Part shown: positions 1-64,000 of the stretch, one piece after another
How positions within the stretch are numbered: position 1 is the stretch's first letter
How the letters are laid out: each line of letters opens with the position of its first letter
From: an uncultured Verrucomicrobiae bacterium
GTDB taxonomy: Bacteria; Verrucomicrobiota; Verrucomicrobiia; Chthoniobacterales; UBA10450
Assembly: GCA_963815455.1 (NCBI GenBank)
Contig: CAWFGO010000001.1
Coordinates: 704,001-768,000 of the forward strand
Reading direction: 5' to 3'
DNA length: 64,000 nucleotides
Notes under the pieces: model-generated
Seen by the model: the letters and a program-made list of their open reading frames with translations, nothing else
What the model was told of the DNA's origin: nothing
Databases searched by the model: none
Made by a program: the position numbers and the translations under genes

Positions 1-572
1 CCCCATGGCGCGTTGATGATGCGGATCGCGGCCATGACGTTCTCCAGATTCGCCAGCGGTTCGCCCATGCCCATGAAGACGATATTGTCGATCTTCTCGC
101 CGCTCTCCCTTTCGATCGCGATGATTTGATCCACAATTTCACCCGGGCGCAGATTACGGGTAAATCCGTCCAAACCGCTCGCGCAAAATTTGCAGCCGTA
201 CGCGCAACCAACCTGGGTCGAGATACAAATCGTTCGGCGATCGGATTTTTGGCCGTAAAGCGCCGGCGAGGCCGGGATCAATACGGATTCGATCAAATTT
301 CCGTCCTCGAGCCGGAAAAGAAATTTCTGCGTCGTGTCGCTCGATCCCAGCACACGGACGATGTCGATCCTGCCGAAGGAGAATTTGTCCGCCAGCTGCG
401 TCCGCAATGGTTGCGACAGATCGGTCATCTTGTCGAATGCATCCACTCGCTTCTGGTAAAGCCAGCTGACGATCTGGCTGGCGCGATAGGAAGGCTCATC
501 CAGTTTGCGCAGCTCTTCCTCGAGCTCATCCGCTTGAAGGGACTTGATGTCGATCCTGGCCGCTTTCGTCAC
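1..572 (-). CDS. rlmN: 23S rRNA/tRNA m2A methyltransferase RlmN (5' part; runs off window)
   Basis: Manual minus-strand translation from GTG at 572 gives TICVSTQVGCAYGCKFCASG (radical SAM CxxxCxxC) and NIVFMGMGEPLAN. Not in the ORF track. Confidence 0.95.
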   Translation of the reverse strand, partial: MTKAARIDIKSLQADELEEELRKLDEPSYRASQIVSWLYQKRVDAFDKMTDLSQPLRTQLADKFSFGRIDIVRVLGSSDTTQKFLFRLEDGNLIESVLIPASPALYGQKSDRRTICISTQVGCAYGCKFCASGLDGFTRNLRPGEIVDQIIAIERESGEKIDNIVFMGMGEPLANLENVMAAIRIINAPW

Positions 573-632
573 GGGCAAACTTACCGGACGGCGGAGCTTG
601 CATCAAACATCGCCACAGTTAGGTTCGTTCCT

Positions 633-824
633 GTGAACAAACGCTTCGCAATTTACGCTGTAATCCTTTCGGCAATCACTTCACTTCTGGGTGGTTGCGC
701 TTCCGATTCCGGCGGGGAAACCACTTCACAACCTGCGGCGGCGGTTCCTGGCCAAAACCGCGGCGGTGAAGAGGTGACACCTGGGATGGGCCCCAGCGGC
801 CCGAGCGCAAACGTTCGTTGGTAG
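633..824 (+). CDS. small lipoprotein, hypothetical
   Basis: GTG start; basic/hydrophobic signal with lipobox LLGGC; the longer 126..824 ORF is an antisense shadow of rlmN. Confidence 0.7.
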   Translation: MNKRFAIYAVILSAITSLLGGCASDSGGETTSQPAAAVPGQNRGGEEVTPGMGPSGPSANVRW

Positions 825-852
825 CGCAAAAGACGCCGCTACGAGTTCTGGC

Positions 853-1197
853 TCAATCGGTCAACGTGATCGTTCCCGTCACGCTCCGGGTCTGGACCCC
901 CCAACTGCCATAGGGCACGCTCTCGTTGTCGTGCACGACTAACGAGGAAGCCTTAAATTTCTTACCGTTCGCGACGAGAAGAGCCTTCTTGCGCCACGCT
1001 TCCTTGAGCTCTTCGACGCCGGAATGCCCATAAACAGAGCGATAACTCACGGCGGTGATCTCGAAACTCCTCGGGTAGAATGGCGAAACCGTGAACGAAA
1101 TGAATCGTGAAATGCCGGCGGGACGCGGCTCGGGCGCGGCGCATCCGGCAAGAAGAATTACCGCCGTGGTTGCGATGGCGCAGAAACACAAACGCAT
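853..1197 (-). CDS. hypothetical lipoprotein
   Basis: Signal peptide with LLAGC lipobox followed by a small globular region. Confidence 0.7.
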   Translation of the reverse strand: MRLCFCAIATTAVILLAGCAAPEPRPAGISRFISFTVSPFYPRSFEITAVSYRSVYGHSGVEELKEAWRKKALLVANGKKFKASSLVVHDNESVPYGSWGVQTRSVTGTITLTD

Positions 1198-1213
1198 CTC
1201 CAAGCCGTTCGTC

Positions 1214-1877
1214 CTACATCAGGGGTTCGACAGCAGTCCGCTTGCTCTCTTGCGTGAAGAGAATCAGCTTTCGAGCCAGGGATTCCGCTGCCTCGTTGGC
1301 CATTCGCGGCCAAAGACCGGGATTTGCTTCCAGGTTTTCCAGCGATGTCGTCGTATTGCTCGTAGCCCATTCGTCCTTCTTCCAAATGACTTTGCCGTCG
1401 CGGCCCAGTAACGTTAGCTTGGCGGTTATTACCGCGCCAAGTTGACGATTGTTGACCGGCCCTATCCCGTAGGCTCCGATTTCAATCTTTAAGGTTGTGT
1501 CGGCATTCGCCGTTACCAGCTTCATCGGCGACGTTTTCAGCGCCGCTTCCATGTGGCGACGCACCAAATCGCGAATGTCCACCGGATGCTTCGACGCAGC
1601 TGCATCGAATCTCTTGAATCCAGGGCCCTCCGAACCTGCCCCGATCATCGCTCCAATTAACGCGCCCGCCAGCCCGCCACTCGCCCCGATTCCGCGGGCC
1701 CGCTTGCCGGTGATGTCCCGGTAAACGTAATGATCCGGAGCTTTGATGTCGGGGCTGAGCGCAACAGTTCGGGTACTTGCTCCGGTCCACGGAACTGAAC
1801 GGCTGCTGGGCACAACTCGCCAACGCGACGAGGGCGGGCACCGACAGGAGACGAAGATATCTGGTTCTTAAAATCAT
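1214..1877 (-). CDS. hypothetical lipoprotein (frameshifted near 1771)
   Basis: Lipobox ALASC in ORF 1482..1877 joins ORF 1214..1813 (RTVALSPDIK..., Gly-rich GGLAGALIGAMIG) if one base is removed from the homopolymer at 1771-1773. Confidence 0.7.
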
Positions 1878-1971
1878 CGTGGGATGTTGTTAGGAAGCCT
1901 GCGAAATGTCAATCCGAGACTTCCCCAAAAAACAGCTTGAAGAACGACAGCGCACGTAGATAAGAGCGACG

Positions 1972-2740
1972 ATGCAGAAACCGCGGACGCCGCTCACAAT
2001 TGGATGGGAAGCGGCCCGGGCCAACGCGGTTCCGGCGCTCGTTATTCAGGCAATCATGATGGGATTGCTGGTCGCCTATTACTGCAACAACACTGTCTTT
2101 TCAGCATTGAATCAGTTGGCCAATTACAAGCGCACCCATGGACTTGCCCTTTGTTATCATCGCTTCAATCGTCGCAGGCGCGCTAATTCCGGAAGCTTTC
2201 CTGATCCTGTTCTTTCAGCGTGGCCGGCCGAATCGCCGCAACTTGCGCAACCTGCTGTTCACGATTCCGGTCTGGGGTTTCGACGGGTCACTGGTCGATC
2301 TTCTCTATCGGAGTGAAGCCGCCTGGTTCGGCGATGTCGTGACATTGCCAGTCGTGCTGGCCAAGATTTGTGTCGATCAATTCGGTTACAACCCGTTGTT
2401 TGCCGCGCCGTTCGGGGTCCTGACCTACGAATGGAAAAACAACGGCGTTTCCATGGGACCCGTTCGTGATCTTTTCACGTGGCAACATTATCGCGACAAA
2501 ATCATTCCGACATTGCTCGCCACGTGGGTTGTCTGGATTCCGTTGATGGCAATCATTTATTCGTTGCCGCTGGCTCTTCAGTTTCCGCTGTTCGGACTGG
2601 CGCTTTCGTTCTGGGTCCTGCTCCTGACCTACATGACGAATCGTTTTGCCGGAAAAATCGAAGCCGATGCGCCGATGGCGCTCGCGACTAGCGGAAAATT
2701 GAACCGCCGATTACGCGGATTCAAACGGATCGGGTCTTAA
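1972..2740 (+). CDS. Mpv17/PMP22-like integral membrane protein (frameshifted near 2148)
   Basis: KICVDQFGYNP and TWVVWIP...IYSLPLALQ motifs; two ORFs join at CCC 2147-2149. Confidence 0.75.
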
Positions 2741-3512
2741 GAAGATTCTGTGAAATGGCGGAGCGCTTCATGAACGCCAGCGCCGTGGTTACGCTGGGCA
2801 ACGTAACCGCTCGCGCCACGCACGGTCTCCTTAACTTCTGGAATTGCGTTTGCCGGACAGGAAGCGAGCAGCGCGACTTTCCCGTCCAGCATCGAGATAT
2901 CGTTGTGATGATCGCCGGCGGCGAAAATATTTTCGCGCGGGATGTCGATCAGGCGCGCCAGTTCGGCCAGGGCTGCGCCTTTGTGATAGTCGGCATGACA
3001 AAAACGCAGAAAAACCGTGTTGCGCTGGTAATGAAACTTCGGCTCGTTCGCCCGGGCCCGATCGATAAATTCGACGATGCGGTCCAATTCAGCGTCGCTC
3101 GCCGCGACCAATCCTTCCAGACCTTCGGAATGATAAATGAGACGCGCCTTGGTCTTCTGGGTCACGAAATCGACCACCTCGGCCAGGATCGAGTGGGCGG
3201 ACGTAAATAGCTCCGCGTGATCCTGGGCCACTCGCTTGTTCCAATCGCCCAACGGCTCCCATTTCTCGCCATTCGTCCCCGGCTGGAAAATGTCGCGCTC
3301 ACTGGTGAGAATAAAATCCGGGCGGATCGGGACGGCGAAATCGGCCAGGCCGGATTCGAGCAAATCGACCGAGCGGCCGGTATTGATCGCCCAAACGCGC
3401 CGGCGTCTTGCAAATTGCGGATCAACTCCATGCATGGCTGATCCAGGACCGGCTCGCTCACGCGCGAAACGAGGGTGCCGTCAAAATCGGTGCTGATAAG
3501 CCGGATGTTCAT
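2737..3512 (-). CDS. HAD-superfamily (Cof/IIB-type) hydrolase (frameshifted near 3395)
   Basis: Motif I STDFDGTL in ORF 3162..3512; NTGR, HKGAAL and AAGDHHND motifs in ORF 2737..3435. Confidence 0.9.
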
Positions 3513-3601
3513 GTAGATATTCTACCTTGGCCGTGCCGATGTTGTCGCGCCGTAGCGCACGGAGGCGGATGGCGAAGGCGGGTCGATCTTACAATTGATT
3601 C

Positions 3602-3668
3602 GATTATGAGCAGGAGCAACCCGCCTTCGCAAAAAGCTACGGCGTGGCATAGAGTAAGAGCAAGAGTC
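3602..3668. repeat. REP-like element (family F1) nested in GAGCAA-type hexamer tract
   Basis: ccgccttcgcaaaaagctacggcgtggca (3621-3649) matches the reverse complement of 24724-24752; flanked by gattat-gagcag-gagcaa and agagta-agagca-agagtc. Confidence 0.8.
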
Positions 3669-3674
3669 TAAACG

Positions 3675-3965
3675 ATGAAATCAGCTTACGAATTGGCGAT
3701 GGAACGGCTCCAAAAAGGCGCGCCCTCGGTCTCGCTAACCGATGATCAAAAGAAGGAGCTCGCTGAAATCGATTCGAAATTTAAGGCGAAAATTGCGGAA
3801 AAGGAACTTTTCCTGAAGGACCAGATTCGCAATGCTCAAACAGCGGGCAAGTTCGACGAAGTGGAATCGCTGGAAAAGCAGCTCGTTACTGAAATTCGCC
3901 GGTTGCAAGAAGATTGCGAGGCGAAGAAGGAGAAATTGCGGGCGAGTTTCGGCGCCGGTTGTTAG
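3675..3965 (+). CDS. conserved small coiled-coil hypothetical protein
   Basis: ATG ORF MKSAYELAMERL..., charged and helical, fills an intergenic gap. Confidence 0.85.
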   Translation: MKSAYELAMERLQKGAPSVSLTDDQKKELAEIDSKFKAKIAEKELFLKDQIRNAQTAGKFDEVESLEKQLVTEIRRLQEDCEAKKEKLRASFGAGC

Positions 3966-4002
3966 ATCGACATCGGGTGGATCGAGCGCTCCGCGCTCGA
4001 TG

Positions 4003-4971
4003 TTAAATTTGAGGCGGCAAAGCCGCCACTTTTTCTGCCATCGCCCGCGGAGCGGCCGATCCACCCTGGCCGCGTCTGGGCAAATCGGGATCGAGGAAGC
4101 CGAGCATATGCGCTCGTTTGATGGTGCGGACCCCTTCCCGTTTTTGCAGTTCTTCGATGCTCTGACGGAACCCTTCCATCTTAATCCAGTGAACCTTTGG
4201 GCGGAAATGATGCTCGGCGTGATAGCCGTTGTAGAAAAACAGCCAATTGTAGATCTTGCCGTAGCTGCTTACGCCCCAGGCAATCGGTTTGTCGGGATTC
4301 GCGCCGTAATGACGGTAGTAGCCGTTCAGATAACTGAAGCAATGGCCGAGATAAAAGAACGGTAGAAAATAGAAAATGACGTAGCGCCAATTCAACAAGG
4401 CCATCACCGCCAGCGTAGTGGCGAATGCGGCCAGCTCGATGTTGCCCCAAAACAGATCGCCGTTGCTCCGCTTGCGCAGTTCCCGCCGGATTGCGCCGAT
4501 GTCGTCGCGAAAGAGACTGAGAAACACGTAGCTCCAGGGATTTTCCGCCTCGCCGTCGTGGCCGTGTTTGTAGATCGAGAGCCAGTCGATCGTCTCGCCA
4601 TTCTCATCCTGCCGATCCGAATTGCCCTTATGATGCTGCATGTGGACGGCATCGTAATAGGTCTGGGAGAAGCAACAAGCGACCGATTGGGTGATTCCGA
4701 AAAAGCGGTTCAGCAGTTTCGAGCGAAAGAACGGGTTATGGATAAAATTGTGGCCGATCCCATTGATGTTGGCATTGACCATCAACGCGTAGATGAAGCC
4801 GAGAACCAGCATCACCCAGAGCGGGGCGTGCGGATAAAGGAAAAAGAGGCCGACAAAGTAAGCGAGATGAAAAAGGCCGGCCAAGGCGGGGACGGCGTCC
4901 CAGCGCGTATGGGCGAAGAGTTTTGAATTCGTCGTCGGGCGTTCAACTCGAATGGGGTCAGCGGTAGTCAT
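4003..4971 (-). CDS. membrane fatty acid desaturase family protein
   Basis: Three His boxes HNFIH, HMQHH, YHAEHH plus TM segments. Confidence 0.9.
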   Translation of the reverse strand: MTTADPIRVERPTTNSKLFAHTRWDAVPALAGLFHLAYFVGLFFLYPHAPLWVMLVLGFIYALMVNANINGIGHNFIHNPFFRSKLLNRFFGITQSVACCFSQTYYDAVHMQHHKGNSDRQDENGETIDWLSIYKHGHDGEAENPWSYVFLSLFRDDIGAIRRELRKRSNGDLFWGNIELAAFATTLAVMALLNWRYVIFYFLPFFYLGHCFSYLNGYYRHYGANPDKPIAWGVSSYGKIYNWLFFYNGYHAEHHFRPKVHWIKMEGFRQSIEELQKREGVRTIKRAHMLGFLDPDLPRRGQGGSAAPRAMAEKVAALPPQI

Positions 4972-5063
4972 CGCGCTTCGGTAAATCCGAGAGATTGTAT
5001 ATCTTTGGCGGGGGTTCGAGTTTTAGCAAGCTCGGCCAAGGCCGCGAAAATACATTGGCCTAA

Positions 5064-5189
5064 GGGCGATTCGCCGCAGGCATCCCTCTCGACGGAGACG
5101 CAATAGCCTCTCGACGTGAGTCAGATGCCTTACGGCTAGCCCGCGGACCAACGACCCTTCGCCGACACCGCGGGATCGGCGGATCGCCC
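5064..5189. other. structured intergenic element (three-stem inverted repeats)
   Basis: gggcgattcgccg/cggcggatcgccc, aggcatc/gatgcct, cccgcgg/ccgcggg. Confidence 0.5.
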
Positions 5190-5193
5190 CGCG

Positions 5194-5379
5194 CTACAAC
5201 TGCTCGATTTCCTCTCGGATCGCTTGCTTTGTTTTCCCCAGTTTCGACTGGAGCCGGCCGAGGAGTTCATCGTCTTTGCCATTGGCAAATGCGAGGTCGT
5301 CGTCCGTCAATTGGCCGTACTTCTGTTTCAGCTTACCCTTAATTTCGTTCCAATTCCCTTTTAGCTCTAGATTCGTCAT
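5194..5379 (-). CDS. CsbD/YjbJ family stress protein
   Basis: KGNWNEIKGKLKQKYGQLTDDDL signature, 61 aa. Confidence 0.93.
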   Translation of the reverse strand: MTNLELKGNWNEIKGKLKQKYGQLTDDDLAFANGKDDELLGRLQSKLGKTKQAIREEIEQL

Positions 5380-5496
5380 AGTATTTAAGAATTCGTTTTT
5401 CAGGCGTAAATTGGTTCCCTTTTCGCGATCTGATAATTCACGCAGTTGGGATTTGCCAATGTCGATCTTGCCAGCCTAATTTAGCGCCCCTTCCCG

Positions 5497-6483
5497 ATGT
5501 TTGCCCGTCAGCCAGAGATGAAGATTTTCAGCGGTTCGGCGAACCGCGAACTGGCGGAGCGTATCTGCAAATACATCGGCACCCCACTCGGGCAGGCTTC
5601 GGTGAAATCGTTTCCGGACGGGGAAACTTACGTGCGGATCGAGGAGAATATCCGGGGACACGACGTGTTCATCATTCAACCGACTTGTCCGCCGACGAAC
5701 CAGCATCTGATGGAATTGCTCATCATGGTGGATGCGGCTCGGCGAGCGAGCGCAGACCGAATTACCGCGGTGATTCCATTTTTCGGCTACGCGCGCCAGG
5801 ACCGCAAAGACCAGCCGCGGGTGCCGATCACGGCCAAACTGGTGGCGAATCTTCTTTACGCTTCGGGGGTAAACCGGGTCTTGACGATGGATCTGCACGC
5901 GCAACAAGTGCAGGGCTTTTTCGATATTCCGGTGGACCATCTCTATTCGCTCCCGGTGTTGATCAAATATCTCCGTGGGCGCTTGACCGCCGGGAAGACG
6001 GTGGTGGTTTCGCCCGACTTGGGCGGGTTGAAAATGGCTTCGGCTTATGCAGACGCGCTGGGAACAAATCTGGCCATTGTAGCCAAGGAACGGAAGACCG
6101 CGACGGAGACCGAGGCGCTCTATCTCATTGGCGATGTGAAGGATCGGGACGTGCTCCTGGTCGATGATCTCACCGAAACGGCGGGCACACTGACTTCGGC
6201 CACCAATCTCCTGAAAAAGAACGGCGCGCTGGACGTTTACGCCGGGGTGGCCCACGCGGTCCTGGTAGATGTTGCAATTCCCCGGTTGCAAAAGTCTGGG
6301 ATTGCGGAATTAATAACGACCAACAGCACGCCAGTGCGCACCGTCGAAGGGTTTTCGATCAAGGTGCTGTGCGTCTCCGAGCTCCTGGGCGAAGGGATAA
6401 AGCGGATTCATAACGATGAGTCCGTGTCGTCGCTGTTTAAGATCGACAACGGCAAAAAGAAGCAAGATGGCAAAACAAGTTAA
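5497..6483 (+). CDS. prs: ribose-phosphate pyrophosphokinase
   Basis: FPDGE, GYARQDRK, VVSPDLGG, LVDDLTETAGT motifs; alternative start at 5518. Confidence 0.97.
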   Translation: MFARQPEMKIFSGSANRELAERICKYIGTPLGQASVKSFPDGETYVRIEENIRGHDVFIIQPTCPPTNQHLMELLIMVDAARRASADRITAVIPFFGYARQDRKDQPRVPITAKLVANLLYASGVNRVLTMDLHAQQVQGFFDIPVDHLYSLPVLIKYLRGRLTAGKTVVVSPDLGGLKMASAYADALGTNLAIVAKERKTATETEALYLIGDVKDRDVLLVDDLTETAGTLTSATNLLKKNGALDVYAGVAHAVLVDVAIPRLQKSGIAELITTNSTPVRTVEGFSIKVLCVSELLGEGIKRIHNDESVSSLFKIDNGKKKQDGKTS

Positions 6484-7177
6484 ACTTAAAGTTGAGCGGC
6501 GCGACACCACGGGCCGGTCTGCAGTGCGCAAGTTAAAGGCGCGCGGGATCGTTCCGGCGGTGATCTACGGCGCCAAGGATAAGCCCCAACCCTTACAGGT
6601 GGCGGCGCGCGATATTAACGCCATGTTCAGCCACGCTTCCGGCGAAAACATTCTGGTCGAGCTCGAAATCGCCGGCGAGAAATCCAACCGCATGGCCCTC
6701 GTCCAGGAAGTGCAACACTCCCCATTAGGCGGGAATGTTTTGCATGTCGATTTTCATGCCATCTCGATGGATGAGAAGATTCACGCGGAAGTTCCGCTGG
6801 AACCGGTGGGCATCGCCGAAGGGGTCAAGAATTTTGGCGGCTTGCTCGAGCAGAGCTTGCGCGCGCTGCCGATCGAATGTTTGCCCAAGGATCTGCCGGA
6901 TCGGATTACCGTCGATGTCTCGGCGCTGAACATCGGCGACTCGATTCACGTTCGCGACATTCAACTTCCTTCCGGCGTCGCCGCGAAAGTGCAGCTCGAT
7001 CTCACCGTGTTCTCGGTGCTTGCGCCGGTCACCGAGGAGGAGCCCGTCCCGGTTGCGGCAGAAGGCGCCGCGGCAGGCCCGGAAGTCATTACCGAGAAGA
7101 AGAAGGACGAAGGCGAAGCCGAGGCTGCTCCGGCAGGGAAAGAAAAAGCGGCTCCAAAGGACAAAGAGAAAAAGTAA
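6467..7177 (+). CDS. rplY: 50S ribosomal protein L25/Ctc
   Basis: ATG 6467 MAKQVKL; GIVPAVIYG, HVDF, GDSIHVRD; acidic/Ala-rich tail. Confidence 0.96.
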   Translation: MAKQVKLKVERRDTTGRSAVRKLKARGIVPAVIYGAKDKPQPLQVAARDINAMFSHASGENILVELEIAGEKSNRMALVQEVQHSPLGGNVLHVDFHAISMDEKIHAEVPLEPVGIAEGVKNFGGLLEQSLRALPIECLPKDLPDRITVDVSALNIGDSIHVRDIQLPSGVAAKVQLDLTVFSVLAPVTEEEPVPVAAEGAAAGPEVITEKKKDEGEAEAAPAGKEKAAPKDKEKK

Positions 7178-7181
7178 TCCA

Positions 7182-7212
7182 TTTTCGATTGTCGATCTTG
7201 GATTGCCGATTG
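7182..7212. repeat. heptamer tandem repeat (TTNNCGA-type)
   Basis: ttttcga ttgtcga tcttgga ttgccga between rplY and pth. Confidence 0.65.
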
Positions 7213-7219
7213 AGCGACC

Positions 7220-7804
7220 GTGGAAGAAAAACCGATTCGGTTGGTCGCCGGTCTTGGAAATCCCGGCCCGGAATACGCGGCCACACGCCACAACATCGGG
7301 TTCATGGTAGTCGATCGGTTGGCGGCCAAACTTGGATCGACGTGGGAAAAAGCGGCCAAGAGCGAGGCGCTGTCGGCCAAGTGCGGCGGAGCGCTCCTGG
7401 TTAAGCCGATGAGCTTTATGAATCGCAGCGGGCATCCGCTTTTCGCGATCGCGCAGTTTTACAAAATCGACCCGGCAGAAATGCTCGTGGTGCTGGACGA
7501 CATGGCTTTGCCGCTGGGCCGGCTCCGGTTGCGATCGGGCGGCGGAACCGGCGGTCACAACGGGCTGGACTCGATCATCATGCAGTTCGGAACGGATGAG
7601 ATTCCGCGGATGCGCATTGGAATTGGTGAAGCCCCGCCGGCGGGCTCGGTCGATTATGTGTTGAGCAGATTTTTTGAGGAAGAAAAACCGATGATAGGAT
7701 CGACAATCGATCGGGCGGTCGAGGCGGCGAAATGCGCGATTGACAACGGCCTCGTTTCCGCGATGAACACTTTCAACCGAAAGTACAAAACCGAAGAATC
7801 ATGA
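7220..7804 (+). CDS. pth: peptidyl-tRNA hydrolase
   Basis: GLGNPGPEYAATRHNIGF, KPMSFMNRSG, GGHNGL. Confidence 0.97.
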   Translation: MEEKPIRLVAGLGNPGPEYAATRHNIGFMVVDRLAAKLGSTWEKAAKSEALSAKCGGALLVKPMSFMNRSGHPLFAIAQFYKIDPAEMLVVLDDMALPLGRLRLRSGGGTGGHNGLDSIIMQFGTDEIPRMRIGIGEAPPAGSVDYVLSRFFEEEKPMIGSTIDRAVEAAKCAIDNGLVSAMNTFNRKYKTEES

Positions 7805-8139
7805 AGAATCGTTACGAAGCGTTGGTTGTGCTCAATGCCCAGGGCACGGAAGATTCCATCAAGGATATTATCGATCGATTGGAATCCGAGTTTAAGAAGG
7901 AAGGGGCCGAGATCGAGCAGGTCCAAAAGATGGACAAACGTCAGTTTGCCTACCAGGCCGGGGCACTCGACGCCGGGTATTACGTCAACTTTGTTTTCCA
8001 ATGCCAGCCGGATCTGGTCGCAAAACTGCGCGCGAAATTCAAGCTCGATCCGGAGGTTTATCGTCAAAGTTACGTGCGCCTGCCCGAGAAGAAGGAGAAA
8101 AAGGAAAGGGCGCCAAAAAAGCTGGCGAAAGCCAAGTAA
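7801..8139 (+). CDS. rpsF: 30S ribosomal protein S6
   Basis: RYEALVVL, KRQFAY, GYYV motifs; position between pth and ssb. Confidence 0.92.
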   Translation: MKNRYEALVVLNAQGTEDSIKDIIDRLESEFKKEGAEIEQVQKMDKRQFAYQAGALDAGYYVNFVFQCQPDLVAKLRAKFKLDPEVYRQSYVRLPEKKEKKERAPKKLAKAK

Positions 8140-8157
8140 CCTCGTTATAACCGAGGC

Positions 8158-8619
8158 ATGGCCAGCTTTAATAAAGTTCTTCTGCTCGGAAATCTGACGC
8201 GCGACCCCGAAGTCCGCTATACTCCAAAAGGGAGCGCCGTTTGCGATCTGGGCATCGCGGTGAACCGGGTTTATACGACCGACAGCGGAGAGAAGCGCGA
8301 GGAAGCGACTTTTGTCGATGTCACCCTGTGGGGGCGGACCGCCGAGGTTGCCGGCGAATATTTGAAAAAGGGGCGACCGGTTTTCATCGAAGGCAGGCTT
8401 CAGCTCGATTCCTGGGACGACAAACAGACAGGCCAGAAGCGGTCCAAACTCAAGGTCATTGGCGAGGGCATGCAATTGCTCGGTGGCGGGCGACCAGGCG
8501 GCGGCGGGGCGGGCGCTCCTGCGGAAGCCGGCGGAGAAGATCGGCCGGCGAGCAAGTCAAGCGCGCCACCGAAACCAGGCGCATCGGCTGGACCCGACGA
8601 AGACGAGATTCCGTTTTAA
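8158..8619 (+). CDS. ssb: single-stranded DNA-binding protein
   Basis: [19 protein letters not shown]-terminal DEIPF. Confidence 0.98.
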
Positions 8620-8621
8620 CG

Positions 8622-8677
8622 GTGGCATCGGCATCCTGCCGATGGGTTAATGCACACGGGCTGGAAGTCCATGCCAC
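8622..8677. repeat. REP-like palindromic element (family F3)
   Basis: gtggcat...atgccac terminal inverted repeat with internal catcggca/tgccgatg hairpin. Confidence 0.7.
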
Positions 8678-8686
8678 GATCCTAAT

Positions 8687-9788
8687 ATGAACGCGACCGA
8701 AGCCTGCATCGCGCTCAATATGCTCCCGACGATGGGGCCGGTGCGGCTACGCAAGCTGCTGGAGGTTTTCAAGGAACCGCAGCAAGTCCTCAACGCGAAA
8801 CGGAGCGATCTTCGAAAAGTGGAGGGAATCGGGAACGAAGTCGTCGAGCAAATCTCAAATTGGGAATCGATTGTCGATCTTGCCGCGGAGCTAAAACGGG
8901 TTCGTGATTTTGGCGCGACGGTGATCACGCAAGAATCGCCGTCGTATCCGAAATCGTTGCGGGAGATTCATGCGCCGCCGATCGTGCTTTACGTTTGGGG
9001 CGAACTGGCAGAGCGCGATCACCACGCCATCGGTATCATCGGCTCGCGACGAACAACCCATTACGGAACTGAATCGGCGAAAAAATTGGCCTATCAACTT
9101 GCCTACGCCGGTTTGACCGTGGTGAGCGGGCTGGCCCGCGGGATCGACACCGCCGCGCATCAGGGAGCGCTCGCTGCCAAAGGGCGCACCATCGCGGTAA
9201 TCGGTTCGGGACTGTCGAAGTTGTATCCGCCCGAGAACAGCGTGTTGGCGGAGAAAATTCGCGATGGAAACGGCGCGGTTGTTTCCGAATTTTCCATGGA
9301 AATTGAGCCGGACCGGCAAACTTTCCCGATGCGGAACCGAATCATTTCCGGGTGGAGCCACGGCATTCTGGTGGTGGAAGCGGGATTGAACAGCGGCGCG
9401 CTGATCACGGCTTCGCAGGCGCTGGAACAGGGCCGGTCCGTTTACGCGGTTCCCGGTCACATCAACGCGCCCAGTGCGGTCGGATCTAACCGTCTCATCC
9501 AGCAAGGCGCAAAGTTGGTCATGGATGCGAGCGACATCCTGGACGACCTGCAAATTCTACTGCCCGAAACGAAACCATCGCCTGAAGCCGCGGCTGCGCC
9601 CTTTGCCGCCGCTTTCGCCAGAGGAACGCCGGGTTTATGACGCGATCGAAGCCAGCGAGACGCCGATCGATCAAATTGCCGCCAAGTGCGATTTACCAAG
9701 CGCGACGGTTTCTTCCACGCTCTTGGGCCTGGAGTTGAAACGATTAATTAAACAATTGCCCGGAAAATATTTTGTAAAGCTGGGCTAA
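8687..9788 (+). CDS. dprA: DNA-processing protein DprA (frameshifted near 9595)
   Basis: VSGLARGIDTAAH, FPMRNRIISG, VVEAGLNSGALITA; winged-helix C-terminus (LLGLELKRLIKQLPG) is in ORF 9474..9788. Confidence 0.95.
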
Positions 9789-12448
9789 TTGTTTGGCACG
9801 CCACCGGCAAGAGCATCGCGCACGGTCGTGAGCAATTTCCCTGCATCATACGGCTTGGTCAGGAAATTTGTGACGCCGAGCGCCTGCAGATCAAGAACGT
9901 GGGCATCCTCGCCTTGGCCCGTCGAGGCAATGAACACTGCATCGGGCTTGATTTTCTGGGCCGCCTGAATGAATGCCAGGCCCTCCATTTGAGGCAGTGC
10001 AAGATCTGTAAGGATGACGTCCACCGAGTTCACCTGCCGGCCGAATATTCCCAAAGCCTCCCGGCCATCGCTCGCGCAGATTACATCGTAATTGCGCTGC
10101 TGCAGAATCGCCTTCGCGACGTGCCGTATGCTCTCTTCGTCGTCCACGATAAGAATGGTTTCACCCTTCCCTTTGGGAAATTGCCCCAGCGTCTCGGCAG
10201 CGCGGCGCGAGTCATTATCGATTTTTGCTGGGAGAAGGATCCTAAAGGTCGTCCCTTGGCCAACTTCACTCTCGACAGAAATGAAGCCACCGTGGCTCTT
10301 CACAATGCCCATCGAAGTGGATAGCCCCAGTCCTGTTCCTTTGCCTATTTCCTTAGTGGTAAAAAACGGATCGAAGATCTGGTCGATCATCGCCCGGGGC
10401 ATGCCTTGACCATTGTCTCTCACGCACAAAGCCACGTAAGATCCGGCTTTCGCGCCTGGGTTCGTCGAAGCATTGGGCTCATCGACTTCACAATTTTCCG
10501 CCTCGATGATGATCAAGCCGCCTCCGGGCATGGCGTCCCGCGCATTGACACAAAGGTTCAGCAATACTTGATGCATTTGAGTCGGATCGGCTTCAATCGA
10601 CCAAATCTCCTGCGGATAACGGCTTCGGATTTCGATTGACTTGGGAAACGTCTTGCGGGCGATGTCGATCATCTCCTCGATGAGATGGGTCGGCTTAATC
10701 AGAACGCGTTTGCCTTCGATACCCCGAGCGAAGGTGAGCACCTGCTTTACGATATTGGCTCCGCGCCGGGTACTCTCCTCGATCAGCTTGATCGTAGATT
10801 CGTTATCCTCGCCGGGATTTCGCCGCAAGACCTCTGCACACATCAGGATCGGAGTAAGGATATTGTTGAGGTCATGGGCCACGCCGCTGGCCAGTGTGCC
10901 GATGCTCTCCAGGCGCTGAGCCCGTAGCAGTTGCACCTCCAAGTTCTTTTGCTCGGTGATGTCGGCGCAGATGATCAAGACATAACGGGGCGAGCCGTCG
11001 GGATTGCGGACAAGGGTCTCGCGCATGTCACAGATTACTTCCTTGCCGTCCTTGGTCAGGTGCTTGAGTTCGCCGTGAAATTCATCGCTCGAGACCAAGG
11101 TCTCCATTATTTTCTCGACTTGCCCGGGCTCAGCCAGCGTAGTCACATCGCTCCGTCCGACCCTTTCTTCCGCGCGCCATCCAAACAAACGTTCGGCGCC
11201 CTTATTCCAAAACACGATCCGCAAGTCGTCGAAGTTGCGGATAATAATGGCATCGTGGGCGCGGTCGATGATCTCGGCTTGTTCTCGCAACCGTTGTTCG
11301 GCGCTCTTTTGCTCGGTAACGTCGATCGCCGTCACGATGCGGGCGCCTGTTCCGTCCCACACGATCGGTCCCGAGTAGATCTCAACCAACATCGGCGATC
11401 CGTCCTTCTTGAGATAACGAAGCTGCCCGCTGAAGTGAGTCTCCGTTCGCGGCGAAGTCGCTGGCTCTAGAGCGGGGAGATCCTTCACCGGGCGCAAGTC
11501 GTTGATGGTCAAGCGCAGGAATTCGTCGCGTGAATAGGCATATTGAGAAATGGCTGCCTGGTTAACGGCCAGGATCTGCAAATTTCTGGCGTCGTAAACC
11601 CACATGGGGTTTGGATTGGTTTCGAAAAGCAGCCGATATTGTTCCGCCTGTAATTTCAGGCGCGCGTCCGAGGCAAACTGTTCGGTGATATCCTTGAACG
11701 TGACAATCGTGCCGGTAACGCGATTCCGTTCGTCCCGGATCGGCGCGCAGATGTAATCGACCCGGAAGGAGCTGCGACCCTTTTGGTAAAAGAGATCGTT
11801 GGTCACGCGCCGCGTCGCGCCCTTGGCCATGCATTCGGAAATCGCGGTGTTCTTTTCGCCGGTGCCGGCCGCCCCAGTGACGCTGTGAATTGCCTTGCCC
11901 AGGAGTTCCTCCTGGTTCCAGCCAAGCAACTCGCCCGCTTTGGGATTAGCGAAACTGATCTTGCCGTCGAGATCGATTCCGCAAATCCCCTCGCCTGCGG
12001 AGTTCAAGATCAGCTGATAATCGCGCCGAAGCCTTTCGAAAGTTGCCTGGGTTCGTTTGTTTTCCTCGCGAGCCCTTTTTCTTTCGAGCGCGCTTTGGGC
12101 GGCCTGGCCCAGGCGCGTCAGTCGATCTTTCAGGAGATAATCCGCCGCGCCGGCCCGCATCGCTTCGACTGCGGTTTCCTCGCCGATACTGCCCGAAACA
12201 ATGATGAAGGGAATGTCCGGCTGATATTGATTTGCCAGCTCCAGCGCCCGCATTCCGCTGAATTGCGGCATGGAATAGTCCGACAAAATGATGTCGATGC
12301 TGGGATCGAGATTGGCGATAAATTCCGCCTCCGTCTCAACCCGGCGGCAGTCGGGAACAAAACCGGCTCGGCGCAAGTCGCGCAGCATCAATTCAACGTC
12401 GGATGGGTTATCCTCGGCAATGAGGACTTTGAGCGGGCTCTTATCCAT
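9785..12448 (-). CDS. hybrid sensor kinase REC-PAS-PAS-PAS-HisKA-HATPase-REC
   Basis: N- and C-terminal receivers, three PAS/PAC blocks, H-box [20 protein letters not shown]; likely ATG at 12448. Confidence 0.93.
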
Positions 12449-12893
12449 CGATTTTGGGCGGCTGATTGAGCAGAAGCCAATAGAGTCCCAGCTCCCTGAC
12501 CGCGTCGACAAAACCCTCGAAGTTAACCGGCTTGACCGCGTAACTGTTCACACCCAGCCGATAGCTTTCGACAATGTCCTTCTGTTCTTTCGAGGAGGTG
12601 AGAACGACAACCGGAATGGTCTTGGTCCTCGGGTCGCTCTTGATCTTTTCCAGCACTTCCAGGCCATCCACCTTTGGCAGTTTTAAATCGAGGAGCACGA
12701 CCTTGGGGCTGTTCTCGATCTTGCGCGCGGCATACGGTCCGGTGCAAAAAATGTAGTCGAGCGCCTCGGCGCCATCGCGGGCGACTTGAATACGATTCGC
12801 GAGGTTGCTCTTGCGCAGTGCCCGCAGGGTCAATTCGAGATCCTCCGGATTATCTTCGACGACCAGAATTTCTACGACGTTTTGCTCATTCAT
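12441..12893 (-). CDS. single-domain response regulator (Rcp1-like)
   Basis: [33 protein letters not shown]. Confidence 0.93.
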
Positions 12894-15400
12894 GATTGTT
12901 TTTCATTTGCCGCCGGCACGGCCGCTTCTATACCGAGCTTGAAATAAAACTTCGCTCCGCCATCGAGTTCCGCTTCTGCCCACACCCGACCGCCATGTCG
13001 ATGAACGATTCGCTGGACGATGGCCAGCCCCACACCTGTGCCCTCAAATTCTTCCGCCCGATGCAATCTTTGAAAAACGCCAAAGAGCTTGTGCGCGTAT
13101 TGCATGTCGAACCCCACGCCATTGTCGGAAATGAAATAGACGGGCTCGCCGTTTTCCAAGGTCGATCCAATTTCGACGAGCGCCTTCTCCCGTTTGCGCG
13201 TGTACTTATGCGCATTCGAAATCAGATTTATCCAGACCTGCTTCAGCAGGGCGGGGTCACCATGGCATTGCGGCAGCTCGCCAACGCGCAGGTCGAGGGC
13301 CCGATCTCCCTCCTGAGCACGCAACTGGTCGAGGACCTCGCGGACAAGCGTCATCATGCTGACCGCTTGCTTATTTAATGGCACCCGGCTCAAGCGCGAG
13401 AATGTAAGCAAATCGTCGATCAAAGCTCCCATTCGCTGGGCTCCCTGGCGGATCGTTTCCAAATATTTCCGGCCCTCCTTTGGCAGCATCTCGCCGTAAT
13501 CTTCCAATAACGCCTGGGAAAAGCCGTCCACGGCGCGAAGGGGCGACCGCAAATCGTGCGAAACCGAATAGGAAAACGCTTCCAGTTCCTTGTTGGCTGC
13601 TTCCAGCTCGGCCGTGCGCCCAGCCACGCGGTTTTCCAAATCGGCGTTCAATTGATGAATTTCTTGCTCCGCGCATTTGCGCTCGGTGATGTCGTCAATC
13701 GTAACGATCACAATGAACGGTTTCCCGGCGCCATCGTGGACAAAGGTGCCGCCGTAATTAAAAACGCGACGCCAATCGGTCCCGAGCCGATGCACCCTCA
13801 GTTCCAGGTTCCTGAGATCCTCACCGCGCAAAATCCGGGCCAGAGGCCATTCCTCAATACCAAGAACAGTCCCATCGAGCGTGGAGAGCTCGAAGGTATC
13901 GACCAAATCCGGAAAGCGCCGGTGATCCTGGGTTTGCTCCGGATAGCCGTGCACTTTCAGGGCTGCCGGATTCCAGTGGAGCAAATTTCCGTTCAGATCG
14001 GATACCACGATTCCCTCATCGAGGTTCTCGACGATGGTTTGCAGCTGTGCCTGGCTCTCCCGCAGCGCCGTCTCGCTTTGTGCCCGCTCGGCCAAACCGG
14101 CGTTGAGTAAGAAGACGGCCAATGTCAAAACCGCCAGAGTGACGAACACGCCGAAAGGCAGGAGCAAAAATGTGGCAATGGCGGCTGCCTCCACGCCTTT
14201 TCGGTCGCTCCCAAGGAGCTTGTATTCCTCGGTTACCATTTCTTTGAGCCGCTCATGAATTCCGTCCACCAGCCGGATTCCGGCGCCGGTCGCGACCATC
14301 TCAGCGGCATTCGACAGACCTTTTTCCCGCCGTGCCTCGATCACTTTTTCCTCCCACTCGATTCGTTCTTTCAGTAACGATTCAACTTCGTCGAGACGCC
14401 GCTGTTGATCCGGATTCGCGATTGTCGATTTGCGCACCGTATCAAGCCCTTTGGCCAAGGCCTCTTTAATTTCGGCGCGCTCGCTCAGCAAACGTTCCTC
14501 TCCCAAAATAACGTAGAGCCGCTCAGTATTAAGCAACTCCGCCACGCCGGCTTTGCCTGCTTCAAGCTCCTTCAGAGTCTCCTGGCGATGCGTTACCGAA
14601 GCATTCGCCTGCAGCATTTGCACGGCAAAATTGAATGCAACCGCGGTAGTTAACGAAGCCAACAAAATGCCCGCAATAAACGCCACAGTGGTCACCCGAC
14701 CCAGCGACCATTCTAATCCTCCTCCGCTTCGGATGAGCGCCAATAGCCCGGCGCCCAGGATCAGGAAACTTGCCGCCCCGACGATCCCCGAAACCGACAT
14801 CCCGAGAAAATTCCATTTGGGACCCAGCAATGCTTCCAGGCCGAGTCCCGCCAACGGCAGGATCCCGACAAGGGCTGAGGCTGCGCCCAGGCCGGCAATA
14901 AGAGGAAAGCTCAAGTGACGCGGCATCCTCCGCTCGGATGCGGTCAGGAGCGCACCGGCCACCAGGACGAAACCAAGTGCGGTGACCGGATTCATCCGTC
15001 CCGGCGCCAAGAGCCCGTTCGACGTGACGCCTGGCACCAGCCAGCGATCGATCCCAATGTCCCAATTCAGGAAATATTCGCACAGGGTCAATGCGCCCAT
15101 CGCCAGCACCAGCGCCGACGCACCCCCGGCGAACAGGCGGCCATAGCGAAGGCCACCGCTATCCTGTTTCCCGGCCGACAACAGAGTTAACGCTACCCCG
15201 CAAAGCAGAAAGCCCGCGCCCATGTTCGGCTTCAGCGGCACAACCCCCGGAATGATGCTCTTCAGGATCTCGATGTTTAGCCACCAGCCAATCAAAACGA
15301 AGCTGCCAAGGAGGATCGACAGTATCCCGGCGATCAGGGCAAAAAGTCGAGCCCGCCGGGCAGGAATAAACCGTTGCCCGGCGGGCAGGACCGACCTCAT
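12890..15400 (-). CDS. membrane sensor histidine kinase (multi-TM, CHASE3, PAS, Cph1-type kinase core)
   Basis: About 7 N-terminal TMs, CHASE3-like NPDQQRRL segment, [34 protein letters not shown]; start uncertain (15400 or 15529). Confidence 0.9.
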
Positions 15401-15650
15401 GTTAGGAGGAATTTCGCTGGGACGATTCGACCAGGGAACACCTGGGTGTAGCCCCGCTTCACCGCCTGAAAGCCGGGCGGTAAAATTTTGGTCCGGAGCA
15501 ATGGTCAAACTGGAACAGAATTTGGACATGTTAGGGCTGAGTCAGGGCCCCCTTTTCGGGAACTCTTGGAGAATCTGTCTGGGTTACGAAAGCATGGCTC
15601 GTTCCAGTAGGATTTTAAAAAGGCGTTTGCCACGGTGTTGAACTCCATTT

Positions 15651-15995
15651 ATGTCACAGCCCATGGACATATCTCTCAAAGACTTGGAACAAGCCGTCGC
15701 GATTCGCCGGCAAATTGATTCTCTCGAACAGCGGTTTCGCTCAATTATCGGTGGCCGCGCCGGCGCCGCAGCGCCGGCCCGCGTAACCCGAAGAGGCGGG
15801 AAACGAAGAGTCTCCGCGGCCACACGAGCCAAGCTCGCGGCGGCGGCGAGAGCGCGATGGGCTCGAGCAAAAGGCGGCAAGGGCGCAGCTCGCGGTTCCA
15901 GGAAAAAGAGCGGTCTCACTGCCGCTGGCCGGCGCAGGCTTTCTCAACTGATGAAGGCGCGCTGGGCCGCGCGACGAAGAGCGAAGAGGAGTTAG
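15651..15995 (+). CDS. small very basic protein, candidate nucleoid-associated protein
   Basis: N-terminal coiled coil plus two [ST]AAxRxxL....[RK]ARWA repeats; Arg/Lys/Ala-rich. Confidence 0.8.
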   Translation: MSQPMDISLKDLEQAVAIRRQIDSLEQRFRSIIGGRAGAAAPARVTRRGGKRRVSAATRAKLAAAARARWARAKGGKGAARGSRKKSGLTAAGRRRLSQLMKARWAARRRAKRS

Positions 15996-16017
15996 CCTAA
16001 CCAGGGCCGCAACCCTT

Positions 16018-16062
16018 TTGTCATCCCGCCTGCCCGCCGTGGCGGGAGCACAGCGATGACAA
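16018..16062. repeat. hairpin/palindromic element between convergent genes (possible terminator)
   Basis: ttgtcatc/gatgacaa outer stem, cccgcc/ggcggg inner stem. Confidence 0.55.
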
Positions 16063-16071
16063 GTCAGGTCG

Positions 16072-19000
16072 TTACAACGCTGCGACTTTTGCCGGCGGCA
16101 CGGCAATCGCCGGCTGGCCTTTGGACTTGAGCGAGCCGTTCAGGATCGACAACTCTTTGCCCAGCAGCTGGTCGAAATCCTTGGCGACATCGTCCAATTC
16201 TTTTCTCAGAGTATCGATGTAAGCAATTTGATAGTCCGCCGGTTTCCCTTCGTAACTGAGAAGAGAGCCGTAAAGCTGGTCGGTGTGCTCACGAATTCGC
16301 TCCTCGCCCGTGATCGCGCCGCCCTCCGTGGTCGCGACAATCTTCTTGCGGACGCTGTCGATCTTCTTATCGAACTCGGCAATTGTTTTCCGAAGCGGGT
16401 CAGCGTTCTTTAACGCCTTGACCCGCTTGGCCAACTCGCCGCGCACAGACAAGATCCGGTCCATCAGCGCGCTTTCATCGCCGAACAACACGTGCACTCG
16501 CATCGCGGCGTCGTACTGCGCTTTGCGATCGGCTTCGCTAAACTTGGCCCGGCTGTCCAACCCCACTGTCAATTTTGTTTCCGACGCCTTTCCGTTTTTG
16601 GTCAGGCGCACGGTGTAGTCGCCGGGAAGGAGTCGCGGCCCGACAATGCCGGCGAAGGCAATTTGTGCCGCCGGCGGGACGCGAGGCGGTTTTTCCCGCA
16701 TGGCCCAGACTACACGGTTCAAACCCGGCCGCTTGCTGGCCGGAAGTTGATCAATCACGCGGCCGGACGCGTCCAGGACCTCGAGCTTCAACTTGCCAAA
16801 GAGATGCCGGGAACGCTGGTAGTAATTAATCACCGCGCCGTCCGGTGGATTGTTGCCCACGAATACGGCCTCGCCATTGGCCCAGCCGCCGTTTGCCTCG
16901 ATGCGCTGTTGCGATGGACGCGCAGAAACAAACGCGGCTTCCTGCGCCAGGAGCTCGGGGGTCAACGCGCGCCACGGCGTGATGTCGTCGATGATCCATA
17001 TGCCGCGGCCGTGCGTCGCCAGAACGAGATCGTTATCCCGCGGTTGAATTGCCAGATCGCGCACCGCGACCGCGGGAAAATGATTGCCCTTGAACTGAGC
17101 CCAGTCTTTTCCGCCGTCGATCGAAACCCAAAGCCCGAATTCGGTGCCGACAAAAAGTAAATTGGGCGAAACCAGATCTTCCTTGATCACGTGGGCATAA
17201 CCGCGAACGCTTTTTGCGTCCTGCGCGGTGATCAGCGGCGTCCAGGTCTTGCCGTAATCGTTCGTGCGGAAAACGTACGGCGCCATGTCTCCGAAGGTAT
17301 GTCGATCGAACGCGGCGTAGGCAGTGCCGGCGTCGAAGTTGCTCGCCTGGACCCAGCTCAGCCAAGAATTTTTCGGCAGACCGGGCACGTTGCCGACCAC
17401 GTTCGTCCAGGTTTTTCCGCCGTCCCGGGTGAGTTGCAGATTGCCGTCATCTGTCCCGACCCAGATGAGCGACTTGTCCTTGGGCGACTCGCTGATGGAA
17501 TAAATCGTCGTGTGCATCTCGGCCGAGGAATTGTCGATGGTCACGCCGCCTGATTGTTCCTGCTTCTGCTTTTCCGGATCGTTGGTGGTCAGGTCGGGCG
17601 AGATTCGTTCCCAGGTCTGACCCTGATCTCGCGACCGGAAGAGAAACTGGGCGCCAATGTAGATCGTCCCCTTTTCATTCGGTGAGAGCGCAATCGGCGC
17701 ATTCCAGTTAAAGCGCAGTTTCTCTTTATAGTTAGGCGTTGGCTTGATTTCGCGCGCCTCGTGCGTGTGTCGATTGACGCGTCCGATAATTCCACCCTGG
17801 TACTCCGCGTAGATGTAGTCCGGATCGGCCGGGTCTTGAAACATCCAGAAGCCGTCGCCGTTGAACATGTTTTCCCAGCGCGAGTTGGTAATGCCGCCGG
17901 GATATTGCGAATCGCCCACCCACGAACTGTTGTCCTGCAAGCCGCCGTAAACATGATACGGATCGTCGTTATCCACGCTCACATGATAAAACTGCGACAC
18001 CGGGAGATTTTCGGCTTTCCACCATTTGCTCCCGCCGTTGTAAGAATACCAGATCCCGCCGTCGTCGCCGGAAATGACCGTCTGCGGATTTGTCGGGTCG
18101 ATCCAGACGTCGTGGACGTCGCCATGGGCGCCTTGGAATCCGCCTACTACCGCAAAGCTCTTGCCCGCATCCTCGCTCAAGATCAGCGCGCCATCGGGTT
18201 TGAACACGCGGTCCGGATTTTTAGGATCGACAGTCAGGTTCGCAAAATAAAATGGGCGCCACACCATCCAGCTACTCTTGTCGCGTTTGTCCCAGGTCGC
18301 GCCGCCGTCGTCGGAAACAAACAGCGCGCTATCGGGCGATTCGACAAAACAGTAAACGCGCTTGGCGTTGGATGGGGCGACAGCGATCGCCAGACGGCCA
18401 TATGGCTTCTTCGGGAAACCCTTGCTGTTCTCGGGAGTAATTTCCGTCCAGGTATTGCCGCCATCGCCCGAACGAAATAAGCCGCTGGCGGAAGGCTTGT
18501 CCGGCCCGTCCCCGCCGGAGCGATACCCCCAGCCTGTCCGCCGAAAATCCCACATGCAGGCAAACATCACGTCCGGGTTCGCCGGATCGAGAGCGATCGA
18601 CGTGCACCCGGTGGAAAGATTGCCGCCTTTCAAAACCAGGCTCCAAGTCTTGCCGCCATCGGTCGTCTTGTAGAGACCGCGATCGGGCGAATCGCTCCAG
18701 AGCGCGCCCGGCACGGCCGCGAATACGGTGTCGCTGTTTTTCGGGCTGACCGCGATTTTGCCGATGCGCTCCGATTTTTCCAAACCGACATGGGTCCACG
18801 TCTCGCCGCCGTCGGTTGACTTATAAATGCCGTCGCCAATCGAAATACTGTTGCGGGTCCAACATTCGCCGGTCCCGACCCAGACGTTTTTCGAATTGTT
18901 TGGATCGAGGGCGATCGCACCGATGGACTGCGCTGTTTGCTCGTCGAACACCGGCCGGTAACGCGTCCCGCTGTCTTCCGATTTCCAAACACCGCCGCTG

Positions 19001-19203
19001 GCTGCGCCAACGAAGAGCGTGAGTTTCCCGGAAGGCTCGCGCTTTCCTGCGAGCGCGGAGATGCGGCCGCTCATTGCAGCCGAGCCGATATTGCGCGCGC
19101 CCAAGCCGGAAATTGTTGAGGAACTAAACGGCGCCTGCTCGGAATGAACAGCAACCGGTGCGATACTCATTGCGACGGAAACGATCAAGAAAAGAGAGCG
19201 CAT
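16072..19203 (-). CDS. secreted BNR/Asp-box (VPS10/sortilin-like) beta-propeller glycosyl hydrolase family protein
   Basis: Signal peptide; many SxDGGxTW Asp-boxes; GGLQDN, RFNWNAP, ATHGRG motifs; helical C-terminus. Confidence 0.9.
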   Translation of the reverse strand: MRSLFLIVSVAMSIAPVAVHSEQAPFSSSTISGLGARNIGSAAMSGRISALAGKREPSGKLTLFVGAASGGVWKSEDSGTRYRPVFDEQTAQSIGAIALDPNNSKNVWVGTGECWTRNSISIGDGIYKSTDGGETWTHVGLEKSERIGKIAVSPKNSDTVFAAVPGALWSDSPDRGLYKTTDGGKTWSLVLKGGNLSTGCTSIALDPANPDVMFACMWDFRRTGWGYRSGGDGPDKPSASGLFRSGDGGNTWTEITPENSKGFPKKPYGRLAIAVAPSNAKRVYCFVESPDSALFVSDDGGATWDKRDKSSWMVWRPFYFANLTVDPKNPDRVFKPDGALILSEDAGKSFAVVGGFQGAHGDVHDVWIDPTNPQTVISGDDGGIWYSYNGGSKWWKAENLPVSQFYHVSVDNDDPYHVYGGLQDNSSWVGDSQYPGGITNSRWENMFNGDGFWMFQDPADPDYIYAEYQGGIIGRVNRHTHEAREIKPTPNYKEKLRFNWNAPIALSPNEKGTIYIGAQFLFRSRDQGQTWERISPDLTTNDPEKQKQEQSGGVTIDNSSAEMHTTIYSISESPKDKSLIWVGTDDGNLQLTRDGGKTWTNVVGNVPGLPKNSWLSWVQASNFDAGTAYAAFDRHTFGDMAPYVFRTNDYGKTWTPLITAQDAKSVRGYAHVIKEDLVSPNLLFVGTEFGLWVSIDGGKDWAQFKGNHFPAVAVRDLAIQPRDNDLVLATHGRGIWIIDDITPWRALTPELLAQEAAFVSARPSQQRIEANGGWANGEAVFVGNNPPDGAVINYYQRSRHLFGKLKLEVLDASGRVIDQLPASKRPGLNRVVWAMREKPPRVPPAAQIAFAGIVGPRLLPGDYTVRLTKNGKASETKLTVGLDSRAKFSEADRKAQYDAAMRVHVLFGDESALMDRILSVRGELAKRVKALKNADPLRKTIAEFDKKIDSVRKKIVATTEGGAITGEERIREHTDQLYGSLLSYEGKPADYQIAYIDTLRKELDDVAKDFDQLLGKELSILNGSLKSKGQPAIAVPPAKVAAL

Positions 19204-19212
19204 GAGAATAGA

Positions 19213-19980
19213 TTACTTCGAAGACGCGGGAAACCGGAAGATGGCATCGTCAACGGGCACATTCGCCTCCGCCTTTTCGATGACTACCTTCTGTTTGTCC
19301 GTATCGCCCTTTTGGCCGGACTCAATCGAAAATGGAATAAAGACGCCGTTCACTTTTTCGTAGTCGCCCAGGTCGGTTTCATCCTCCACCTGCGCGCCAT
19401 GCTTCATTCGCTGGGTCAGGATTCGAATTTCGAGGAAGTGGTCCGGATCGAGATAAACAAAACTGACGTCGCCGTTCTTACGCACCACTTTCAATTTATG
19501 GGCAAGCGTACCATCGACATCTTCCGTCCCGAGATAGGTGACGGCACTTCCTTTGTTTTTCCAATCAACCAACGGCCCGTCTATCTCCGCTTCCTCGACC
19601 AGTTCCTTCAGATCGTCAGCCGACATTTTTTCCGGATCTCTCCGACCGCGGAACGGCGAAATGGTCCAAGCCTCCTTGCCGTCGCTGGCCACGATCTGGG
19701 TCATCCCCTGAAGAGAAAATTCGTCGCGCACTTCGTCCGGTCGTTTTTTGGTTTGTAGATAAGCAGCTTCGATCTGCCCCTGATTCAAAAGCATCTTGCC
19801 GGTGAGCCGCAGAGATTTCAGGGCGTTTAAGGCCTCGGCGCCACCTTTGGCTTCGACATTCTTCGCGACCAACTCGTCGACCGTGATTGATTTCTGCTCC
19901 TGGGAAAAACCGGGCGAGGCGGCGAGGGCGAAGATGGCGCTAAGAAATACGAGGCGTGAACGCATACGTGAGTTGGGCAT
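19213..19980 (-). CDS. secreted LolA-like/outer-membrane lipoprotein-sorting fold protein
   Basis: Signal peptide; EAKGGAEAL, DYEKVNGVFIPF, NVPVDDAIF pattern; co-oriented with the BNR gene. Confidence 0.7.
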   Translation of the reverse strand: MPNSRMRSRLVFLSAIFALAASPGFSQEQKSITVDELVAKNVEAKGGAEALNALKSLRLTGKMLLNQGQIEAAYLQTKKRPDEVRDEFSLQGMTQIVASDGKEAWTISPFRGRRDPEKMSADDLKELVEEAEIDGPLVDWKNKGSAVTYLGTEDVDGTLAHKLKVVRKNGDVSFVYLDPDHFLEIRILTQRMKHGAQVEDETDLGDYEKVNGVFIPFSIESGQKGDTDKQKVVIEKAEANVPVDDAIFRFPASSK

Positions 19981-20079
19981 TACGAGTAGTGGGTCTTTAG
20001 ATTCCTGTAAACCTGATTGTGTTCACAAGAATATAGATTCGATGCGGGCGCAAATGTTTTGGATTCAACTACTTTGTAG

Positions 20080-20160
20080 TGCTCGCGAGAGGAGTTGAAC
20101 CTCCACGGGTTTCCCCATACGGTCCTGAGCCGTACGCGTCTGCCATTCCGCCACGCGAGC
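20080..20160 (-). tRNA. tRNA-Leu(CAG)
   Basis: Reverse complement GCTCGCGTGGCGGAATGGCAGACGCG-TACGG CTCAGGA CCGTA-long variable arm-GGAGGTTCAACTCCTCTCGCGAGCA; CCA not encoded. Confidence 0.97.
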
Positions 20161-20306
20161 AAATAGGAGCGGCTCCTAAAATGCGCAGCGACCGAAGAGC
20201 CGCAAGGCCAAACCGGACCGCAACCTCTGCGAAGCGGCAGGCCCGCCCGAAACCGGAGCCATCGACCCCGGCCACAGCGAAAGGCAAATCGGGAAACAGC
20301 CGGCCG

Positions 20307-22349
20307 CTACCTTCGAATCTTGACTACTGCCTTCCTGAACTTCGCCTTGTTTGAAAGCACATACCCATTGCCGCTGGTCAGGTTCATCTGGGCGGTCACT
20401 TTCTTGGCGTGCGGACTGTTCGCGGTCAATGTGACCGTGCCCGTAGAGGAGCCCGCCGGAATGGTGACCTGCCCAGGCGTGCCGCTCAATGTATAATCGC
20501 TGCCCAGAATCGCGTTCCCGCTCATGGAATAGTGAACCGTGATTGAGCAATTGCCCGGTCCGTGAATCGACGAAACCGTAAAGGTCGCATTCTGTCCCGC
20601 GCTCACCGTTGCCGGCGCGGCCGTCGGGTGAACCTCCAGCGGTGGACAAGACGGCGTGGGTGAAGGGCACGGACCGAATACGATCGCATCCAGGTTATCG
20701 ATCGTGGCACCGTGGTCGGTAATGACGCCGCTAGTGGTGTTAATGGTAATGAGATGCGACGATCCTATACCTTCGACCATTCCCCCGCCGGGGAGATCCG
20801 CACCGTAAAGGGTGTCGCTCGGATCAAAGGCCAGCGCGGATATTTTCTGGCTAAACCCGCCGGACATTGTTGCCACGTTCATGGGAGCCCCTGTTGTGCG
20901 ATCGATCGTCCGCAGCGGCCCATTATCGCCGCTTCCGGCGAAGTAAATTACATTTGACGAATTGGCCCCCAGGCCCGAGCCGCTCGTGCTGAGCCCTGAA
21001 GGGCCGACCTCCGTGGCAGCGCCGGTTGCCTTGTTGATCGTGTAAAGGCGGTCGCAACCCGGCTCGGCCCAGCCATAGAGCGTCCCATCGGATGCAAACG
21101 TCAAATCGGCCATGGTCTCCGGATTGCCCTCGGGTGCTCCACCACCGCCGCCGCATGTTGCGTTATAAGGACCCACCAGCGTGCCGGCCCCGTTGACCGG
21201 ATTGATCGTGATCAAATTGCTGGGATTGGAGCCCTCGCGCCCGGTCGAACCGTAGAGCACACCGGTGGTCGGATCGAAGGCCAGGCCGGTCACGGCAAAG
21301 CCGATCGGGCCGACATCCTGCACTACAGAGCCATCGGCTGGATTGAGAATGAAAAGATGACAATTTTCATTTCCCCCGGCGCCATCGGCGGCATAGAGAA
21401 CCCCGCAGTGCCCCCCGCCACCGCCGCCACCGGTAATCTCTCCCTTGAGACAAACTCCGAATAGAGTATTTCCTCCCCCGCCAGTATCGACGGTTTGAAG
21501 CTGGTTATCGGCTCCGCCGGTAGCGATGTCGAATTGGTACAGAACCCCGTTATCGAAGCTGCCTGTCCAGAATGATGTCCCGTCCGGATCGAGATTGAGC
21601 CCGAAAAAAGCGCCGGCGCCGGTGACGGAGTATGTTTGGATGACGGTGCCGCTGGCATTCAAGCGCTTCACGTTGCCGCCGTCAGCGACGAGCAGGCCGC
21701 CGCTTCCATCAAAAGGAGGCAGCAGGCGGATGGCAAAGGCGTTGCCCGAACCGGGGAGTGTGACAAAATCGGCGAGCTGTCCCAAAACGGTGTCGTACCG
21801 TTTGATGGTGCGACCTTCGCCGGTGTAAAAGAGTGTAGTCTGATTGATCGCCAGGTCGATCCAATCCGTGCCGCCGGTAAAATCGGCGCCCGCGACCGAG
21901 TAAGTCATGACCAGGTTATCTGCGGAGTCGTACTCCAAGATGGCCGCGGCCGAGGGCCCGCCGACGAAGTAGCCCCCGTTCATCTTGAATGCAATCGACT
22001 CGGGACTTGATTGACCCGCAGTAGCAAAGCTCGAACTCATGTGCGGGTCGGCATCGTCGTATTTCACGATGCGGCCATTTGAGAAATTCGTCGTATACAG
22101 CGCGGCCTGGGTTGGGCTAAATCCGCAGCCAGTGGTGAAGCCGCCGAACCCGTCCATGATCGTCTCCTTAAACGCTCCGGCATTGCTGTAAACCTTGTAG
22201 CTGCCGTTCCCTACCGCCCCGAACACATCGCCAATGACCCAGGCGGCCAGAGACGCCGGCCTCAGTTGGGGGGTCGAAATGATTAATCCTACAATCCCTA
22301 ACGCTAACGCTGTGATGCTTAATGCGATTCTGTTTCTCATGTTTCTCAT
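20307..22349 (-). CDS. secreted protein with two beta-propeller regions and C-terminal Calx-beta-like domain
   Basis: ATG 22349 after AAAGGA; signal peptide; repeated LAFDP..GVLYG blades; VHYSMSGNAILGSDY Calx-beta pattern. Confidence 0.8.
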   Translation of the reverse strand: MRNMRNRIALSITALALGIVGLIISTPQLRPASLAAWVIGDVFGAVGNGSYKVYSNAGAFKETIMDGFGGFTTGCGFSPTQAALYTTNFSNGRIVKYDDADPHMSSSFATAGQSSPESIAFKMNGGYFVGGPSAAAILEYDSADNLVMTYSVAGADFTGGTDWIDLAINQTTLFYTGEGRTIKRYDTVLGQLADFVTLPGSGNAFAIRLLPPFDGSGGLLVADGGNVKRLNASGTVIQTYSVTGAGAFFGLNLDPDGTSFWTGSFDNGVLYQFDIATGGADNQLQTVDTGGGGNTLFGVCLKGEITGGGGGGGHCGVLYAADGAGGNENCHLFILNPADGSVVQDVGPIGFAVTGLAFDPTTGVLYGSTGREGSNPSNLITINPVNGAGTLVGPYNATCGGGGGAPEGNPETMADLTFASDGTLYGWAEPGCDRLYTINKATGAATEVGPSGLSTSGSGLGANSSNVIYFAGSGDNGPLRTIDRTTGAPMNVATMSGGFSQKISALAFDPSDTLYGADLPGGGMVEGIGSSHLITINTTSGVITDHGATIDNLDAIVFGPCPSPTPSCPPLEVHPTAAPATVSAGQNATFTVSSIHGPGNCSITVHYSMSGNAILGSDYTLSGTPGQVTIPAGSSTGTVTLTANSPHAKKVTAQMNLTSGNGYVLSNKAKFRKAVVKIRR

Positions 22350-22533
22350 GGCGGATCCTTTCGTTCGATGTTTGGCCGGAGCGAAATACTCCCGACGCTG
22401 CCCCCCGAATCCCCCCCCGGCGTTCGCTCGCATTCTGTTCCGGTTTAGAACGCGTTTATCGAATCCGCCCCGATGTGACAAGCAAAATCCGCCGCCTTCG
22501 GTTATGCCAGTCTTTACGACGAACAGGGAGCTT

Positions 22534-23580
22534 TCAGGGGTGACCGGCGCTGAGCACGGCCGCTCCCTCCAGTTTTCCGGAACGAAATCTCTCGATCGCA
22601 ATGTTGGCGTCTTCGAGTCGAAACGTTTCCGCTTTTGCTTTTATCGGCACCCGCGGCGCGATCTTAAAAAATTCCTCGCCGTCTTGCCTTGTTAAATTTG
22701 CGACGGACGTGATCACGCGCTCCTCCCAGAGATCAGCATAGGGAAACGACGGGATGTCGCTCATGTGAATGCCGCCGCACACCACCACGCCACCTTTGGC
22801 CAGCGCGTGGAGCGCCGCGGGAACAAGCGGCCCGACCGATGCAAAGATGATCGCGGCATCGAGTTTTTGCGGCGGCGTTTCATCGGAGCCGCCAGCCCAC
22901 ACCGCGCCTAGTTCTTTCGCCGATTCCTGCGTTGCTCTGTCGCCCGGCCGGGTAAAGGCAAAAACCTCGCGACCCTCATGCAGCGCAATCTGCGCGATCA
23001 AGTGCGCGGCATTGCCAAATCCATAGATGCCAAGCCGGCGGGCGTCACCCGTTTTTCGATACGAACGATAGCCGATCAATCCCGCACACAACAGCGGCGC
23101 AACAGCCGCCTCCGCCGAGGCTCCGGCGCCCAAGTCGACATCGAAAAGCGCGTCAGGCAAGTGAAAACAGTAGCGCGCATCAGCCACAGTGAACTCGGCA
23201 TATCCGCCGTCGACGGTATAGCCCGTGAATTTCGCACGGTCGCAAAGATTCTCCCGGTTCGATCGGCAATAGACGCAGTCGCCATCAGTCCACCCAAGCC
23301 ACGGAATGCCGACGCGATCTCCGATCGCGAATGTCGAAGCTCGAATGCCGAATGACGAAGGAATCTCGGGGCCAATTTCCTCAATGCGGCCGACAATTTG
23401 ATGTCCGAGAATGAGCGGCAGTTTCGGTTCGGGCAATTCACCATCGACAATGTGCAAATCGGTCCGGCAAACCGCGCACGCCGCCACCCGCACTAGCAAC
23501 TGTCCCTTTCCTGGTTTCGGTTTCGGAACATCGCGCAGTTCGAGGGGTCGCCCCGGCTTCTCAAAAACCATCGCACGCAT
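22534..23580 (-). CDS. zinc-dependent alcohol dehydrogenase (AdhA-like)
   Basis: CAVCRTDLH, LGHQIVG, GDRVGIPW, APLLCAGLIGYR, GIYGFG. Confidence 0.95.
   Translation of the reverse strand: MRAMVFEKPGRPLELRDVPKPKPGKGQLLVRVAACAVCRTDLHIVDGELPEPKLPLILGHQIVGRIEEIGPEIPSSFGIRASTFAIGDRVGIPWLGWTDGDCVYCRSNRENLCDRAKFTGYTVDGGYAEFTVADARYCFHLPDALFDVDLGAGASAEAAVAPLLCAGLIGYRSYRKTGDARRLGIYGFGNAAHLIAQIALHEGREVFAFTRPGDRATQESAKELGAVWAGGSDETPPQKLDAAIIFASVGPLVPAALHALAKGGVVVCGGIHMSDIPSFPYADLWEERVITSVANLTRQDGEEFFKIAPRVPIKAKAETFRLEDANIAIERFRSGKLEGAAVLSAGHP
23106..23128. repeat. REP-like F1 copy inside the ADH coding sequence
   Basis: ccgcctccgccgaggctccggcg is 21/23 identical to the reverse complement of 24730-24752. 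Confidence 0.75.
23328..23362. repeat. 5x heptamer repeat (CGAANNN) inside the ADH coding sequence
   Basis: cgaatgt cgaagct cgaatgc cgaatga cgaagga. Confidence 0.8.
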
Positions 23581-23590
23581 GTCGATCTTC

Positions 23591-24634
23591 CTAATTCGAT
23601 GTTGGATGTTCGGCGTTGGACGTTCGGCGTTTTCTTTTTCGCTGCAACCCCGCTTTCTCTTCAGATGAAAGAAACGCTGCCTCCAGCGCGTTGATTTGTG
23701 CCTGCCGGATTTGTTCCCGCGAAAGCCCGGCCCCGGTCGCAGCGACTTCAAACTCGTGCCGCAAATCGATCGCGCTTACGCCCGGATCATCCGTGTTGAT
23801 CGATGCCAGCAAACCGCGTTCGAGCATTTCGCGCAATGGATGACTCGCCAGGTCCGGCACGGTGCTCGTCTGCAAATTGCTGGTCAGGTTTGCTTCGATC
23901 CCGATTCGGCTCTCCCGAAGAAAATCCACCAGCGCCGCGTCTTCCATCGCCCGCACACCGTGGCCGATTCGCTCCGCGCCGAGCAAGCGGACCGCGTCCC
24001 ATACGCTTTCCGGTCCGGCGCTTTCACCCGCATGAACCGTGACCCGCCAGCCGGCGTCGCGTCCTCGCCGGAAATGTTCGGTGAAAAGTTTCGCGGGAAA
24101 TTTGGCTTCGTCACCGGCAAGATCGAGAGCGATGATCTGCTCGGGCCGGGTGAGCAAGGCATCGAGTTCTTTTTGGGCAATCTCCGGACCGTATGTGCGG
24201 CTAAGAATTCCGATCAAATTTACCCGAACCCCGGTAGCCTGCGCGCCTTCGGCCGCACCTTCAACCACCGCGGCTACTACCCGGGCGGGACCGAGCCGGT
24301 GTGGTTCGGCCATGAACCATGGGCTAAACCGCAGCTCGATGTAATCGATCCCTTCGCGTTTCGCGTCCTCCACGTTTTCGCGGGCAATTCGCCGGCAGGC
24401 GTCGGCATCGCCCAGCACCGCTGTCATCCAAAGCATTTTCCCGATAAAGGCCATCACGCCCGGTTGACGCTCGATCACCTGCACATGTGGCCGCAATTCC
24501 TCGATCGTAGTGCCGGGCAATTTAACTCGGTGGCGTTTGCCCAACTCCAGGATCGTAGCCAATCGGACGCTCCCGTCGATGTGCCGGTGCAAATCGATCA
24601 ACGGAAAATTCCTATCGATATTCGATTCGCTCAT
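23591..24634 (-). CDS. add: adenosine deaminase
   Basis: [40 protein letters not shown]. Confidence 0.96.
23595..23629. repeat. 5x heptamer repeat forming the add 3' end
   Basis: ttcgatg ttggatg ttcggcg ttggacg ttcggcg. Confidence 0.8.
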
Positions 24635-24650
24635 CGCCCATGAAATTCAT

Positions 24651-24753
24651 AACCGCAGATGACGCGGATATCACGGACTAACGTCAAGGCGGGCCAGCCA
24701 CGCCGCGCCGACCGAAGGCGGGCCTGCCACGCCGTAGCCTCGGCGAAGGCGGG
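24651..24753. repeat. composite repeat: 9-mer tract plus tandem REP-like F1 units
   Basis: aaccgcagat-gacgcggat-atcacggac (similar to 2702-2730), then aaggcgggccWgccacgccg at 24686 and 24715 and aaggcggg at 24746. Confidence 0.8.
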
Positions 24754-24790
24754 TTGAGAGGCGCAATTCCTGCGGTAGAATGTTTCCAGG

Positions 24791-25006
24791 ATGCTTGAGA
24801 CGATTATCGGGTGCTTAAAATGGGCCGTCGTCGGGTTCATCGTGGCGTTCGCGCTGATGAAACTTTACGAGGCCAGCCACATTTACGACGACATCCCGAA
24901 GCCTGAATTCAAGGTCCGGCAAGCCAAACGCGCCGCTTTGGTGCTTTCCACTTTTGCCGCCATGCTCTCGGCCCTTGTCTGGTTGCTCGTGCAGGCGTGG
25001 GACTGA
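24791..25006 (+). CDS. small two-TM membrane protein
   Basis: 71-aa ORF with two hydrophobic segments; TAGAAT 9 nt upstream. Confidence 0.7.
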   Translation: MLETIIGCLKWAVVGFIVAFALMKLYEASHIYDDIPKPEFKVRQAKRAALVLSTFAAMLSALVWLLVQAWD

Positions 25007-25019
25007 GGCCAGAGGAAAC

Positions 25020-25376
25020 TCATCGGTGAGGCATTGCGATCGAGTACGTAACCAGCGCGCAAACCGCCACCATTCCGATCATGGCAAAGATGAATATTCC
25101 ATCGGCGAATCGTTCCAACCGATGCATCCTCTTCGATCCGCGTGAGCGAAGTGCCCAGTAGGAAAGAAGGCAGGACATCAGAAATAGCAGCGCGTCCATT
25201 GCCAGGACATCATCGGCAAGTGTGTCGGCGCTTCCGAGTGTAATAACGACCCGGATCAGCCCGATAACAGTCAGACAGACACCGACCATGGCTGAGGAAA
25301 CGGTAAAAATGTGGATGCAAATGTCCTGTTCGAGGCGGTTGTCTTGGTTCCTCCGCCGCTCTGGCCCTGATTTCAT
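25020..25376 (-). CDS. conserved small membrane protein (3 TM)
   Basis: HIFTVSSAMVGVCLTVIGL...LFLMSCLLSY...LERFADGIF; likely ATG 25376. Confidence 0.8.
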   Translation of the reverse strand: MKSGPERRRNQDNRLEQDICIHIFTVSSAMVGVCLTVIGLIRVVITLGSADTLADDVLAMDALLFLMSCLLSYWALRSRGSKRMHRLERFADGIFIFAMIGMVAVCALVTYSIAMPHR

Positions 25377-25434
25377 GGATTCGGTGTTTTTGGACAACGG
25401 ACGAATCCGTCCGTTCAGTGAATTGCCTGCTGCA

Positions 25435-25470
25435 ATCTTGCTCTTGCTGATGCTCTTGCTCACTCTCCTG
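25435..25470. repeat. hexamer tandem repeat (CTCTTG-type)
   Basis: atcttg ctcttg ctgatg ctcttg ctcact ctcctg; reverse complement of the tract at 3651-3668. Confidence 0.7.
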
Positions 25471-25475
25471 GAAGC

Positions 25476-26852
25476 GTGAAATTTATTAACCTGACGCGCC
25501 GCACCGAAATCGGCGCCAATTCGTATTACATCGAGCTCGGCGGACGCGGCATCGTGCTCGATAGCGGAATGCATCCGAAAGAGGCCGGGGAAGATGCGTT
25601 GCCCAATTTCAAACCGATCCGGGATCGGCAGATCGACGCAGTCCTAATCTCGCACGCGCACCAGGACCACATCGGCACGCTGCCGGTGCTGATGCAGCGC
25701 CAGCCCGATGCCCGCGTTTTTATGACCGAACCGACGGCCGAGATCGGCGACGCGCTTCTGCATAATTCGGTCAATGTGATGATGCGGCAGCGCGAAGAGC
25801 TTGGCGCAGTTTTATACCCCCTCTTCACTCATCGCGGAGTCGATCGCGCATCCGATCTTTGGCGATCGTGCCCGATGCGACAGCCGATTTCGATCACTGG
25901 CGACCGCGCTTCTGCTCGCGACCCGGACGATCTAGTGTTTGAGTTTTACGACGCGGGTCATGTTCTCGGCTCCGCTGGAATTCTGCTCCGGGCCGAGGGT
26001 CGCGCGATCTTCTACACCGGCGACGTAAACTTCGACGATCAAACGATCATGCAGGCGGCGGTTTTTCCAAAGGAGAAGATCGACATCCTGATCATGGAAT
26101 GCACCCGTGGCGACCATGCTCAGGACCCGGGCTGGACGCGCGCCGGGGAGGAACGACGTCTGGCCGAGGCGATCGGCGAAGCGTTCCAGCGCGGTGGTTG
26201 CGTGCTCATTCCGGTGTTCGCTTTGGGCAAAACCCAGGAATTGCTCGCGATGCTTTACAAATTTCGGCGCGAAGGAGTGCTGAGCGAGTTCCCGATTTAC
26301 ATCGGCGGCCTCAGCTCGAAGATGACCGATATTTACGATCGCCGCGCCGCCATGAGCCGGCGGCAACTGCCCCGGTTGCAATTAATGCATGAACCCGGGC
26401 CGTTCATTCTGAATGGAGAGAGTATTCGCGACGCTCCCGCGCGCGCCGGCCGGGTTTACGCGCTCTCCAGCGGAATGATGACTCCGAAAACGCTTTCCAA
26501 TATTTTCGCGCGTCGCGTCATTGAAAACCTGCAGCACTCAGTCTTTTTTGTTGGCTACGCCGACCCGGCATCCCCAGCCGGCCTTCTGCGCGACGCGCCG
26601 CAAGGCGGCGAAGTCGCTCTCGATCCCGACGAACCCGCGCAGCGCATCCGCTGCAATCTCAAGCAGTTTCAATTTAGCGCCCACGCCTCGCGGGAAGCGC
26701 TGATCGATTACGCCAAAGAACTTTCCCCGAAGAAAATCGTCCTCATCCACGGCGATCCGCCCGCGGTTGAATGGATGCGATCAACGCTCAGCGCCGGCTT
26801 GCCAAACACGGAAGTGATCGTGCCGACACCTGGTATGGAATTGGAACTGTAG
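25476..26852 (+). CDS. MBL-fold beta-CASP ribonuclease family protein
   Basis: SHAHQDH, AGHVLGS, YTGD, PVFALGKTQE, FSAHA, LIHGD. Confidence 0.93.
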   Translation: MKFINLTRRTEIGANSYYIELGGRGIVLDSGMHPKEAGEDALPNFKPIRDRQIDAVLISHAHQDHIGTLPVLMQRQPDARVFMTEPTAEIGDALLHNSVNVMMRQREELGAVLYPLFTHRGVDRASDLWRSCPMRQPISITGDRASARDPDDLVFEFYDAGHVLGSAGILLRAEGRAIFYTGDVNFDDQTIMQAAVFPKEKIDILIMECTRGDHAQDPGWTRAGEERRLAEAIGEAFQRGGCVLIPVFALGKTQELLAMLYKFRREGVLSEFPIYIGGLSSKMTDIYDRRAAMSRRQLPRLQLMHEPGPFILNGESIRDAPARAGRVYALSSGMMTPKTLSNIFARRVIENLQHSVFFVGYADPASPAGLLRDAPQGGEVALDPDEPAQRIRCNLKQFQFSAHASREALIDYAKELSPKKIVLIHGDPPAVEWMRSTLSAGLPNTEVIVPTPGMELEL

Positions 26853-26857
26853 TCTCG

Positions 26858-26949
26858 GTCATCCTGAGCGAAGCGCAGCGAAGTCGAAGGATCCCGTTGC
26901 CTACCTTTAAGAAAACGCCACGGGATCCCTCGGCTACGCTCGGGGTGAC
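26858..26949. repeat. long palindromic REP/RPE-like element (family F2)
   Basis: gtcatcctgagcgaagc...cgaaggatcccgt pairs with acgggatccctcggctacgctcggggtgac. Confidence 0.85.
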
Positions 26950-26951
26950 AG

Positions 26952-27662
26952 TTACTCCCTCGCCCCGCCCGTCATCGGAACAAACCGAACAGGAAAAAGC
27001 GCGCCTTCGCGCAGCTCGCCGTTTCGTTTTTCCAGGAGATACAACTCCTGAGCGACCCGATCCCCCACCGGAATAATCATGCGCCCACCCTCTTTCAGTT
27101 GTTCGACCAGTCGCCGCGGCACATGATCCGGCGCGCAGGTTACAATAATCGCGTCGAATGGCGCCATTTCCGGCCAGCCTTTGTAACCGTCTCCCGCTTT
27201 TGCGTGAACGTTCCTGTATCCTAGGCGCTGAAGCGTCGCCTGCGCGGTTTGCAGCAGTGGCTCGACAATTTCAATCGAGTAAACCTCGGCCACCAGCTCG
27301 GCGAGAATCGCAGCTTGATAACCGGAGCCTGTGCCAACTTCCAGAACTCGATCGTTAGGCAACAGCCGCAATTTTTCGGTCATCAAAGCAACGATGTATG
27401 GTTGCGAGATCGTCTGACCGTAACCGATCGGCAACGGCCCATCCGAGTAGCTCGCACCGCGCATCTCTCGCGGCACAAACTCTTCCCGCGGCACCTTCGA
27501 CATCGCCGCCAGCACGCGCTCGTCGCCAATATCGCGCGCCATCAATTGTTCCTGCACCATTCGTTGCCGCTCGGCCGCGAACTCGCCGGCCGGCGTCGGA
27601 TCACGGTGGCACCCCGGACAGACCAGCAACGCGAGCGCAATGCATAGCTGAACCGGTCGCAT
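26952..27662 (-). CDS. pcm: protein-L-isoaspartate O-methyltransferase with N-terminal signal-like segment
   Basis: VPREEFVP, PIGYGQTISQPYIVA, VLEVGTGSGYQAA, APFDAIIVT, VRFVPM. Confidence 0.95.
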   Translation of the reverse strand: MRPVQLCIALALLVCPGCHRDPTPAGEFAAERQRMVQEQLMARDIGDERVLAAMSKVPREEFVPREMRGASYSDGPLPIGYGQTISQPYIVALMTEKLRLLPNDRVLEVGTGSGYQAAILAELVAEVYSIEIVEPLLQTAQATLQRLGYRNVHAKAGDGYKGWPEMAPFDAIIVTCAPDHVPRRLVEQLKEGGRMIIPVGDRVAQELYLLEKRNGELREGALFPVRFVPMTGGARE

Positions 27663-27675
27663 GCCACACCCTCTT

Positions 27676-27702
27676 GTCATTCCGAGCGAAGTCGAGGAAC
27701 CT
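27676..27702. repeat. half copy of palindromic family F2
   Basis: gtcattccgagcgaagtcgaggaacct resembles 26858-26895. Confidence 0.75.
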
Positions 27703-27715
27703 CTAGCTGTTTTCT

Positions 27716-29191
27716 GTGAAGGAAAAACGCAGCACCCTTGAGCAATCCCGGTTCCGAGGATTGCCCGGAACGATTCTCGATCGCGCATTCGCGAAGATCG
27801 ACATCGCCTCGCTCGTTTTTTTTCGAATCGCATTCGGTCTATTGATGATTTGGATGGTGGCGCGGGTGTGGAACCGCGGTCTGATTGCAGCGTGGTGGAT
27901 CAACGCGCATTTCCATTTCAAATACGCCGGATTTTCCTGGGTGGAACCGTGGCCGGGGAACGGACTTTACATTCACTGGATCGTTCTCGGCGTTCTCGCT
28001 TTGTTCATCGCGGTCGGGTTTCTCTACCGCATCAGTGCCGCGCTCTTTTGTCTTAGCCACACTTATTTCTTCCTGCTCGATCAAGGCCGTTACGTAAATC
28101 ACACCTACCTCATTTGCCTCTTCAGCTTTCTCCTGATCTTTGTCCCGGCCCATCGCGCATTCTCGATCGATGTCTGGCTCAATCCGAAGCTGCGCTCACA
28201 GACCGCGCCCATGTGGTCGCTCTGGCTGCTACGGATGCAAATGGCGGTGGTCTATTTTTTTGCCGGCATCGCCAAGATCACGCCCGACTGGTTCCAGGGC
28301 GAACCGATGCGATTTTGGCTGGACCGGCGCGCGCATTTTCCGGTGTTCGATCACTTCTTCCATGAGGAGTGGGCAGTCTACGCCGCGAGTTACGGCTCGC
28401 TCCTGCTCGATCTGTCTCTGGCGCCATTCCTTTTCTGGCGACGAACCCGGGTGCCGGCGTTTTTCGCCGCGGTTACTTTTCATCTCTTGAACGAATGGAT
28501 TTTCCCGCTCGACATCTTTCCCTGGCTGGCGATCGCCGCGACTACGCTGTTTCTTTCGCCGAGTTGGCCGCGGCGGGTTTTCTCACGACGACAGAGCGAC
28601 GAACTCCCGACCTTGATTCCCAAGTCACCCGCGTTCTGTGCCGTGGCTACAACGAGCGAGCTGCCAGCTACATGGAAGCAAAAGTTGGTGCTGAGTTTCG
28701 TGACGATCTACGTGGCAATCCAAATATTGGTCCCGCTGCGCAATTTCCTTCATCGCGGCGGGATTGAATGGACTTACATGGAACACCGTTTCAGCTGGCA
28801 GATGATGCTGCGGGTCGACGCGATGGCCACATACATTTACGTCACCGATCCCAATTCGGGACGCACGTTGGAGATTCGACCGAGAAAGTATCTCGATTCG
28901 CAACAGATGCGGCGCATGGGCTGGCGGCCCGACATGGTTTGGCAGTTTGTCCGTTTTCTCGGCCGCTCGATACCGCATCTCGGCCCCAAACCGCTTCAAA
29001 TAGAAACGCGCATGCTCGTTTCCATCAACGGACGCAAGCCGCAGCTCTTTCTCGATCCCACTGTCGATCTTGTCGCCGAACCGCGCCCCTGGGCCCGGCC
29101 CCGCTGGCTTCTGCAAATCAATGACCCGCTCCCGCCTCTTGAAGAACGCCTCTCATCCAGGCCGCGCCCAGCGAGTACCGAGGACGACTAA
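27716..29191 (+). CDS. HTTM-domain vitamin K-dependent gamma-carboxylase-like membrane protein
   Basis: SLVFFRIAFG, YVNHTYL, VYFFAGIAKITPDW, RFSWQMML, PDMVWQF, VSINGR..Q..LDP.VDL. Confidence 0.9.
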   Translation: MKEKRSTLEQSRFRGLPGTILDRAFAKIDIASLVFFRIAFGLLMIWMVARVWNRGLIAAWWINAHFHFKYAGFSWVEPWPGNGLYIHWIVLGVLALFIAVGFLYRISAALFCLSHTYFFLLDQGRYVNHTYLICLFSFLLIFVPAHRAFSIDVWLNPKLRSQTAPMWSLWLLRMQMAVVYFFAGIAKITPDWFQGEPMRFWLDRRAHFPVFDHFFHEEWAVYAASYGSLLLDLSLAPFLFWRRTRVPAFFAAVTFHLLNEWIFPLDIFPWLAIAATTLFLSPSWPRRVFSRRQSDELPTLIPKSPAFCAVATTSELPATWKQKLVLSFVTIYVAIQILVPLRNFLHRGGIEWTYMEHRFSWQMMLRVDAMATYIYVTDPNSGRTLEIRPRKYLDSQQMRRMGWRPDMVWQFVRFLGRSIPHLGPKPLQIETRMLVSINGRKPQLFLDPTVDLVAEPRPWARPRWLLQINDPLPPLEERLSSRPRPASTEDD

Positions 29192-29192
29192 A

Positions 29193-29212
29193 TTCTTCGT
29201 GTCTTTCGTGGT
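29193..29212. repeat. 9-mer repeat (CTTCGTGTC family)
   Basis: ttcttcgtgtctttcgtggt; longer copy at 33611-33640. Confidence 0.7.
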
Positions 29213-29220
29213 GGAAAGAA

Positions 29221-32200
29221 CTAAGGCAACCCGTGGCCGATGTTGGATTTGACTGAGGAGGCGTCGGTGCCGTTTATGGCGCCGTTGGCGTTCACGTCGG
29301 AGCGGAAGTTTGCGCTGGTGACCGCTTGGCCAATTCGCCCCTTGGTCTGCGACACATCGGTGGAATTGACCGTTGCATTGTTGTTGGTGTCGCCCAGTAG
29401 CCGGCTCATCGGTATCACTACGTTGGCCAAAGGCTCATCCGCGGTGTTCACTCCGTTGAGCGTGACGTTGATGGTCTGCACATCGGCTACGTTGGTGAGC
29501 GGGATCGTGACCATGTTTCCGGACACGGTTACCATCCCGCCATTGCTGACGCCACCGGTCCCGATGGTTGCTGTGCCCAACGTGACCTGCGCCTGCGGGC
29601 TTCCCGTCACGGTCACATTGCCTGAGAACGTGACCACCATCGTGTAATCGTTGGTCCCGCCGCCGCTACGGCATTCGATTCCGGGCGTGCCGGTAAGCGG
29701 CAGATCGATGTCGAAGTCGCCTGCGCCGCCGTGGGTCTTTCGTGATACCGCGCCAGTCACGCTGGCCGGGCACGGCTCGTAGATGGCGGCGCTGTCCACT
29801 CGCCACCCAGCGTGCGAGACGGAGTTGTCCGAACACATCCGCCAGCGCAGCGTCACCGGCTGGCCAACAGCGGCACCCGGAAGGGTCACCGTAGAGGTTT
29901 CGAACCCACCAGAACCCCCATTGGAGATTCCGCTCCAGCCGCCGGTGGTGGTGTGGATAGGCGCCGTTACGGTGCACGGATTGGCGAACCCGGTGCTGAT
30001 CGACGTGTGGTTATAGCCCCCGCTAACAAAGCTGCCTCCTGCAGCGATGATGTCCTGATAGGCGCCGCCGTTAATGCTGATCTCTAAGACCCCTACGTCG
30101 TAGGCAATGGCGGCGGACGACTGTTCCAAGTCGTAGTTCTGCCTGAAAGTCAGCTGCGCCGAAGCCGAGTTGACCGTAAGCGTTGGCGTGTCCAGCCGGT
30201 TATCCAGGAGATTAGCCGGATCTTGCGAGAAAACGGCGTTGGGCAGGCTATCCGCAATCGGCGCCGGAGTTCCTGAATTGGAGGTAACCCATAATGGGAA
30301 TCCACCTGAATTTACCCCCTGCGTGGCCACCCATCCCGTGGGCAGCATCGGCGGAGTGACTCCGTCAAAGTTCTGCACGAATGTCGGACAGAAATTACCG
30401 GTGTAATTGTAATTCCCCGAGAAGGCGAGGTTCGGGTTTCCAAACGAATCGGTGATTGCGCCGGCGCCAATGCTCGCTGTCACCATGCCCGAGAAAATAC
30501 TCGTGAAGTTCAACGTAAACCGCGCGGTCGTGTTCCCGTTGATCAGGGTAACCATTGTCACGGTGCCGGGAATGCCGCTCAGCGTCAGATCGCTCGTTTG
30601 CACCGAGGCCGGATCGACAGCTTCGTTGAAGTTCACGTCGTACATCGACGACCCCGGCCCCGAGAAGTTGCCGCCCACCGGCGGATTAGTCGTAGTCACC
30701 TGAAGGGCCAGAGCATCGTACCGGAACGTGCACGTGAAATCCATCACCGCGTTACCCATTGTGTCGTTAAAAGCGCCCGCGGCAATGTGCATCGTGTTGA
30801 GGCCCTGCACCACCGGCGTGCTGCTGAAGTGGAACGTAATCTGGGTATTGCCTGCGCCGAAGGTAGGCGCCAAGTTTGACGGAGTTCCGTTCACTGTGAA
30901 ATCACCTGCCTGAACGGTCCTCGTATTCACCGCATCGTTCAGGTTGATGACGAAGTCCACAGGTTGCGTGGCGATCACGCTGTTGCAAGCCGGCACGTTG
31001 CTCGACACGCCAAAACCCAAGCCGGGGAGGGTGAGTGTATTCGTGTATAGGTCAAACGCGTGCAACGTGCCATCCGCGTTTGTGCCATCGCAGTTCGCGT
31101 TGTCTGCCCAGACCGTGTAGAGCTTGCCCGCGTGCGCGGACTGACCAACATAGTCGCCAAAGTCGATACCGTTGCTCGACGCCGCCGCGTTCGAGAAGCC
31201 GCCGCTCAAGCGCGTGTTCGGCGCCCAGGTGGCGCCGCCATCGGTGCTGAAGGTGCCATAATATTCGGCATCGTCATTGGCAATGCTATTCGTCCCGCCG
31301 GAACCGGGCACGCCATTGTCGTTGCGACAATCATGAAAGCCCACCGCCACCGTCCCGGTTGTACGGTCCAATGCGAGATATGGCAAAAACTGGCTTCGGA
31401 TCGGCGACGCCGGGTCGTCGTTCACGCGCACCGGCGCGGTCCAGGTCGCGCCGTCATCAGTCGATGTGCGCATCTCAATATCCGTGTCGTTGTTCTCGTT
31501 TACAGTCTCCTCCGTGTACACCAGGTAGATGCGATTGTTGAACGGCCCACCGGTCGTGTCCCATACCAGTCCGGCCTCGGCATCAATGGAGCGTCCGTTC
31601 TGTGCCGGGATAAAGTCGAAGCCGCCCACGTTGGTCGTCGTGACGGTGATGCGCGCGCCGAACCCCCCCGCTCCCAGGCCATCCGCATCCACATTGGCGT
31701 AGATCGTCGCTGGACCCTGCCCACCAGTCGGGCTTTGATAAGTTACGATAACCTTGCCGCCGTTCGCACCGGGTCCAACCGCGATACCGCCAAAACTGCC
31801 GCTGGCTGACGGGATTGACTGCTGGGCGCCGAATGGCCCCCAAGTACCCAGACCCGTCACTGGCGCCCCGCGCGCGACCATACTTCCGCTCGAGTTCCAG
31901 TCGACCCACACGCTGCCGTTACCCACAGCGATCGAGGGCTGATCCACGCTGCCCGTGCCCGCAGTTACCGGTGCGCTGAATGTTGCGCCGCCATCGGTAC
32001 TCAAGATGACGTTGATTTGGTTGACGCTGTTGTTGATGTAGACAAGAAACAAGTTCCCGAACGTGTCCCACGCTGCCTGCCCGTCGCAGCAGGCCACACC
32101 CGTGGCTACGGTGCCACGCGTCCAGGTCGCACCGCCGTTAGTCGAGTACGCGCGGAAAATGCTGTTCTCGCTGGCCAGGTTCGAAAAGGCCACGAGGTTG

Positions 32201-32481
32201 TTTGGATTCGTCGGGTTGACGACAACGTGACTCTCAGACTCGTTGCCCGCCCGGACGCTGACGTTTACCACCGGCACCAGGCAGGCCGCCGGCTCCGCCG
32301 GTTTTAACAGTTCGGATACTATCGGGAGCCGGTTCTTGGGTTTAATGCATTTGCGTGTGCCCTCGGGCACATTCTTGTCCTGGTTCGCCGGCAGCATCAC
32401 TTGGGCGTCCAACGTGCACTTGCCAGGCGTGAGGAATGTGAAAACCGCGGAAAGCGCAACGAGGGCGAGGCGTTTTTTCAT
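29221..32481 (-). CDS. large secreted protein: sialidase/BNR propeller, two Ig-like domains, beta-sandwich, SRKTHG domain and dockerin-like tail
   Basis: Signal peptide; four STxxGATW/F Asp-boxes; GDY motif; duplicated Ca-loop motifs GDTNNNATVNSTD and SDVNANGAINGTD. Confidence 0.88.
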   Translation of the reverse strand: MKKRLALVALSAVFTFLTPGKCTLDAQVMLPANQDKNVPEGTRKCIKPKNRLPIVSELLKPAEPAACLVPVVNVSVRAGNESESHVVVNPTNPNNLVAFSNLASENSIFRAYSTNGGATWTRGTVATGVACCDGQAAWDTFGNLFLVYINNSVNQINVILSTDGGATFSAPVTAGTGSVDQPSIAVGNGSVWVDWNSSGSMVARGAPVTGLGTWGPFGAQQSIPSASGSFGGIAVGPGANGGKVIVTYQSPTGGQGPATIYANVDADGLGAGGFGARITVTTTNVGGFDFIPAQNGRSIDAEAGLVWDTTGGPFNNRIYLVYTEETVNENNDTDIEMRTSTDDGATWTAPVRVNDDPASPIRSQFLPYLALDRTTGTVAVGFHDCRNDNGVPGSGGTNSIANDDAEYYGTFSTDGGATWAPNTRLSGGFSNAAASSNGIDFGDYVGQSAHAGKLYTVWADNANCDGTNADGTLHAFDLYTNTLTLPGLGFGVSSNVPACNSVIATQPVDFVINLNDAVNTRTVQAGDFTVNGTPSNLAPTFGAGNTQITFHFSSTPVVQGLNTMHIAAGAFNDTMGNAVMDFTCTFRYDALALQVTTTNPPVGGNFSGPGSSMYDVNFNEAVDPASVQTSDLTLSGIPGTVTMVTLINGNTTARFTLNFTSIFSGMVTASIGAGAITDSFGNPNLAFSGNYNYTGNFCPTFVQNFDGVTPPMLPTGWVATQGVNSGGFPLWVTSNSGTPAPIADSLPNAVFSQDPANLLDNRLDTPTLTVNSASAQLTFRQNYDLEQSSAAIAYDVGVLEISINGGAYQDIIAAGGSFVSGGYNHTSISTGFANPCTVTAPIHTTTGGWSGISNGGSGGFETSTVTLPGAAVGQPVTLRWRMCSDNSVSHAGWRVDSAAIYEPCPASVTGAVSRKTHGGAGDFDIDLPLTGTPGIECRSGGGTNDYTMVVTFSGNVTVTGSPQAQVTLGTATIGTGGVSNGGMVTVSGNMVTIPLTNVADVQTINVTLNGVNTADEPLANVVIPMSRLLGDTNNNATVNSTDVSQTKGRIGQAVTSANFRSDVNANGAINGTDASSVKSNIGHGLP

Positions 32482-32586
32482 ATGGGATTTTGGCCACGAG
32501 GGCTAAATCATTTTCGAACCAATGTCGAGCCAATTCACGAAGACAGCGGAACCCCGTTGAGGTCTTTTTCCCTTGCGGCGACAAAC

Positions 32587-32620
32587 TGTCATTGACAATT
32601 GATACCCACTCAGATGGAAT
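32587..32620 (+). promoter_or_regulatory. putative sigma70 promoter with overlapping palindrome
   Basis: TTGACA (32592-32597), 17 nt, TGGAAT (32615-32620), 6 nt, ATG; TGTCA-T-TGACA palindrome. Confidence 0.45.
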
Positions 32621-32626
32621 GAAAAA

Positions 32627-33049
32627 ATGAAACCCCAACGATTAATTTTAGCCCTGCTTGCGCTAACATTTGTTTTGGGTCCGCAATTGCCCGGAACCGC
32701 ATCGGCGAAGGATAACAAGAAATACACTGCCAGACTGATCTCGCCGAGACCGGGAGAGGTTTTGATTCCTGGAAAAGTTGTGAGGATTGAATGGGCGGCG
32801 GATTTTCCAGACGTGGACCTGTCGATGTGTGAGACGGAAGTTCTGCTTTCGCTCGATGGTGGCCGGACGATCTACGCGCTTCTGACGGAGCAGCGTAACC
32901 CGAATGTGCATTATTTCGATTGGACCGTCCCGAATACGCCTACCAGCACAGCGGTGCTGGACATTCGCTTTGGCTGCCTGAATCTTTACCCGGAAACGTC
33001 AAGCCTTCAGGTTCAATCCGCTTTTACGATCGGCCCGGCGACGAATTGA
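32627..33049 (+). CDS. secreted single Ig-like domain protein
   Basis: Signal peptide; SPRPGEVL..G.VVRIEW, LLSLDGG, FDWTVP pattern. Confidence 0.8.
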   Translation: MKPQRLILALLALTFVLGPQLPGTASAKDNKKYTARLISPRPGEVLIPGKVVRIEWAADFPDVDLSMCETEVLLSLDGGRTIYALLTEQRNPNVHYFDWTVPNTPTSTAVLDIRFGCLNLYPETSSLQVQSAFTIGPATN

Positions 33050-33105
33050 TTTTTTTGGTGCCTTGCCGCGGGATCAGACTATAGCCGTCTTCGTTGTCCC
33101 TCAGA

Positions 33106-33510
33106 GTGAGAATCATACTTTCGACCCTAGCAGCACTGGGCCTTCTGGCTGTTCCCGCCACGGCGCCGGCGCAAGTGACCAGTGGAGAACAGCCTCCCCA
33201 TTCGGCGCACGCACCCTCAAAAGCGGATGCCGCATCACTCCAGAAAAAAGCCGCCGATGCCCAAGCCCGGATTCAGTCCAATCAGAACGACCGCGACCAG
33301 CTAATGAAAGCGGTCAAGACGAACGAGGTGGGGTTGGCCAAACAAGTCCTCCTCAGAAACGGATTCACCCCTGTCGATTTGGAAAATGCGAAGATTACTC
33401 TACGGACGGGCGGCGGAAAGGGAGGCAAAGACGAAATAGAAATCACTGCCACCTGTTGTGATCCAAAGGAAATCACAATCCAGCGATCCCTGGAGTACTT
33501 CACCAAATAG
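33106..33510 (+). CDS. secreted hypothetical protein
   Basis: Signal peptide ending APA-Q; helical N-half; CC motif near C-terminus; start GTG 33106 or TTG 33094. Confidence 0.75.
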   Translation: MRIILSTLAALGLLAVPATAPAQVTSGEQPPHSAHAPSKADAASLQKKAADAQARIQSNQNDRDQLMKAVKTNEVGLAKQVLLRNGFTPVDLENAKITLRTGGGKGGKDEIEITATCCDPKEITIQRSLEYFTK

Positions 33511-33578
33511 CCGTCACGGAAAATCCGGCGCACCTTGTCACTCCCGGTGGAGCGAGCCGCCTCCCTGTGCCGGGCGCA

Positions 33579-33640
33579 GGCCGGCGGCAGAGCGCCGCGG
33601 CTACAACAATTTCTTCGTGTCCTTCGTGTCCTTCGTGGTT
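33579..33640. repeat. GTAG-type REP half (family F4) plus 3x CTTCGTG 9-mers upstream of thrS
   Basis: Reverse complement gttgtagccgcggcg matches 50431-50443; ttcttcgtgtccttcgtgtccttcgtggtt. Confidence 0.75.
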
Positions 33641-33654
33641 AATTGCTCCCGTTT

Positions 33655-35751
33655 ATGCAGGAAGACCGCAAAACTCTAGACCAACGCGCGACGATGACGG
33701 ACTTGGAACGTCTTCGCCATTCGGCATCGCATGTTCTCGCCACCGCGATTCTAAAAATCTGGCCGGAGGCCCAATTCGCCGCCGGTCCGCCGGTCGAGAA
33801 CGGTTTTTATTACGATGTCGATCTTCCCCACCGGATTTCGCCTGACGACTTCGAAAAGATCGAGGCCGAGATGAAGAAGGAAATCAAGGCCAATCATCCG
33901 TTCGAAAAGATCGAAGTCTCCCGCGACGAAGCTTTGGCCATGGCGAAACGCGGTGAACTTGGTGCCCTTGGTGCGAGGTCCGAGCCGAGCAAGTTCAAGA
34001 TCGACATCATCGAGAACATCCCGGCGGATGAGAAAATCTCGCTCTATCGCAACGGCGATTTCCTCGATCTCTGCGCCGGCCCCCACGTGATGCGCACCGG
34101 AAACGTCGGCGCGTTCAAACTGACGCACGTCGCGAGCGCCTATTACAAAGGCGACGAAAAGAATCCGCAGCTCCAACGCATTTACGGCACCGCTTTCAAA
34201 AACAAGACGCAGCTCGACGAATATTTCGCCATGCTCGAGGAAGCGAAGAAACGCGACCATCGCAAGCTCGGCAAAGAACTGGAGATTTACATCATCGACG
34301 ACGACGTCGGCCCCGGGTTGCCGCTGTGGCTTCCGCGCGGCGCCGCCATGATCGAAGAACTGGAGAGGCTCGCCAAGGAAACCGAGTTCGCCGCCGGCTA
34401 TCTACGCGTGCGCACGCCGCATATCGCGCGCGAAAGTCTCTATCTAAAAGAGCGGACATCTTCCTTACTACTAGGGAGTCAATGTTTCCGCCGATGCCGG
34501 TCGAGAAAACACGAAGAATATCGCATTGGGCCGCTTGTTTTGAGCGAGGGAGAAGCAAAGGGCGATTTGGACACTCACGAGAAGGCGGTAAAGGCATTCA
34601 TGCCTGATTTGGATACGCCCGGACATCCGCGAGTCGATGAGCAAAATGACTCAGCGAGGAAATTGATCAGATTATTGAGGAGCGAATGTTCGAAAATGGG
34701 GCGACAGAAGTTAACAAAGCCTTTAACAGAGGTGCCATTGATAATTGGTTATCAATGGTAATGCTGACCCAAATAGCGCCGATTGAAGATCGCTATTTTC
34801 TCAAAGCGATGAACTGTCCGCATCATCACAAGTTGTTTGCGGCGGTTCCTCGGAGTTATCGCGATCTGCCGCTGCGGCTGGCAGAGTACGGGACCTGTTA
34901 TCGCTACGAGCAGAGCGGTGAATTGATCGGACTCATGCGGGTGCGCTCGATGCAGATGAACGACGCGCACATTTATATGCACGCCGGAGCAGTTCGAAAC
35001 CGAGTTCAACGCCGTGAACGAGATGTATCTGAAATATTTCAAGCTCTTCGGGATCGAGAAATATCTGATGCGTTTCTCGACCCACGATCCGGCCAAGCTC
35101 GGACAAAAATTTGTCGATGAACCGGAGCTTTGGAAACAAACCGAAGAAATGACCCGCAACGTTCTCAAGAATTCCGGGATCAATTACGTCGAGGTGCCAA
35201 ACGAAGCGGCGTTTTACGGACCGAAGATCGACGTGCAAGCCTGGAGCGCGATCGGGCGGGAATTTTCCATCGCCACCAACCAGGTCGATTTCGCGCAGCC
35301 GCGCCGGTTCGAGCTCGTTTACAAAGACAAGGACAACACCGAGAAAACGCCGCTCTGCATCCATCGCGCCCCGCTCGGCACCCACGAACGATTCATCGGC
35401 TTCCTGATCGAACATTACGCCGGCAATTTCCCGCTTTGGTTATCCCCGGAACAGGTCCGCATCCTCACCATCGGCGACGACGCGAAGCTGATCGATTATT
35501 CGATGTCGATCTTAAATGAGTTGCGCGCACATCAAGTCCGCGCCGAGATCGACAAGAGCACCGATCAAATCAACGGCAAAATCCAGCGCGCCGAACAAAT
35601 GAAAGTCCACACCATGTTCGTGATCGGAAAACGCGACCTCGAGGCAGACGCCGTCAGCGTCCGCGTTCACGGCAAGGGAAATCTCGGCGCCAAACCGCGC
35701 GCGGAAGCGATCGAGGACATTTTGCTGTCGATCAAGGAACGACGCAGTTAG
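33655..35751 (+). CDS. thrS: threonyl-tRNA synthetase (no TGS domain; ~98-codon insertion; about 5 apparent frameshifts)
   Basis: [63 protein letters not shown] across ORFs 33643, 34326, 34686, 35014. Confidence 0.96.
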
Positions 35752-35759
35752 ACTGGGGA

Positions 35760-38700
35760 ATGCTTCGGGCCTGGCGCTCAGTTAGCGTCACGATTGTTGC
35801 GCTCTGGACATCCGCGACATTTCTCTCCTCCGCAGACAAGCCGGGAGCGTATACCAAACTCCCTGCAGACCAGGCCGTGGCCCAGTTGTTCGACAGTCCT
35901 GCACCGCCGGTCGATTGGCGGGAATATCTTCGCCAGCATCCGCTAAAGCGGAATATTCCGGCCAAGAACGCTCCTCTTGACGACGTTCTGGAATACTGGC
36001 GTTACGCCGCGGACGAACCCCCGCCCGACGCAGACACGCAACAACGATTGCTTGAAGTATGCGAGCGCGACCCGGACGAATTGCCCGACTTTGCGCGTTT
36101 CTTTGGCAAAGCGTCGATCGACACTCAGGAACGATTGAAGCGAATTTACGACCGAACCTCGTCGAAACACACGGCAAAAGCTGAGGATCTCGCGCGAAAT
36201 TTTCATGACTGGCTGATGAAACACACGCGTTACTTTCGCGAAGACTTTATCAAGAGAGTCTTTCCGGCCGAAGACGGATTGCGAATTGCGGCGACAGAGA
36301 ACGAACTAGAAGCCTTCATCAACCTCGACCGCGAATCAGCGCGCAGCCATTTGATTGAGCAAGCAAAAAGCGCTGACGAATCGCTGCGTATCTCCGCCCT
36401 TTCATTGCTCTTCGAATATTTTGGCACCGATGCCGACGCGGAGTCATGGCGAAAGGAACTTTGCGCGATGGCCACGGATCGGGATAAGCCTACGGATCTT
36501 CTAGAAAAGGCGATTTTCGGTGCAATGAAACGTCCCTGGCCCGGCCGGGAAAAATGGTTCACGAGACTATTCGAAGATCGGCAATTGCTTCATCCGGACA
36601 AGCCCGCGGACATGAATGCGCTGGCCAAGTGTGTCGCGCGTGAGCCCGATCGATTGATTGCATTGGTTACGCCTTTGGTGGTCTCAGCCAACGTGACCAT
36701 TCGCGACAACGCGGTCCAGTGCCTGGTCCAATTCGACAATGCAGAAAAGGCCCGGGCTGATGCACTGCGTCCATTGTTACCGTGGCTGACAAATAAACGT
36801 TGGGCTGACGACGTCGACGGTTTTGAGCGTTCCTCTTTGTTCCGCGCGTTGACTTTGACAAATCTGCCGGAGTGCGCGCCGCTTCTCCCGAAGTGCATAG
36901 AAAGCGAAACCGGCGCGCAGCTCGAGTATGCGCTGGATGCGTCGGTGCATTATCGTGTGAGCGATGCAATTGCTCCCATGCGACGAAGAATAAAGCACGA
37001 GCGGAATGATGAATATCGCACCGCGTTAATGTCGGCGCTGTTTCACCTGAATGGCTTAAAACCGAGCGAGATCTCAGATTGCCTGAGGCCATATGTCGAG
37101 AAGGTCGCGGACAAGCTCGAAGAATGGGGTGGCTCGGATTATTATTCATGGTCGGCGGTGGATAAGCATGGAGTGGATTGGCATGCGGAAGTCGGGTACA
37201 AAATCGCGTCGAGCGTCACGGGAATTGAGGCCGCGGCGAAAGTCGTGCTCGATCTGGCCCATCAAGAGGAGGCGAAAAACCCGATTGCTTCCGAACATCT
37301 TTACTGCCTGGCGTTGAAATGGCCGACATCGATCAGAAGGCGCGTACTCACGGAGCGATTGCAAGGCGGCGCATTTTCTCCCGCCTGGATTGGAACAGTG
37401 ATTGAGCTAAGGCACGACCTTAAGCAGACACTACACGAAGTAGCCGATCTCAAAGGTTCTGGACAGGGAATTCAAGCGGCGCTGACCGAAGATCAAGGTT
37501 CGATCGAAACGGTATTGAAAGGCACCGATAGCGCGGCGCAAACTGCGGTGTTCGCGTGCGCCCGTCTGGCGCGTGTTTCGATTCCCTTGGATCTTGCGGT
37601 TCGCTTTCTCGATTCGAGCGATCAGCACCTGATGCAAGCGGCCGATAAATATTTTGCGGAAAGCGATTCGCCGAATGCCCGGGCCGAAGCTAAGAAGCGT
37701 GCAGTCAATCGGGCAAGAGTTCTGGGGACGCAACTGAACTTTTCGGCGTTTGCAATGGATCATGGCGCCATCTCGCGGACGGAAGCAGAGCTGAGGGCGT
37801 TTTTTCAGCGATCTGATCCACCACGCGAGATATTTGCTTTGCTCAGTGAAGGCAATTTTGGCAATGACGGGCAACGGGCATTGTTTGTTTACAACAAGCG
37901 GAACGTACTACGCTGCGCGGATGGCAACGGGCGCATGCGCGAACGAGAAGTCTCGCCTGCGGAACTCGATGTTCTTCGCAGTTGGATCGTGAAGAACGAT
38001 GTCGGCAATCTGCCGCCGTATGACGAAGGCACAATGGATGGCATCCAATTGCAATACGTTCACATCACTCCGGATGGAGGAGAGCGCGTCTTCATGAACA
38101 ATCCACCAGGCGGACCCATGGGGGCCGCGAAAGTTCAACCCGGAATTACCGAGCGCCGGCCTGATCCGATCGTTTACTCAGAACTGACCCGCCGGATTAT
38201 GAAGTTGAACGAAGTTCCAATGGCTGTCGTCTATCCAACGCTCAAAAAGCTTGAAGGATACCGCGTTGTTCACGCGAAGGAACAAGGCGAAATTGCATCG
38301 TTGCGGTTTCGCGAAGGCGAACTGTTCGCCGGAGTGACCATTTCGTACGACAAGCCGATTGAGTGGTGCGTCGTCGAAAACGATCATTTGTCGAGGAAGT
38401 TTCGAACGGAACCGCCCAACCCGTTGAAGCGACAGTTGTGGCCTGATTACAATGACTGGGACGACCGCGCTGCGAACGTTGAAGAAGGTCCGTATGCAGG
38501 AAAGCTCCTTTGGCCGGGAACCAGACAAAAAGATAACGTAGATGGCCTTTGGGCTTCGGGTCGGACTGGCCAACCAGACCTCATTGCGCGCGGAATATTC
38601 TACCGCCCGCTAGTTTGCCCTGCCGGTGACTGGATCGTGGTTGCCAAAACTCAAGAAGGCGAGATGTGGAATGCTCCTAATGGGGTTGTGCGAATTCACC

Positions 38701-39164
38701 TTCCTGCAAAGCGCATGTTTCCTGTCGATCTTCCGCCAGCTGATAACTTCGACGCTGTAGCCTGGATTGCCGCGCATAAGCGAGTTTTGCTTTATCGACA
38801 ACGGGATTTGGAAAATTGGACTACTGGACCCGAGAAAGCGGAATTTCATCTTCTCGATCCGGCGACTGGAGCGCACGAAAAAGTTGAGGGCGAGATGCGT
38901 CCTTTCTTCGACGCGGGCAGCCATGAGCTCCAACCAACCGGCAAGCCGAATGAATTTTGGGCCGCGCTGCACTCGAGCATTGTCGATCCTAAATTGCACA
39001 CGACGACCATCGGTCGGTTCGACAGCTACAATTTTCGATTTTCGCCGGTGCTCAGTTTTCCCGATATCGAATTCGACAGCGCGAGCCTTTACGTCGATGG
39101 ACCCGGCCGACAGATCTGGATCGCCGTCAACGGCGATTTGCTCCGCGTTTCGTTGCCAAACTAA
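35760..39164 (+). CDS. large exported hypothetical protein (HEAT-like solenoid plus C-terminal propeller-like region)
   Basis: 1134-aa open frame, signal-like N-terminus, helical repeats then Trp/Gly-rich beta region. Confidence 0.8.
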   Translation: MLRAWRSVSVTIVALWTSATFLSSADKPGAYTKLPADQAVAQLFDSPAPPVDWREYLRQHPLKRNIPAKNAPLDDVLEYWRYAADEPPPDADTQQRLLEVCERDPDELPDFARFFGKASIDTQERLKRIYDRTSSKHTAKAEDLARNFHDWLMKHTRYFREDFIKRVFPAEDGLRIAATENELEAFINLDRESARSHLIEQAKSADESLRISALSLLFEYFGTDADAESWRKELCAMATDRDKPTDLLEKAIFGAMKRPWPGREKWFTRLFEDRQLLHPDKPADMNALAKCVAREPDRLIALVTPLVVSANVTIRDNAVQCLVQFDNAEKARADALRPLLPWLTNKRWADDVDGFERSSLFRALTLTNLPECAPLLPKCIESETGAQLEYALDASVHYRVSDAIAPMRRRIKHERNDEYRTALMSALFHLNGLKPSEISDCLRPYVEKVADKLEEWGGSDYYSWSAVDKHGVDWHAEVGYKIASSVTGIEAAAKVVLDLAHQEEAKNPIASEHLYCLALKWPTSIRRRVLTERLQGGAFSPAWIGTVIELRHDLKQTLHEVADLKGSGQGIQAALTEDQGSIETVLKGTDSAAQTAVFACARLARVSIPLDLAVRFLDSSDQHLMQAADKYFAESDSPNARAEAKKRAVNRARVLGTQLNFSAFAMDHGAISRTEAELRAFFQRSDPPREIFALLSEGNFGNDGQRALFVYNKRNVLRCADGNGRMREREVSPAELDVLRSWIVKNDVGNLPPYDEGTMDGIQLQYVHITPDGGERVFMNNPPGGPMGAAKVQPGITERRPDPIVYSELTRRIMKLNEVPMAVVYPTLKKLEGYRVVHAKEQGEIASLRFREGELFAGVTISYDKPIEWCVVENDHLSRKFRTEPPNPLKRQLWPDYNDWDDRAANVEEGPYAGKLLWPGTRQKDNVDGLWASGRTGQPDLIARGIFYRPLVCPAGDWIVVAKTQEGEMWNAPNGVVRIHLPAKRMFPVDLPPADNFDAVAWIAAHKRVLLYRQRDLENWTTGPEKAEFHLLDPATGAHEKVEGEMRPFFDAGSHELQPTGKPNEFWAALHSSIVDPKLHTTTIGRFDSYNFRFSPVLSFPDIEFDSASLYVDGPGRQIWIAVNGDLLRVSLPN

Positions 39165-39264
39165 TGCGTTGCAAAGCCGCGGGGGTCTGACAGTATCCGT
39201 CGCAACCCGCTCAGGAATTGGCAATTGTGGGCTGTAGCGGAAAATCTCTACCCAACCTCATCCC

Positions 39265-39639
39265 ATGAAATTCAAAATCCTATTTACTCTGTTGATCGCT
39301 TGCTCGTTCTCACAAAAAATTCGCGCGGCCGAAGACGATCCGGCCAGGCTGATGCCGCGGAGTTATCGCGTGACTTTGGATAATCGCCAAGTGCGCGTGC
39401 TGAGCGTCACGTTAAGACCAGGCCAGAAGACTCCGATGCACTCGCACCCAGACTCGGTGATTTATGTTCTCAACGGCGGCGTTGTGAAATTCACGGACGA
39501 CAAAGGGAAATCGACTACGGCCCGTATGAGATCGGGACAGACGATTTTCCGCAACGATGAGGACCATATGGTGCAGAATGTCGGAAGACATACGGTTCGC
39601 GTTCTGCAGGTCGAACTAAAAGGCGTCCGCATTTTTTAG
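39265..39639 (+). CDS. secreted cupin-domain protein
   Basis: Signal peptide; DNRQVRVL, PMHSHP, H.VQN.G motifs. Confidence 0.88.
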   Translation: MKFKILFTLLIACSFSQKIRAAEDDPARLMPRSYRVTLDNRQVRVLSVTLRPGQKTPMHSHPDSVIYVLNGGVVKFTDDKGKSTTARMRSGQTIFRNDEDHMVQNVGRHTVRVLQVELKGVRIF

Positions 39640-39687
39640 TCACGACTGGTAACCGCCAGTCGTGTCTTGCAAAATTTTGTCTGACCC

Positions 39688-40488
39688 ATGAATCGGACGC
39701 TGCTCGGTTTCGTTGTCGGGCTCGGATGTTTGCCCGTTGTGGCGGCATCCGATCTCCATCCCATCGTTGAAGTGCAGACGGGCTATTTCTTTGGCGCAAC
39801 TCGGGATGGCAAATGGATCAAGGCGGCCAAGGCGGCGAAGTCTGTTCAAGATGGAACGCCTTATCGACTCTACGATCTGACCGAAAAGCTCGGTGAAACG
39901 AAGGGCAGCAAACCGAAAGCGGACGAAGAGGTCTGCCCGGATAATTTCAGTATCGCACTGAAGCCGAAGCCGGAAAAAGGCGCCATCGCTCTGGCCGCAT
40001 CGTGGAACGCCCTCCCGCGTAAACCGCTCGTCCTCGATCCTACCCAGCAGGTTTACATCGACGCGGTGCGCGATTTTTTGAAGGGACGCGGCATCAAGAG
40101 CCCGAAGGTGAAGATCAAACGTATTCTGCGCGTTGATTTGGAAGGGGACGGCGAAGAGGAAGTGCTTATCAACGCCACGAATTATCTCAGCGCCGAAGAT
40201 TTGGAAGTGCCGGACACTGCGCCACCGGGAAGTTATTCCATCGTCCTATTGCGACGCGTCGTTGCGGGGAAAGTGAAAACTCAAGTTGTAGCAGGCGAAG
40301 TTCATGCCGACGGAAAAAACGCCAACCCGCCGAACTATTATGAGATCAGCGCGGTTCTCGATCTAAACGGTGATGGCAAACTCGAGATTATCGTGCACTC
40401 CAGCTACTACGAGGGAGGATCGACAATCATTTACCAATGCGATCCGGCCAAGATCACGCCGCTGCTTGAAGTGGCCTGCGGAGTCTGA
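39688..40488 (+). CDS. secreted hypothetical protein with FG-GAP/Ca-binding loops
   Basis: Signal peptide; VDLEGDGEEEV and LDLNGDGKLEI. Confidence 0.8.
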   Translation: MNRTLLGFVVGLGCLPVVAASDLHPIVEVQTGYFFGATRDGKWIKAAKAAKSVQDGTPYRLYDLTEKLGETKGSKPKADEEVCPDNFSIALKPKPEKGAIALAASWNALPRKPLVLDPTQQVYIDAVRDFLKGRGIKSPKVKIKRILRVDLEGDGEEEVLINATNYLSAEDLEVPDTAPPGSYSIVLLRRVVAGKVKTQVVAGEVHADGKNANPPNYYEISAVLDLNGDGKLEIIVHSSYYEGGSTIIYQCDPAKITPLLEVACGV

Positions 40489-40497
40489 GTGAACATT

Positions 40498-40986
40498 ATG
40501 AGCGAGAATGCAAAAGTGATCCATGTCGGGCCGGGCGAAGGCGATGCCTTCTCCGCCGTGGGCGATGTCTATCGTGTGCTCGCATCCGGCGACCAAACCG
40601 CTGGTGTTTATGCGCTTTCCGAAATCCGGGTTTCGCCAAATAACGGGCCACCGCCGCATGTTCATTCTCGTGAGGATGAGGCATTTTTCGTTCTCGAAGG
40701 CGAACTCATGTTTCAAGTTGGCGACGACCAAATCAAGGCCCGGCCCGGCGCTTTTGTTCAAGGACCGCGTGGAATTCCGCACACGTTCAAAAACATTGGC
40801 CAATCCCCGGCGCGAATACTAGTGCTGGTGATGCCGGCGGGATTTGAAAATTTTGTTAAAGAGTTCGCTCAGCGTGTTCCCTCGTTCGATTCGCCGGCGA
40901 TTCCGGTGAGCCAGGCCGAGATCGACAAGTTGCTCGCAGTCGCGCCCAAATACGGAATCCAAATCCTTCCCCCGCCTGCCGCCTAA
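40498..40986 (+). CDS. cupin-domain protein (quercetin 2,3-dioxygenase-like)
   Basis: GPPPHVHSREDEAFFVLEG, PRGIPHTFKN, PAGFENF. Confidence 0.88.
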   Translation: MSENAKVIHVGPGEGDAFSAVGDVYRVLASGDQTAGVYALSEIRVSPNNGPPPHVHSREDEAFFVLEGELMFQVGDDQIKARPGAFVQGPRGIPHTFKNIGQSPARILVLVMPAGFENFVKEFAQRVPSFDSPAIPVSQAEIDKLLAVAPKYGIQILPPPAA

Positions 40987-40994
40987 CGCGCTGC

Positions 40995-42374
40995 TCAGTC
41001 CTGCTTTTGCGGGCTCAAGATCATCTTGCGAGCGCCTTCCTCGCCTTTCGGGTTGGCAATGCGAAAGAGCGCAGCCATCATGGCCCGGCCGGCCGGCGTA
41101 AAAATGGGCGTGTGTCCGTTAATGATTTCCTTTGGCACCTGCATGATCCAGTAAGGAGTCCGTTGCGCGGTGTCGGGCCGGGTGATGGTCCACCAATTGA
41201 ATTGGCTCGGATCATTCTTCCTCGGCGTCGCGAAAGTCATGCCGTGCGGGTGCTGAAGGTTTTCTTCGAATGCCGGATTCGGTTCCTCCAATTCCGCGCA
41301 TTGGGTTTGACTGATCCGCGCGGTCATACGGGCCACCTCGGTCGCAGAAGAAGCTTCGGCCGGCGGACCGGCAGGATCGACATGGTGGGTGAAGAGGCGC
41401 TTGTTGTGTCCCGGCGTAATTGTGAGGTATTCATGCTGATCGACCTCCTGACTCAAATTGCCGAATCGATCGTCCCAATGATATTGCCGATGAGCGAAAA
41501 GGTTTGGAAAAAACGTGCCGACTGGGAACCATCCTTGGGTCGCCGTGTCGGTTTTTGAAGTAATGGAAATGAGCAACGGCCGGTTCGGACTAACGGAATC
41601 GCGGTGTCCAATGCGGGCGAACATTTCTCTCATCTCCTTCGCGTAGATGGATTCGCCGGCGGAATTGACCAGCAGAATCAGGTCGGCCGGGGCGTTAAAC
41701 GGACCGCCCCTGGCCTGCACGTCCTGGGCCAGAACACCACCGGTGAGCGCCTGGGCCATGGCCTTTTCCAAAACGAGCGCGCCAAATGAATGTCCAATCA
41801 CCACGCATTTCGATCCGGAATTTTCTCGACGCGCCTGACGTATCAACTCGAAGATCGTTTCTGTCACCGGTGTCCCGGCCACCCTGGTAGCGGCGGCTTT
41901 GCGGCTAAGAAAGGTCAGGTAATCGAGCGGACCGCTGATCAACCGGCCGCGCCAGCCCAGATAAACTCCGTGAACTTGAAAACCAGTCGTGCTCGCGGAA
42001 ACCGCCAGCTCGGAAAGAAGACAACGGAATGTTTCGACATCGCCCGGATTCTTGCCGCCCGGTTTGCGATCGTTGGCGTTGTGATGCCAGCCGTGAATGT
42101 AAATCACCAACAGGACCGGCTTTTTTGTATCGCGAATTTTATTGTTCGCGCGCCCCAGTTGACGGCGATCCCAGAAGTCTCCTTTCTCATCAAATTCGAT
42201 AAATGAAATCCTGTAGGTCCGGCCTTCCGAAATGCTTATTTCATCAAAGGAAGATTTTTGATTCGGGTAATTTTTGTCATCGATACCAAGGAGGCGAAAC
42301 GGTTTGTTCGCGACGCACCCGAAAAGAATGGTCGAGCACGCCAGGGCAACAGCGCTCCGAAGTGGGAAATTCAT
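40995..42374 (-). CDS. alpha/beta-hydrolase-fold lipoprotein
   Basis: Lipobox LFGC; IEFDEKG, IYIHGW, GHSFG nucleophile elbow; likely ATG 42374. Confidence 0.82.
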   Translation of the reverse strand: MNFPLRSAVALACSTILFGCVANKPFRLLGIDDKNYPNQKSSFDEISISEGRTYRISFIEFDEKGDFWDRRQLGRANNKIRDTKKPVLLVIYIHGWHHNANDRKPGGKNPGDVETFRCLLSELAVSASTTGFQVHGVYLGWRGRLISGPLDYLTFLSRKAAATRVAGTPVTETIFELIRQARRENSGSKCVVIGHSFGALVLEKAMAQALTGGVLAQDVQARGGPFNAPADLILLVNSAGESIYAKEMREMFARIGHRDSVSPNRPLLISITSKTDTATQGWFPVGTFFPNLFAHRQYHWDDRFGNLSQEVDQHEYLTITPGHNKRLFTHHVDPAGPPAEASSATEVARMTARISQTQCAELEEPNPAFEENLQHPHGMTFATPRKNDPSQFNWWTITRPDTAQRTPYWIMQVPKEIINGHTPIFTPAGRAMMAALFRIANPKGEEGARKMILSPQKQD

Positions 42375-42498
42375 CGCCAGAAAATGATCTTCGGATTTAA
42401 CAATTGATAGGCAATTAACGTCAAGCTCTTGTGCGTCGTCCCCGGCACTCCGTGGGACAAGCCTTGATCGGGGGACGATGACGGGACTAAAACAGGAA

Positions 42499-44318
42499 AT
42501 GGATTTGCGGGGCATACTGAAGAAGCACTTTGGCTATGATCAGTTTCGGCCGCTGCAAGAAGAGATCATCGCCGACGCCCTGGCGGGTCGCGATGTTTTT
42601 GTCCTGATGCCGACGGGCGGCGGGAAATCGCTTTGTTTTCAGTTGCCGGCGTTAATTCGCGATGGATTAACGATTGTAGTGTCGCCCCTCATTTCCCTGA
42701 TGAAAGATCAGGTCGACGCGCTGCGGGCGAGCGGGATCGCCGCGACGTTTTTGAATTCGACGCTGGACCGCCACGAAGCGGCTGAACGATTCCGAGGTTT
42801 GAATCGTGGCGAGTATAGGATGCTCTACGTCGCGCCGGAGCGACTCATGCTGGATAGGTTCCTGGAGGGAGCGTTGAACTGGAACATCGCGCAGATCGCC
42901 ATCGACGAGGCTCATTGCATCAGCGAATGGGGACACGATTTCCGGCCGGAATATCGCGAGCTCAAGAAATTGCGAACTCACCTTCCCGATGTGCCGGTGA
43001 TGGCGCTTACCGCAACCGCAACCGAACGGGTCAGGATCGACATCGTCAAGCAACTCAAGCTGCGTGAGCCACGCTGCTATGTGGCCAGTTTCAATCGGCC
43101 GAATCTTACCTATCGCGTAATTCCGAAATCGGGACCTTACGATCAACTGCTCGCTTTCGTCCGGAGCCGGCCAAACGAGAGCGGCATCGTTTATTGCGCG
43201 AGCAGAAAGACGGCGGATTCGTTGCCACAGAGTTAAACACCGACGGAGTCAAAGCGAAGCCGTACCATGCCGGGCTCGACGCAAAGGAGCGAACAAGGCA
43301 TCAGGACCTTTTTCTGCGCGATGATGTGCGCGTGATTACGGCAACGATCGCGTTCGGGATGGGGATCAACAAATCGAACGTCCGCTTCGTTATCCATCAC
43401 GATCTGCCGAAGAATCTGGAAAGTTATTATCAGGAGACGGGGCGGGCCGGACGGGACGGATTGCCCAGTGAGTGCGTGCTGCTTTTCAGCGCGAGCGACG
43501 TGGTCAAGCAACGGCGTTTCATCGAAGAGAAAGGCGAAAAGGAACAGCAGATCGCAAAGGAGCAGTTGCGCGACATGATTCATTACGCTGAGACCCGCCA
43601 TTGCCGGCGGGCCACGCTGCTGAAATATTTCGGCGAAGAATTTCCGGTTCCCTGCAATGGCTGCGACAATTGCCTGGAGCCGCGGGAAACGTTCGATGGG
43701 ACTGTTCACGCGCAGAAATTTCTATCCTGCGTTTATCGCATCCACGAAAAACACGGTTTTGGTTTCGGGTTGAATCACGTTGTCGATGTTCTGGCCGGCG
43801 CCGAAACAGAAGCCATCAGGCAACGCAGCCACCATGAACTTTCAACATATGGGATCGGCAAGGATGTGAAACGGACCGCGTGGCTCGCGATTGGTCGTGA
43901 GTTGTTGCGGTTGGGACTCGTCGCCGCTGCGCCGGGAAAATTCGCGACGTTGCAATTAACGGAGGCCGGACTCGCAGCCTTGCGCGAGCGAAAGTCACTC
44001 ACGCTGACAAAGCCGTTCGATGTCGAAACGACCAGGCGAGCCAGAAAGCATCGAGCCGGCGACATTGAATGTGACGAATCGTTGTTCGAGCAACTGCGCG
44101 TCTTGCGCCGCCAAATCGCCGATGAACGCGATGTGCCCGCCTATGTCATCTTCTCCGACGTTGCCCTGCGCGAAATGGCGCGGGGTTATCCGACGACTTC
44201 CGCGGAGTTCGGTCGAATTCCAGGGGTCGGTCAGCAGAAGCTACGGGATTTCGCAGAGCCGTTTACTGCTGCGATCAGAGATTATCTCGCGAGCAATCCT
44301 CGCCAGTCACGAGCCTAG
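42499..44318 (+). CDS. recQ: DNA helicase RecQ (frameshifted near 43224)
   Basis: MPTGGGKS, DEAHCISEWGHDFRP, ATIAFGMG, QETGRAGRDG, Zn-binding, RQC and HRDC domains. Confidence 0.96.
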
Positions 44319-44869
44319 TGCTGCTTGTCGACTGATTTCGGCTGGAGAGTGATAAACGTTTTTAGTACTTCCTGCAGCGCTGCCAAATCCTTGCGATAAT
44401 TCGACTCATCCCGGGATGAGAGAACGATGTAAGCGACGGCGTGAGACATTTGGACGTAGGCGATGCGCTCCCATTGGGAGTAAGTTTTTGTCGCCGGATA
44501 TTCATTAATAAAATAGTCGTGGCCGTCCAGTGTCTTGCCGGAGGCGATCTTCTCCTTCGGCGTGCCGTGCGCCTTTTTCATTTCCTTGATCGCCATGGTG
44601 ACGAACGCATTCACGTCTTCAAATTGAGTGCTGGCGATCTTCGCGTAGATGATCGTCTTCGCATCCGCCCAGGACGATCCTTTGGGATACAACACGCAGG
44701 GCAAACCTTGCGAAGCGCCGGACTCATTGTCCAGGACCCAACCCTCCGGCGCATTGATGTTAAAGGCGCCTTTCGGTCCGTAAACAATTCCGCCACGAAA
44801 AGTTTCCTGGGCGGGACTTTGGCTACAGATGAGGAACAACGCGAGGCAAACAGCCAAAATTCGTTTCAT
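44315..44869 (-). CDS. secreted hypothetical protein
   Basis: Signal peptide MKRILAVCLALF; immediately downstream of dnaJ. Confidence 0.75.
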   Translation of the reverse strand: MKRILAVCLALFLICSQSPAQETFRGGIVYGPKGAFNINAPEGWVLDNESGASQGLPCVLYPKGSSWADAKTIIYAKIASTQFEDVNAFVTMAIKEMKKAHGTPKEKIASGKTLDGHDYFINEYPATKTYSQWERIAYVQMSHAVAYIVLSSRDESNYRKDLAALQEVLKTFITLQPKSVDKQH

Positions 44870-44895
44870 GACCAGTTGACACAGGCGGTTCATGA

Positions 44896-46035
44896 TTACC
44901 GGAAGAATTCTTTCGCCCGCTCGAAGAAACTCTTGTGCATCGGCGCGTTTTCCTCCCCGCACAGATCAGCAAACTCCTCGAGCTTACCTCGCTGCTCCGC
45001 ATTCAAACGCGTCGGTACTTCGACAATGAGACGCGCGAGCAGGTCGCCGCGCTCCCTTCCATTTACATGGACGATTCCTTTGCCGCGCAGTTTGAACGTC
45101 TGACCGCTTTGCGTACCGGCGGGGACTTTCAGATTGGCCCTGCCATCGAGCGTCGGCACGGCTACTTCGCCACCGAGCGCCGCCACCGAGAACGGAATGG
45201 GCAGTTCGCAATAAAGATTATCTTCGTCGCGCTGAAAAATTTCGTGTTCCTTAATGTGGATCACCACATAGAGATCGCCCTGCGGCCCGCCGCGAATGCC
45301 GGCCTCGCCGTTTCGCGACGAACGGAGCCGCGAACCTTCGCTGATTCCCGCCGGAATCTTCAACTTCACTCGGCTCGCTTTCTCGAGGCGGCCTTCTCCG
45401 GCGCAGGCCCGGCACGGTTTCTCAATGACCTGACCGACCCCGCGACAACGCGGGCACGTTTGTGAAATCTGGAAAAAACCGCGCGAGCTGATCACCTGAC
45501 CACGACCGCCGCAGGCGGGACAACTGATCGTTCGTGAGCCGGACTCGGCGCCGCTGCCATTGCACTTGTCGCAGGTGTCCAGCTTGCGAATCTCAATTTC
45601 TTTTTCGACACCGAAGGCCGCTTCTTCGAGCGTGATTTGCATGTCGTACCGCAAATCGGAGCCGCGCTGTCGATCCTCGGCCTGGGTCCCGCCGCCTCCA
45701 AAAAAGGTCTCGAAAATTCCGCCGCCCATTCCGCCGCCGCCGAATACTTCGCGGAAAATATCGAACGGATCGTGAAACCCACCGCCGGCAAATCCTCCGC
45801 CCTGGGTGAAAGCAGCATGACCGAACCGATCGTAAGCGGCGCGTTTATCGGGATCCATCAAGACGTCGTAGGCTTCGCCGAGCTCCTTAAATTTTTCTTC
45901 GGAGTGCGGGTCGTCCGGATTTTTATCTGGATGAAATTTTACGGCCAGCTTGCGATAAGCGCGTTTGACCTCGTCGCCTGTGGCGCTGCGCTCGATCTCG
46001 AGAACCTCGTAATAATCGCGTTTGGTGGTGGCCAT
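44896..46035 (-). CDS. dnaJ: chaperone DnaJ
   Basis: DYYEVL, HPD, G/F region, four CxxCxGxG motifs. Confidence 0.98.
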
Positions 46036-46091
46036 CGTAAAACAGTGACTAGTGGCGGCTGACAAGAGAAAGCATGCCGCTTGCCTATTTA

Positions 46092-46119
46092 CTCGTCACT
46101 TACCAGTTGTCACCCGTCA
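46092..46119. repeat. heptamer tandem repeat overlapping grpE stop
   Basis: ctcgtca cttacca gttgtca cccgtca. Confidence 0.65.
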
Positions 46120-46662
46120 CTTCCCTGCCGGGCCGCTGGAGACCACCACGCTGGATGGCCGGAGCAAACGGTCTTTCAAAAGATAACCGCGGCGAGTCTG
46201 GCGAATGACGTTTCCTTCCGCCACTTCCTCGCTTGGCTCGTGCGCGATCGCTTCGTGAAAATTGGGATCGAATTTCTTTCCCTCGGCCTCGATCGGTCGC
46301 AATCCGTTGTCGGCCAGGAAATCGTTGAGTTGTTTGAACACGAGACTCATTCCGGAATAAATGGGCGATTTGTCCCCCTCGGCCTGCGCCGCGGTAAGAC
46401 CGAGCTCGAAATTATCGACAATCGCGATCAGCCGCTCGAGCAGCGAGCTATTGGCGTATTTAATGGCTTCTTCTTTGTCGCGAGCGGTGCGCTTCTTGTA
46501 ATTTTCGAAGTCAGCCTGGCTGCGCATGGCCAGATCGCGAAATCGATCGAGATCCGCCTGCAAGCCGGCGAGGCCGTCGTCTCCATCGGGTTCCGATGCT
46601 CTGGCAGGATCGATATCGGATTTATCCGGGTCTTTTGGTTGAGCTACAGGAATTTTTTTCAT
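46117..46662 (-). CDS. grpE: nucleotide exchange factor GrpE
   Basis: ADFENYKKR, FDPNFHEA, GYLLKDRLLRPSSVVV. Confidence 0.97.
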   Translation of the reverse strand: MKKIPVAQPKDPDKSDIDPARASEPDGDDGLAGLQADLDRFRDLAMRSQADFENYKKRTARDKEEAIKYANSSLLERLIAIVDNFELGLTAAQAEGDKSPIYSGMSLVFKQLNDFLADNGLRPIEAEGKKFDPNFHEAIAHEPSEEVAEGNVIRQTRRGYLLKDRLLRPSSVVVSSGPAGK

Positions 46663-48098
46663 GTCTTACGAATGGCGATAAGGGTGATGTCGTCGTGTTG
46701 TGGCGTTGTCCCGGCGAAGTTTCTCACGTCGTCGATTACGCTCGATATGATCGCCTGGGCGCTGCTGCCGTCGGCGCGAGCGCGGACCGATTCGGTCATA
46801 CGCTCGACGCCAAATTCATCTCCCGCAGAGTCCAGCGCTTCGGTCACTCCATCTGTGTAAAGAAGCAAACAGTCACCGCGCTCGAGCGGGACGGTGAAAT
46901 CGTTCGTGATCCTATCGAACACGCTTCCGCTGTCAATTCCCACGACCATTCCAGGCGGCTTCAATTTCTCCACCGTTTGCGAAGCGTGTTTGTAAAGCAA
47001 CGGGGCATCGTGACCGGCCCGGGCCAGAACGACACCGCTCCGGGCGTGATCGAGTATCAGATACGCCATGCTAATAAACATGTCTTCCTTAATATCGGGA
47101 TAAAGCTGCCGATTGACCTTTTGCAAGACGTCGGCCGGAGAAGGATTCTTGGCCGCCTCACTCCGCAACACGCTGCGACAAATTGCCATGATCAGCGACG
47201 CGGGAACGCCTTTGCCCGAAACATCGGCAATGGCGATGCCGAGCCGTTCCTGATCGACCACAATGTAATCGAAATAATCGCCGCTCACCTGTCGGGCGGG
47301 AATACTCGTCCCGCTTATTTCGAATCCATTGACCGAAGGCGGTTCGGTCGGCAAAAGCACTCGTTGAATATCTCGCGCGATCTCGAGGTCGTGATCGAGG
47401 CGCTTCTTTTCGCCAGCCTCGGAATAGATGATCGCGTTATAGAGCGCGAAGGCGGATTGCTCGGCAATCGATTTGAACACGACAAAGTCGCTCTGGGAAA
47501 ACGGCGCGCCCTTCGAGCCCTTGGCCAGCGCGAGAACACCGAGGTTTTGTTTTCCGTAAACCAACGAACCAATCATGAGCGACGAAGCGCCAAATGCGCT
47601 GTCGCGCAGGTTCGCCAGCTCCGGCGCTTCCGAGAATTCGTTCAGACTGACTGACTGCCCCGCTTGCCAGACCCGGCCGACAAGTCCCTCGCCCCGGGCG
47701 ATGGAATGCAGCCGCAGATAAGTTTCGAGCGCGACCGATGTCGCAGCGGCCTGCCGCAAAATTTCCGCCGGAACATCGACAAGCGGGGGGCAACTCTTGG
47801 AGATATACGCCGGGGTGAGTTTCAGACCGGTCCGATCGACAAGGTAAAGCGCCCCGCCATGGGCATCGACGATGCGGGTGGCGCCCTCGACGATGAGCCG
47901 ATGAAGATCGTTAGGCCGAATCGTTTCGGTAAAAGCCTCGCCCAGGCCGTGTAAAAAATCGAAGACCAGTGTCTCCTCGACCTGAATTTCCTCGTTTGAT
48001 CGCTCTAGCGTTCGAATCCGACTGGACTGCCGTCGGGCCGTGTAAATCCATCCGGCAATGGACGCGACGAGCAGGACGGAGAGAAGAATCGGCCACAT
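46659..48098 (-). CDS. TM-GAF-PP2C (SpoIIE/RsbU-like) phosphatase
   Basis: N-terminal TM, GAF, VSGDYFD, IADVSGKG, AGH, LYTDGVTEA, DDITL. Confidence 0.93.
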   Translation of the reverse strand: MWPILLSVLLVASIAGWIYTARRQSSRIRTLERSNEEIQVEETLVFDFLHGLGEAFTETIRPNDLHRLIVEGATRIVDAHGGALYLVDRTGLKLTPAYISKSCPPLVDVPAEILRQAAATSVALETYLRLHSIARGEGLVGRVWQAGQSVSLNEFSEAPELANLRDSAFGASSLMIGSLVYGKQNLGVLALAKGSKGAPFSQSDFVVFKSIAEQSAFALYNAIIYSEAGEKKRLDHDLEIARDIQRVLLPTEPPSVNGFEISGTSIPARQVSGDYFDYIVVDQERLGIAIADVSGKGVPASLIMAICRSVLRSEAAKNPSPADVLQKVNRQLYPDIKEDMFISMAYLILDHARSGVVLARAGHDAPLLYKHASQTVEKLKPPGMVVGIDSGSVFDRITNDFTVPLERGDCLLLYTDGVTEALDSAGDEFGVERMTESVRARADGSSAQAIISSVIDDVRNFAGTTPQHDDITLIAIRKT

Positions 48099-48112
48099 GT
48101 GGACCGGCCAGC

Positions 48113-48625
48113 TTACTTCGATACCGTCTCGTGGTGAAGGTCTTGCTTTAGGTAATCGAGAACGTCCTTAAAACGAAACAGGTTCTCCGGGGCAGCCTCG
48201 CACAACGCCTCGTGCGCCTCTAACATGGTGCGCGCCTGCTCGCGTTTTTGGTTTTCGCGCTCCCCGTCCAGCGGACTCTTGAGCGATTCGCATTCGGGCG
48301 CCTTGTCGCCGTCGGAATGAATATTGAATAACTGGTCCAGACCGAGACCGGAGAGAAGCTCGCTGCTGCGTTCTCCGCAATGAATCACATGCAGATGCCC
48401 GCGACCCAGCTCCTTCAAACGCAAAGCCACTCCCGCCATTGTGCCCATGAAAGTGGAATCCATCATGGCGCAGTTGGCCAGGTCGATAACGAATTCTCGA
48501 TAACCGCGATCCATCATTTCGCGGGCAAACTCCTTCAAGTTCCCGCTATTGAGGAAACTCCCCTTACCCTGGACCCTGACCCAAACGGTGGGACCATTTA
48601 CCCCTACTTGAATCGATGACTCCAC
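48113..48625 (-). CDS. STAS-domain anti-sigma factor antagonist
   Basis: VIDLANCAMMDSTFMG; C-terminal helical extension AHEAL...FKDV. Confidence 0.9.
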   Translation of the reverse strand: MESSIQVGVNGPTVWVRVQGKGSFLNSGNLKEFAREMMDRGYREFVIDLANCAMMDSTFMGTMAGVALRLKELGRGHLHVIHCGERSSELLSGLGLDQLFNIHSDGDKAPECESLKSPLDGERENQKREQARTMLEAHEALCEAAPENLFRFKDVLDYLKQDLHHETVSK

Positions 48626-48737
48626 GATTAATCTTCACTAAGGATACAGGAGCCAGCGGCGGACTGTCAAACCTTGGCGCTCCGCAGAGGCAATCCCTTC
48701 GAGGAACTCGCCTTGCCACCCTCGCCGCCGCGGCGGT

Positions 48738-49334
48738 TCATTCCCACAAATACGAGCGATTCTCCGCCACAATCGCGCCGTTCTCGATCAACAAACAGCG
48801 CCACGCGATCACGCGCCCGTCGTCAAAGTAGTCGTCACCGACGACTTTGAATTCCGTCTTGTGCGTGCCCCGCGCGCCGGCGTAGGAAATTTCCTGGGCC
48901 TGGACGTGGGAATGCAGTTTCTCCTGCCGATACTCGAGGCGCACGGTGACGTCGGCCGGCCGCCTGGATCGCCAAAAAAAATCGAAGTAATGACCGAACC
49001 GCTGGTGCCGATCCAAGGCCGTGACCGCGCCAAAGAGACGATACTGCCGCTCGAACCGGATCGACGCCTCCTGCACAGTGGACGATTTCGATGAAGGTGA
49101 ATTCTTTCCAAGTTTGCCGGCCTTCGCCGATGTTGCGTTGCTATTATTTCCTTGCGGGTCGGTGTGCTCATCGGTCTCGCTCAGGAAAAAGAGTTTGGCT
49201 TTTCGGAACTGGAAATCTTTGCTCAGCGCCATTGGCAGCGGCGTCACCTTCGTGAGCACCTTCGGCTCACCCGCAGCCCGAGCCAGACTGCTGGTGAAAA
49301 TGACCATGCCCAGCAATGCCGCCACAAATTTCAT
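48738..49334 (-). CDS. conserved exported hypothetical protein
   Basis: Signal peptide; FERQYRLFGA, VRLEYRQ, GDDY..GRVIAWR, SYLWE. Confidence 0.8.
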   Translation of the reverse strand: MKFVAALLGMVIFTSSLARAAGEPKVLTKVTPLPMALSKDFQFRKAKLFFLSETDEHTDPQGNNSNATSAKAGKLGKNSPSSKSSTVQEASIRFERQYRLFGAVTALDRHQRFGHYFDFFWRSRRPADVTVRLEYRQEKLHSHVQAQEISYAGARGTHKTEFKVVGDDYFDDGRVIAWRCLLIENGAIVAENRSYLWE

Positions 49335-49434
49335 TCCGATAATGAAACCGGCTCAGGCCCGGCATGTCAACATGGCTCCCGTAGACCGCATGAGATCTGT
49401 TTCATTCGCTTCATTTCGCGGGTAAATTTTCGGC

Positions 49435-50466
49435 ATGATCGATGTTCGTTATGAACGCGGCGTTTATTTACCCCGGCAAGATCTCTGGCTCGATCCGCGG
49501 GAGGCAAAGCATTTCGCCTTTGTTTCGCACGCACATGGCGACCATATCGCGCGGCATGGAGAAATCATTGTCTCGGGACGAACCGCGGGATTGATGCAAG
49601 CCCGGCTCCCCGGCGAGCGGATCGAGCACGTGCTCCCGTTTGATGAAACCCAGACCGTGCGCGATGTCGATGTTACACTCCTCCCGGCGGGTCACATTTT
49701 CGGGTCGGCCCAAATTTTTCTCGAAGCAGACGGGGACACGCTGCTTTACACCGGCGATTTCAAGGTGCGACCCGGGAAATCGGCCGAACCGGTGGAATGG
49801 CGCCAGGCCGATACGCTCATCATGGAAACCACTTTTGGCCGGCCGCGCTACATTTTTCCGCCGGCCGAACAGGTGATCGGCCAAATCGTAGCATTCTGCC
49901 GCGAAACGCTCGATGAGGACGGGGTGCCGGTACTGCTCGGTTATTCGCTGGGCAAAGCGCAGGAAATTCTGTGCTCGCTCGATGGCGCCGGACTCACCCC
50001 GATGTTGCACGGCTCGGTTTATGAGATGACGCGCATTTACGAGCAATTCGGCCAGACGTTTTGCAAATATCTTCGTTACAAAGCCGGCGATGTTACCGGG
50101 AAGGTTCTTATCTGCCCGCCGAGCGCAAAAGGTTCGCGCATGCTGCAAGAGATTCCGCGCAAGCGCGTGGCCATGATCAGCGGCTGGGCGATTGATCCGA
50201 GCGCCGTTTACCGTTACCAGGTGGACGCGGTGTTTCCGCTTTCCGATCACGCCGATTACAACGATCTGCTTGCCTATGCCGATCTTGTCCGGCCTAAACG
50301 CGTATTCACACTCCACGGTTTCGCGGCCGAGTTTGCGCGGGACCTGCGCGAGCGCGGGATCGAAGCCTGGGCGTTAAATGCCGAGAACCAGATGGATCTC
50401 GGGCTTCAGTGGAATACCGAGGCAACTCGCGTTGTAGCCGCGGGCGCCGACCCCGGACACCAATAA
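49435..50466 (+). CDS. MBL-fold exonuclease (ligase-associated/SNM1-like beta-CASP)
   Basis: SHAHGDH, AGHIFGSA, YTGDF, METTFG, YSLGKAQ, PLSDHAD, TLHGF. Confidence 0.9.
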   Translation: MIDVRYERGVYLPRQDLWLDPREAKHFAFVSHAHGDHIARHGEIIVSGRTAGLMQARLPGERIEHVLPFDETQTVRDVDVTLLPAGHIFGSAQIFLEADGDTLLYTGDFKVRPGKSAEPVEWRQADTLIMETTFGRPRYIFPPAEQVIGQIVAFCRETLDEDGVPVLLGYSLGKAQEILCSLDGAGLTPMLHGSVYEMTRIYEQFGQTFCKYLRYKAGDVTGKVLICPPSAKGSRMLQEIPRKRVAMISGWAIDPSAVYRYQVDAVFPLSDHADYNDLLAYADLVRPKRVFTLHGFAAEFARDLRERGIEAWALNAENQMDLGLQWNTEATRVVAAGADPGHQ

Positions 50467-50510
50467 TCTGATCAAACCCTAGTGCGCCGAGGTCAACGCC
50501 CTCGGCTACA
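50433..50510. repeat. GTAG-type REP doublet (family F4)
   Basis: tgtagccgcgggcgccgaccccgg pairs imperfectly with ccgaggtcaacgccctcggctaca. Confidence 0.8.
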
Positions 50511-50511
50511 A

Positions 50512-52221
50512 TTACAACTCCGCCGGCGTAGGCGTCTGCGAAGGGCTCTCGCCGGGGTGACGTCGCTCTTTTTTCTCAGCTTTTTTTTCGGCCTTTTTCT
50601 CCTTCTTCTCTGCCTTCTTGTCTTTCTTCTCGTTTTCCTTTTGGTCCCGCGGTTCCACTGGCGCAGTCGCAGGTGAGGGCGAGCCTTCCGTGCTTGGCAT
50701 CGGCTTGGTCTTTCTCGGTTCGATTTGCTGCGCAACCGATTTGCGGCCTAAATTTTTCTTTTCGCCTTTTTGAGGAAACACCGGTTTTTCGAAATTTCGT
50801 GGCGAATTTGCCGGAAGCGGCGAGGAGTCCGGAGCGACCACCTCGTTTACGGTCGGCGTCGGCGTTGCGGTTCCAAGCGGAGTCGGTGATAACGAGACGC
50901 CCGAATCAGATGTCTGAGTTGGAGCATTTCTCCGGCCTTGTCTTGCATCCGACCGAATCGAAGCTCGCTCATCCGGGATCGGCGCACTGGTAGCGGCAGA
51001 TTCGGCTGGCGACGCAATCGGAGCGGATGTCGATGCTGTTTCCAACGCATTAGGTTCGGCCGGCGCCTGGACAGGCTTAACAAAAGTCCTGGGCGGGGCA
51101 TCGGGCGGCGGTGTGGATTCGGATTTGATCTTTGCCCGCGCTTTTTCGGCGGCTTGTGAATCTGTGACCGCTTGCCAGCCGCGATCCGCAGTTGCCCCGG
51201 TAACCGATTCCTTGATACGTCTTGGACGTTCCGCCGGCTGGGGTTTGTCGATCACGGGAGCAGATATCTCGATCACTTCGCCCCGGACAACCGGACCCGA
51301 ATTCTCATCAGCTGCATTCACCGCCGTGCGTCGTTCGATCCGCAAGTGTTCGATCGGCTGCTGCGTGCGCTTCTGCAATTCGTAATAATCGGGACCCTGG
51401 TTAACGATCCTGGTGTTGCTGTAAGTAATGTTGGTTACGTTCGTCGTTTGGTTGACGATGGTGACGTTGCGCTCGGACGAAACAATCGTGGGAGAAACAT
51501 GCTGGGCGCCAAATTGACGGGTCTCCACGAAACAATATTGGTCCGGCCCGACGTCGTAATAATTATCGGACCAATTACGAATACCGGCGCGCCGATCGAA
51601 TCGCGCTTCGGGCGGAAGCGGAGCCCAGCCGACGTAATCGTTGCCTTTGCGCCATGAGACCCATGCGGGCGCCCATTCGTCACCGGGAACCCAGACCCAT
51701 CCAATATGGCGCAATCGCGTCCAGCGTCCGTAATGATACGCGGCCCAACCAAACGGCTCCTCCGAAACCCACATCCAGCCTACATCGGTGTAGACCCAGC
51801 GCCCATTGGTATAAGGGCGCCAATCGCGAGAACGCTGCGCCACGTCCGGCTGCCACACATAACCGTAATCGGACGTTTCACGCCAGACGCCATATGGATC
51901 GAGCTTGGTGTAAAAAGTCGAATATGAAGCAGTCGGACGATTGTCAGGCAGGCCGCTAATTCGAGGGATGGTAGGCCTGGCCGGCGGGTGCGACGGTTCA
52001 GCATCGGCCGTTTCTTTCTCCGCCAAAGCTTTCTCGCGCTCGGTGAGATCAGCTTCTTTTTGCGCGAGCTCTTGCTGCTGCTGGTTCTGACGCTCGACGG
52101 CGAGGCGTTCCTCCACCCGGCGATTGATCTCGGCGGTTCGTTCTTCGTCGGTCTGCGGTTTCTGGCAAGACGAGAATGCTACCAGAGCCATCACCGCCGG
52201 AATCGCGCAAAATTTGTTCAT
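50512..52221 (-). CDS. DUF6600-type Trp-rich lipoprotein with disordered Pro/Lys-rich tail
   Basis: Lipobox FSSC; LDPYGVW, WRPYTNGRW, EPFGWAAYHYGRW, WAPAWVSW, VGWAPLPP. Confidence 0.85.
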   Translation of the reverse strand: MNKFCAIPAVMALVAFSSCQKPQTDEERTAEINRRVEERLAVERQNQQQQELAQKEADLTEREKALAEKETADAEPSHPPARPTIPRISGLPDNRPTASYSTFYTKLDPYGVWRETSDYGYVWQPDVAQRSRDWRPYTNGRWVYTDVGWMWVSEEPFGWAAYHYGRWTRLRHIGWVWVPGDEWAPAWVSWRKGNDYVGWAPLPPEARFDRRAGIRNWSDNYYDVGPDQYCFVETRQFGAQHVSPTIVSSERNVTIVNQTTNVTNITYSNTRIVNQGPDYYELQKRTQQPIEHLRIERRTAVNAADENSGPVVRGEVIEISAPVIDKPQPAERPRRIKESVTGATADRGWQAVTDSQAAEKARAKIKSESTPPPDAPPRTFVKPVQAPAEPNALETASTSAPIASPAESAATSAPIPDERASIRSDARQGRRNAPTQTSDSGVSLSPTPLGTATPTPTVNEVVAPDSSPLPANSPRNFEKPVFPQKGEKKNLGRKSVAQQIEPRKTKPMPSTEGSPSPATAPVEPRDQKENEKKDKKAEKKEKKAEKKAEKKERRHPGESPSQTPTPAEL

Positions 52222-52260
52222 AACTGGGTTAGACCGCGATCGCAGTGCAATATTCGAATT

Positions 52261-52455
52261 TTACGGAACGCTCGCGGTTGGTGAAGCCGCAGGCGTTGTA
52301 GTGGTGGATTCGATCTTGTCGCGGCGGAATCGCTGCACATTCGCGTAAAGCGAAACCAGGGCAAACGCCACGACGATAACGAGCATGATCACCAGCGCGA
52401 CGCGGGGAACTTGCGATGCAGGAGGTCTTTCTGCCTGCGGCTCCGACGAAATCAT
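52261..52455 (-). CDS. small single-TM protein
   Basis: ATGA overlap with plsC stop; one TM helix. Confidence 0.7.
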   Translation of the reverse strand: MISSEPQAERPPASQVPRVALVIMLVIVVAFALVSLYANVQRFRRDKIESTTTTPAASPTASVP

Positions 52456-53096
52456 GACCCAATATTGCTTCGATCCGGCGATTGTTCCAACTGCAGCGCC
52501 GCGATCGCGTCCATGACTCGCTGGCTAAGTTGCGCGTAAAGATCTTTCGCGTCGGATTCGACATCCGCCTCGGTAAACAAAATCGGCTGGCCGACCACGA
52601 TAGTAATTCTGCGCCACAAATGAATTTTTCCGTCAATGGGCCAGGCATCGAACGCACCGAATATCCGCATCGGCACAACCGGTGCCTGCGTTTTGGCAAT
52701 GACGAGACCGACTCCCGGAAGCGCAGGCTGCAAATTTCCATCGGGCGTGCGCGAACCTTCCGGAAAAACCAGAGCGCAGTCGCCCGCTCGCAGAATTCGA
52801 ATCAATGCTTTCAACGCGCTCCGATCGTTTCCTCCCAGATCGACTGGGATCACGTTGAGCTTGGGCAAAAGCCAGCCGAGGATCGGCACTTTCATCAAGG
52901 ATTTTTTCGCGAGAAAGTAAATGGCGCGGTTACAAGCGTTTCCGGCCAGCGGTGGATCGAAAAAGCTTTGGTGATTCATGGCAAGAATCACCGGCCCGCC
53001 TTGAATCACGCGCTCTCGATGAACGATTCGGAAACTAAAAAACAACCGGGCAAGAAGACGGGAGAAATGATAGCCGATCCAATAGTAGAAATTCAT
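52452..53096 (-). CDS. plsC: 1-acyl-sn-glycerol-3-phosphate acyltransferase
   Basis: NHQSFFD, FLAK, FPEGSR motifs. Confidence 0.92.
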   Translation of the reverse strand: MNFYYWIGYHFSRLLARLFFSFRIVHRERVIQGGPVILAMNHQSFFDPPLAGNACNRAIYFLAKKSLMKVPILGWLLPKLNVIPVDLGGNDRSALKALIRILRAGDCALVFPEGSRTPDGNLQPALPGVGLVIAKTQAPVVPMRIFGAFDAWPIDGKIHLWRRITIVVGQPILFTEADVESDAKDLYAQLSQRVMDAIAALQLEQSPDRSNIGS

Positions 53097-53755
53097 CCGG
53101 CCACGCCTTCCAGACCCTTGAGCTTAAGGCGGCCGATGATCTCACCCACAACGCCTTCGATCGTCAGATTGGAGCTATCGATTACATGGGCGTCTTCGGA
53201 AATGATGAGGGGCGAGGCGCGTCGCGAGGAATCGACACGGTCGCGCGCGGCAATTTCGTCCTGCTGACCTTCCGCGGCCCGGCGGCGCAAACGAATCTCG
53301 GGCGACGCATCGACGTAAAACTTGAAAGGCGTATCCGGGAACACGACCGAGCCAATATCGCGGCCTTCCACGACCAGGTCCTGGCCGTGCGCGTAATTGC
53401 GCATCTTTTCGGTGAGGATCCTGCGCACTTCGGGAACGGTGCTCACCTGAGAAACGGCGTTGTTCACGGGATTATCGCGCAGATGCGGTGTTGGATCGAC
53501 ATCGTCGATCAAGATGCGCGATTGTTTGTTAATGATGTCGCAGGCGATTGAGGCCGCCTCAGCGGCCGCACCGATCCGTTGGCCATCATCGGGATCGATC
53601 CCGTGCTCCAGAACATGCCAGGTAATGGCGCGGTACATCGCGCCCGAGTTCACGTAAACAAAATCCAGCCGGCGTGCCAGTTCGCGGGCGACGCTGCTCT
53701 TGCCCGAAGCAGCCGGGCCATCAATGGCTATAACGCGATGGAAATTCTTGTGCAA
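53093..53755 (-). CDS. cmk: cytidylate kinase
   Basis: IAIDGPAASGKS, GAMYRA, VEGRDIGSVVFPD. Confidence 0.96.
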   Translation of the reverse strand: MHKNFHRVIAIDGPAASGKSSVARELARRLDFVYVNSGAMYRAITWHVLEHGIDPDDGQRIGAAAEAASIACDIINKQSRILIDDVDPTPHLRDNPVNNAVSQVSTVPEVRRILTEKMRNYAHGQDLVVEGRDIGSVVFPDTPFKFYVDASPEIRLRRRAAEGQQDEIAARDRVDSSRRASPLIISEDAHVIDSSNLTIEGVVGEIIGRLKLKGLEGVAG

Positions 53756-53806
53756 TGGAGTGATTCGCTCGTTTACCGCAAAGAAAGTCGATTACTCCAT
53801 TACTCC
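53754..53806. repeat. octamer repeat (ATTACTCC x2) with inverted copy at cmk start
   Basis: attactccattactcc at 53791-53806; aatggagtgat at 53754-53764. Confidence 0.6.
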
Positions 53807-53815
53807 AAACCCGAC

Positions 53816-55162
53816 TTATTCCTCGGGACGCGCCGGCGAGAGGGAGCCGATAACCGGCGTGCTGGAACGCATTCGTTTCGAGTTCGTGAATTCTTCCAAC
53901 ACTCCTTGAAAGCCGGGATACGATTCCCGGATGCAGTCGGCGTCTTGAACAATGGTTTCACCGTCGGCAAAAAGACCGGCAACAGCAAAGGCCATGGCGA
54001 TGCGGTGATCGCCGAAACTGGCTACACGCGCGCCGCGCAAGGGCGCCGGCCCGTGGATCTCAATTCCGTCGCTCATCTCGATGACTTGAGCGCCCATAAT
54101 GCGCAAATTATGAGCGATGGCGGCGAGGCGATCGGTTTCCTTGACTCGCAACTCCTGGGCGTGACGAATGATCGTCGTGCCCGTGGCCAGCGCGCCGGCG
54201 ACGGCCAGCACCGGTAATTCGTCGATAAGCTGTGGCACTTCTTTGCCCTGAATGACTGTGCCTTTGAGCGGCGCTCCGGTGACTTCCACGATACCGCGCG
54301 GCTCGAGTTGATCGACATCTTCGACAGCTTCGCGCACCTGAGCGCCCATTCGCACCAGCACACCCAGCAGCGCCGTTCGGGTATCGTTCAAACCAATGTG
54401 GCGCACGAGTAAATGGCCGCCGGGTTGCGCCGCCGCCGCGACCAGCCAGAACGCAGCCGAAGAAATATCGCCCGGAATGGTGAAGTCGCGCGATTCCGGC
54501 ACCTGATCGCCGAAAACCGAGACGCTGCGATCGGTTTTGGCCGTGCGAACGAGAAAATAGCGAAACATCAGCTCGGTATGATTACGGGTGTTCGATGGCT
54601 CGGCCACAGTGGTCTTGCCTTTGGCGAAAAGTCCGGCCAGCAAAATCGCGCTCTTTACCTGGGCGCTGGCCACGGGCGATTTGTAATGAATCCCCCGCAG
54701 CGACCCGCCATGAATCCGGAGCGGCGGCGTTTGCTCCGGCCCTTCAGCCGCGATGTTCGCCCCCATTTTCCGGAGCGGCTCGATCACGCGGTCCATCGGT
54801 CGCCGGGAAAGCGATGCGTCCCCGACGAGACAACTCTCAAAGGTTTGCCCCGCGAGCAAACCGGCCAGGAGTCGCATGGTCGTGCCGGAATTTCCGCAAT
54901 CGATTTCCTCCTTTGGCGGTGTGAGTACGCGTTTCTTGCCGTGCACGACGAGCGTGTCGGGCTCGGGTTGCTCGATCCGAATGCCGAGAGCGCGCAGAGC
55001 GTTGACCGTGTGCATGCAATCCTCGCTCGGCAGGAAGCCCTCGAGCTTGCAGATGCCATTGGCCAGGGCGGCAATGATCACCGCCCGATGCGAAATGCTC
55101 TTGTCTCCCGGCACCGTGATCTCGGTATCGATTCGAGGGGCTCGCTTGACGCGCAATTCCAT
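53816..55162 (-). CDS. aroA: EPSP synthase
   Basis: PGDKSISHRA, CGNSGTTMRL, ASAQVKSA, RVKETDR, GDHRIAM. Confidence 0.98.
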   Translation of the reverse strand: MELRVKRAPRIDTEITVPGDKSISHRAVIIAALANGICKLEGFLPSEDCMHTVNALRALGIRIEQPEPDTLVVHGKKRVLTPPKEEIDCGNSGTTMRLLAGLLAGQTFESCLVGDASLSRRPMDRVIEPLRKMGANIAAEGPEQTPPLRIHGGSLRGIHYKSPVASAQVKSAILLAGLFAKGKTTVAEPSNTRNHTELMFRYFLVRTAKTDRSVSVFGDQVPESRDFTIPGDISSAAFWLVAAAAQPGGHLLVRHIGLNDTRTALLGVLVRMGAQVREAVEDVDQLEPRGIVEVTGAPLKGTVIQGKEVPQLIDELPVLAVAGALATGTTIIRHAQELRVKETDRLAAIAHNLRIMGAQVIEMSDGIEIHGPAPLRGARVASFGDHRIAMAFAVAGLFADGETIVQDADCIRESYPGFQGVLEEFTNSKRMRSSTPVIGSLSPARPEE

Positions 55163-55299
55163 TGATCGCTCTAAGGAAATCGATAATTGGACGCTTCGAT
55201 ACTAGCTGCTAGATGAAGACGGCAACGCTGGGTGACACATCCAGCATCACTATCTAGCATCCCGAATCCGCTGCAACCTTCGATTCAGCGGCGCGCAGA

Positions 55300-55697
55300 C
55301 TACGGAACCAGAAAAATCTTACCCGTGTACAGGATCTTTTACTTCCGTACCTGGCGGGAATCCTTCCACGTCCACATATTTGCCCGGCGAAAAGGGACTC
55401 TCCACCACGTGCGGTTTTCCGGGAACAGGAATTCCGTAGGGATGATCGCCCTTGGCGGCTTTGGTAGGCGCAACCGTCGGGACAGGAGCAGGCGCCGTCT
55501 CCGCTGTCGTTGGCGAAGGCATCGGCGGCGGGCGTTCGGGTTGAATGGCTGCTGCTGAGGCGGATACTGTTGCTGCTGTGCCGTCGGCAGGATATTTGGC
55601 AGCTCTGATGCCGGACGCGAGACGGCGGCTGATCGACCTCTTCGCACGACGTAATAAACAAGGCGGTAAGCAGGGCGAGTGACAGTGAGAATTTCAT
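55300..55697 (-). CDS. Pro-rich lipoprotein with C-terminal YGIPVPGKP...DPYTGKIFLVP domain (at least 3 frameshifts)
   Basis: Lipobox FITSC from ATG 55697; pieces in ORFs 55254, 55339, 55319; stop TAG at 55300-55302. Confidence 0.7.
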
Positions 55698-55889
55698 AAA
55701 AGTCGGTTCGACGTCGAAACTATCTCGATTCCGCATTCGTTGCCAATCGCTAAATCGCTGCAATTCCACAGGCCGCGTCTGCCAGTCGCCAAGAATCGCC
55801 AGCGATGCCGGTTCGCGAAACCGTCTTTCCTTGCCCCGAGGATCGACATTACACTGGCGGGCCGGGTCTCGTCCGAATCAAGAGAGCAG

Positions 55890-57057
55890 ATGGCCGAACA
55901 ATTCCAACAGACCGATTTTGATTATCGACGACGACTCTGTTAGTCGAAAAATCCTGGCGCGCATTCTGACCGAGGCGGGCTACCACTGCGCCGAAGCCGA
56001 CAGCGGGGCAAACGCGTTGAGCGTTATCCGGGCCGAGCAACCTTCGCTTCTGCTGCTCGATTTCGAAATGCCGGAGCTGAACGGCACGGAAGTCCTCAAG
56101 CAATTGCGAGCGGACCCCGATCCCGCCGTGGCCCAAATTCCCACGATCATGCTGACCGGGCATGCCGGCGAAGAAAGCGAAGTGCTTTGCCTTGAAGCCG
56201 GCGCAGACGATTTCGTTACCAAGCCGGTCAATATGGCGGTGTTGCGGGCACGAATCGAAACGCAACTGCGTCTGCGCTCGATGCGCCGGCAACTCGAACG
56301 CCAAAACGACGAGCTCGAAGCCTGGCGTCGCAACCTCGAAAGTGATCTCGAAGCGGCCAGGCTTACCCAGCAATCGCTCATTCCGCAAAAACCGCCGAGT
56401 CTTCCCGGATGGGAAATTGCCGCTTGTTATCGGCCGGTCATTCAAGTGGGCGGCGACATCTATGGCTGGTTGCGCATGAAAGATGGCCGCACGCTGTTTT
56501 GGATCGCCGACGCAACCGGCCACGGCGCTTCGGCCGCGTTGCTGACTACCCTGGCAAAACTGCTTTTTCATCACGGCGCCACGGAAAAGCAGACGCCGGT
56601 AGAGGTGATGCAGGCGATAAACAACGACTTCCGAACCATCTTCGGGGCGCGTTCATTCATGACTGCAATGTGCGTGGCGCTCGATCCGGAGACCGGTCGG
56701 GCGAGCGTATTGGGTGCGGGGCATCCGCCGCTTTTGATCGCGCGCAAGACCGGCGACAAAGAGTCGATTTCATCCGCCACCCCGCCCCTGGGCTTGACCG
56801 AGCAACCCCAGTTTAAGGAAACCATTGTCGATCTGGCCCCGGGCGACGCTTTTCTGCTTTATACGGACGGCTTCTTTGGGGCAGCCCGAGCCGGTCGGCC
56901 CCGATTAACTCCTGATCAGTTAGGCGAAATCCTCGATTCATCCGCTCCCAATGCAGAGGCGCTTCTGGCCCGCCTGCTGAATCAGACGTCCCCCGATCAT
57001 AACGAAAAAGCTCTCCCGGACGACCTGGCGGCACTGGCCGTGCGCCGAATAACATGA
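55890..57057 (+). CDS. response regulator receiver fused to PP2C (RsbU/RsbP-like) phosphatase
   Basis: ILIIDDD, LLLDFEMP, FVTKP; VGGDIY, IADATGHG, LYTDG, DDLA; ATG 55890 is one base out of frame with the body. Confidence 0.9.
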
Positions 57058-57123
57058 AAAATATTTTTTGTTTCTCAAAAATTAGTATTGACCCTCTCAG
57101 GAGCGAAGCAGTAATCACCGTCT

Positions 57124-57402
57124 ATGCCGAAAACAAAGAAAACTTCCAAGCGCAAACCTAACCCCGCCTTCATGAGACCGGTGCAGCCCGACGACAAACT
57201 CTCCGCCATTGTCGGTTCGAAGCCAATCCCGCGTTCCGAGCTCACCAAGAAGCTTTGGGACTACATCAAGAAGAACGGCCTTCAGGACAAGAAAAAGAGA
57301 ACCATGATCAACGCGGACGACGCTCTCCGGGCGGTGTTCAATGGCAAGAGCCAGGTGAGCATGTTCGAGATGACGAAACTCGTCTCGGGACATATTCGCT
57401 AG
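57124..57402 (+). CDS. stand-alone SWIB/MDM2-domain protein
   Basis: LSAIVG..PIPRSELTKKLWDYIKKNGLQD...INADDAL..VF...QVSMFEMTKLVSGH. Confidence 0.95.
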   Translation: MPKTKKTSKRKPNPAFMRPVQPDDKLSAIVGSKPIPRSELTKKLWDYIKKNGLQDKKKRTMINADDALRAVFNGKSQVSMFEMTKLVSGHIR

Positions 57403-57424
57403 ATCAGCGTCTCGCCCATTTTTG

Positions 57425-57452
57425 ATAGCCCGGCGTTCGCGCGCCGGGCTAT
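57425..57452. terminator. GC-rich hairpin after the SWIB gene
   Basis: atagcccggcg/cgccgggctat 11-bp stem; no downstream U-tract. Confidence 0.45.
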
Positions 57453-57539
57453 ATCCCTAACATTGGATCGCGCGTCCCCCGCGAGCGCTTCATCGCGTCG
57501 CACTTGCGCGGGCCATTTCGCTGGCCGACCTTCTGCGAC

Positions 57540-58049
57540 GTGAAATATCTAATGATAGGGGCGGCCGCCGTTGTCGGGATCGGGGCCATCCTATTCGCCA
57601 CTCAAAAAGAGAAGGGCCGCCCCGCGGTTTCCCGCCCAGCGGCTTCCCAGCCGGCACCCCAAGCCGAGAGCCTGTGGCTAACCGATTACCAGAAAGCGCA
57701 GGAACAGTCCAAAGTCAGCAATAAGCCTTTGTTTCTCGAATTCACCGGCTCGGATTGGTGCCCGCCCTGCCGTCAACTTCAACGGCAAATTTTATCGGCT
57801 CCGGAATTCCAGGAGTACGCGAGCAAAAACTTTGTGCTGGTCGAGCTCGATTTCCCACGGCGCAAGATCCAGGCGCCCGAAATCGTCCAGCAAAACCACG
57901 CTCTGGCCCGCCAGTTTGGGATCGAGGTTTTCCCCACCGTGATCATCCTGAACAGCAATGGCGAAAAAATTGGCGAGCTGATCGGTTTCGATCCCAGCGC
58001 GGGACCGGCGGGATATATTACTGCTCTGGAAAAATTCCGTAAGAGCTGA
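57540..58049 (+). CDS. membrane-anchored thioredoxin-family protein
   Basis: FTGSDWCPPC, VELDFPR, FPT cis-Pro motif. Confidence 0.92.
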   Translation: MKYLMIGAAAVVGIGAILFATQKEKGRPAVSRPAASQPAPQAESLWLTDYQKAQEQSKVSNKPLFLEFTGSDWCPPCRQLQRQILSAPEFQEYASKNFVLVELDFPRRKIQAPEIVQQNHALARQFGIEVFPTVIILNSNGEKIGELIGFDPSAGPAGYITALEKFRKS

Positions 58050-58080
58050 GCGCCGGCGTTTTCGGGCGGACGCTGTCGAT

Positions 58081-59973
58081 CTAATCTTTGCCGGAGTCAA
58101 ACGCCTGCTGTAGCACGTCGGCCAATTCGTGCCGCGTAAACGGCTTGGGCAATGCGCCGCGAAAACCGTAGGCCAGGAATTGCGATAGAGCGGCTTCGTC
58201 GGAATATCCGCTGCAAATGATCGCCGTCACGTTGGGATCGACCTGGCGAAGCCGCTCGATGGTCGCCACCCCGCCCATGCCTCCGCGAATGGTCGCATCC
58301 AGAATGACCGCCTGAAAACTCTCGCCCCGCTGCAACGCGTTCTCGTACGTTTTCACCGCTTCAACTCCATCCGGCACCGAGGTGGCCTGGAACCCGAGGG
58401 TCCCGAGCAATTCCGAGGTGAGTTCGCGAACCGCGTCCTCATCATCCATCACCAGGATGCGCACCTGATTGCGACGGGATGACGGATCCTCCTTCACCGG
58501 CCCAGTATCGACAATCTTTTCATCCGGAACGGCCGGAAGATAAAAACTAAACGTCGATCCTTCCGTAGAGGAATTTTCCAGATGCAACATGCCGCCGTGT
58601 TTCTTTACGATCGAATAACTGATTGAGAGGCCGAGGCCGCTGCCATTTGGTTTGGTGGTGAAATAGGGATCGAATATCTTGGTGACAAGGTCCTCATCGA
58701 TCCCCGAACCGCGATCGGCGATTGTGATTTTAAGGTAACGCCCGGGAGGAAGAATCGCGCCCTGCTGCTCCTCCACCTCCACGTTGCGCGCGGAAACAGA
58801 GACAATGCCGCCGTGCGGCATTGCTTCCCGGGCATTCATCATCAGTGCATTGACGACCTGTTTGATTTGTCCGGGATCAACGTTGGCTTTCCACAGTCCG
58901 ACCGGAATGTCCATCACTGCGCGCAGATTGGAACCATAAAGCGAGAATTCAGCGGCCTGACCAAGCAAACCAGAGATCGGTTCCACGCGTTTGAGCGGAG
59001 CGCCACCCTTGGAAAACGTCAGCAATTGGCCGGAGAGATGAGCGGCATGTTGTGCCGCCTGGCCCGCTTTGGAAAGAAACGAGAGCACATTGCCGGCCTT
59101 GCCGTGCGCTTCGATCTGGGCCAGGCCGATGTTTCCCGAGATAACCGTCAATATGTTATTCAGATCATGCGCGATTCCACCCGCCAAAGTCCCGAGCGAT
59201 TCGAGCTTGCTGGTAGTCAGCCGCTCTTCCTCCGTTCGTTTGCGCTCGGTGACATCGCGAAAGAAAACGGACACGCCCCCGCCACTGGGATAGGCGTGCA
59301 TTTCAAACCAGGTTTTCCCCGCGGCATCGCTCATTTCAAATTCCACCGGCACCTGCTCGGTGATCACCTGCTGGTAATTTTTTTCGAAAGCCGAACCTTT
59401 CAAATATGGAAATTCACTCCAGAGCTGTTTGCCTTTCAGCTCGTCGCGGTCCCGGCCGAACAGATTCTCAGCCTGGGCGTTGAGATATGTAAATTTCCAT
59501 TCGCGATCGAGCGCAAAAAATGCATCGGTCGTTTTCTCCAGAATCTCGGTCATCCGGCGGGCCGATTCCTGTAATTCGGCACGGGCCTGATTGCGCTCGG
59601 CCAGGGCCGCAATTCGCCGCTCGGCTACGGACAAACGCACATTCAATAGACCGGGATCAAATGGCTTGGTCAGATAATCGTTGGCCCCGGCAGCCAAAGC
59701 CTGTTTCAGGTCCTTCGTTTCGTCCCGTGCGGTCACGAGCAGAATAAAAATCTCGTCGCCGTTTGGCCCGGCCCGCAGGTTGCGGCAAAGGTCGATCCCG
59801 CTTTTTCCGGGCAACATCCAATCGAGAATCAGGAACGGAAATGCCTGGCCGGCCAGGATTTGCTCGGCTTCTTCCGCGCTGCCCACCGCCACCACCTCAT
59901 GCCCCCGGCGCGCGATCAAACGCTGCAGACTCCTGCGGCTTTCATCGTGGTCTTCGACGAGCAATATTTTCAT
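58081..59973 (-). CDS. hybrid sensor kinase REC-PAS-HisKA-HATPase-REC
   Basis: MKILLVED, LDWMLP, PAS, GGIAHDLNN, NAREAM, GSGLGL, C-terminal receiver. Confidence 0.93.
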   Translation of the reverse strand: MKILLVEDHDESRRSLQRLIARRGHEVVAVGSAEEAEQILAGQAFPFLILDWMLPGKSGIDLCRNLRAGPNGDEIFILLVTARDETKDLKQALAAGANDYLTKPFDPGLLNVRLSVAERRIAALAERNQARAELQESARRMTEILEKTTDAFFALDREWKFTYLNAQAENLFGRDRDELKGKQLWSEFPYLKGSAFEKNYQQVITEQVPVEFEMSDAAGKTWFEMHAYPSGGGVSVFFRDVTERKRTEEERLTTSKLESLGTLAGGIAHDLNNILTVISGNIGLAQIEAHGKAGNVLSFLSKAGQAAQHAAHLSGQLLTFSKGGAPLKRVEPISGLLGQAAEFSLYGSNLRAVMDIPVGLWKANVDPGQIKQVVNALMMNAREAMPHGGIVSVSARNVEVEEQQGAILPPGRYLKITIADRGSGIDEDLVTKIFDPYFTTKPNGSGLGLSISYSIVKKHGGMLHLENSSTEGSTFSFYLPAVPDEKIVDTGPVKEDPSSRRNQVRILVMDDEDAVRELTSELLGTLGFQATSVPDGVEAVKTYENALQRGESFQAVILDATIRGGMGGVATIERLRQVDPNVTAIICSGYSDEAALSQFLAYGFRGALPKPFTRHELADVLQQAFDSGKD

Positions 59974-60209
59974 TCTTAAGCGCTTCCCCCGTGGATGTTC
60001 CCTTGTCGCTGTGTTCCAGCCACTGTGCAGCGTCACAACGGCCCCGACCTAAAGACCAGCAGGATGACTGCCAATCCTTCAGTTCGGCTGCGCGATCGCC
60101 GGATTGTTCAATGAATGCGCGTGAGCCCGCCGCTCAATGTCGAGGCCGCCGCCTTGCGCAAACAGCGTCATCTGCTAAATACAATCCCATCAAATCGCGC
60201 TGTTCTCTA

Positions 60210-61055
60210 ATGCCCGTTTTTCGCCTGCTCCTTTTCGGTTTTCTCGGGTTCGCCGCTGTCAATCAGCTCCGCCCGGAAACGACCGCTATCCCGGCGCAGG
60301 CTCCCGAAAACGCCGAGCCGAACCGGCCAGCGGAGCCGCGCATCACGTTCAATTGGGTTCATGTGGACGCCCCCTATATCGCCATGACGTTTGACGACGG
60401 CCCAAATCCGAAACTCACGCCGAAACTGCTCGATATGCTCGCAGCCCGGCATATCAAGGCGACTTTCTTCGTGATCGGGCAAAACGCGGCCGCATATCCC
60501 GAGCTGGTCGCGCGCATCGTGCGTGAGGGCCACGAAATCGGGAACCATAGTTGGTCTCATCCAAACCTGGCCCGAATGTCCGACGAATCTGTGCGGCTTC
60601 AGCTCAAGCGAACCGACGAGGCAATTCAACGCGCGGCCAACATTCGTCCAGTACTATTGCGTCCGCCTTACGGCTCGATCACCACTCGGCAAAAACAATG
60701 GATCCACGATCAGTTCGGCTATGAAATCATTATTTGGGATGTCGATCCTCTGGATTGGAGACGGCCAGGCCCAATGGTAGTTTCCAATCGCATCCTGAGA
60801 GAAACTCGCCCGGGCTCGATCGTCCTTTCACACGATATTCATCCAGGAACGATTGAAGCAATGCCTGCCACGCTCGATCAGCTCGCCGCCAAGGGTTTCA
60901 AATTCGTCACCGTCTCCGAGTTGATCAAGCTGGCGACACCCGAGCCGGCCAAGCCCGACCCGGCCACTCGCGCGAAGATTCCATTGCCGCCTGCCAGTCC
61001 GGCGCCAGTTACACGATCGGCGTCGGCTTCGCTGGAAGTCTTAGCTGGCGAATAA
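60210..61055 (+). CDS. polysaccharide deacetylase (CE4/NodB; peptidoglycan deacetylase-like)
   Basis: TFDDGP, HEIGNHSWSH, RPPYG, WDVDPLDW, LSHD. Confidence 0.95.
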   Translation: MPVFRLLLFGFLGFAAVNQLRPETTAIPAQAPENAEPNRPAEPRITFNWVHVDAPYIAMTFDDGPNPKLTPKLLDMLAARHIKATFFVIGQNAAAYPELVARIVREGHEIGNHSWSHPNLARMSDESVRLQLKRTDEAIQRAANIRPVLLRPPYGSITTRQKQWIHDQFGYEIIIWDVDPLDWRRPGPMVVSNRILRETRPGSIVLSHDIHPGTIEAMPATLDQLAAKGFKFVTVSELIKLATPEPAKPDPATRAKIPLPPASPAPVTRSASASLEVLAGE

Positions 61056-61067
61056 TCGCGTTCCGCC

Positions 61068-62783
61068 ATGATTGCGGACCATTATTTGCAGCTTCGGAGC
61101 GAACTGGAGAATGCTCTGGCCGATTTGCTCAAGCTGGCTGCCGAGATGCGCCGCTCCAGCTCGTCGCTGGAGATTATTCAAGGTCTGCTTAGCGATATCC
61201 GCGAACCGTTGCTCATCGTGGCAGTGGGCGAAGTGAAATCCGGGAAATCATCGCTGCTGAATGCCCTCTTCGGCCAGGAGTTTGCCAGGGTCGATGTTCT
61301 TCCGGCAACGGACCGCGTTTGTATTTTCCGGTACGGCGACGAAGAAAAATCGATCGAGGTTTCGCCCAACTTGATCGAACGCTATCTACCGATTCCGTTT
61401 CTTCGCAATTTCAACGTGGTGGATACACCCGGCACCAATACCATGGTGGCGGAACATCAACGCATCACCGAGAATTTCATTCCGCGCGCCGATCTCATCC
61501 TCTTCGTCTTCTCGATTATGAATCCCTGGACGCACTCGGCCTGGGAACTGTTGAGCATCGTTCAGAAGAAATGGCTAAAGAATGTGGTTTTCGTTTTGCA
61601 GCAAACCGATCTGCGCACGCCGGCCGAGATCGAAGTCATTCGCCGGCACCTCCAGGACACCGCGTTGCAGAAACTCGGATTCGCGCCTCCGATCTTCGCC
61701 GTGTCCGCGCGCGATGCATTGCTCGCCCGCACGACTGGGTTGGATAAAGAACGCCTCTGGAACGAAAGCAAGTTTGGCCCGCTGGAGGAACAGATCAATC
61801 TGACCGTTACCGAAGCGGGGGGACGCAGTCTGAAGCTGCAATCGGCCCGCCAAACCGCCCAGCTCATGATCGACGAGGTCGTGACGGAGCTCAGGACATC
61901 ACTGGAAGTGATCGGCCACGACGAAGCGCGCCTGGCGCGGGCGGAAGCATTTCTTCAATCCCGCAAAGAGCAAACCCTTCGGCAAGTGGCGGGACTTCTT
62001 CGCGGAGTCGAAATGGCCTGCCGGGAAGGCGCCGGCCAGGGGCTGAAGCTTCTCGAGGAAAAACTCTCGTTCTGGCGGACCTGGAAAATTATTTTGGCTC
62101 GGGAACGCTGGCAGCACGAATTCCAAAGGGAGATCGAGGCTAAATTGAGGAGATCGGTCGAAGAGCAAGCCGAAAACGCGGTGCAATTACTGGAAACCGA
62201 TTTGCGCGCGCTCTGGCCGCAAGTCTACGACATGATCGATCAACAGCTGGCCGGCGATTTGCAGGAGAAAATTCCCAAAGCAATTCCCGATTTCGTTCGC
62301 CAGCGGCGCGAGCTTCTGCGATCGATCCAGCTGGCCTTGAGCGAACGCGCAGCCGGTAAAGCAGTGGAAGACGAATTGGCGGAGCTTTTTCGCGAAACTT
62401 CCGCGCGCTTGCGCGTGCCGGCCGGTGTCGCCGCCGCCGGCGGCATCGCCACGCTCATCGCCGCAATGACCAGTGCCGCCGTCGCGGACGTTACCGGCGT
62501 ACTGGCGGCTTCGGCTGCAATTGTCGGAACGATCGTCGCCTTTGCTCAGCGGCGAAAAATCTTTAGCGCGTACGAGCAACAGATGGAAACGAGGCGGTCC
62601 GAATTGATGCAAGCGATCGAGCAGCAGCTCAATCACGCTGTGGACTTGTTTTACAAGGAAGTCTCGACTGCGTTTCAGTCCCTGGGCGCGTTTTGCGTTT
62701 CACAACGGCGCATGTACGAACCGCGATTGCAGCGGGCTGAAGAGTTACAGCGGGCGTTCGCCCAGCTATCCTCGCGATTGTAG
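61068..62783 (+). CDS. bacterial dynamin-like GTPase (BDLP/FZL-like)
   Basis: GEVKSGKSS, LPAT, DTPG; long helical stalk; hydrophobic hairpin near C-terminus. Confidence 0.88.
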   Translation: MIADHYLQLRSELENALADLLKLAAEMRRSSSSLEIIQGLLSDIREPLLIVAVGEVKSGKSSLLNALFGQEFARVDVLPATDRVCIFRYGDEEKSIEVSPNLIERYLPIPFLRNFNVVDTPGTNTMVAEHQRITENFIPRADLILFVFSIMNPWTHSAWELLSIVQKKWLKNVVFVLQQTDLRTPAEIEVIRRHLQDTALQKLGFAPPIFAVSARDALLARTTGLDKERLWNESKFGPLEEQINLTVTEAGGRSLKLQSARQTAQLMIDEVVTELRTSLEVIGHDEARLARAEAFLQSRKEQTLRQVAGLLRGVEMACREGAGQGLKLLEEKLSFWRTWKIILARERWQHEFQREIEAKLRRSVEEQAENAVQLLETDLRALWPQVYDMIDQQLAGDLQEKIPKAIPDFVRQRRELLRSIQLALSERAAGKAVEDELAELFRETSARLRVPAGVAAAGGIATLIAAMTSAAVADVTGVLAASAAIVGTIVAFAQRRKIFSAYEQQMETRRSELMQAIEQQLNHAVDLFYKEVSTAFQSLGAFCVSQRRMYEPRLQRAEELQRAFAQLSSRL

Positions 62784-62796
62784 CCGAGCCGGCCGG

Positions 62797-63624
62797 TTAC
62801 TTCTTTGGACCCGACGCCTTCTGGGCGACTTGCCGCTCGAGTTGGCGGCGGGCCAGAACAAAATTGTTGTTCTCTCCGTAGCTGCGCCAGGGGCCCGGCG
62901 GGATGTCGGCTACATCGACAAACTTCCAATCGGTCACGTCTGTCGGCTGAAGCCCAAGATAATCGCGCACAGCCGGAGAAACATCGAGACCCGCCCCGCG
63001 ATTCAGGTTCGGCTTCGGGCGCTCGTTCTGAAAAACATATTGATAATGATCGGTGCGAAACGGACCGCAATCTTCCCATTGCGCGTAACATGTGCGGTTG
63101 CCTTTGCGAACAGCGATCCACCGGCTCTTGCAAACCGACTGACCAGGGCCGGAGTAGGCCTGTTTGAACCATGGAATTACCAACGGCGCTTCCGGCTTGA
63201 ATTGGCCGTGACTGACGTCGTTATACGGCAGGGCGCAGTAGAACGGATTTTGCCGTGGGATAAAAGCGACTGGGATATAATTGCGCCGGGCCGATGCATT
63301 AGGATTGTCGAATCCGCCGTAATTGGCCGTCCAATTCGAATCCCAGGAGCTCTTGTGATTGGGCACCGGATTGTTCCCAGCAGCGTCTTCACCGATCCAG
63401 AACACCGTAGTCACGATATTCGTCTTCCATGGAAAACGTTGTGTCGCCGGTCGCGAACTGGTTGGCACGAACACCTGCGGCTCGACTTTCAACAACGCTT
63501 TCTCGCGCAAATTTCTGGCGTACTTGGCGAAATCAGCCGCCGTCGCGTAAGGGGAATCCGACTGCCCGTAGGCCGCGAGCCCACCGGTGGTCACCAGTAG
63601 AATGTGCGCAATGAACCGTCTCAT
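62797..63624 (-). CDS. secreted protein with probable double-psi beta-barrel (RlpA-like) fold
   Basis: Signal peptide; YCALP, AQWEDCGPF, GLDVSPAVRDYLGL. Confidence 0.7.
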   Translation of the reverse strand: MRRFIAHILLVTTGGLAAYGQSDSPYATAADFAKYARNLREKALLKVEPQVFVPTSSRPATQRFPWKTNIVTTVFWIGEDAAGNNPVPNHKSSWDSNWTANYGGFDNPNASARRNYIPVAFIPRQNPFYCALPYNDVSHGQFKPEAPLVIPWFKQAYSGPGQSVCKSRWIAVRKGNRTCYAQWEDCGPFRTDHYQYVFQNERPKPNLNRGAGLDVSPAVRDYLGLQPTDVTDWKFVDVADIPPGPWRSYGENNNFVLARRQLERQVAQKASGPKK

Positions 63625-63742
63625 TCGGGGATGCCGGAATTGTTTGTAACAGATAATTACCTCTGAGGCAAGGCTTTTTACCTCTAAAAGCCAAGGCCGC
63701 TAGAAGTTCTGTATTTTCAAGAGCACTATCCATTCCATCTCT

Positions 63743-64000
63743 TCAACCCCGGCTCAGCAGCGTGTCGCGCTTGAATTGTCGATCCTCGGCATGCGGATAA
63801 TCCAGCGTGTAATGGAGGCCGCGGCTCTCCTTTCGGCTCAAGGCCGAATCGACAATGAGCGCCGCCACCGTGGCCAGATTGCGCAACTCCAGCAGATCGA
63901 CCGATACCTTGAAATTCCAATAAAACTCGCGGATTTCGCGCTGCAGATTTCGCAGGCGGGCGCTGGCTCGCTGCAGTCGTTTGTCCGTCCGCACGATCCC
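63743..64000 (-). CDS. nadB: L-aspartate oxidase, 3' end (partial)
   Basis: [37 protein letters not shown]. Confidence 0.9.

What the first reader, a model, noticed from the sequence alone, without database searches (positions are those of the whole stretch)
34497..34790. 98-codon low-GC insertion in the catalytic domain of ThrRS: candidate swappable cassette in an essential gene
Seen: SMFPPM ends at 34496 and [12 protein letters not shown] starts at 34791, in the same frame, with 294 nt between. My hand count of 34501-34790 gives about 47% GC, against about 60% in the two lines counted upstream. With compensating single-base corrections it reads as protein ([30 protein letters not shown]...[39 protein letters not shown]...). 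Known: this segment is normally a short beta-hairpin of about 5-8 residues just before the zinc-binding MNCP. It lacks intein termini and group I P7 motifs. Inference: a foreign domain displayed on a surface loop of an essential enzyme, possibly hypervariable between strains (phage/toxin sensing, immunity or a selfish passenger).
Basis: partly seen in the sequence, partly recalled or inferred. Interest (0 to 1): 0.8.

Follow-up and report, generated by a model that had tools for sequence, protein, structure and literature searches.

The report
Swappable helical cassette in essential ThrRS
The essential enzyme that loads threonine onto tRNA carries an extra protein module in these soil bacteria, and relatives hold dozens of unrelated modules at the very same spot and trade them, as if an internal housekeeping enzyme were varying its surface to evade an unknown enemy.

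Summary
Real. The 294-nt, 47%-GC block (about 97 codons once three extra bases are discounted) fills a ThrRS dimer-interface hairpin that has 6 residues in 92 of 92 non-verrucomicrobial genes. Its homologues are intact at this site in relatives. Across 168 family genomes the site holds 104 inserts of 46-125 aa, apparently helical (57 classes), 32 mid-length, often palindromic peptides, 24 short loops and 8 RAYT-type transposase domains. Insert class is near-random on the flank tree (25 changes against 27.8 shuffled), while genus follows it (14 against 29.8). The 46-125 aa inserts are under purifying selection (omega about 0.15), acidic (48 of 52), low in GC3 (65 of 66), and the two families searched occur only in ThrRS. 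Best reading: a translated cassette exchanged by recombination between conserved flanks, probably kept diverse by a phage or toxin; that purpose is inferred, not shown. The frameshifts look like assembly errors. alaS has a second such site. No paper found in nine searches; this scan noted the same site in other genomes (e1-2305814, e1-2349601).

The parts
33655..35751 (+). thrS, threonine-tRNA ligase, the only copy in the assembly; read in several frames because of six single extra bases
   Evidence: ATG 33655 and TAG 35749-35751; one tblastn locus in G000; breaks mapped
34451..34496 (+). Conserved 5' flank SGHLPYY..SMFPPM; likely upstream crossover arm; its last Met sits on the dimer two-fold axis in the model
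   Evidence: Residues 91-100% conserved at most codons in 142 intact loci; DNA identity 0.91 in the last 15 nt; M280-M280' contact
34497..34790 (+). Variable cassette, family C08: about 97 codons, four predicted helices, 47% GC; holds three apparent extra bases (near 34506, 34621, 34655)
   Evidence: AlphaFold2 of the L009 homologue gives helices 286-310, 317-324, 328-342, 344-365, block pLDDT 56-81
34791..34832 (+). Conserved 3' flank [14 protein letters not shown] (the Cys as zinc ligand is recalled); likely downstream crossover arm
   Evidence: DNA identity 0.85-0.93 in the first 30 nt
34735..34758 (.). Perfect 10-bp inverted repeat with a 4-nt loop inside the cassette; not kept in homologues, probably incidental
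   Evidence: homologous DNA differs here
34450..34980 (+). Stretch holding all six +1 frame breaks, three in the flanks and three in the cassette; most likely consensus errors
   Evidence: valS and alaS of the same assembly are also broken; 20 of 23 broken inserts have broken flanks against 8 of 128 intact ones

Best explanation
The block is one allele of a hypervariable protein cassette inside the single essential thrS of this Chthoniobacterales family. SHOWN: the site holds dozens of unrelated alleles. The 46-125 aa alleles are acidic and under purifying selection, and they are uncoupled from the phylogeny of their own gene. MODELLED: the cassette folds as a small helical bundle at the tip of the dimer-interface hairpin, and cassette residues lie in the subunit interface. 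INFERRED, about 85%: alleles replace one another by homologous recombination, crossing over in or near the nearly invariant flanks (SGHLPYY..SMFPPM and [13 protein letters not shown]). No nuclease, repeat or att site is needed. REP-type palindromes and RAYT transposases have exploited the same tolerant loop. INFERRED, about 50%: the diversity is kept up by negative frequency-dependent selection. The loop lies beside the acceptor stem of the partner subunit's tRNA, so a changing acidic cap would mask or alter the surface that a phage protein, toxin or other antagonist must bind on the ThrRS-tRNA complex. The frameshifts in this copy are assembly errors.
For: Diversity: 104 inserts of 46-125 aa in 57 classes, 46 of them singletons, among 168 family genomes; 44 classes among the 84 intact ones. 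Outgroup loop fixed at 6 residues in 92 of 92. Uncoupling: 25 class changes on the flank tree against 27.8 +/- 1.6 shuffled (44 rows, 7 classes), while genus on the same rows gives 14 against 29.8 +/- 1.5. The nearest neighbour by flank identity shares the class in 18 of 151. Both directions of swap: G350/G370 have 94% identical flanks and unrelated inserts; P0048/P0091 have 99.1/99.6% flanks and 48% inserts; P0071/P0072 have identical inserts and 93/88% flanks; G010/G079, different genera, have insert pS 0.20 against flank 0.66/0.50. Soil contigs of relatives join 34496 to 34787-34806 across the block in three of four runs, laid at 85% likeness. Selection: omega 0.15 (14 pairs) against 0.08 in flanks. 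Foreign codon use: GC3 0.55 against 0.72, lower in 65 of 66. Shared design: most class lengths 71-97 aa; net negative in 48 of 52 classes against 47% of random windows of long ORFs. Site-specific pools: all 120 listed hits of family C01 carry ThrRS domains, and alaS inserts match thrS inserts only through RAYT. Position: the equivalent loop of yeast MST1 touches the partner tRNA's 5' phosphate and acceptor backbone (PMC4756836 section 12; residue mapping inferred).
Against: No antagonist was identified: 0 of 54 class representatives match PHROGs or PADLOC, and none reaches a Pfam cut-off. No viral contig holds the C08 insert. No codon under positive selection was tested, and alleles are conserved rather than rapidly drifting. 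Cross-genus sharers show no raised flank identity next to the insert. The excess divergence near the site in close pairs is modest (1.28-1.34) and is matched at the far 5' end (1.31). Most cross-genus sharing is synonymously saturated (pS 0.61-0.88), so it is old. Whole-gene transfer also occurs: G079 and G098 fall in another genus's clade, which weakens the G010/G079 example. Within family C01, insert and flank identity still correlate (rho 0.41). 24 of 168 genomes have only a short loop, so the domain is dispensable. Classes may be over-split: cross-class hits exceed reversed decoys, 12 against 0 at 14 bits or more. The charge control includes spurious ORFs. There is no expression evidence.
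Confidence: 0.5

Rival explanations
1. Tolerant loop, neutral sink. The hairpin tip accepts anything that folds. DNA lands there, is kept in frame because thrS is essential, and is reshuffled by background recombination with no benefit.
For: Strongly palindromic alleles (mean folding z -5.5, 14 of 14 below -2) and RAYT domains (Pfam Y1_Tnp in 2 of 4 tested) use the same site. Such repeats also sit in frame in ileS, leuS and alaS of this genome. Intragenic REPs are described as probably neutral loop insertions, most abundant in the verrucomicrobium Opitutus terrae (PMC3733652, passages). Purifying selection could simply protect the folding of the host enzyme.
Against: Passengers should have donors, but two families have none outside ThrRS. 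Lengths and charge are constrained. thrS and alaS keep separate pools. Near-random placement on the tree needs far more exchange at this spot than the flanks show.
Confidence: 0.24
2. Structural accessory with interchangeable folds. The helices cap and stabilise the dimer or tune tRNA docking. Any self-compatible acidic bundle does the job, so alleles turn over without an enemy.
For: In the dimer model of the L009 homologue, cassette residues 307-314, 331-335 and 350-363 lie in the interface with expected error under 8 A. Score 0.89, best of 3 controls 0.09; runs agree in at least 87% of contacts; pLDDT 85; the mark was reached by 20 of 30 solved pairs and 1 of 23 single chains. ThrRS dimers are solved, so the pass shows likeness to them. 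Weak cross-class similarity suggests descent from a few ancestral arms.
Against: A useful structural element should be fixed and inherited. In other families of the order a 30-residue insert is conserved (10 loci), whereas here it is replaced even between 99%-identical enzymes. An acidic surface is a poor tRNA binder. Short-loop alleles persist across genera.
Confidence: 0.18
3. Selfish homing. RAYT (HUH) nucleases nick DNA at this site and drive gene conversion, spreading whichever allele is resistant; the helical alleles are hitch-hikers.
For: 8 of 168 genomes carry a RAYT-type domain in this exact site, and 32 carry mid-length, often palindromic peptides. alaS of G000 and G022 carry the same kind of domain.
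Against: The helical alleles encode no nuclease and are not palindromic (mean z -0.6). There are no flanking repeats or target duplication. Homing should fix one allele, not maintain dozens.
Confidence: 0.05
4. Artefact or dead gene: an assembly chimera, an intron or intein, or a decaying pseudogene.
For: Six frame breaks within 530 nt, while neighbouring ORFs of 1086 and 1134 aa, rpoB, leuS and ileS are intact. The assembly is 90% complete, and no reads of this strain were available.
Against: It is the only thrS. valS and alaS are broken too. Intact homologues hold the same insert family in frame. No Rfam match and no intein termini.
Confidence: 0.03

Closest known systems
Lineage-specific insertion domains of class II aminoacyl-tRNA synthetases (GlyRS insertion domain; the fixed 30-residue ThrRS hairpin insert in other Chthoniobacterales families)
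   Same: A folded module inserted in the catalytic core near the dimer-interface hairpin. Mycobacterial GlyRSs use two different insertion domains (PMC12208437, passages). Ten loci of other families carry a conserved insert at this same site.
   Different: Those are inherited and conserved within a clade. This site has at least 44 unrelated intact alleles in one family and does not follow the gene's tree.
Domain swapping between conserved flanks: target-recognition domains of type I and III restriction-modification genes, FliC central domain, CdiA/Rhs tips, mosaic penA (all recalled; the FliC and penA comparisons also appear in scan notes e1-2305814 and e1-4198289)
   Same: Unrelated variable domains between conserved arms, exchanged across species and kept functional. 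This is what it works like.
   Different: Those are surface antigens, weapons, defence enzymes or drug targets with a known selective agent. Here the host is a cytoplasmic single-copy translation enzyme, and neither the cargo family nor the agent is known.
Intragenic REP/RPE elements and RAYT transposases
   Same: In-frame palindromic inserts in housekeeping genes, documented in Rickettsia and Opitutus terrae (PMC3733652 and PMC3184786, passages). The palindromic and RAYT alleles at this site fit.
   Different: The window's allele and most of the 104 long alleles are not palindromic. The window's allele is single-copy in its genome. An intact RAYT-type domain fused inside a synthetase was not in the passages I read.
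Inteins and group I/II introns in conserved housekeeping motifs (defining features recalled)
   Same: An insertion next to a highly conserved active-site motif, with foreign base composition.
   Different: No splice residues, no RNA family match and no endonuclease; the module appears to be retained and folded.
Small acidic helical immunity proteins and nucleic-acid mimics, such as colicin D immunity protein (recalled)
   Same: Similar size (80-95 aa), helical, net acidic; placed next to tRNA.
   Different: No sequence match in Pfam, PHROGs or PADLOC; no linked toxin was looked for or seen; a resemblance only.

Membership tests
Bacterial ThrRS (class IIa) | tRNA_SAD, class II core and HGTP anticodon-binding domains; ThrRS fold | tested here: met
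   Pfam on the intact homologue L009; VIA Z 47.2, rmsd 1.7, 393 aligned to the E. coli ThrRS catalytic domain 8wih; window gene 68% identical to L009 by tblastn despite the breaks
Intein | N-terminal Cys/Ser/Thr, C-terminal His-Asn, and +1 Cys/Ser/Thr (recalled) | tested here: not met
   Intact homologues begin I/V/M-V-R and end VEDR before Tyr; no Pfam family on the insert
Group I or II intron | Conserved catalytic RNA core | tested here: not met
   No Rfam match at E <= 1 over 33400-35900; in-frame coding under purifying selection in homologues
Intragenic REP/RPE element | Palindromic DNA, multicopy in the genome | tested here: not met
   The window's allele has no other copy in G000; class representatives mean z -0.6. 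Met for the short palindromic alleles of relatives (z -5.5; 3 of 6 tested have 6-29 blast hits in G000)
RAYT / IS200-type transposase fusion | Y1_Tnp (HUH) domain | tested here: not met
   Absent from the window's allele; present in L309 and L207 at the same site and in alaS of G000
IS or integron-type cassette | Terminal repeats, target duplication or attC-like hairpin at the ends | tested here: not met
   No repeat pair at the junctions; insert ends of 26 loci share no DNA motif by eye
Recombination-swapped hypervariable domain | Unrelated alleles between conserved flanks, incongruent with the gene tree | tested here: met
Recombination-swapped hypervariable domain | Co-converted flank tracts marking crossovers | tested here: inconclusive
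   None among cross-genus sharers; visible in single close pairs L246/L251 and L214/L220; average excess 1.3-fold, not unique to the site
Recombination-swapped hypervariable domain | A selective agent that recognises the variable domain | not testable with these tools
   Needs phage or toxin challenge, or pull-down
Immunity or decoy domain | Homology to or binding of a cognate toxin or phage protein | tested here: inconclusive
   No library match in 54 class representatives; the insert was not folded and searched alone

The most novel reading that the evidence does not exclude
Aminoacyl-tRNA synthetases of abundant soil Verrucomicrobia are an unrecognised arms-race surface. Each enzyme carries its own library of exchangeable orphan domains beside the tRNA acceptor stem (acidic helical caps in ThrRS, a different set in AlaRS). 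These act as shields or decoys against phage or toxin proteins that attack the synthetase-tRNA complex, a kind of antigenic variation inside the cytoplasm, with possibly hundreds of alleles (Chao1 about 260 for thrS, rough).
Probability: 0.35. Interest if true: 0.92.

Novelty: new variant of a known kind. Interest (0 to 1): 0.72.

Why it matters
Synthetases are treated as slow, vertically inherited marker genes. Here one loop behaves like an antigenic locus: alleles are conserved as proteins yet placed almost at random on the gene tree. If an antagonist drives this, it points to an unknown class of phage or competitor proteins that target the ThrRS-tRNA complex, and the allele set makes that testable with isogenic swaps. 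Even if neutral, it is a natural library of dozens of orphan helical domains tolerated at the dimer axis, and a warning for phylogenies and assemblies that use thrS or alaS.

Tried and rejected
Reads: no run holds this strain (best share of words 0.18); no RNA holder listed. The four runs laid give almost no cover over the insert, which proves nothing by itself. Single-sequence AlphaFold2 failed (pLDDT 37). The insert was never folded alone, so the fold search only tested the ThrRS core. The ESM Atlas look-up did not run. Viral contigs: 16 pattern matches, none confirmed. Profile of family C08 against 1.84 billion representatives: 2 hits, both repeat-driven partial matches in unrelated proteins. 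Short stand-alone forms of family C01: 4 hits, three ThrRS fragments and one 46-aa piece that starts at the insert. Co-conversion tracts among cross-genus sharers: none. Clustering of frame breaks at the cassette in 31 broken loci, as a sign of strain mixture: not clear. Hairpins as a mobilisation signal in helical alleles: rejected (6 of 51 below z -2). Junction repeats: none. An AU test of C08 monophyly did not run on a FastTree tree and was not repeated. The same-genus genome G001 holds only the 3' end of thrS. Literature: searches listed no description of this site; the library lacks most subscription papers and no supplements were read.

Full report
OBSERVATION. thrS runs 33655-35751 on the + strand and is the only copy in the assembly. 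GC is 47.3% against 56.7% and 54.9% in the flanks, and 0.4% of 294-nt windows are as low. Against the intact relative L009 the gene has six single extra bases, three inside the block, so the real insert is about 97 codons. I read these as consensus errors. valS falls into five open frames and alaS has one break in the same assembly. Among 151 relatives, 20 of 23 broken inserts also have broken flanks, against 8 of 128 intact ones. Against this, rpoB, leuS, ileS and both neighbouring ORFs are intact, and no reads of this strain were found.

THE SITE. All 92 non-verrucomicrobial ones have exactly 6 residues between MFPPM and YYLK; all 24 verrucomicrobial ones have 12-250. In the window's family, 259 of 355 genomes matched. 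I fetched 210 loci. After dropping duplicates, other families, two unpublished genomes and 22 loci lacking one end, 168 genomes remained, 145 with an intact insert. They hold 104 inserts of 46-125 aa, 32 mid-length, often palindromic peptides, 24 short loops and 8 RAYT-type domains. I call the 104 helical from their sequence pattern; only one was modelled. They fall into 57 classes, 44 among the 84 intact ones. Named records place the group in Chthoniobacterales, and one homologue is labelled Candidatus Udaeobacter. The window's allele belongs to class C08, found intact in G009, G017, G101, in 12 proteins and in 3 metagenome loci (these sets overlap), and broken in G021.

UNCOUPLING FROM THE GENE. 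On a FastTree tree of 1700 flank columns (151 rows, insert excluded), genus needs 8 changes against 66.5 shuffled (114 rows). Seven long-insert classes need 25 against 27.8 +/- 1.6 (44 rows; 9% of shuffles as low), while genus on those rows needs 14 against 29.8. The five C08 carriers lie far apart on the tree. The nearest neighbour shares the class in 18 of 151; pairs at 90% or more flank identity share it in 2 of 29. Examples run both ways. G350 and G370 have 94% identical flanks up to the junctions and unrelated inserts. P0048 and P0091 have 99% flanks and 48% inserts; P0071 and P0072 have identical inserts and 93/88% flanks (100 of 120 proteins usable). G010 and G079 have insert pS 0.20 against 0.66 and 0.50. 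In three of four soil metagenomes, contigs of relatives join 34496 to 34787-34806 across the block, the letters between not known. Contrary results: no raised flank identity among 123 cross-genus sharing pairs; only a 1.3-fold excess divergence near the site, equalled at the far 5' end; mostly saturated synonymous sites between genera; whole-gene transfer of G079 and G098; residual linkage in C01, rho 0.41. Exchange is therefore well supported, but its rate and tract length are not fixed.

NATURE OF THE CARGO. Inserts are under purifying selection: omega 0.15 (14 unsaturated pairs) against 0.08 for flanks (94 pairs). GC3 is 0.55 against 0.72, lower in 65 of 66. Class lengths cluster at 71-97 aa. 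48 of 52 classes are net negative, mean -0.056 per residue, against 47% of random 85-aa windows and -0.008 for the ThrRS core (the control includes spurious ORFs). None of 54 class representatives reaches a Pfam cut-off or hits PHROGs or PADLOC. C08 has no credible homologue among 1.84 billion representatives or in viral contigs. For C01, all 120 listed of 247 longer hits carry ThrRS domains, and the 4 short hits look like ThrRS fragments. Cross-class similarity modestly exceeds reversed decoys (119 against 29 at 8 bits, 12 against 0 at 14), so some classes may share ancestors. The long alleles are not palindromic (mean z -0.6, 51 classes); the short repeat-like ones are (z -5.5, 14 of 14).

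STRUCTURE. AlphaFold2 with a 78-row alignment gives mean pLDDT 86.8 and four insert helices between 286 and 365, block pLDDT 56-81. The core matches E. coli ThrRS (Z 47.2, rmsd 1.7, 393 aligned). The dimer model scores 0.89 against a best control of 0.09; runs agree in at least 87% of contacts, pLDDT 85; the mark was reached by 20 of 30 solved pairs and 1 of 23 single chains. As ThrRS dimers are solved, the pass shows likeness to them. The new detail is that M280 meets M280' and that insert residues 307-314, 331-335 and 350-363 are in the interface; that the two caps touch each other is my inference. Query residue 371 aligns to position 121 of the 460-residue MST1 chain, whose numbering ends at 462. 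If the chain ends there, this is Lys123 in the beta4-beta5 loop, which binds the 5' phosphate and acceptor backbone of the tRNA on the other subunit (PMC4756836, passages and section 12).

A SECOND SITE. alaS of this genome has a roughly 224-aa RAYT-type insert. In 30 relatives, 17 could be parsed; they hold 27-216 residues in several unrelated families at that site. These are near-neutral in charge and match thrS inserts only through RAYT. I ran this test after reading scan note e1-4198289. Separate pools per enzyme argue against a generic passenger pool.

MECHANISM. Shown: hypervariability, uncoupling, purifying selection, orphan cargo. Modelled: a helical cap at the dimer axis. Inferred: homologous recombination through the conserved flanks (about 85%), with the DNA uptake route unknown. 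Inferred: maintenance by an antagonist that binds the ThrRS-tRNA surface (about 50%). Rivals are a neutral tolerant loop (0.24), an interchangeable structural cap (0.18), RAYT-driven homing (0.05) and artefact (0.03). That phages can target synthetases (T4 valyl-tRNA synthetase modifier) is recalled; only listed two phage genome papers that contain the term.

KNOWN AND NEW. It works like domain swapping between conserved flanks in restriction-modification, flagellin or polymorphic toxin genes (recalled). It fails the tests for intein, intron, IS, integron cassette and REP. In-frame REPs in genes, including in Verrucomicrobia, are published (PMC3733652 and PMC3184786, passages only), as are alternative insertion domains in GlyRS (PMC12208437, passages). 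Nine searches listed no account of this site; supplements and subscription papers were not seen and could hold one. This scan has noted the same thrS site in other genomes (e1-2305814, e1-2349601) and similar sites in AlaRS, SerRS and TrpRS; those notes are not independent support. Verdict: new variant of a known kind, interest 0.72.

Noticed in passing
G000:C2:124387-125060 (-), locus L334; outside the window: alaS carries an in-frame RAYT-type (Y1_Tnp) domain of about 224 aa with repeat-like ends. In 17 parsed of 30 relatives this site holds 27-216 residues in several unrelated families: a second hypervariable site with its own pool.
   Followed up: partly
L338 (ileS) and L339 (leuS) of G000: Short in-frame repeat-derived peptides: one shared by leuS and ileS, another present twice in ileS. 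leuS also seems to have longer insertions in its editing region.
   Followed up: no
L107, L108, L207, L213, L227, L235, L238, L265, L309, L319: RAYT-type transposase domains of 205-259 aa fused inside ThrRS at the same hairpin, in several genera; all in frame except L319.
   Followed up: partly
window 33544-33608 and 33611-33645: A G+C-rich palindrome and a short tandem repeat just upstream of thrS, with about 11 and 9 partial blast hits elsewhere in the genome; REP-like, possibly in the thrS leader.
   Followed up: partly
L361-L370: Other families of the order carry a different ThrRS subtype with a fixed, conserved 30-residue insert containing a Cys-x-Cys motif at the same site.
   Followed up: no
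L031-L150: The family's ThrRS subtype (SGHLPYY...[10 protein letters not shown]) is shared with Bacteroidota and Patescibacteria-type genomes, which suggests an old transfer of thrS between phyla.
   Followed up: no
L193 (G098) and L204 (G079): thrS flanks of two genomes of genus g8 fall inside the g10 clade: probable whole-gene transfer.
   Followed up: partly
G009, G127, G130, G134, G289: Two matches each to the thrS 3' flank: a second copy or bin contamination; not examined.
   Followed up: no
G000:C3:456471-459046 (-): valS is split over five open frames without a large insert; most likely assembly error.
   Followed up: partly
window 29221-32481 (-) and 35760-39164 (+): Two long intact ORFs near thrS: a 1086-aa protein that looks secreted and repeat-rich, and an 1134-aa protein starting 8 bases after the thrS stop; neither was annotated.
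   Followed up: no
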